This document shows positions 1-30,743 of a stretch of DNA of 30,743 nt, piece by piece (positions within the stretch are counted from its first letter, which is position 1; each line of letters starts with the position of its first letter). A program made the position numbers and the translations under genes. The notes beneath the pieces were generated by a model. It was not told the origin of the DNA. It saw only the letters and a list, made by a program, of their open reading frames with translations, and searched no databases. The DNA comes from Xanthobacteraceae bacterium (lineage in GTDB: Bacteria > Pseudomonadota > Alphaproteobacteria > Rhizobiales > Xanthobacteraceae): assembly GCA_041491825.1 (NCBI GenBank), contig JBGPVT010000001.1, forward strand, positions 1 through 30,743, in the 5' to 3' direction.

Positions 1-21
1 AATTCCTGATCGGAGCCCGGC

Positions 22-1260
22 GTGGCTGAGAGCGAGCGCGTCGTTATCGACCACATCGGCCATCAGGGCGACGGCGTCGCGATCATCGGCGGCGGCCAGC
101 AGGTATATATTCCTTACACCTTGCCGGGCGAGACCGTCACCTTTTCGCGCACCGGCACCGGAGAGAGGGGGGCTCTGCGCGAAAATGTCTCGTTTTCGGC
201 CGACCGCATCGCCCCCATCTGCCGCCATTTCGGCGTCTGCGGCGGCTGCGCCTTGCAGCACTGGCGGCAAGAAAATTATCGCGCCTGGAAACGCGATCTC
301 GTTATTGCCGCGCTCGCGCATGAGGGCGTCACAGCGCCGGTCGGCGATCTCGTCGATGCTCATGGCGAGGGCCGCCGCCGCATCGTCTTGCACGCGCGGC
401 GAACGCGCGCAGGCATGACGGTGGGCTTCATGGCGCACCGCTCGCATACGGTGGTGGCGATCGACATTTGCCCGGTGCTCGCGCCCGCGCTCGCGCGCGC
501 CTTCGCGATCGCAGCGCGCATCGCCGTGGAGCTCGCGACGAAGGAGAAGCCGCTCGATCTGCAATTCACCACGACCGAAGGCGGCCTCGACGTCGACGTG
601 CGGGGCTCCGGCCCGCTCGCTGCCGCTGCGCGTTCGTCGCTCGCGAGGATCGCCGCCGAAGAGCGGCTCGCCCGCCTCACGCGCCATGGGGAAATCGTGG
701 CGCAGCTCGCGGAGCCTGTATTGCGGATCGGGGGCGCGCGCGTGGTGCTGCCGCCGGGCGCGTTTTTGCAGGCGACCGCGGCGGGCGAAAATGCGCTCGC
801 GGCCATCGTTCACGAAGCGGCGCTAAAGGCTTCGAAGATCGCCGATTTGTTTTGCGGCGTCGGTACCTTCGCGCTCCGGCTCGCTACGAGCGCGCGCGTC
901 CTTGCGATCGATAGCGATGAGACGGCTATCAGTGCGCTCGCCCGCGCGGCGAAAGCACCGGGCCTGAAGCCGCTCGAAGCGGTTCACCGCGATCTGTTTC
1001 GCCGTCCGCTCGCGGCCGCGGAACTCAAGGACTTCGACGCCGTGGTGCTCGATCCGCCGCGTCAGGGCGCGGAAGCAGAATGCCGCGCGCTGGCGCGCGG
1101 CGCCGTGCCGCGGCTGATTTACGTTTCCTGCAATCCGGCGAGCTTTTCGCGTGACGCGCGGATTCTATGCGCGGGCGGCTATCGATTGGTGCGCGTGACG
1201 CCCGTCGACCAGTTCCGCTACTCGGCGCATGTGGAACTCGTGGGCGTCTTCGACCGCTAG
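22..1260 (+). CDS. rlmD: RNA (uracil-5)-methyltransferase, RlmD/TrmA family (TRAM domain + [4Fe-4S])
   Basis: N-terminal TRAM-like segment (GDGVA..VYIPYTLPGE), CRHFGVCGGC Fe-S motif, SAM motif DLFCGVGTF, LDPPRQG and catalytic YVSCNP; GTG start. Confidence 0.85.
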   Translation: MAESERVVIDHIGHQGDGVAIIGGGQQVYIPYTLPGETVTFSRTGTGERGALRENVSFSADRIAPICRHFGVCGGCALQHWRQENYRAWKRDLVIAALAHEGVTAPVGDLVDAHGEGRRRIVLHARRTRAGMTVGFMAHRSHTVVAIDICPVLAPALARAFAIAARIAVELATKEKPLDLQFTTTEGGLDVDVRGSGPLAAAARSSLARIAAEERLARLTRHGEIVAQLAEPVLRIGGARVVLPPGAFLQATAAGENALAAIVHEAALKASKIADLFCGVGTFALRLATSARVLAIDSDETAISALARAAKAPGLKPLEAVHRDLFRRPLAAAELKDFDAVVLDPPRQGAEAECRALARGAVPRLIYVSCNPASFSRDARILCAGGYRLVRVTPVDQFRYSAHVELVGVFDR

Positions 1261-1328
1261 AGCATGATCCCGAAAAGTGGGAACCGGTTTTCGGAAAAGA
1301 TCATGCTCCTAAAGAGACAATGTTCTAG
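1257..1328. repeat. Palindromic MITE/REP-like element AGCATGATC...GATCATGCT flanked by CTAG
   Basis: CTAG-AGCATGATCCCGAAAAGTGGGAACCGGTTTTCGGAAAAGATCATGCT-...-CTAG; near-identical core recurs at 16488-16538 and 16549-16619. Confidence 0.85.
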
Positions 1329-2146
1329 TTTGGGAAGCCCCAGCGCTGCTGCCACATCTGCTCGCCGATGGTGCACGAAACGCGCGGCGGGCTCACGGCC
1401 GGAATGACGCGCGCGTCCTCGCGCGAAGGCGTCTTGCCCGCGACTTCGAGCAGAAGCTTCTTGCGGATCGCCTCGACGAACTGCGCGCGCGCCCGCGCGG
1501 GGACGACAAAGGCGCCCGGCCCGCCGATCACGCAATCCTCGTAATAATGGTCGAGATCGGGAATATCGAGAAAGGACATGTTCGGCTCCTTCAACATGAT
1601 CGGCAGGCCGTTGATGGTGATGCCTTTCGCCAGCACCTCGTCGCGCGTCGCCTCGATCAGCGGGCCCTGATTGTTGGTGCCGTCGCCGGAAACGTCGATC
1701 ACGCGCCGGAGGCCCTTGAACGGACTTTGCTCGAAGAGACCGGTGACGAAGATCAGCGCGCCCGAAATCGAGGTGCGCGAGGCGCGCCGGATGGGTGCCG
1801 CGTTCAAGGTCTGCACGAAGGCGCCGGCGGCCTCCGGCCCGTCGATCACCTGCCAGGGCACGATGATTTTCTGTTCGTTGACGCCCGCCCATTCGACATA
1901 GGAGACGGAGATGCGGCCGTTCGGCCCCTTGCGGACGGCGTCGATGAAATCGCGCGAGGAAATCGCGTCGATATAGCCTTCGCGCTGCAAGGCCTGCTCG
2001 TCGGGGTCCATGGAATAGGAGACGTCGACCGCGATCACGAGCTCGACGTCGACCGCCTCGCGCTTGTCCGATTGCGAATGCGCGGCGGCGATGATTGCGA
2101 GGCCGACGGCGCCGGCCGCGAAAAGCCGAACAACAGACCGAACCAT
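1325..2146 (-). CDS. DUF1194 (vWA-like) exported protein
   Basis: Signal-peptide-like N-terminus MVRSVVRLFAAGAVGLAIIAAAHS; VDVELVIAVDVSYS (MIDAS DxSxS), IDVSGDG, INGLPI; GGAG RBS before ATG 2146. The longer ORF to 2335 overlaps ribB. Confidence 0.85.
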   Translation of the reverse strand: MVRSVVRLFAAGAVGLAIIAAAHSQSDKREAVDVELVIAVDVSYSMDPDEQALQREGYIDAISSRDFIDAVRKGPNGRISVSYVEWAGVNEQKIIVPWQVIDGPEAAGAFVQTLNAAPIRRASRTSISGALIFVTGLFEQSPFKGLRRVIDVSGDGTNNQGPLIEATRDEVLAKGITINGLPIMLKEPNMSFLDIPDLDHYYEDCVIGGPGAFVVPARARAQFVEAIRKKLLLEVAGKTPSREDARVIPAVSPPRVSCTIGEQMWQQRWGFPN

Positions 2147-2231
2147 AAAAATGCTCCGGTTCGCCCCCGGCCGCAAGGCTGTCATTCCTTCGCGGCGCGA
2201 CCAAGGCGAAAACGGGAAGCTTTTCTCCGGA

Positions 2232-3326
2232 TCAGCTGTCGAGCGTTTCGGTCGCCACGATCTCGATGCCGAAGCCCGAGAGGCCGACATAGGTCCGCTC
2301 GCGCGAGGCGAGAAGCCGGATCGAGGAAATGCCAAGGTCGCGCAGGATTTGCGCCCCGAGACCGATCTCGCGCCACTGACGCTCGCGCGCCGCCGCTGTC
2401 GAGGATGTCTGCTCGCGGTCCGGTACCGTCACCGGCACGCCGGCGGTCCCGTCGCGCAGATACACAAGCACGCCGCGGCCGTCTTGCTTGAAGCGGGCGA
2501 GCGAGCGATGGATCGACTTGCCGTCGCCGAACACGTCGCTCACCACATTGGCGCGATGGAGCCGCGCGAGAATGTTCTTGCCGTCGCCGATCTTGCCGTA
2601 GACGAAAGCCATGTGGTGCACGGCGTCGAACGGGGTCACGAAAGCATAGCCGTTAAGCTCGCCGATCTCGCTCTTCACCGGGAAGGTCGCGACGCGCTCG
2701 ACGAGCTTCTCGCGCGCCTGCCGCCAGGCGATGAGGTCGGCGATCGAGATTTGCGCGAGCTTGTGCTGCTTCGCGAAGGTGGCGACTTCGGCGCCGCGTT
2801 TGACGGTTCCGTCGTCGTTCACGAGCTCGGCGAGGACGCCCGCCGGCGGCAGTCCCGCGAGCCGGCAGAGATCGACGCAAGCCTCGGTGTGGCCCGAGCG
2901 CATCAAGACGCCGCCCTCGCGCGCGATCAGCGGAAAGACGTGGCCGGGGCGGACGAAATCGGACGCGCCCATGTTGGGGTTGGCGAGCGCGCGCGCCGTG
3001 TTGCAGCGCTCCTCGCCTGAAATGCCGGTGGTCAGGCCGTGCTTGACGTCGACCGATACGGTGAAGGCGGTGCCGAGCGGCGCGTCGTTGGCGGAGACCA
3101 TCGGGTCGAGATGCAGCCGCCGCGCCTGTTCGAGCGAGAGCGGCGCGCAGACGATGCCCGAGGTGTGGCGGATGATGAACGCCATCTTCTCGGGCGTGCA
3201 GAGCGAGCCCGCGACGAAGAGATCGCCCTCATTCTCGCGGTCGTCGTCGTCGGTGACGACGACGATCTCGCCACGCGCGAAGGCGGCGATTGTCTGCTCG
3301 ATCTGGCCTTGCGTGCGGTCGTCCAT
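2232..3326 (-). CDS. ribB: 3,4-dihydroxy-2-butanone-4-phosphate synthase fused to a degenerate GTP cyclohydrolase II domain (RibBX-type)
   Basis: DDDDRENEGD, TAFTVSVD, RPGHVFPL, GHTEA motifs; C-terminal GCHII-like domain (WREIGLGAQILRDLG) lacking the Zn cysteines. Confidence 0.93.
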   Translation of the reverse strand: MDDRTQGQIEQTIAAFARGEIVVVTDDDDRENEGDLFVAGSLCTPEKMAFIIRHTSGIVCAPLSLEQARRLHLDPMVSANDAPLGTAFTVSVDVKHGLTTGISGEERCNTARALANPNMGASDFVRPGHVFPLIAREGGVLMRSGHTEACVDLCRLAGLPPAGVLAELVNDDGTVKRGAEVATFAKQHKLAQISIADLIAWRQAREKLVERVATFPVKSEIGELNGYAFVTPFDAVHHMAFVYGKIGDGKNILARLHRANVVSDVFGDGKSIHRSLARFKQDGRGVLVYLRDGTAGVPVTVPDREQTSSTAAARERQWREIGLGAQILRDLGISSIRLLASRERTYVGLSGFGIEIVATETLDS

Positions 3327-3336
3327 GGCGGCGATC

Positions 3337-4455
3337 TTACGCCTTCACGAACGGCCAATCGACTGGCTCACCGACCTGGCCGCGATGGCGGAGATATTGG
3401 TCGGCGACGACGCAGGCGACCATCGCCTCGCCGATCGGCACCGCACGGATACCGACGCAGGGGTCGTGGCGGCCCTTGGTCGAAACCTCGGTCTCGCGGC
3501 CGTAACGGTCGACCGTTTTGCGCGCGGTAAGAATGGACGAAGTAGGCTTTACCGCGAAGCGCGCGACGACCGGCGCCCCGGTCGAAATACCGCCGAGAAT
3601 CCCGCCGGCGTGATTGGAGAGGAACTTGGGCTTGCCGTCATTGCTCATGCGCATTTCGTCGGCATTCTCCTCGCCGGTGAGCAGCGCCGCGCCGAAGCCC
3701 GCGCCGATTTCAACGCCTTTGACCGCATTGATGCCCATCAGCGCGCCCGCGAGTTCCGCGTCGAGCTTGCCATAGACGGGGCTTCCCAGCCCCGGCGGCA
3801 CGCCCTCGGCGACCACCTCGATCACGGCGCCGATCGAGGAGCCTTTCTTGCGGATGCCGTCGAGATAATCTTCCATTTTTTTCGCGGCCTTCGCGTCCGG
3901 ACAGAAGAACGGATTGCGCGCTATTTCGTCCCAATTCCATTCGTTGCGGTCGATCTCGATTTCGCCCATCCGCACCAGCGCACCGCGCACCTTCATGCTT
4001 GGCACGATCTTGCGCGCGACGGCGCCCGCCGCCACGCGTGCCGCCGTCTCGCGTGCCGAGGCGCGGCCCGAGCCGCGCGGATCGCGCAGCCCATACTTCA
4101 CGTCATAGGTATAATCGGCATGACCCGGACGGTAGGTCTCGGCGATCGCGTCATAATCCTTCGAGCGCGCGTCCACATTGTCGATCACAAGCGCGATCGG
4201 CGTGCCGAGCGTTATCTCCGTGCCGCTCGCCGGATCGGTGAAGGTGCCCGAAAGAATGCGCACCTCATCCGGCTCGCGCCGCTGCGTCACGAATTTGCTC
4301 TGGCCCGGGCGGCGGCGATCGAGATCGCGCTGGATGTCGGCGGCGGACAACGGAATCCGCGGCGGGCAACCGTCGACGACGCAGCCGATCGCGACCCCGT
4401 GGCTCTCGCCGAAGGTCGTGACCCGGAACATGTGGCCGAAGGTGTTGAACGACAT
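3337..4455 (-). CDS. aroC: Chorismate synthase
   Basis: [47 protein letters not shown] signatures. Confidence 0.97.
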
Positions 4456-4524
4456 CGAATGCTCGCCAGCCGGAACGCGGGCTCAGGTTGTACGAGCGGC
4501 GCTCCTGAGGGTCAAACCGCGGCG

Positions 4525-4959
4525 TTAACGCACGCTGATGAAAATCTCTTCTTCCAGAATTGCCGCATCGGTGGCGGGCGGCATTGGTGCGAACTTCACG
4601 CGCAGGCGTACGCGGTCGCTGCCGCGAAAGCCCGCCACCGGGCGGTAATAGACGGCAATGGCGTCGATGAACTTGCCGAGGCAGAGATGGTCCCGCCGCG
4701 CGAGGCCGGAGCGCTCGGCGACGATCCGCACGAACTTGTCGGTGAGCGTGCCGTAGGATGGGCGTTCCGCAACCTCGATTTCGGGCTCCGGCCCCGCCTT
4801 GCATGTTTCGTCCGGCGCGCCGTAGCTCGCGATCCGCGCCTCGCGCCCGGCCGATACATAGACGCTGCGTTGCTCGCGGCGATCGAGGCCAAACGACGGA
4901 GTGGCGGCCGCGATCGCGAAGAGCCCCGCCGCCACGAGTTTCAAAATTCCGCGCGGCAT
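4525..4959 (-). CDS. Exported hypothetical protein (two Cys, YRPxxGFRGxD Ig/cadherin-like strand motif)
   Basis: Signal peptide-like N-terminus; fills the fabI-aroC gap on the same strand. Confidence 0.65.
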   Translation of the reverse strand: MPRGILKLVAAGLFAIAAATPSFGLDRREQRSVYVSAGREARIASYGAPDETCKAGPEPEIEVAERPSYGTLTDKFVRIVAERSGLARRDHLCLGKFIDAIAVYYRPVAGFRGSDRVRLRVKFAPMPPATDAAILEEEIFISVR

Positions 4960-4984
4960 GGACGCGTTCCGATTTCGAGTTTCG

Positions 4985-5809
4985 TCAATCGTCGTTCGTC
5001 GCGACGCTCACATCCGGGGCGTCGGGATGCTTCATGCCGATGATATGGTAGCCGGCGTCGATATGCTGAACTTCGCCGGTGACGCCGCGCGAAAGATCGG
5101 ACAGAAAATAGAGCGCGCAATCGCCCACCTCCTCGATCGTGACCGTGCGCCTGAGCGGCGAGTTCAATTCGTTCCATTTCAGAATGTAGCGGAAGTCGCC
5201 GATGCCGGAGGCCGCGAGCGTCTTGATCGGCCCCGCCGAGATCGCGTTGACGCGGATGTTCTTCGAACCGAGATCTGCGGCAAGATATTTCACGCTCGCC
5301 TCGAGCGCGGCCTTGGCGACGCCCATGACATTGTAGTGCGGAATCCATTTCTCGGCGCCGTAATAGGTGAGCGTGAGCAGCGAGCCGCCTTGCGGCATCC
5401 GCTTCTCCGCGCGCTGCGCGATCGCGGTGAAGGAGTAGCAGGAGATGAGAAGCGTCTTGTTGAAGTTATCGGCGCTGGTGTCGACGTAGCGGCCGTTGAG
5501 TTCGTTCTTGTCGGAAAAGGCGATGGCGTGGACGACGAAATCGAGCGGCCCGAGCACCCGGTCGCATTCGGCGAACACCGCGTCGATGGTCGCGGGCTCC
5601 GTCACGTCGCAATGGCCGATGACCTTGGCGGAGAGCTCCGCGGCGAGCGGCTCGACGCGCTTCTTGAGCGCATCCCCCTGATAGGTGAGGGCAAGCGCCG
5701 CGCCCTCGCGGGCGCAGGCCTTGGCGATCCCCCAGGCGATCGAGCGGTTGTTGGCAATCCCCATGATGAGACCGCGCTTGCCCCGCATCAGGCCGCCTGT
5801 TTCCGCCAC
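4985..5809 (-). CDS. fabI: Enoyl-ACP reductase (NADH)
   Basis: GLIMGIANNRSIAWGIA, YNVMGVAKAALE (Y-x6-K), RVNAISAGPIKTLAA; GTG start. Confidence 0.96.
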   Translation of the reverse strand: MAETGGLMRGKRGLIMGIANNRSIAWGIAKACAREGAALALTYQGDALKKRVEPLAAELSAKVIGHCDVTEPATIDAVFAECDRVLGPLDFVVHAIAFSDKNELNGRYVDTSADNFNKTLLISCYSFTAIAQRAEKRMPQGGSLLTLTYYGAEKWIPHYNVMGVAKAALEASVKYLAADLGSKNIRVNAISAGPIKTLAASGIGDFRYILKWNELNSPLRRTVTIEEVGDCALYFLSDLSRGVTGEVQHIDAGYHIIGMKHPDAPDVSVATNDD

Positions 5810-5886
5810 GAAGCCCTCTTGCCGCTGGAAGCCTTAGGAATCGCGGCCTCCTATGGCATGCACGCCTGGGTCCTTCAAGCGAAAGC

Positions 5887-5912
5887 GGAATAATCGAATG
5901 GCGCTCGCGTTC
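5887..5912 (+). promoter_or_regulatory. Candidate ECF-sigma-type promoter GGAAT-N16-CGTT upstream of the ECF sigma gene
   Basis: GGAATAatcgaatggcgctcgCGTTc directly before RBS GGAGGGG and ATG 5932; matches the generic ECF -35/-10 shape. Confidence 0.45.
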
Positions 5913-5931
5913 TTTTGCGGGAGGGGTCAAA

Positions 5932-6456
5932 ATGGCCGCGCTGAGCTACGCCATGGAGTCCGCCATGTCCGCAGTGCGCCGCGGCCTTGAGCCCCTGATT
6001 CCCGCGCTTCGGCGCTTCGCCCGCGCGCTCGCGCGCGACGCGGAGATCGCCGACGATCTTGTTCAGGACACGCTCGTGCGCGCGCTCAGGGCCGAGCACC
6101 TCTTTCACGGCGGCGATCTCAGGACATGGCTGTTCACCATTTTGCTCAACCTCGACCGCAACCGCCGGCGCGGGCTCGCACGGCGGCCCGTGCTCGCGGT
6201 GATCGAGGAATTCGAGCCCCCGGGCGCGCCGGGAAGCGACGGCTCCGGGCGCGATATCCAACGCGGGCTTGCGCTTCTTCCGGCCGAGCAGCGCGAAGTG
6301 TTGCTTCTGGTCACGCTCGAAGGCATGAGCTACCGCGAGGCGGCGGAGACGCAGGGCGTGCCGATCGGAACCATCATGTCGCGCCTGTCGCGGGCGCGCA
6401 CCGCCTTGCGCGCGCATCTCGATGAAGAGCGCCCGCCCCTTCGCCGGGTGCAATGA
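5932..6456 (+). CDS. ECF RNA polymerase sigma factor (PrtI-like)
   Basis: Region 2 (LRRFARAL..ADDLVQDTL..TWLFTIL) and region 4 (LPAEQREVLLL..SYREAA..GTIMSRLSRAR). Confidence 0.92.
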   Translation: MAALSYAMESAMSAVRRGLEPLIPALRRFARALARDAEIADDLVQDTLVRALRAEHLFHGGDLRTWLFTILLNLDRNRRRGLARRPVLAVIEEFEPPGAPGSDGSGRDIQRGLALLPAEQREVLLLVTLEGMSYREAAETQGVPIGTIMSRLSRARTALRAHLDEERPPLRRVQ

Positions 6457-6466
6457 AAGAGCATCG

Positions 6467-7258
6467 ATGACGCATCGCGAACCGCCGATCACCGACGAGG
6501 AACTCCACGCTTATGTCGACGGTCTGTTGCCGTCGGACCGCGTCGGCGCGGTCGAGGAATATCTCGCGGCCCATCCCGATACGGCGAGCCGCGTCGCCGC
6601 CTGGCGCGCGCAGGCGGCGATGATCCGCGACAAATGGGGAATGATCGCGGAGGAAAAGGTGCCCGAGCGATTGCAGCCCGACCGCATCGCCATGCGGACG
6701 CGGGGGTTAGGCCGCAAGCTCGCGGCCGCCGCCACCGTCGCCTTCGTGATCGGTGCGACGGCGGGCTGGTTCGGCCGCGATTTTGTGCTCGGCGGCCGCA
6801 ATGCCGAAATCGCCCGTGTGCTCGCCGACGCCGCGATCGAAGCGCATCGGATCTATGTTGCGGAGGTGCGCCACCCGATCGAGGTGCGGGCGGAAGAGGC
6901 GCATCTCGTGCCCTGGCTGTCGCGCCGGGTCGGGCAGCCTTTGAAGGCGCCTGATCTCGCGCCCGAAGGGCTGAAGTTGCTCGGCGGCCGTCTGCTCTCC
7001 GGGCCGCGGGGCGTCGCCACCGCGTTCTTTATGTACGAAGGTGGCGCCGGCGAGCGGGTGACGCTGACGACCGCGCGGGCCATGCGCGAAGGCGAGACGG
7101 CGTTCCAATGGCGTGCGACCGGCGATATCGGCGCGGTTGCCTGGATCGAAGGCGGTCTCGCCTTCGTGGTCGCGGGCCCCGCCGAGCGCGAGCGGCTCGA
7201 TCGCGTCGCGCGCCGCGTGTTCGACGCCTACGAGGTCGCCTCGAACGAGAAGAAATAA
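6467..7258 (+). CDS. Transmembrane anti-sigma factor (PrtR-like)
   Basis: N-terminal DEELHAYVDG anti-sigma domain, one TM segment (LAAAATVAFVIGATAGWFG), periplasmic HPIEV..HLVPWLSRR domain; directly follows the ECF sigma. Confidence 0.88.
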   Translation: MTHREPPITDEELHAYVDGLLPSDRVGAVEEYLAAHPDTASRVAAWRAQAAMIRDKWGMIAEEKVPERLQPDRIAMRTRGLGRKLAAAATVAFVIGATAGWFGRDFVLGGRNAEIARVLADAAIEAHRIYVAEVRHPIEVRAEEAHLVPWLSRRVGQPLKAPDLAPEGLKLLGGRLLSGPRGVATAFFMYEGGAGERVTLTTARAMREGETAFQWRATGDIGAVAWIEGGLAFVVAGPAERERLDRVARRVFDAYEVASNEKK

Positions 7259-7260
7259 GC

Positions 7261-8220
7261 TTATTTTCGCTCGCGGCGCTTTTGCATCAATGCTTCGAGC
7301 GCGGGATCGGGCGCGCCGAGGTCGATCTCGACGGTCGCCAAGAGGTCGCCTGCGCCGCCCTCCTTCTTTGGCAATCCCTTGCCCTTGAGCCGGAAGGTGC
7401 GTCCGCCGGACGTTCCCGGCGGAATCTTGAGTTCGACCGCGCCATCGAGCGTGGGAACGCGTGCCGTTCCGCCGAGCACGGCGTCTTCCAGCGGAATCAA
7501 GATTTCGGCGCGCAAGTCCGCCCCCTCGGACTTGAGCGAGGGATGCGGCGCGATCCGCACGGTGACGATGGCGTCGCCCGCCGGGCCGCCGGCCGAAAGA
7601 CCCTGGCCGCGCAGCCGTACCGACTGCCCGTCATGGATTCCCGCCGGAACCGTCACCTCGATTTCCTTGCCGGTCGCAAGCCGCACGCGCTTCTTGGCGC
7701 CGCGCGCGGCTTCGGCGAGCGATATCGTGAGCGAGGCGGCGATGTCCGAGCCGCGCGGCGACGTTTCGGTCGCGAAGTCTTCAAATACGCCGCCTTGCGA
7801 ACGTGCGCCGCCGAAGCCGCCGAACATCTGGCCGAGAATATCCTCGAAGCCGCCGCTTCGGCCGCCGCGGCCCGGGCGACGCTGAAAGCCTTCCGGCCCG
7901 AAGCTGAAGCTTTCGAAGATCGTCTCGCCGGGCCCGCCCTGAGACCCGCCCGCGCCCGGTCCGCCGCCGAAGCCGGAAAATCCCTGGAAACGCGGTTTGC
8001 CCTCGGCGTCGATCTCGCCGCGGTCGAACTGCACGCGCTTTTTGTCGTCGCCGAGAATCTCGTAGGCGGTGTTCAATTCCGAAAAGCGGGCCTGCGCCTT
8101 GGGATCGTTCTTGTTCGAATCCGGATGATGGCGCTTGGCGAGACGCCGAAACGCCTTCTTGATCTCGGCGGCGTCCGCCTTCTTCGAGACGCCGAGCACT
8201 TCATAGGGATCGCGCGCCAC
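7261..8220 (-). CDS. DnaJ/CbpA-type co-chaperone (J domain + G/F region + C-terminal domain, no Zn finger)
   Basis: DPYEVLGV, HPD motif, G/F-rich linker, RLKGKGLP..GDLLATV. Confidence 0.92.
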   Translation of the reverse strand: MARDPYEVLGVSKKADAAEIKKAFRRLAKRHHPDSNKNDPKAQARFSELNTAYEILGDDKKRVQFDRGEIDAEGKPRFQGFSGFGGGPGAGGSQGGPGETIFESFSFGPEGFQRRPGRGGRSGGFEDILGQMFGGFGGARSQGGVFEDFATETSPRGSDIAASLTISLAEAARGAKKRVRLATGKEIEVTVPAGIHDGQSVRLRGQGLSAGGPAGDAIVTVRIAPHPSLKSEGADLRAEILIPLEDAVLGGTARVPTLDGAVELKIPPGTSGGRTFRLKGKGLPKKEGGAGDLLATVEIDLGAPDPALEALMQKRRERK

Positions 8221-8291
8221 AACAACCTCCGCAGCCAGCCGCCTTATGTGGGTTCAAACCGGCGCGAACGCAAATGCAATAATAGCGCGGA

Positions 8292-8864
8292 TCAGGACTT
8301 CTGCAGCGGCCGCGTCGTCATCACGTCCCAATTGCCGCGATGGATGCGGCAGGCCGTGCCCTCGTACCAGCTCTCGCGGCCGTCGCGCACGCCGCCGACG
8401 ATGAAATTGCGGCAAGGAAAGCCGTCCTTCTCGTAAATCGCGGCGACCGGGGTGACCGTGCCGCGGGCGCCCGTCGTCGGATTTTCCCACGGCTGGCTCG
8501 CGCCCGCTTCGCCGCGGCCGAGCACTTCGCGGAGCGCGGATTTGGCGATCGCCCAGTCGATCGGCGACAGCGCCCCTTTCGCGCTGGCGGCCGCCGCCGG
8601 CTGCAGCGGCAGCGAGCCGGTGATGTCGCTATCGGCCTTGCCGGCCTTGTCGGCCCCTGAGTCGAAGGCGGCGCCGGTGCTGGCGCTCGGTGGGCTCTTG
8701 TCGCCGTCCTTTTCGCCCAGCAGCGAGGGAAAGGACATGCTGCAGCCCGCCATCGCCACGGCGAGGGCGAGTGCTAAAATGTTCCGCGGCGCGCCAAAGA
8801 CGGCCGATCCGTGATATGCAGAGCGCGCATTCGAGCCCTTGCAGACAGTCCCGCTGACGAACAC
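8292..8864 (-). CDS. RT0821/Lpp0805-like (17-kDa surface antigen type) lipoprotein; start uncertain
   Basis: Lipobox-like MAGC after a hydrophobic stretch; WENPTTGARGTVTP..CRNF..GTACR C-terminal domain; GTG at 8864 chosen to avoid overlap with pdxH. Confidence 0.7.
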   Translation of the reverse strand: MFVSGTVCKGSNARSAYHGSAVFGAPRNILALALAVAMAGCSMSFPSLLGEKDGDKSPPSASTGAAFDSGADKAGKADSDITGSLPLQPAAAASAKGALSPIDWAIAKSALREVLGRGEAGASQPWENPTTGARGTVTPVAAIYEKDGFPCRNFIVGGVRDGRESWYEGTACRIHRGNWDVMTTRPLQKS

Positions 8865-8875
8865 CTGAACCACCC

Positions 8876-9514
8876 ATGGCGAGCAAACAGGGCATGGAAC
8901 ACCTGACAGGGTTAACTTTCGGTGACTTGCCGGAAACCGGCGATCCGTTCGGCCTGTTCGCACGCTGGATGCAGGAAGCGTTCACAAGCGAGCCGCGCGA
9001 CGCCGACGCCGCCGCACTTGCCACCGTCGACTCCGCGGAGCTGCCGGATGTGCGCATCGTGCTGGTGAAGAAATTCGACGAGCACGGCTTCGTCTTCTTC
9101 ACCAATTCCGAAAGCGTGAAGGGGAGCGAGCTCGCAGGCAACCCGAAGGCGGCGCTCGTCTGGCACTGGAAGTCGCTGAACCGCCAGGTGCGGGTGCGCG
9201 GAACGGTGGAGCGGATTTCGGAGCAGGAATCCGACGATTACTTCGCGAGCCGCCCGCGCGGCGCGCAGGTCGGCGCCTGGGCGAGCCGGCAGTCGCGGCC
9301 GCTCGAAAGCCGAAGCGATTTGGAAGCCGCGGTCGCGCGCTACGAGAATAAATACGCGGAGAAGGTGCCGCGCCCGCCCTACTGGACCGGTTATCGCATC
9401 GCGCCGCTTGCGATCGAATTCTGGGTCGATCGCCCGTTCCGGCTGCACGATCGGCTCGTCTTCACGCGCGCAGCACCCGGCAAGCCTTGGGCGCGGGAGC
9501 GGCTTTACCCTTGA
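8876..9514 (+). CDS. pdxH: Pyridoxamine 5'-phosphate oxidase
   Basis: RIVLVK, FFTNSES.KG, RQVRVRG, YFASRPRGAQVGAWAS, EFW..RLHDR; alternative start 8894. Confidence 0.96.
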   Translation: MASKQGMEHLTGLTFGDLPETGDPFGLFARWMQEAFTSEPRDADAAALATVDSAELPDVRIVLVKKFDEHGFVFFTNSESVKGSELAGNPKAALVWHWKSLNRQVRVRGTVERISEQESDDYFASRPRGAQVGAWASRQSRPLESRSDLEAAVARYENKYAEKVPRPPYWTGYRIAPLAIEFWVDRPFRLHDRLVFTRAAPGKPWARERLYP

Positions 9515-9524
9515 AGGCGCCGGG

Positions 9525-9601
9525 CTAGTGCCCCGAATCCGAAGTTCGCACACAGGGTGCCGCAAGGATGGTTGCGAACTTCGGGCTCAAAGGGACACTA
9601 G
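9525..9601. repeat. CTAG-bounded miniature inverted-repeat element (second family)
   Basis: Termini CTAGTGCCCC / GGGACACTAG (inverted, 1 mismatch) and inner perfect IR CCGAAGTTCGCA / TGCGAACTTCGG. Confidence 0.8.
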
Positions 9602-10575
9602 AGCCACTTCTTCCATTTGAAGTAGAGATAAGGCGCGATCGCCGCGACGATCATCAGGATCAGCGCCAGCGGATAGCCGGCGACCCATTCGAGCTCCGGC
9701 ATGTGCCTGAAGTTCATGCCGTAAATCGAGGCGATCAGCGTCGGCGGCATCATCACGACCGCGACCACCGAGAAAATCTTGATGACGTTGTTCTGCTCCA
9801 TGCTCACCATGCCGACCACCGCGTCGAGCAGGAACTGGATCTTGTTGATCAGGAAGCTTGCGTGGTCGGTGAGCGATTGCACGTCGCGCGCCATGCTTCT
9901 CACCTGCGCGCGCTGTTCCTTCGCGAGCTTGATATTGTCGGCCTCGTTCGCGAGAAAGAGGACGAGCCGGCCGATCGAAACGAGGCTTTCGCGCGTTTTC
10001 GAGGTGAGGTCGCCCTTGCGGCCGATCGTTCGAAGGATCGTCTGATATCCCTGGTCGGGATCGTCGCGCGCCGCCCGGCCCTCGAAGATCCGCCGCGATA
10101 CCTGGTCTACCTCCGTGCCCACGCGTTCGAGGATATCGGCGGAGCGGTCAATCACCGCATCCAAGAGCTCGATCAGAACGCTTTCCCCGGTGACGCCTTG
10201 CGGACAAGCGCGTGCGAGTTTCGCCGTCACCCGCGCGAAAGGACGCGGTTCGTCGTAGCGGACGGTGACGAGCTTCCCGTTCGTGAGAATGAAGGTGACG
10301 ACCGCGGTCTTTGGCCTATCCGTCTCGGCGTCATAGACCAGGGTGGCGGTCATGTAGCGCGCGCCGCTCTCGATATAGAGCCGGCTCGACGGCTCGATCT
10401 CGGCCATTTCCTCGCGCGTCGGGATGTCGAGGCCGAGCTTGTCCTCCACCAGGCGCTCTTCTGCCGGCGTCGGTGAGACGAGGTCGAGCCAAACCGCACC
10501 TTCGAGCAGCGCGGCGTCGGCCTCGACGGCCATGCGCTCGAGAGAGCTTCCACGCAGATTATAGGCAAAGAGCAT
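9598..10575 (-). CDS. corA: CorA-family Mg2+/Co2+ transporter
   Basis: WLDLVSPT..E, two C-terminal TM helices with YGMNF and MPELEW. Confidence 0.93.
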   Translation of the reverse strand: MLFAYNLRGSSLERMAVEADAALLEGAVWLDLVSPTPAEERLVEDKLGLDIPTREEMAEIEPSSRLYIESGARYMTATLVYDAETDRPKTAVVTFILTNGKLVTVRYDEPRPFARVTAKLARACPQGVTGESVLIELLDAVIDRSADILERVGTEVDQVSRRIFEGRAARDDPDQGYQTILRTIGRKGDLTSKTRESLVSIGRLVLFLANEADNIKLAKEQRAQVRSMARDVQSLTDHASFLINKIQFLLDAVVGMVSMEQNNVIKIFSVVAVVMMPPTLIASIYGMNFRHMPELEWVAGYPLALILMIVAAIAPYLYFKWKKWL

Positions 10576-10706
10576 CGGGCGAACCCCGGAACGGACTTCG
10601 TTCCCTAGCGCGCGCTCATGCTTCCGTCCACGATGCCCGGCATTGCGGCACGGTCTTGCGACGATGAATGAGGAGGAGCTTAGAAGGCGCTTTCGCGCCC
10701 GATCCT

Positions 10707-10904
10707 TCAGCCGAGCAAGAGCTCGAGGTCGCGGATCGTCAGGACCTTCGGCGCGGCCGGGGCGTAGGCATGGTTCTTCTGCGCGCCGACATAGGGCAGT
10801 GCTGCGGCAATGGCGGAGATTCCGATTTCTCGGTACTGCTGACCCAAATCCGCACGGCCGGGCGTCCTCGTTTCGGGACTGCCGGCGTCTCTTTCATTCG
10901 ACAT
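10707..10904 (-). CDS. Small hypothetical protein (65 aa, YREIGISAIAAAL motif)
   Basis: ATG with purine-rich RBS (GGGGAAAGAA); motif resembles small alphaproteobacterial proteins I recall (unverified). Confidence 0.6.
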   Translation of the reverse strand: MSNERDAGSPETRTPGRADLGQQYREIGISAIAAALPYVGAQKNHAYAPAAPKVLTIRDLELLLG

Positions 10905-11222
10905 TTCTTTCCCCCTCGATAACTGTCCGCAAATCAGCGTTCGAGCGTTTCTAGCGTCGGTGTAAGGCGCTTTTTTGCAGCAATCACGGCCATTTAAGGC
11001 CGGTTTCAAAAAATTATTGTCGATGCCGCGCTAACGGGCATGCCGAAAACTTCCCGAAATATAGGCATTAACCTATCGATGTAGGCTGCTGCATTTCTGC
11101 AACAGGTTTTTGCAATGCGACGGATGAGGCGTTTGACCGCTTCCAAAGACGGTCGACTTTGCGGTAGTTCAAGGGATCCGCTGGGTCACCGGGGGGCCGG
11201 AGAGACAGGGACGTTCACGACT

Positions 11223-11825
11223 ATGCCGTTGAAGAAGCTCGCTTTCGTCGCAATCGCCCTCGCTTTGGGAGGCTGCCTTTCCGACACGCTCGATCCGACC
11301 CCGGATTCGGCGCTGAAGCCGCGCGACAAGAAACTGCTCGCAAGCGCGCCCTATCTCAACGCCAAACCCGGCGAAGGTTGGCTCCGCCACATGGTCGAAT
11401 ACTCCGGCAAGGAAAAGGCCGGCACCGTCGTCATCGATACCGACCGCAAGTTCCTCTACCTCGTGCTGGATAAAGGCAAGGCCTACCGCTACGGCGTCAC
11501 TGTCGGCGAAGAAGGCATGAGCTGGCGCGGCACCGCCAAGATCGGCAAGAAGACCGAATGGCCGGAATGGACGCCGACCGGCGACATTCTGAAGCGCATG
11601 CCGGAGCTGCCGCATTATGTGAGCCCCGGGCCGCACAATCCGATGGGCGCGCGGGCGCTCTATCTCTTCCAGGGTAACAAGGACACCCTGTTCCGAATTC
11701 ACGGCACCAATCAGCCGGAATACATAGGGCAGGCGATTTCCTCGGGTTGCATCCGTATGCTGAACGAGGATGTGATCGACCTGTATAATCGGGTTCCGGT
11801 CGGCGCGAATGTCGTCGTGATCTGA
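11223..11825 (+). CDS. L,D-transpeptidase (YkuD/ErfK family) lipoprotein
   Basis: Lipobox LGGC; GPHNPMGARALYL, catalytic RIHGT..SSGCIRM. Confidence 0.93.
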   Translation: MPLKKLAFVAIALALGGCLSDTLDPTPDSALKPRDKKLLASAPYLNAKPGEGWLRHMVEYSGKEKAGTVVIDTDRKFLYLVLDKGKAYRYGVTVGEEGMSWRGTAKIGKKTEWPEWTPTGDILKRMPELPHYVSPGPHNPMGARALYLFQGNKDTLFRIHGTNQPEYIGQAISSGCIRMLNEDVIDLYNRVPVGANVVVI

Positions 11826-11847
11826 CCGGTCCGATTGGGGGCGACAG

Positions 11848-11873
11848 GGCGCGGGCTTCGGCCCGCGCCTTTT
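11848..11873 (+). terminator. Rho-independent terminator
   Basis: GGCGCGGGC-TTCG-GCCCGCGCC followed by TTTT. Confidence 0.8.
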
Positions 11874-11919
11874 GCTTTCTGGACGGTGCTGAGCGCATCG
11901 GCGGAAAGATTAGGCCCCG

Positions 11920-12795
11920 CTAAGCCGCGTTCCCCAGCCGCACCAGCACGATCTCCGGCGGCACGCCGAGCCGCACCGGTGCGATCGAGCAACCAAGTCC
12001 GCCCGACACGATCATGTGGCGGCCGCGCTCGACGATGTGCCCATAGGCGAAGCGGTTGCCGTAACGCGACGGCACCACGGGCGAGTAGCCGAATAGCCGA
12101 ATTTGTCCACCATGCGTGTGCCCGGCAAGCGTGAGCGAAATCCGCTCCGGCACCTCGACGAAAATGTCGGGCTCGTGCGCGAGCAGGATCACGGGCGCGT
12201 CGTCGGCGACTTTGGCGAGCGTGCCCGGCAGGTCGTCGACGCCCTCGAAATGGCCGGGCGCGCGGATATGCGCGATCTGGTCGCCGAGGCCGAGAAGCCA
12301 GAACGGCCGGCCGCGGTGGACGAGACGGACCGCGTCGTTTTCCATCACCGGGATGCCGGCCGCATCGAGTGCTGCGCGAATTCGTGGAAGGTTGAACCAC
12401 CAGTCGTGATTGCCGAGGATCGCCTGCACGCCCAGCGGCGCGCGGCATTCCGCCCATAGCCTTGCCCATGTTTCCTGCGGGACGGACCGTGTCACGAAGC
12501 GGTGGTTTGCCTCGTAATCGCCGAGCAGGATGACGAGATCGGGTTTAAGCGCGTTGGTGGCGGCGACGATCTCCTCGATGCGCGCGGCGCTCATGTAAGG
12601 CTCGGCGGCATGCGGGTCGGCGATGACGGCGATCTTGAGCGAAAAGTCGCGCGGCCAGCCCGGCGGCGTGAGACCATATTCGGTGACGACGAGCCGCAGG
12701 CCGGGTTCGATCGCGCCGGCATAGCCGGCGACGAGCGCGGCGCCGCCGATAACGCCGGCCGCGCCGGTGAGAAAATGCCGCCGGGAAATCTTCAT
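11920..12795 (-). CDS. Tat-exported metallophosphoesterase (YkuE-like)
   Basis: SRRHFL twin-arginine signal; DPH, GDY, GNHD, HEPD, GHTHGGQ calcineurin-like motifs. Confidence 0.9.
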   Translation of the reverse strand: MKISRRHFLTGAAGVIGGAALVAGYAGAIEPGLRLVVTEYGLTPPGWPRDFSLKIAVIADPHAAEPYMSAARIEEIVAATNALKPDLVILLGDYEANHRFVTRSVPQETWARLWAECRAPLGVQAILGNHDWWFNLPRIRAALDAAGIPVMENDAVRLVHRGRPFWLLGLGDQIAHIRAPGHFEGVDDLPGTLAKVADDAPVILLAHEPDIFVEVPERISLTLAGHTHGGQIRLFGYSPVVPSRYGNRFAYGHIVERGRHMIVSGGLGCSIAPVRLGVPPEIVLVRLGNAA

Positions 12796-12825
12796 TCCGT
12801 TCGCCTTCGATGCCGGCGGAATCAA

Positions 12826-13602
12826 TCACTTTTCCTTTTCGGCTTTCTTACCGGCCGTCTCGGCGGCGGTTGCGGCCGTTTCCGGCGCCTTTGCGGGTTC
12901 CGGCAGGATCCACTGGCACATCTTATAGCCGCCGCGCCGCTCGGCGAGATCGACATGCAGGTGCGTTTCATGGTCCTTGTCGGAGCCGGGACCGAGCACC
13001 GTCATGAAGCGCGCGCAAGCCGATTGCCGCATGCCGGCGAGAAATTCCGGCGGGCCATCGGCGTTTTCGATTACGATCTTGCGCCCGTCGGCGAGATGCA
13101 GCGCGCGGATGTCGAGAGCATTGGCCTTGCCATGTTCGCTCATCACGGCGCCAAGCACGCTGTTGCGCGGGCGGCACGAAAACGAGGCGGCGACGTCGAT
13201 GCGCTCGATGCCGCTGCCGAGCCTCTCGGCCAGCGGCGCAAGGTCCTCGCGCACCCAACGGGCGATCACGAGCGCGGTCGGGCAGCGCAGAACCGCCGCC
13301 GGCTTCAGCTCGACAAGTTGGCCTCCGGCAAGCTTGATCGCGCTCATGCTGACGGGCGCCGCCGCGGTGCATCCGTTGTCCCAGGCCATCGGATCGAGCG
13401 CCGCCGCGACCGCGACGTCGGCACGCACGAATTCCTCGCATAGTTTCCGGGCCGCCTCGCGCTCCAGGGGGTCGATCTCGACCGGTAGCGCAACCTTCCG
13501 GTCCGCCTCCGGCGGGCGCGGGCGGGGGAGCGGCGCATCGCCCGCGAAGCCGGGCGCCGTGAGCAAAAAAAGGGCGAAGACCGATGCGGCGCGCCGTCTC
13601 AT
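12826..13602 (-). CDS. Extensin-like C-terminal domain protein (exported)
   Basis: Signal peptide, PLPRPRP, C..AAPV, SFSCRPRN..SEHGKANALDI, LGPGSD..HETHLHVD. Confidence 0.85.
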   Translation of the reverse strand: MRRRAASVFALFLLTAPGFAGDAPLPRPRPPEADRKVALPVEIDPLEREAARKLCEEFVRADVAVAAALDPMAWDNGCTAAAPVSMSAIKLAGGQLVELKPAAVLRCPTALVIARWVREDLAPLAERLGSGIERIDVAASFSCRPRNSVLGAVMSEHGKANALDIRALHLADGRKIVIENADGPPEFLAGMRQSACARFMTVLGPGSDKDHETHLHVDLAERRGGYKMCQWILPEPAKAPETAATAAETAGKKAEKEK

Positions 13603-13793
13603 CGGCTTGCAATGCCGGTCGAGACGGGCGAAATGACGGCGGTCCGGCCGCCGGACAAGGTGGCCCGCTCTGGAATAGGCTCCGTAATGCCAAGAGTAGT
13701 AGTATAAGTGTTGCGCTATGCGCCAGCCGCGCTAATTTCGGGCCAAGGAAGACGCGGAAAGCGGATACTGATCGAGTTTAAGGGGAGGCATTC

Positions 13794-15434
13794 ATGAAAG
13801 GCTTGATGCAGGATTGGTCGCTCGTTTGCCACCGGATCATCGACCATGCGGCGATCCAGTACGGCAAGCGCAAGGTCGTCAGCCGCTCCATCGAAGGGCC
13901 GCTCCACGAGACGAATTACGCCGAGATCCGCAAGCGCGCGTTGAAAGTGGCGCAGCGGCTCGTCAAGGACGGCATTAAGCCCGGCGACCGCGTCGGCACG
14001 CTGGCGTGGAACACCTGGCGGCATCTCGAGGCCTGGTACGGCATCCTCGGCGCCGGCGCCGTCTACCACACCGTCAATCCGCGGCTGTTCCCCGACCAGC
14101 TCATCTACATCATCAATCACGGCGGCGACCGCGTGATGATGACCGATCTCACCTTCGTGCCGCTCCTGGAGAAGATCGCCGACAAGCTGCCGGCCATCGA
14201 GCGCTACGTGATCCTGACCGATCGCGCTCACATGCCGCAGACGACGCTCAAGAACGCCGTCGCCTACGAGGACTGGATCGGCGAAGTCGACGGCAACTTC
14301 AAATGGGCCGCGGTCGACGAAAACGACGCCGCCGGCATGTGCTACACCTCCGGCACCACCGGCAATCCGAAGGGCGTCGTCTATTCGCACCGCTCGAACG
14401 TGTTGCATTCGCTCGCCGCGGCGATGCCCGACGTGCTCGGCCTTTCCTCGCGCGACATCGTCTTGCCGATTGTGCCGCTGTTCCACGCCAACAGCTGGTC
14501 GCTCGCTTTCAGCGCGCCGATGAATGGTGCATCGCTTATCATGCCGGGTGCCAAGCTCGACGGCGCCTCGGTCTACGAATTGCTCGATAAGTACAAGGTC
14601 ACGGTGGCGGCGGCGGTGCCGACGGTTTGGCTGATGCTGTTGGCGCATCTCGAGCAGCACAATTTGAAATTGCCCTATCTCGAGCGCGTGCTGATCGGTG
14701 GCTCGGCCTGCCCGCGCGCGATGATGGAGAAATTCCAAGACAATTACGACGTGCGCGTCACCCACGCCTGGGGCATGACCGAAATGAGCCCGATCGGCAC
14801 CGCCGGCCAGTTGAAGCCCGAGGTCGCTGGTCTCGATCACGACGCCAAACTCGACGTGCAGGAGAAGCAGGGCTACTCGATCTTCACCGTCGAGATGAAG
14901 ATCACCGACGACAACAACAAGGAGCTGCCGTGGGACGGCAAGACCTTCGGCCGGCTGAAAGTTAAAGGGTCGGGGGTATCGGCGTCCTATTTCAAGGGCG
15001 AGGGCGGCAACATCCTCGACAAGGACGGCTACTTCGACACCGGCGACGTCGCCACCATCGACGAGCTCGGCTACATGAAAATCACCGATCGCGCCAAGGA
15101 CGTGATCAAGTCGGGCGGCGAATGGATTTCGTCGATCGATCTCGAGAACATCGCGGTCGGCCATCCCGATGTCGCCGAGGCCGCAGTGATCGGGATCGTG
15201 CATCCGAAGTGGGACGAGCGGCCGCTTCTCATCATCGTGGCCAAGAAGGACAAGAAAATCTCCAAGGCCGACTTGCTGAAATTCATGGAAGGCAAGATCG
15301 CCAAGTGGTGGATGCCGGACGACGTGATCTTCGTCGACGAGATCCCGCACACGGCGACCGGCAAGATCCTGAAGACGGCGTTGCGCGACCAGTTCCGCGA
15401 CTACCGCTTGCCGACGGCCACCGCGGCGGAATGA
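13794..15434 (+). CDS. Fatty-acid/3-methylmercaptopropionate-CoA ligase (DmdB-like AMP-binding enzyme)
   Basis: [42 protein letters not shown]. Confidence 0.93.
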
Positions 15435-15451
15435 GCAATTATCCATTTTTT

Positions 15452-15690
15452 ACCCTCCCCACCGAACTCGGGCGCTCCCGAATTCGGCTTTTCAAGGCGG
15501 TCGAAGTCGAAAACATTCGACTTCGACTGGGGAGGGTCGCACGCAGCCAAGCCTGCGCAGGCTGCGTAAACTTACCTGCGCTGCGAGTTTACGAGCAAAG
15601 CGGGGTGGAGGTCGTGGCGAGAACGCCACCCCACCCCGACGGCTCAGGACTTCGTCCCTCGCCGTCGACCCTCCCCATCGAGGGGAGGGT
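15452..15690. repeat. Mosaic of nested palindromes (REP/MITE-like) between the CoA ligase and DUF1499
   Basis: ACCCTCCCCA/TGGGGAGGGT IR (15452-15537) enclosing two hairpins; further hairpins at 15541-15592, 15601-15638 and 15668-15690. Confidence 0.8.
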
Positions 15691-15705
15691 AGGAGTAAGA
15701 GTTCG

Positions 15706-16491
15706 ATGATCCGCCGGCGTCTCTATGTCGAGGTCCGCGTATCGCGGCTTGCGACCTGGAGCAGGGCAATCGCCATTTTCTCGCTGCCGGTGGTGGCGCT
15801 GGCGATCCTGTTGCACCGGATCGGGATCGTCGAATACGCCGTCGCCTATGCGACGCTCGTCGCGGGCTTTGCCGTCGCGCTCCTCGGATTGCTCGTTGCC
15901 ATCGCCGCCTTCATCGTGATCTGGAACGAAGGGTTGCGCGGGCTCGGCCGCGCGATCACCGCCACCGCGATCGGCCTCTTGCTCGTAGGCTGGCCGACGC
16001 TTGAATTCGCCCGCAGCGCGACGCTGCCCGCCATCACCGACATCACCACCGATTTTTCCGATCCGCCGCGCTTCGTCGCCGTCGCCTCGGCGCGCCCGCA
16101 CGGCGCCAATTCCATCAGCTATCCCGGCACCGACACGGCGCGGCTGCAGCGCGCCGCCTATCCGGGCGTGAAGCCCTTCGAGGTCGAGGCGAATCCCGAC
16201 GAAGTCTTCAACATGCTGATGTCGATCGTCGAACGGCGCGGCTGGCGCGTCTTGGACAACGTCTCGCCGCGCGGCGGCGAGCGCGACGGCCGCATCGAAG
16301 CGGTTGCCCGCACGCTGGTGATGGGTTTTCGCGAGGACATCTCGATCCGGGTGCGGACGGCCGACAAGGGCGTGCGCATCGATATGCGCTCGGCCTCGCG
16401 CTACGGCCGTCACGATTTCGGCTCGAATGCGCGCCGGATCGAGAGTTTCCTCGCCGAATTTGCCGATACGCGGCGCCGCGCCATGCGCTAG
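15706..16491 (+). CDS. DUF1499 domain membrane protein
   Basis: Three N-terminal TM segments, LPAITDITTD..DPPRF, IEAVART..GFREDISIR..IDMRSASRYGRHDFGSNARRI; AGGAG RBS. Confidence 0.88.
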   Translation: MIRRRLYVEVRVSRLATWSRAIAIFSLPVVALAILLHRIGIVEYAVAYATLVAGFAVALLGLLVAIAAFIVIWNEGLRGLGRAITATAIGLLLVGWPTLEFARSATLPAITDITTDFSDPPRFVAVASARPHGANSISYPGTDTARLQRAAYPGVKPFEVEANPDEVFNMLMSIVERRGWRVLDNVSPRGGERDGRIEAVARTLVMGFREDISIRVRTADKGVRIDMRSASRYGRHDFGSNARRIESFLAEFADTRRRAMR

Positions 16492-16628
16492 AGCATGATC
16501 CCGAAAAGTGGGAACCGGTTTTCGGAAAAGATCATGCTTTAGCAAAAAACATGATCCCGAAAAAGCCTGCCCCGGACTTGATCCGGGGTGGAAACCGGTT
16601 TTCGGAAAAGATCATGCTCCAGATCTAA
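16488..16628. repeat. Tandem pair of AGCATGATC...GATCATGCT elements, the second carrying a nested CCCCGGA-CTTGA-TCCGGGG hairpin
   Basis: Copy 1 matches 1257-1308; copy 2 (16549-16619) is interrupted at about 16566-16588; the cluster lies between two convergent TAG stops. Confidence 0.85.
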
Positions 16629-17539
16629 GTAAGCCGAAAGCGCGACGCGAGCGAAGGCGCGCCGCCGTCGGTTTCCACGATCCCGCGCTCCACGAGGTCC
16701 TCGAGCTGGGCGAGCGTCATCAGGCCGGCGGCACCCGTGAGCCGGGGGTCGAGCCCGATATAGATCGCGCGCACCAGCGCAGGGATATCCGCTTCTCCGC
16801 GCTCGAGCGAGCGCAGGATCGCCGTCTCGCGCGCGTTGCGGTGCGCGATGTAGCGGCCGACGAAGGCGTGCGCGTTCCTCACCGGCGGGCCGTGGCCGGA
16901 GAAATAAAGCGCCTCGGGACGCTGCTCGAGCTTCTTGAGCGAGGCCATGTAGTCGCCCATGGCGCCGTCGGGCGGCGCCACGATCGAGGTCGACCAGGCC
17001 ATCACGTGGTCACCCGAGAACAGAATGTCGGTCCCTCGCAGCGCGAAGGCGAGATGGTTCATGGTGTGGCCGGGTGTCGTCACCGCTTCGAGCGCGTAGC
17101 TCTTGCCCTCGACGATCTCGCCGTCCGCAAGCCGCGCGTCCGGCATGAAATCGAGATCGGCGCTGGCGTCGAGTCGGCTTTTTTCGTCGAGCTGTAGCGG
17201 ACGCGCGGCGCGGTGCGGACCTTCGGCGAATACCTTGGCCCCCGTTTTTGCGACGATCGCCGCCGCTGCCGGCGAGTGATCGCGATGCGTATGGGTGACG
17301 AAAACATGCACGACCTTCTCGCCTTTCACGGCACCGAGCACGGCGTCGATATGGAGGCGATCGTCGGGGCCGGGATCGACGATGGCGACTTCGCCTTCGC
17401 CGACGATGTAGGTGCAGGTGCCGGTAAAGGTGAATGGGCCGGGATTGGGCGCCAGAATCCGGCGCACATTCGGCGCGACGCGTTCCACCCGGCCAGGCGG
17501 CGCGTCGAAGTCGCGGTCGAAGGGAATGTCGTCGGCCAT
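16625..17539 (-). CDS. MBL-fold metallo-hydrolase (LACTB2-like, with C-terminal wHTH)
   Basis: NPGPFTFTGT, THTHRDH, TPGHTMNH, FSGDHVM, GHG motifs. Confidence 0.92.
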   Translation of the reverse strand: MADDIPFDRDFDAPPGRVERVAPNVRRILAPNPGPFTFTGTCTYIVGEGEVAIVDPGPDDRLHIDAVLGAVKGEKVVHVFVTHTHRDHSPAAAAIVAKTGAKVFAEGPHRAARPLQLDEKSRLDASADLDFMPDARLADGEIVEGKSYALEAVTTPGHTMNHLAFALRGTDILFSGDHVMAWSTSIVAPPDGAMGDYMASLKKLEQRPEALYFSGHGPPVRNAHAFVGRYIAHRNARETAILRSLERGEADIPALVRAIYIGLDPRLTGAAGLMTLAQLEDLVERGIVETDGGAPSLASRFRLT

Positions 17540-17826
17540 GAATGGATCGCGCTTCTGTCGTTTTGGATCGATCGAGCAATTATATCAGCGAGGGTGACCT
17601 ATCTTCGGGCGCGCGGCCAGTGCGGCGAGGTGCGGAACGAACCCCGTCTTGACGACGCCCTCCGATTGCGTTCTGCTTTAGGCGCAATCGAATTTCGGCC
17701 GTCTCTCGAAGGGCCTAGACGTTCCATGGCCGCAACCTGCAAGGCGCTCCCCGAAAATCTGATTGACTGAAGCCGCGCGATTCCCGCGCGGTCGCGCCTG
17801 CATGCGCGAGCAATGAGGAAGTTGAA

Positions 17827-18033
17827 ATGCCTACCGGTACCGTGAAATGGTTCAACCCGCAGAAGGGTTACGGGTTCATCCAGCCGTCCGACGGCGGCAA
17901 GGACGTGTTCGTCCACATCAGCGCCGTCGAGCAGGCGGGACTGTCGACGCTGGCCGAAGGCCAGAATGTTTCCTTCGATATCGTGACGACAGACCGCGGC
18001 AAGACCGCAGCGGGTAACCTCAAGGCGAAATGA
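17827..18033 (+). CDS. cspA: Cold-shock protein (CspA family), core copy
   Basis: GTVKWFN, RNP1 KGYGFI, RNP2 VFVHIS; symbol denotes the family. Confidence 0.95.
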
Positions 18034-18219
18034 ATTTCCCCGGCGGTCCGCACCGCCGCGCGCGCGCCAAGTACCCGTCTCGGAGCGGAGATGGGCCGAT
18101 TATTTTCTGCGCAATTATTGCGTGAAGCATGTAGACGATGAGATGGTCGGGCTATTTTTGTTTTTCGATATTTCAGCGAAGACAACAACCTTTTCGCATT
18201 GCTCTATTGGGGCGGTTCG

Positions 18220-18642
18220 TCAACGCTTGGCCCTTGGCCGCTCGACGAGAGAATTAAAAGCGTTAGCGCAATCGTATTTGAATTCATATTGGAGCTGCGA
18301 TGTCTTCGAGCTCGCGATGATATTGCAACCCGGGCGGTCGGTCTGATTTAGGAATTGGATGGCCGCCTTTTGATAGTCTTCCGGCTGTGGCAGAAATACC
18401 GAAGGACTGAGCACCATGCTGCCGGCGATGCCGAGGCCCAGCGCTCTTCCTGCCGGGAGTGAAACGAAGACCTTGTTTGCGTCAGGGCGATCGGAAACCG
18501 CCCAATCGGTTGCGGTTCCGTTCGAATTAACAAGACGAACCGTGGTCGGCCCGTTGTCCGCACTCTCGTAATCCTCTCCGCCGCCCGGAAGGAGCGCGCA
18601 ACCGGTCAGAGAAATTGCGAACAAGACCGCGATTATCCGCAT
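18220..18642 (-). CDS. Hypothetical lipoprotein (140 aa)
   Basis: MRIIAVLFAISLTGC lipobox; AT-richer codon usage than flanking core genes. Confidence 0.65.
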   Translation of the reverse strand: MRIIAVLFAISLTGCALLPGGGEDYESADNGPTTVRLVNSNGTATDWAVSDRPDANKVFVSLPAGRALGLGIAGSMVLSPSVFLPQPEDYQKAAIQFLNQTDRPGCNIIASSKTSQLQYEFKYDCANAFNSLVERPRAKR

Positions 18643-18833
18643 GAAATCGGTGTTCAGAAACACGGTGGTTTCGCCTTTATCGATTCGCTCGAGCGACTTT
18701 TCCGCCATGCAGAACCGCGCGCTCGCTATTGCGGCGGGGCCGGATTCGGCGAAGGGAAGGGCTCATTGTACCGAGATTGCGATCAGCGCCAAGAAATTGT
18801 AGAGATAGCACGATCTGCATGGGGGATGATTCA

Positions 18834-19010
18834 ATGAAAAGTATGGCCATAATTGCCGTCATCGCGATCTCGCTCGTGCTTGGCGGATGTTTTACGAGCG
18901 TCATCAATGCTTATAGCGTATCAGGCCAAGATCCTACCTTTAAGGGGAACGAGGTCTTGAACAATAGCCCCGCCAATACGCCCGTTCAGCCCGATGGCGG
19001 CGGCAACTAA
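18834..19010 (+). CDS. Small hypothetical lipoprotein (58 aa)
   Basis: MKSMAIIAVIAISLVLGGC lipobox, GGGGA RBS, followed by a hairpin. Confidence 0.55.
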   Translation: MKSMAIIAVIAISLVLGGCFTSVINAYSVSGQDPTFKGNEVLNNSPANTPVQPDGGGN

Positions 19011-19034
19011 CTCCATCATTATAGAGATCTGCGA

Positions 19035-19070
19035 AGAGAGACCCGGCGCGGAAAACGCCGGGGGCTCTCT
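19035..19070 (+). terminator. Hairpin downstream of the small lipoprotein and tRNA-Pro (possibly bidirectional)
   Basis: AGAGAG-a-CCCGGCG-cggaaaa-CGCCGGG-gg-CTCTCT; no clear U tract. Confidence 0.4.
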
Positions 19071-19278
19071 GGTCGCCGGCAATGCAACAATGGGCATAGC
19101 CGCGACCGCGGGCAACGCGCGTTTCAACATAACACGCTCCGTTCGCTGCCCATGACAAGACAATTCACGCGGCGAAAGGAAACTACGCAGATGCTCGATC
19201 GCTGAAAGTCGGCGGACGGCAGTTCTGATCCGGTCGGCCGACATCGGAATGGCGCGCTGGAGGAGCGGTCGAAAAATT

Positions 19279-19355
19279 TGGTCGGAGTGGCAGGATTTGA
19301 ACCTGCGACCCCCTCGTCCCGAACGAGGTGCGCTACCAGGCTGCGCTACACTCCG
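19279..19355 (-). tRNA. tRNA-Pro(CGG)
   Basis: CGGAGTG acceptor, CCTCG-TTCGGGA-CGAGG anticodon arm, GGTTCAAATCC T-arm, encoded CCA; 77 nt. Confidence 0.97.
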
Positions 19356-19454
19356 ACCGTGCGTTCCCTTAGCAGGCGACCTTGACCCCTTCAAGCCAGC
19401 GCCCCATTCCAGGACATTGAATAGCGCCGCCAAGCACGGCAGATTGCGCCAAGT

Positions 19455-19529
19455 TGGGGCGTAGCCAAGTGGTAAGGCAGCGGATTTTGATTCCGCCATT
19501 CCCAGGTTCGAATCCTGGCGCCCCAGCCA
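19455..19529 (+). tRNA. tRNA-Gln(TTG)
   Basis: TGGGGCG acceptor, GCGGA-TTTTGAT-TCCGC anticodon arm, GGTTCGAATCC T-arm, encoded CCA; 75 nt. Confidence 0.97.
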
Positions 19530-19606
19530 ACCAGTCCGGTCTCCACGACTGGTCCGTTTATATCGTGAGAATTCGCGCCGTTGCGGGGCTTTTGGCGTCG
19601 GGTGGG

Positions 19607-19712
19607 CAGTCTCTGGACTCCCGAATTATGAAATCGGTCGACAATTCTGCCGGAAGTCTCCGGAGACATTCGGCGATATTCCCAAATTTTTGGAAACGTA
19701 AGCCAGAGACTG
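19607..19712. repeat. Symmetric GTCTC/GAGAC inverted-repeat structure after tRNA-Gln
   Basis: CAGTCTCTGG (19607-19616) and CCAGAGACTG (19703-19712) flank the perfect palindrome GTCTCCGGAGAC (19656-19667). Confidence 0.6.
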
Positions 19713-19995
19713 GTTCGATCGTCGACTGCATGGTCGGGGTGTCAGCTTTAATGGGGGCGGTCTTAAGCTACGACTGCACCAATGACGCGCCTGACCCAAT
19801 AACTGGCGCTCCCTGCGTAGCGGCAAGCGTCTAAAATATGCAGCAGCTAATCACTGAGAGGCCCTTTGGTAAAAAACCGTCACAAAGCGAAAACCGAGAA
19901 AATCTGACAAGCGCCAATATTGGTGCAAACGAAGCTGGCGCTTGGTCTGAAAACGTTTTTAAAAAGATTGTGCCACCCAAACGAAAGCGATCTAG

Positions 19996-20613
19996 CTAAG
20001 TTCCGAATCCGATATTCCCCGTCGTAAGAGAATAGGGACGTATCTTTACATCGATAACTAATCTCGCATCGTTTCTTGCATTGTTTCCTTCAAGGCCCTG
20101 CTTTGTCGGCTCTAACAACATGTCCGTTGTGACGGATACATGCGAAATCAGCTTGTCATCCTCCAACAGGCAATAGAATGGGGTCTCGCCCTCACTCGGC
20201 GTTTGATGATTTTTGCCAAGTTGGCCGCTATCACTCGGCTTCTTTAGCGCGTCAAAGACTGTCTTTAGACGGCTATCGATGTCGGCAGACTGAATGACGT
20301 TTCCCGGCGGCGTTGCGCGCAAGAAAAGAATATCCAGTGAACAAAGAAGCGCCAGTTCTTCTCTTACCAGCGGGACAAATCGATAATCTCCGAGGAGATA
20401 TCTTTGTGCCAATCCTTCCCGCATCGGCAAATTAGGATCGATATTGGGAGCATTCACGTAACTTCCGTGCTTCATTTCAGCGAGTCACGTAGTGTCCCAT
20501 AATTTTTTCAGTTGCCGATGAAAAACGCGGCGCAGTTCCTGCTTATGGTCGGGGCGCATGTCATCCCGACCGGAACCCATCAAAATCTCCTCGTAGGTCA
20601 GATGAAATTGCAT
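19996..20613 (-). pseudogene. RusA-like nuclease-fold protein interrupted by an in-frame TGA (20485-20487)
   Basis: ATG 20613 has GAGGAGG RBS; ORFs 20485..20754 and 19996..20475 are in the same frame, separated by TGA-CTC-GCT-GAA; DIDSRLKTVFDAL...EDD motif. Confidence 0.6.
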
Positions 20614-20797
20614 GAAATCACCCTCCTCGACCCGATAATCTGGGTCTGAGCATAGGATGATTTTTGCGCGCGCGACGTCACTCAACCCCAAGCAATTGGG
20701 GATAGGTAAGGGAAGTATAATAACGCCCTGCGTAGTCGCCTCTTGACGTAACATTCTGATTGCGTTCCTCTTTGGAACTTAAGGAAGGGGAATGTTC

Positions 20798-21004
20798 ATG
20801 GCTACAGGTACCGTTAAATGGTTCAACGCCCAAAAGGGATTTGGCTTCATTCAACCGTCGGATGGCGGTAAGGACGTCTTCGTCCATATTAGTGCCGTCG
20901 AGCAGGCAGGTCTTTCGAACCTGGCCGAAGGCCAAAAGGTTTCTTACGACGTGGTGACGACCGATCGCGGCAAGACCGCAGCGGGCAACCTCAAGGCGAT
21001 GTGA
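20798..21004 (+). CDS. cspA: Cold-shock protein (CspA family), island copy
   Basis: RNP1 KGFGFI, RNP2 VFVHIS; 60/68 aa identical to 17827..18033; symbol denotes the family. Confidence 0.95.
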   Translation: MATGTVKWFNAQKGFGFIQPSDGGKDVFVHISAVEQAGLSNLAEGQKVSYDVVTTDRGKTAAGNLKAM

Positions 21005-21009
21005 TGTCC

Positions 21010-21031
21010 GCGGTGGCGCTCGCGCTACCGC
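21010..21031. terminator. GC-rich hairpin between the convergent csp and recombinase genes
   Basis: GCGGTGGCG-CTCG-CGCTACCGC. Confidence 0.45.
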
Positions 21032-21079
21032 AGCATCAAGTACTGATTTTGCGGCGTCGAAAATATTCCATAATGGACG

Positions 21080-22663
21080 TTATGCGGCGCCGAATCGATC
21101 GACCTGTTTTGACCCACCGCTGAGTCCGCACGCCTGGATCTGTGCGGTCCACGATAGCACCGCTGCCCTTTTAAGGCTCTTTAGGTTCATGGAAGCTGGC
21201 TGCCTGCCGTCGAGAATTGCCGACGTGATGGTTGGGGCAAGAAATGCGAACCGCGACATTTCGCGAATGACCTTAGGATGGAGGTCTATGGCCGCGGCTA
21301 AGTCCTCGATCGCTTCATATTGACCACTTTCAAGCGTTCGAAGCCAGTAATGAGCTCGAGCAATTGCTTGAATTAGAACTTGGCTTTGTTTTTTCGCCGC
21401 GCGTTCATCGTCCCCTTCAAGTCGAGCACTTGATTTAAACGGCATTTGCCAGGGAATTGAGAATTCAGTCTGATCGGTATTCTCGCCGTTTTCTTTAAAC
21501 GTAATACGGATTGCCTCCTTTGAAAGCACGATGCGCGCTACGCACTTGTTCAGGAGTTCGCCATCAGATTTGGTAACTCCATCCACTGCCCAAGAACGCA
21601 CGGCAGCAACCACTTTCGACTCGATCGCCGGCGCTGAAGCGCGCGCAAGTGATCCAACGCTTTCCCGCTTACCCCGTAGGAGCGCGGAACTTACGTAGTA
21701 GCGATGTCGAACATTGTTCTTTGTGGAAAAACTCGGGCTCATCCGATTACCGCAGTCGTCGTACAATAGACCATCCAGAATTGATTCACTTTCGGAACGC
21801 TTGACGCGCCGTTCGATCGAGTTGCTTTTCAAAAGTGCTTGAACTTCATCAAATGTCTTAAGGTCGATGATGGGCTCATGCTCACCGGAAAAAGATGCGT
21901 CTCGATGGGTAGTCTTTCCAATATAGACTCGGTTCTTGAGAAGATAGGCGAGGGGACCATACGTGAATGGGATGCCGCCTACCGTCTTTTTGTCCGTCAA
22001 GAGTCCTTTCTTTGTGAAAATCTGTTTTGAATTCAGATCATCGACAAGCGTTCGAAGAGACTTCGCCTCGATATATTGATCAAAAATGTAGCTGACAGTT
22101 TTCGCGTCGGATTTATTTATCACGAGTTTCTTGTCAACGGCATCATAGCCGAGCGGAACGCTTCCCCCCATCCATTTCCCCTTTTTGCGTGAGGCGGTAA
22201 ACTTGTCGCGGACGCGCTCGGAAGATAATTCTCGTTCGAACTGGGCAAATGAAAGAAGGACGTTGAGTGTTAGTCGTCCCATAGAAGTCGTCGTATTGAA
22301 TTGCTGCGTTACCGCAACGAAGGACACCGAGCAGGTGTCGAAGATTTCGACAAGCTTAGCAAAATCGGCGAGTGAGCGGGTGAGACGGTCGATCTTGTAA
22401 ACGACAATCACGTCGATTAACCCGGCCTCGATATCCTTGAGCAAACGTTTAAGCGCAGGTCGCTCCATGTTGCCACCGGAATAGGCAGGATCGTCGTAGC
22501 GCTGCGGCAGAGTCTTCCAGCCTTCATGCGCTTGCGATTTAATGTAGGCTTCACAAGCCTCTCGCTGCGCGTCGAGTGAATTGAATTCAAGCTCGAGTCC
22601 ATGCTCGGTGGATTTCCGGGTATAGATCGCGCATCGGATTAGTTTAGTCGCGGCCGATTTCAT
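21080..22663 (-). CDS. Large serine recombinase (resolvase + recombinase domains)
   Basis: CAIYTRKST (catalytic Ser), YDDPAYSGGNMERPAL, VYKIDRLTRS, FAQFERE, GGSVPLGY, YIGK..HEPII. Confidence 0.93.
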   Translation of the reverse strand: MKSAATKLIRCAIYTRKSTEHGLELEFNSLDAQREACEAYIKSQAHEGWKTLPQRYDDPAYSGGNMERPALKRLLKDIEAGLIDVIVVYKIDRLTRSLADFAKLVEIFDTCSVSFVAVTQQFNTTTSMGRLTLNVLLSFAQFERELSSERVRDKFTASRKKGKWMGGSVPLGYDAVDKKLVINKSDAKTVSYIFDQYIEAKSLRTLVDDLNSKQIFTKKGLLTDKKTVGGIPFTYGPLAYLLKNRVYIGKTTHRDASFSGEHEPIIDLKTFDEVQALLKSNSIERRVKRSESESILDGLLYDDCGNRMSPSFSTKNNVRHRYYVSSALLRGKRESVGSLARASAPAIESKVVAAVRSWAVDGVTKSDGELLNKCVARIVLSKEAIRITFKENGENTDQTEFSIPWQMPFKSSARLEGDDERAAKKQSQVLIQAIARAHYWLRTLESGQYEAIEDLAAAIDLHPKVIREMSRFAFLAPTITSAILDGRQPASMNLKSLKRAAVLSWTAQIQACGLSGGSKQVDRFGAA

Positions 22664-23173
22664 CGGGCATCATCTCGTGCTTCTGATGCTTGAGACTGGT
22701 ATTTCGCCTTGTCGTCTAGCGTTGATTTTCGCAGACCGAAGAAGCGCGGTCCGTTCCAACGAGCGCCGGTGATTGTTCGGGCGATTTCGGAAAGGCTCGT
22801 GTAGTTCTGCTCCTCGTAGCTAACCCCCCCCATCGACGACCGTTACGCGATAGGTCTTTCCTTTCCATTCGCGAATGAGAATTGCGCCGGCCTTGATTCT
22901 GCGGGGTAATTCGATGCGCCCGCTGGGCGTCTTAGAAATCGCTTTGATCAGCCGATCAAGCTCGCCGCGAGCCGAAGAAGGAAGCCCGCCGAATGCTTTT
23001 TCCTGAAGGCGATATGCAATTGTTCGGCGCAATAGATCAGGGCCAAATGCGGAAGGAGGCTCCTTCCGATAGAGTTCGCGGTAACGATATCGAAGTTTAC
23101 CGATCGTTAGCGGCGGCAGAAGATTCAGTTCTGCTTCAATATCGGCATCAGCCATTTTTTCCAGAGCTTGCAT
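22660..23173 (-). pseudogene. DUF2924 protein frameshifted in a G8 homopolymer (22824-22831)
   Basis: Frame stops at ..VTVVDGGG* (22820); with G7 it continues VSYEEQNYTSLSEIARTITGARWNGPRFFGL.. to TGA 22660 overlapping the recombinase ATG (170 aa). Confidence 0.8.
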
Positions 23174-23336
23174 CGGTTACTATCCCCTCGCGGCGGTGCT
23201 GCACATGCATGCTCCGGAGGGGTCAAAAAGCCAGCAGCTAGAAGGTGCTGCTTGCACCCATAGCGGGAAATTGCGCCCTACAACGGCACAATTTGTTGAG
23301 CGCAAAATTCTAGTAGGTCACCGGACCACCCGGTCA

Positions 23337-24762
23337 TCAACGGGTGTGATAAATTCCAAAACTAGCCATGGAGGGCGTAGGAGCGAAGGCTCTCTTTAGT
23401 GCCTGGGAGAAGGCATCGACTTGATCGTTATTTCTGCCTTGCGGGAACCCCAGTAGCTCACGCCGAAATTCCTCGAGCCAACTCGCATGTCTGGGCACTA
23501 ATACAGCCCCAGCCTCAATGGGAGCGGTCTGCGCGCTCATACGCAGCACCTTGTCGCCGTCCGGAGTTATCGGAATTGCATGGATATCCATTTGCTTAAG
23601 ATCCTGAATTAGACTCATACCGGAACCCTTATTCTCGGTGATCAATACATAGTTCGCGGTCATCGGTCGCCAATGCCGATGTAACTCGATAGCTTTTTTC
23701 TTAAGTCCTGGAAAATCTAGCCGCGCCCGGAATACGTCGAGCAGGTATACCGTTTCGCGTCGAACCAGCAGCACGACGCAAGCAGAATAATCGGCAAGCT
23801 CGCCGCTGCTCATCGCAGTATCCCAGCTGACGATGATGCGATCCGTTGGTCCCGGCGTAGCGGGAGCGTCGTAGAACTTAAACCAAGACCATTTGACGAG
23901 GTTGCCTCCAATCGGAATCGGCGTCTGCTGGTATTGTGCCGCGAATCCGAGCGAGCCCATCGCTCGCTTAAGTTCGTCGAGCGCCGCCAATGACTCCCTT
24001 TCGGGATGGAGCAACACTTCCGGCCGCGCGACGATAAATCCGCCCACCTCCTAGTGGTATGGTCTCGTCCGTTTCGGCGATAGCTGGGAGGTTAAGGTGA
24101 GTCCAGCCGCCCTGATCGAGCAGATGGCCGACGAGGTCTTCTGGATGCAGACGCTGCATCACTAAGATGATGGCGTCATCGACCTTGCTGTCGAGGCGCG
24201 ACAGGAGTGTGTTCGAGTACCACTGGAGGACGTTCTCGCGCGTCGTTTCCGATTGGGCATCCTGTGGCTTCATCGGATCATCGATGACGATCAAGTTGCC
24301 GCCGCGCCCGGTCAGGGTGCCTCCTACCGAGGTCGTAAGCCGGAATCCGCGTGCGGTGGTCATGAACTCGAATTCCGTATCTTTCGTGCTGCTGATGCGG
24401 GTGCCGGGAAATAACCGGCGATAGAGCGATGAGCGCATCAATGCTCTGCAGTCGTTGGCGTGCTTACGGGCAAGCACTTCGGAATAGCTCACGCAAATAA
24501 TCCGTCGTGTCGGATCGTGTCCCAACACGAACGCCGGCAGGGCAACGGACGCGCAAATTGACTTCAGGCTTCGCGGTGGGATCGTAATGATGAGCCGGCG
24601 CGTCTCGCCCCGGATAACCTTGGTCAGCGCAGAGGTCATGGCCTCAAGGTGCCAGTTGAGCATAAGCTCGCTCCCTCCCGACATGATCCGGAAGACCGCC
24701 TGCAGGAAGGCATAAAGGTCCGTGCGCATCGCCGCGTCGACGAGGAGGCGATGCTCCTTCAT
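23337..24762 (-). pseudogene. Phage terminase large subunit-like gene split by a frameshift near 24021
   Basis: ORF 23968..24762 carries ATPase motifs (IPPRSLKS, LIVIDDP, VMQRLH); ORF 23337..24047 carries the RNase H-like nuclease (SWDTA, DYSA, NDQVDAFSQA); joined product about 474 aa. Confidence 0.8.
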
Positions 24763-25268
24763 GGCTTGTCTCCCAGCGGTGTGGAAGCGCCTGCCGACTT
24801 GGGAGTCTCGTCCGCCTCGTTAGTTTGGCTTTCCGAGCGACTGGGTTCGACCCCGTGCCGCATTAAAAAGTCTGCCAGTATCGCCTCATCGGCGGCGCTA
24901 ATATTCCCATCGACACTTTCCTCACCTTGACCCTCCCCGCGCTCGATACTCAGCATGAGGTTGACCATCCGGAGGATCTTAGGATCACCGTTCAGTGCTC
25001 GTCTGAAGGCCGAACGAACGAGCGCCTCAAGGTTCGACATACGTAATTCGCGTTCGCCTTCCCGAATTTTAATCTGTTCCTTCATTACCTTCGCCACGGT
25101 GGCGTGTAACGTAGGAGGCCGCCGGGGGCGTCCTTTTGGATTACCCGACTGATTTGGTTTAAAGCGCGTTTCCTTCGGCGGTTTTCCAAAACCCACGCGA
25201 TAGGGTTTCTTTTCAGAGTCGTCGGATTGATTCTCGGACACTTTTTTATTTTCTTTTTCGCGCGCCAT
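24759..25268 (-). CDS. DUF5681 domain protein (occupies the small-terminase position)
   Basis: YRVGFGKPPKETRFKPNQSGNPKGRP motif; ATGA overlap with the TerL start. Confidence 0.85.
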   Translation of the reverse strand: MAREKENKKVSENQSDDSEKKPYRVGFGKPPKETRFKPNQSGNPKGRPRRPPTLHATVAKVMKEQIKIREGERELRMSNLEALVRSAFRRALNGDPKILRMVNLMLSIERGEGQGEESVDGNISAADEAILADFLMRHGVEPSRSESQTNEADETPKSAGASTPLGDKP

Positions 25269-25273
25269 TGCCG

Positions 25274-26728
25274 TTACCTATCCTCGACGGTTGGATCGGT
25301 AACTGCCGATTGAGACCGATGGCTCGCAACTTCTTCGAAAACCAAACCTGTCTCGACGTGGACAGCGTCCTTGCCGCTAATGGCTTGCCAGCGCCGAATT
25401 GCGACATCGACGTAGCGTGGGTCGATTTCCATCCCGCGGGCCTGCCGGCCGACACGTTCTGCTGCAAGCAGCGTCGTGCCCGAGCCGCAGAAGGTATCGA
25501 GGACGATTTGGTTTCGGTGTGTGCAGTCCTTAATGGCATCGGCAACCAAGCTTACCGGCTTGACTGTTGGGTGAGCGCGCAAGTCGTCCATCCGCCCGGT
25601 GCGAAACGTATTAGTGCCGGCGTATTTCCAGACGTTGCTTCGCGAGCGGCCGTGACGGCCGAGTTCGACCGTATTGAGGTGAGGCGAGGGGCCAACTCGA
25701 AACACGCCAATTAGCTCGTGCTGGCTACGGTAGAAACTGCCTTGTCCGGCGTTAGATTTCACCCAGGTCACAAGGTTGAGCATCGAGTGATAAACCGCGC
25801 GGCCGGCCGTAACGAGTTCTCCGATGTGGCGCCAATCCATGCACACGAAATGCACGGCACCATCGATCGAGACCTGGGCTGCTAGGGCGAGCGATTCAGT
25901 GAGGAAGGTCGTGAAGGCTTGCTGGGACATCTCGCCAGAGGCCATCGCGAATTCCCCGTGCTTAACGCGTCCCCGTCCGACGACGCTCCGAATAGCTACG
26001 TTGTAGGGCGGATCGAGAAATGCCACATGGGCGCGCTCGAACCCCATGAGCCGGTTCAGGTGAGTGGAATCGCGCGCATCGCCGCACAGAAGGCGATGCT
26101 TGCCGAGCTGCCATAGGTCACTGGGTCGGGTGACAGCCGGACCGGCAAGGTGCGACGGGTCGATGTCATCGGCAGGATCGGCTGCTTCGTCTTCGAAGTC
26201 AGCTAGGAGGACATCGATTTCCGCTGGCTCAAAGCCGGTGACCGTAATATCCAAGCCATCCTCGACGAGAAGCTCCGGCAAGCTCACAAGTTCGCTCGCC
26301 AAGCGTTCTCGGTCCCAGCCGGCGCTTTGCGCAATTCGGTTGTCGGCCAGAAGCAGCGCCCGCTTCCTGGCCTCGGTCAGGCCATCGATGACGATAGCCG
26401 GAACGGCCTTGAGCCCCAACATCCTTGCAGCTTCGAGCCGCCCGTGACCGCCAAGAAGCAAACCGTTCTCATCTATGAGTACAGGTGATGTAAATCCGAC
26501 AGCGCAGATGCTGTTTGCAATTTGGCGTATCTGCTTCTTCGAATGCGTATGCGCGTTGAGTGGATGCGCCTTGATCTGCTCGACTGCGACTGCCGCGGTT
26601 TGACGAATTTGGTTCTGGGTCAGGAAACGCGCATTGTGCGCGCGCGATTCTAATGGGGAAAAGTAACCTTCATCGACATGCAGTTTGCCAAGTTGTAGGT
26701 CGGGCTTTTCGTTCTTTGGAAATACCAT
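25274..26728 (-). CDS. ParB/Srx N-terminal domain fused to an N6/N4 DNA methyltransferase (beta class)
   Basis: ParB-like NAHTH..GF..PVLID..GHGRLEAA; motif IV LDPPYN before motif I DTFCGSGTT; HPTVKP; start uncertain. Confidence 0.9.
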   Translation of the reverse strand: MVFPKNEKPDLQLGKLHVDEGYFSPLESRAHNARFLTQNQIRQTAAVAVEQIKAHPLNAHTHSKKQIRQIANSICAVGFTSPVLIDENGLLLGGHGRLEAARMLGLKAVPAIVIDGLTEARKRALLLADNRIAQSAGWDRERLASELVSLPELLVEDGLDITVTGFEPAEIDVLLADFEDEAADPADDIDPSHLAGPAVTRPSDLWQLGKHRLLCGDARDSTHLNRLMGFERAHVAFLDPPYNVAIRSVVGRGRVKHGEFAMASGEMSQQAFTTFLTESLALAAQVSIDGAVHFVCMDWRHIGELVTAGRAVYHSMLNLVTWVKSNAGQGSFYRSQHELIGVFRVGPSPHLNTVELGRHGRSRSNVWKYAGTNTFRTGRMDDLRAHPTVKPVSLVADAIKDCTHRNQIVLDTFCGSGTTLLAAERVGRQARGMEIDPRYVDVAIRRWQAISGKDAVHVETGLVFEEVASHRSQSAVTDPTVEDR

Positions 26729-26998
26729 GGTGCAGCTCCGATAGGGTGCGGAGCCGCCAAATAAAAAAGCGGGCCTCCGCGATGATTACCTAAGACCCTG
26801 CCAAGCAGAGCCTCAGACCCATCGGGCGTCCCGCCCTTACTTAGACGCTACCTGCCTTACGATTGCATCCCGCGCACGTAAGACACTGGCGCCAGGCATC
26901 ATCGTTATCAATTAGAACTGATGATATTTCAAGAGAAAAAGTCGTATTTGAATCCAAAACATTCGCGGAATCTGCCTTACGATGATTTTTTACAAGCA

Positions 26999-27031
26999 AA
27001 ATTCCCTGTTCTGCGCCTAAATTTCCTGTTC
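26999..27031 (+). repeat. Direct repeat AAATT(C/T)CCTGTTC x2, 20-bp period
   Basis: 26999-27011 AAATTCCCTGTTC and 27019-27031 AAATTTCCTGTTC. Confidence 0.6.
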
Positions 27032-27128
27032 CTTTCTGCGCGTTTAAAATAGCTCCGCGCGATCGATAATTCGGAGTTATTTGCCATTCGCGTCGAAAAT
27101 CATCGTCGACGATATCCAAATCCCACAC

Positions 27129-27164
27129 TCACTGATCGACTTTTCATAATTTTCCGATCAGTGA
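27129..27164. repeat. Perfect 10-bp inverted repeat with 16-nt AT-rich spacer
   Basis: TCACTGATCG-acttttcataattttc-CGATCAGTGA. Confidence 0.6.
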
Positions 27165-27209
27165 CTAGAGTTCTGGCGTGCGAATTGAGTTTAGTGAGCG
27201 AGATGATCA

Positions 27210-27283
27210 ATGTCCGCTTTGCCCCCAAAAGCGGATGTTCGACCGTGGTCGCGGAATGTTCGCTATGTGCCACAAGCAGACAT
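27210..27283. repeat. Degenerate double-hairpin ATGTCCGCT...AGCGGACAT-type repeat
   Basis: ATGTCCGCTTTgccccCAAAAGCGGATGT and ATGTTCGCT..AGCAGACAT; resembles a common Rhizobiales intergenic repeat (recalled, unverified). Confidence 0.55.
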
Positions 27284-27291
27284 CGCTGCGA

Positions 27292-30200
27292 TCAATGACG
27301 AATTGTATTTGCTACGAATAACCCGTGTGAATGATCGAGGTCGTGACCGCCGCCGAACGCTTGGTTTCTAGCTGCGTTTTGTAGAGGCTGCGACGCGAGC
27401 GACTTTAGCTGTGAAATCATGTGCTGCCGCAGCAGTTCGGAAAACTCGTCAGGGGTGACCGGCCTGCTGAAGAAATAGCCTTGGATCTCGTCACAGCCAT
27501 GATTTCGCAGGAATGCCTCCTGCTCTGGCGTTTCAATTCCCTCAGCGACGACAGTGAGGCCCAGCACTTTGCCCATACTGATAATAGCCTCCGCGATCGC
27601 ATTGTCTTCGGCATTCATAGGTATCTCGCGGATGAACGAGTGATCTATCTTCAGTGTGTCAATCGGGAACCGCTTGAGGTACGCCATCGACGAATAGCCA
27701 GTCCCGAAATCATCAATGGCCAGGCGCACCCCCATTTGTTTGATGGCAGCGAGCAGCTTGATCGCCTGCTCCGCGTTCTGCATCACCATGCTCTCGGTAA
27801 TCTCCAGCTCCAGCAATTCCGGCGCTAGGCCGGTCTCTTGAAGCGCGCTGGCAATGTCTTTGAGTAGGTTTTCGTTGGCGAATTGGCGCGCCGACAAGTT
27901 GACGGCCACACCTATCGGCAACAAGCCCTCTCGCTGCCAGGCCATGTTTTGTGCGCACGCAGTCTCCAACACCCATTTGCCGATCGGCACAATCAACCCC
28001 GTATCTTCAGCCAATGGAATAAACTGCGAGGGTGACAGGTTGCCGAGCTCCGGATGGTGCCAGCGCAACAGTGCTTCAACGCCGGTGATCCGTCCGGTCG
28101 CGAGATTCTGCTTAGGCTGGTAGTGCAAGAAGAACTCGTTGCGCTCCAAGGCATGGCGCAAGCCTGTTTCGAGCTTCAACCGCTCGATCGCTCGCCCCTT
28201 GATATCTCTGGAATAGAACCGGTAGTTGTTCTTGCCTTCGTCTTTGGCGCGATACATGGCGATGTCGGCGTTTTTCATCAGCGATTGCTCGTCCTGCCCG
28301 TCTGCCGAATACATCGAAATGCCGATACTTGCGGTCACCCGGCATTCCTGTCCCATCAGATCGATCGGTTGAATAACAGCGGAAAGGATTTCACGCGCGA
28401 CTGTCTTGACCTGCTCTATCTCGTTCACCCCCTCCACCAACACCACGAACTCGTCGCCTCCAAGGCGAGCAACGGCCTCGTCCGATCGCAGAACTTGAGT
28501 CAGGCGTGCAGCCGTTTCCTTCAGCAGCGTGTCCCCGAGGGCATGACCGAGGGAATCGTTGATGGTTTTGAAGCGGTCAAGGTCGATGAACAGCACGGCG
28601 AATTTTCCGTTACGGCGTCGCGCGGATTCGATCGCAAGATTTAGCATCCGACTAAACTTCGCTCGGTTGGGAATACCCGTAAGTGCGTCATGCGTTGCCA
28701 GGTATTGGATGCGCTGTTCTGAGCGCTTACGGTCGGTAATGTCCTGGGCGACGCCGCGATAACCCTTGAACCGACCATGGTCATTGAACATCGGCTCGCC
28801 ACTAACGTTGAAATAACGATGCTCGCCTTCGAAAATGTAAGATATGACAACGTCGCGGTAGGGCTTGTGGGCCTCTTGTGGTCCGCGGTAGGATTCTGAT
28901 CCGCCATCCACAACATCAAAGCCAATCTCCTCGGCCGTTTTTCCAAGGTAATTTTCGAAAGTCGCTTTTCCGCGACCTTCGAGTCGAATAAAGCGGAAGT
29001 CGCTATCCTGCTCCCAGTACCAATCCGAGGATAACTCAGTCAGGTTGCGGAAACGTTCTTCGCTCTCGCGCAGCGCCTGCTCGGATTGCCGGCGTGCCGT
29101 CACGTCGCGCAACATGCCACGGAACCCAATGGGCTGTCCGTGCGCGTCTTTGATGAGATGAACCGAGCCTTCCACCAGGACTTTACTGCCGTCCTTGCGC
29201 ACCATTGCCCAGTCGTAGCCCATCGTCGGTGTGCCAGTGCGGTAGACATCGTTGAATGTCTTAAAGACGTTGGCCGCCACTTTTGGCGACTGGTAGTCGC
29301 GATTGTTCATCCCTAGCAACTCGTGCTCCGAATACCCGAGCAGCTGGCAGAATGCAGCATTGAATAAGACAAGATTGCCTTTCAGATCGACTTGATAATA
29401 GGGCTCCGCCAGGCTCTCGAGGATGGCGCGGTGCTTCTCTTCGCTTTCACGTAGCGCTTGCTCGACGCGCTTGCGTTCGGTCTCGCGCTCAAAATTATCG
29501 AGCGCAAAGGAGATGTTTTGCGCCATTCGCTCCAGGAGAGCGACGATCTCGTCATCGAAGGCGCGCTTCTCCCCCGAAAAGAAGAGTAATATCCCGGCAG
29601 CGCAACCGCCCTTGAAAACCGGCACCGCGGCGCTGGCCGCGACTCCCTCGACTTGTTCCCGCCAGAGTCGCGTGCGCTCATCTTTGAGATAGTCATTACT
29701 GACGCAAGGTTTTCGCGTCCGAAATGCATTACCAACAAGACCCTGTCCCTCTGGTTTCGCCTCGTCAACTGATACGCGGAGCTCGCGTAGTCGCTCCACG
29801 CCTGTACCGGCAGCCGCCTCGATTCTCATCCAGACCGTCTCGGGATCTGGAATGAGCACCGCCGCGGTGATGAATTTACCGCCGTGCACGGCGGCATCGC
29901 ATACCTGCTGATAAAGCGCCTCGGGCGATTGGGTGCGCATGATCGCTTCGTTGGTGGCGCTGATTGCCGCGTACATCTTGCCGAGCCGTAACGCCGCCTG
30001 CTCGGCGCGCCTGCGCTCGGTGACGTCGCGCGAGCTGGTGACGATGACCCAGCTTCCCCCCATGCGCAGCGCGCGTCGGCTTACTTCGACCCATGCTCCG
30101 CGCCCGTCTTTACCTCGACCGAGAACTTCAGTGGTGAGGCCCTCGTCTCCCTTCGCAATGACCTTATCGTAGATGCGCCGGAGCTCCTTGCGGCCCGTGC

Positions 30201-30741
30201 GCAAAATATCCTGAGGCCCGAGCTTCAACATTTCTTCCCGTGAATAACCAACTTGGCGGCAAGCGGTCTTGTTGAAATCCAAAAAACGCATCGCGACAGG
30301 ATCAACCAAATAGACGGGGTCCCCCGACGTATCCATGGCGGCGCGGAAGCGCAGTAATTCCTCTTCGCGCCGGTATCGCTCCGTAATATCTGAAGCTATT
30401 CCGCGATATCCCCTGAAATAGCTATCAATGTCGAAAACCGGCTGCCCACTGCAACTGATAACGCGCGACTCATTTCGCGCATTAACGTACGTGTAGAGCG
30501 CGTCCTTAAAAGGCTGTCTCGCCTCAAGCTCGGCTTTGTGCGAATTCCAGTTGCCACCTTTAGCGATGGGCTTGGGTCCCCAAAATGCTTTGCCAATAAA
30601 ATCCTTGGCGTCTATCGGCGTGCTTTTCGAATTCGAAGCTTTAAACGTGGTGAAACGATAATTTTCGTCTTGTTCCCAATAGAAATCAGCGACGAGTTCG
30701 AGAAGATCATTGAGAGGCTCCTCGCACGGTCGCAGGGCCCG
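27292..30741 (-). CDS. Multi-PAS/GAF GGDEF-EAL c-di-GMP signalling protein (5' end beyond the window)
   Basis: Frame is open from the window edge to ATG 30336 and adds another PAS (FYWEQDENYRF..FRGYRGIASDIT); then PAS, GAF, PAS, PAS, ARLGGDEF, VEALLRW, DDFGTGYSS. Confidence 0.92.
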   Translation of the reverse strand, partial: RALRPCEEPLNDLLELVADFYWEQDENYRFTTFKASNSKSTPIDAKDFIGKAFWGPKPIAKGGNWNSHKAELEARQPFKDALYTYVNARNESRVISCSGQPVFDIDSYFRGYRGIASDITERYRREEELLRFRAAMDTSGDPVYLVDPVAMRFLDFNKTACRQVGYSREEMLKLGPQDILRTGRKELRRIYDKVIAKGDEGLTTEVLGRGKDGRGAWVEVSRRALRMGGSWVIVTSSRDVTERRRAEQAALRLGKMYAAISATNEAIMRTQSPEALYQQVCDAAVHGGKFITAAVLIPDPETVWMRIEAAAGTGVERLRELRVSVDEAKPEGQGLVGNAFRTRKPCVSNDYLKDERTRLWREQVEGVAASAAVPVFKGGCAAGILLFFSGEKRAFDDEIVALLERMAQNISFALDNFERETERKRVEQALRESEEKHRAILESLAEPYYQVDLKGNLVLFNAAFCQLLGYSEHELLGMNNRDYQSPKVAANVFKTFNDVYRTGTPTMGYDWAMVRKDGSKVLVEGSVHLIKDAHGQPIGFRGMLRDVTARRQSEQALRESEERFRNLTELSSDWYWEQDSDFRFIRLEGRGKATFENYLGKTAEEIGFDVVDGGSESYRGPQEAHKPYRDVVISYIFEGEHRYFNVSGEPMFNDHGRFKGYRGVAQDITDRKRSEQRIQYLATHDALTGIPNRAKFSRMLNLAIESARRRNGKFAVLFIDLDRFKTINDSLGHALGDTLLKETAARLTQVLRSDEAVARLGGDEFVVLVEGVNEIEQVKTVAREILSAVIQPIDLMGQECRVTASIGISMYSADGQDEQSLMKNADIAMYRAKDEGKNNYRFYSRDIKGRAIERLKLETGLRHALERNEFFLHYQPKQNLATGRITGVEALLRWHHPELGNLSPSQFIPLAEDTGLIVPIGKWVLETACAQNMAWQREGLLPIGVAVNLSARQFANENLLKDIASALQETGLAPELLELEITESMVMQNAEQAIKLLAAIKQMGVRLAIDDFGTGYSSMAYLKRFPIDTLKIDHSFIREIPMNAEDNAIAEAIISMGKVLGLTVVAEGIETPEQEAFLRNHGCDEIQGYFFSRPVTPDEFSELLRQHMISQLKSLASQPLQNAARNQAFGGGHDLDHSHGLFVANTIRH

Positions 30742-30743
30742 CT

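Follow-up and report, generated by a model that had tools for sequence, protein, structure and literature searches.

The window analysed (the whole stretch of 30,743 nucleotides) carries what is, judging from its sequence, a copy, inactivated not long ago, of a compact integrative element that inserts site-specifically; it is made up of five co-oriented genes on the minus strand in the order ParB-methyltransferase (MTase), DUF5681, large terminase (TerL), DUF2924 and large serine recombinase (LSR). As comparison of loci made evident, these genes are found together as a unit in many different lineages of bacteria. The explanation which is on balance favoured is that of a helper-dependent, putatively packaged, satellite-like integrative element with a terminase of its own, the core of which is ParB-MTase, DUF5681 and TerL together with DUF2924 (optionally preceded by DUF3489) and LSR.

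A module of five co-oriented genes had been proposed in a first-pass annotation of the sequence, and ORF and profile searches placed every gene as proposed, on the minus strand (Table 1). The tight linkage described there likewise agreed with the ORF coordinates: 4-nt overlaps join the end of DUF5681 to the start of TerL (24759-24762) and the stop of DUF2924 to the start of the LSR (22660-22663), while a 5-nt gap (25269-25273) separates ParB-MTase and DUF5681. The ParB-MTase matched PF01555 (E 5e-29), PHROG 498 (E 4e-115), the PADLOC 2.0 Type II MTase model and, weakly, PF02195; none of the other four proteins was matched by PADLOC 2.0 defence models. The two pieces of TerL matched PHROG 38 with E-values of 2e-55 (23968-24762) and 7e-47 (23337-24047), and PF17289 was also matched. 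The LSR has Resolvase (PF00239, E 4e-37, residues 12-164) and Recombinase (PF07508, E 2e-14) domains and matched the PHROG 95 integrase family (E 1e-101), with a weak zinc ribbon match below the cut-off (PF13408, E 0.0095); a YTRKST motif near its N-terminus indicates that the nucleophilic serine of the resolvase domain is present.

Table 1. Features of the module and its surroundings in the window.
Feature	Position	Strand	Basis and remarks
tRNA-Pro	19279-19355	-	
tRNA-Gln(TTG), candidate attachment tRNA	19455-19529	+	ARAGORN; 3' end faces the 3' end of the LSR
Spacer between tRNA and LSR, membership of the element uncertain	19530-21079		215-bp shared segment, two ORFs and csp gene
Spacer ORF	19996-20475	-	ORF call
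Spacer ORF	20485-20754	-	ORF call
Cold-shock gene csp	20798-21004	+	Read from sequence
Large serine recombinase (LSR), 527 aa, intact	21080-22663	-	Resolvase and Recombinase domains, PHROG 95
DUF2924, broken	22660-23173 (pieces 22820-23173 and 22660-22833)	-	PF11149 on both pieces
Large terminase TerL, broken	23337-24762 (pieces 23968-24762 and 23337-24047)	-	PHROG 38, Terminase_6C
DUF5681 protein, 169 aa, intact, small-terminase position	24759-25268	-	PF18932, E 8e-19
ParB_N and N6_N4_Mtase fusion, 484 aa, intact	25274-26728	-	Pfam, PHROG, PADLOC
Non-coding stretch upstream of the methyltransferase	26729-27291		

The suspicion that this copy is degraded was borne out. TerL contains a single frameshift, between 23932 and 24014, and when read in two frames is 67% identical to the intact TerL of locus L011; DUF2924 is frameshifted by one additional G in a G8 run (22824-22831). 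Both sites were checked in Logan contigs from four sediment metagenome runs (X1, X2, X3 and X5), one of which is possibly the source of the window itself: the TerL frameshift was seen again in runs X1, X2 and X5 and the G8 run in X1, X2 and X3, in each case without gaps in contigs spanning the site. Since both frameshifts recur in these runs, the copy is considered truly decayed, and, as TerL and DUF2924 are each frameshifted, it can most likely no longer package DNA and has perhaps lost the ability to excise. Once mended, DUF2924 aligned over its full length with 21 homologues and kept the conserved C-terminal motif. Among 101 TerL sequences at least 93% keep the ATPase and nuclease residues, and the window TerL carries every residue conserved at that level in its N-terminal ATPase and C-terminal RNase H-like nuclease, including the Walker A-like R64/K67/S68, Walker B D161/D162 and nuclease D315/E377/D447/D450.

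Adjacency to a tRNA held in part: a tRNA-Gln and a tRNA-Pro do lie nearby, but the tRNA-Gln is 1551 bp from the stop of the LSR, with the cold-shock gene and two ORFs without assignment in between. The tRNA-Gln and LSR converge as in 14 loci of the family, although there only 170-370 bp separate the tRNA 3' end from the LSR stop. Within the spacer, homology to three genomes of the same genus (G001, G002 and G006) ends near 19745, giving a shared segment of 215 bp, and neither spacer ORF had a Pfam, PHROG or PADLOC match. Contig depth falls from 13.3 to 5-9 across the tRNA-Gln. No second copy of the tRNA-Gln 3' end was present in the window, nor was a tRNA remnant marking the far element boundary found in the stretch upstream of the methyltransferase, which contains an 80-bp repeat (27205-27286) of which genomes of the same genus have multiple copies; low G+C persists from this stretch to the end of the contig.

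Loci anchored on DUF5681, 80 from genomes and 80 from the viral catalogue IMG/VR, served to survey recurrence. The triad of MTase, DUF5681 and TerL was nearly universal across both sets, with the MTase directly upstream of DUF5681 in 83 of 90 surveyed loci, and DUF2924-LSR adjoined the triad in about half. An LSR lay within 3 kb of the triad in approximately 35 of the 80 genome loci, in four arrangements, one of which is a circular permutation of the order in the window. At about 30 loci the triad had no LSR within 10 kb, which a host-retained function would fit equally well as loss of the LSR or truncated contigs. The same module was found on contigs of 4-12 kb in some 47 of the 80 IMG/VR loci, and in six metagenome neighbourhoods (precomputed Pfam) host genes flanked it on both sides. 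Among 145 flanking ORFs (74 downstream of TerL and 71 upstream of the MTase) there was no portal or capsid family, and no family occurred in more than three members. The gene set originally listed proved incomplete, as DUF3489 and an XRE regulator frequently belong to the core of the family as well (an XRE-type regulator was present in 15 family loci). Neither the conserved core nor the 6.5-kb Leisingera unit described below contains a replication gene; a search for circular or terminally redundant contigs returned none, and a circle junction was absent from the metagenome contigs compared. The gene set occurs across several phyla, with Alphaproteobacteria supplying most cases and tRNAs frequently next to it, in line with what the first-pass annotation had said of it. 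Of 396 high-quality genomes sampled from the class, 48 (approximately 12%) had the DUF5681 marker, as did none of seven same-genus genomes. A search of the literature found no published description of an MTase-DUF5681-TerL-LSR element.

With regard to integration, the convergent tRNA genes of the 14 loci make it evident that the element borders, on its LSR side, on a tRNA gene at the latter's 3' end, and tRNA-like remnants were identified 1-37 bp past the TerL stop in three loci (L058, L015 and L048). A segment of 6,531 bp containing only these genes (L015:5437-11967) was 94% identical in a second Leisingera genome, where it had a different context; it was not found in the 23 other genomes of the genus that were searched, in which homology stopped exactly at the 3' end of the tRNA-Ser. 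By this comparison a 6.5-kb unit of these genes has evidently moved between genomic contexts in at least one genus.

The 98 element TerLs grouped together, apart from the nearest isolated phages, with moderate support (SH-aLRT 87); in all of those phages TerL has a TerS upstream and a portal downstream. Median dN/dS was 0.14 for TerL, 0.18 for the MTase, 0.27 for the LSR, 0.29 for DUF5681 and 0.34 for DUF2924, from pairs which are mostly related Rhodobacterales and therefore non-independent. By this measure the five genes of the family are under purifying selection.

The two proteins of unassigned function had been given roles which stood in part. DUF5681, proposed as TerS, may be a small terminase on the grounds of gene position, as it overlaps TerL here and in phage contigs takes the place before TerL, between the MTase and a TerL-portal-MuF block; its predicted fold, however, matched no TerS among solved structures, and a PDB sequence search also gave no match. 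The model (pLDDT 71) has a disordered N-terminus, and the protein has an invariant SGNPKGR motif. DUF2924, proposed to assist the recombinase, was always found directly upstream of the LSR and is modelled with two DNA-binding-like domains, although fold matches were weak; its position suggests that it may be a partner of the recombinase.

The source MAG (1.96 Mb, 72.8% complete) was searched for virion genes, the absence of which had been noted for the window. No match was obtained to PF04860, PF05065, PF13264, PF05133 or PF06381, two of which matched no control genome either, so that for the profiles tested the absence extends to the whole MAG. Neither a helper nor a GTA portal or capsid of the HK97 type was present in the assembled 72.8%, and the window TerL was the sole Terminase_6C match.

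If the element is a satellite, the LSR would integrate it at a tRNA 3' end and excise it, with the DNA-binding-like DUF2924 (and DUF3489) acting as accessory or directionality factor. On production of procapsids by a compatible helper phage, DUF5681 would recognise the packaging site of the element as an element-specific small terminase, and TerL would dock on the helper portal to cut and pump element DNA, while the ParB-methyltransferase would modify it, in the way suggested for the 'ParB-Tls' locus of phages. The satellite would thus bring a whole terminase of its own rather than redirect that of the helper. It is possible, and is put forward tentatively, that these elements form a large cross-phylum family of satellites of a new design, 5-7 kb in size (longer with cargo), tRNA-targeting and without capsid or replication genes, which would take over the procapsids of unrelated helpers outright instead of re-aiming the helper's terminase. 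Several observations speak against a satellite: an element of 5-7 kb without a replication gene would have to fill a phage-sized head, DUF5681 lacks the fold of a solved TerS, the 72.8% complete MAG gave no portal or capsid of helper type, the tRNA of the window is 1.55 kb from the LSR, and no circle junction or circular contig was seen. Packaging into GTA heads, which had been suggested as a vehicle, is unlikely because a GTA head of the Rhodobacterales has room for about 4 kb, while the unit measures 5.3-6.5 kb.

Similarities to several known systems were noted. PICIs/SaPIs and the minimalist PICMIs are also small, site-specific and without virion genes, encode an integrase and packaging-specificity genes, and are thought to ride in helper capsids; the XRE-type regulator of 15 family loci is a further resemblance. 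PICIs have tyrosine integrases, their own primase/replication module and only a TerS or a redirecting factor; the element shares with them a site-specific integrase and the lack of virion genes but has an LSR with DUF2924/DUF3489, a complete TerL and a ParB-methyltransferase, and no replication module of its own. The cf-PICIs have their own TerS and TerL, which makes their packaging element-specific, and are comparable to it in having a TerL and, with DUF5681 as the candidate, a TerS; they encode capsid, portal and head-completion genes and borrow tails only, whereas no such genes were found beside TerL or the MTase in the surveyed loci, or in the MAG. The module also differs from an intact temperate prophage, since its terminase is not followed by portal, capsid or tail genes as in the nearest true phages and it has no lysis or replication module, and from a gene transfer agent, as it contains no head-tail structural cluster. 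The 'ParB-Tls' locus of temperate phages, known from a Paracoccus virome, places an m6A/m4C methyltransferase with a ParB fusion directly before the terminase subunits (PMC6536676); this arrangement is nothing special to the element, and the difference lies in what follows the terminase, namely portal and head genes in the phages and DUF2924-LSR, a tRNA remnant or host genes in the element. Tycheposons of Prochlorococcus are similar in that they target the 3' ends of tRNAs and lie in variable islands where partial copies of the tRNA occur, and a few have large serine recombinases; most, however, have tyrosine recombinases and replication genes, and the PICI-like subset carries terS or a capsid gene as its packaging gene, not TerL and a ParB-MTase (bioRxiv 10.1101/2020.12.28.424599).

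A simple prophage remnant, in which the packaging and integrase ends of an ordinary temperate phage were left after deletion of the intervening virion and replication genes, would fit the two frameshifts of the window copy and has precedents, as the order ParB-MTase, TerS, TerL is what the PAC module of alphaproteobacterial prophages normally shows and some of these prophages have serine recombinases (PMC6536676), distant DUF5681 genes are located in full phage contigs, and prophage regions of Wolbachia have a DUF2924 gene followed by a recombinase and a ParB-methylase near the terminase (PMC10299305). Against this, the intact gene set recurs in several phyla with tight junctions and with every gene under purifying selection, the TerLs of the element cluster by themselves, separate from phages, and the 6.5-kb unit with tRNA-like ends moved as such between Leisingera genomes. 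The finding named beforehand as decisive, that such modules normally sit inside full prophages, was not what the survey returned, a portal or capsid gene being kept in none of the loci. Because independent deletions would not repeatedly yield the same product, a remnant is very improbable, and for the family this origin is largely refuted.

The module could alternatively serve anti-phage defence on a mobile island, with the TerS-like/TerL pair competing for or sabotaging the procapsids or DNA of infecting phages, the MTase marking self DNA and the LSR only moving the module; such a defence would resemble restriction-modification or act by interfering with packaging. The triad is intact and under purifying selection in the approximately 30 loci without a nearby LSR, the only nuclease to go with the MTase is the nuclease domain of TerL, and in a few class A loci the genes immediately upstream are of Type I R-M, SNF2 (DrmD/ZorD-like) or mads type; defence neighbours were, however, a minority in 21 loci, where most neighbours were housekeeping genes, and PADLOC recognised the MTase alone. 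This role, which seems rather unlikely, overlaps with that of a satellite rather than excluding it, as satellites also interfere with their helpers. A chromosomal packaging initiator is distinctly unlikely. Here the integrated element would not travel whole; its terminase would begin headful packaging where it sits and thereby load helper capsids with adjoining chromosomal or island DNA, a transfer resembling lateral transduction or that by GTAs. This would suit a core far smaller than a phage head with no replication gene for concatemers, and the location of the elements in variable regions linked to tRNAs, among IS elements and further island DNA; phages and PICIs are documented to move defence islands by lateral transduction (PMC12829572). 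It leaves the LSR, the tRNA-like ends and the discrete movement of the 6.5-kb unit unexplained, and the small GTA heads of Rhodobacterales also count against it.

Should the satellite reading be correct, the elements would represent a new strategy of phage parasitism, in which the motor is brought and the shell borrowed, and a path of gene transfer that has gone unnoticed in Alphaproteobacteria, Acidobacteriota, bacteria of the gut and further groups. It would provide testable roles for DUF5681, DUF2924 and DUF3489, as well as tRNA-targeting LSRs with natural partners that are of interest for genome engineering, and would account for the module-only 'phage' contigs of 4-10 kb in viral catalogues and GenBank.

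Relatives of the module, which comprises ParB-methyltransferase (MTase), DUF5681, large terminase (TerL), DUF2924 and large serine recombinase (LSR) genes, were sought by DUF5681 alignment search in one genome per species, giving 80 loci, mostly from Alphaproteobacteria but also from Gammaproteobacteria (including a Klebsiella MAG), Acidobacteriota, Planctomycetota, Melainabacteria and a Clostridium MAG. With profiles built from the window's proteins, the MTase-DUF5681-TerL triad was found in nearly all 80 loci, and a DUF2924-LSR pair lay within 3 kb of the triad in approximately 35. In approximately 18 loci the pair followed the triad in the same orientation, which is the window's layout (core block of 4.7-7.1 kb); in 10 it lay upstream and divergent, in 3 it preceded the triad co-directionally, and 2 loci were convergent. 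Approximately 30 triads had no LSR inside 10 kb. In 19 loci DUF2924 was directly preceded by DUF3489, and 15 loci had an XRE-type HTH regulator; neither was found in the window. The DUF5681 marker was patchily distributed: it was found in none of the 7 further genomes searched in the window's genus, in 4 of 18 at family level and in 48 of 396 high-quality genomes at class level. Cultured strains carrying intact copies include Leisingera sp. JC11 (L015), Albidovulum inexpectatum DSM 12048 (L058), Aminobacter sp. UC22_36 (L040) and Sedimentitalea arenosa (L027).

The first-pass annotation had asked whether intact copies lack capsid and portal genes, and the neighbourhood survey agreed that they do, the module not being embedded in full prophages. 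No portal, capsid or tail family was identified by Pfam scan among 74 ORFs of at least 180 amino acids directly downstream of TerL (loci without a downstream LSR), nor among 71 ORFs of at least 150 amino acids in the 6 kb preceding the MTase (21 window-like loci); no family had more than three members among these flanking ORFs, and housekeeping enzymes predominated. Long metagenome contigs with DUF5681 homologues carried the same module with metabolic genes on either side, and one was a circular permutation (DUF3489, DUF2924, LSR, then MTase, DUF5681 and TerL). In IMG/VR the closest DUF5681 relatives were all on 4-12 kb contigs made up of the module, with the LSR included in approximately 47 of 80 loci. 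The sole close match among GenBank phage records was a 5.4-kb scaffold filed as 'UNVERIFIED: Bacteriophage sp.' (MT839917.1), which is a member of the element family and not a phage genome. No terminal direct repeats or circular contigs were detected among approximately 200 fetched loci. In two genome loci (L075 and L077) and three IMG/VR loci (L135, L152 and L154), DUF5681 was followed directly by DUF2924-LSR, without TerL, or by an ORF of approximately 413 amino acids missed by the TerL profiles.

The suggestion in the first-pass annotation that this gene set recurs near tRNAs held for the family, the LSR stop codon and the 3' end of a convergent tRNA (mostly Ser, also Met and Val) being close together in 14 loci, and fitted the window less well, where the layout is also convergent but tRNA-Gln is 1551 bp away, compared to the usual 170-370 bp. 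In four further loci a tRNA was 1-2.2 kb from the LSR, and one of these (L033) has a tRNA 3' remnant at the usual distance. Three loci with the divergent arrangement (L058, L015 and L048) have tRNA-like 3' fragments 1-37 bp past the TerL stop codon. Upstream of the MTase, candidate tRNA remnants in 11 loci with the window-like arrangement scored within the shuffled range, except for one tRNA-like fragment in L063.

A 6,531-bp unit in Leisingera (locus L015) begins 41 nt inside the 3' end of tRNA-Ser and ends just past a tRNA-fMet-like 3' half. A second genome of the genus carried the unit at 94% identity, surrounded by different sequence. The unit was not found in 23 other genomes of the genus that were searched, and left-flank homology ended exactly at the tRNA-Ser 3' end in all 25 Leisingera genomes. 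This identity and the break in the flank show a discrete, mobile, capsid-less unit consisting of core genes only. At its TerL end, and at the matching place in locus L203, there is an initiator-tRNA-Met-like 3' half (anticodon loop to CCA end), while the LSR end carries the tRNA-Ser 3' end, so that two different tRNA halves are present on one unit.

The module is phage-derived, as its gene order is shared with real phages. Distant DUF5681 genes were found on 16-42 kb viral contigs in the order MTase, DUF5681, TerL, with genes for a DUF4055 portal and a Mu-F head protein after TerL, and the nearest TerLs of isolated phages (approximately 40% identity) have an overlapping small terminase (TerS) gene upstream and a portal gene downstream. 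A ParB-fused methyltransferase just ahead of the terminase is a known phage feature, the 'ParB-Tls locus' (PMC6536676). In a quick maximum-likelihood tree, 98 element-type TerLs formed one group apart from the three nearest phages (SH-aLRT 87, under the tool's mark of 95), in which LSR-linked loci and those lacking an LSR nearby were interleaved and the window TerL clustered with Hyphomicrobiales and Xanthobacteraceae copies. Median pairwise dN/dS was 0.14 for TerL, 0.18 for the MTase, 0.27 for the LSR, 0.29 for DUF5681 and 0.34 for DUF2924, from non-independent pairs of which many are Rhodobacterales. Judged from these sequence comparisons, the element TerLs appear to be a lineage of their own, and the module's genes are maintained by selection.

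DUF5681 had been proposed as the TerS, and in bona fide phages it does stand where the small terminase is expected, next to TerLs of at least two families, whereas its predicted fold resembles no solved TerS; its designation as a small terminase is thus positional. The AlphaFold model (pLDDT 71) has a disordered N-terminus bearing an invariant SGNPKGR motif; a fold search against the PDB and viral models returned another DUF5681 protein and no TerS, and a profile search of PDB sequences gave no match. For DUF2924, the proposed role as LSR helper is favoured by its position, always directly upstream of the LSR, its stop codon often overlapping the LSR start codon, while the fold matches were only middling. 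Of the two parts of its model (pLDDT 88.9), the helical one at the N-terminus is similar to SAP and Rho-N modules and the beta/alpha one at the C-terminus to the CcrM C-terminal and SAND-type DNA-binding domains (VIA-align Z 4-6.5, a range the tool calls common), and Foldseek against the PDB gave nothing significant. On the model, DUF2924 is a plausible DNA-binding partner of the recombinase.

Features of the window and of related loci
Feature	Location	Strand	Remarks
ParB-N/N6_N4 methyltransferase fusion, DUF5681 protein, Terminase_6-type TerL, DUF2924, 527-aa LSR	window 21080-26728	minus	co-oriented
G8 run in DUF2924	window 22824-22831		
tRNA-Gln segment, 240 bp	window 19505-19745		last 25 nt of tRNA-Gln plus 215 bp downstream
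Two adjacent ORFs, 159 and 89 aa	window 19996-20475 and 20485-20754	minus	between tRNAs and element
Cold-shock protein gene	window 20798-21004		76 bp from LSR stop
Intergenic repeat, 80 bp	window 27205-27286		just past GGDEF/EAL stop
PAS/GAF/GGDEF/EAL signalling protein, >1149 aa	window 27292-30741	minus	contig ends inside gene
Leisingera unit	L015:5437-11967		
Initiator-tRNA-Met-like 3' half	L015:11920-11968		TerL end of unit
LSR, ParB-MTase, DUF5681, TerL only (L201)	GenBank MT839917.1, 5,365 bp	LSR minus	human faeces

The gene overlaps and 5-nt gap reported for the window copy match the ORF coordinates, and its description as degraded was borne out by one frameshift each in TerL and DUF2924. 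The intact homologue from locus L011 (67% identity) aligns to the window TerL in frame -1 to approximately position 23932 and in frame -2 from approximately 24014, indicating a single frameshift, while DUF2924 is broken by an additional G in the G8 run, removal of which restores a full-length protein with all conserved motifs. Logan contigs from four sediment metagenome runs (X1, possibly the window's own source sample, X2, X3 and X5) between them span the two breaks without an inserted or missing letter. Assembly error was ruled out by this agreement, and both frameshifts are real and fixed in the sampled population, within the limits of consensus contigs; these contigs, which hide rare variants, showed no length variant of the G8 run such as slipped-strand on/off switching would produce. 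The window TerL retains every residue shared by at least 93% of 101 relatives (Walker A-like R64/K67/S68, Walker B D161/D162 and nuclease D315/E377/D447/D450), and the catalytic-serine motif of the LSR is intact, which indicates that the decay is recent.

The window is an entire 30.7-kb contig of a MAG with 72.8% completeness. G+C falls from approximately 0.65 to 0.50-0.59 from approximately 17.5 kb onward, through to the contig end, and the far boundary of the element was not located within the window. tRNA-Pro and tRNA-Gln lie 1.55 kb past the LSR stop codon. Assembler depth was 13.3 left of the tRNAs and 5-9 right of them (summed contig depth being a weak measure), which suggests that the right-hand region is absent from some related cells. 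Inverted and direct repeats flanking the module in the window were limited to chance-level pairs, and no second copy of the tRNA-Gln 3' end was found there. Some Logan contigs had joints skipping 11-12 kb; these were set aside, as each side was just 20 letters long.

The anatomy, conservation, tRNA linkage and mobility observed are best fitted by a helper-dependent, satellite-like element, for which we infer excision, helper dependence and packaging. The LSR, with DUF2924/DUF3489, would move the element into and out of a tRNA 3' end, DUF5681-TerL would act as an element-specific terminase loading element DNA into the procapsids of a helper phage, and the ParB-methyltransferase would modify element DNA. 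A difficulty for the satellite reading is that the core has no replication gene, and so no source of concatemers for a phage-sized head; the lack of circular forms and the approximately 30 triads without an LSR nearby also weigh against it. Rhodobacterales GTA heads take approximately 4 kb; GTA heads are an unlikely vehicle.

That the module instead benefits the host, through packaging interference or a restriction-like activity, is improbable. R-M, SNF2 or mads neighbours occur in a few loci, but PADLOC matched only the MTase among the five proteins; defence cargo was limited to a minority of the loci surveyed, and none was found in the window. Somewhat less probable again is an element that initiates packaging in situ and so mobilises the DNA next to it. 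A plain prophage remnant is the most doubtful of the three, a description that now fits solely insofar as the window copy itself is dying. Searches of the literature, incomplete in coverage, found no description of terminase-plus-serine-recombinase elements without virion genes, and full-text searches, also of incomplete coverage, gave only passing mentions of DUF5681 and DUF2924.

Several neighbouring features of the window were also recorded. The two adjacent ORFs have no Pfam, PHROG or PADLOC match and could be a small two-gene cargo, e.g. a toxin-antitoxin pair. The closest DNA matches to the cold-shock gene are directly upstream of the tRNA-Pro/tRNA-Gln pair in three same-genus genomes; either the local order is rearranged in the window or the gene is a paralogue. 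The 240-bp tRNA-Gln segment has approximately 6 copies in a same-genus genome without DUF5681 (G001), where three contigs carry it as direct repeats spaced 1.4-3.1 kb, and it resembles either the repeated terminus of another island that targets tRNA-Gln or a cassette array. The PAS/GAF/GGDEF/EAL gene, whose G+C is below that of the contig's left half and which nothing in same-genus genomes closely matches, is possible island cargo. The 80-bp repeat, many copies of which (76-87% identity) occur in same-genus genomes, is probably a miniature repeat element.
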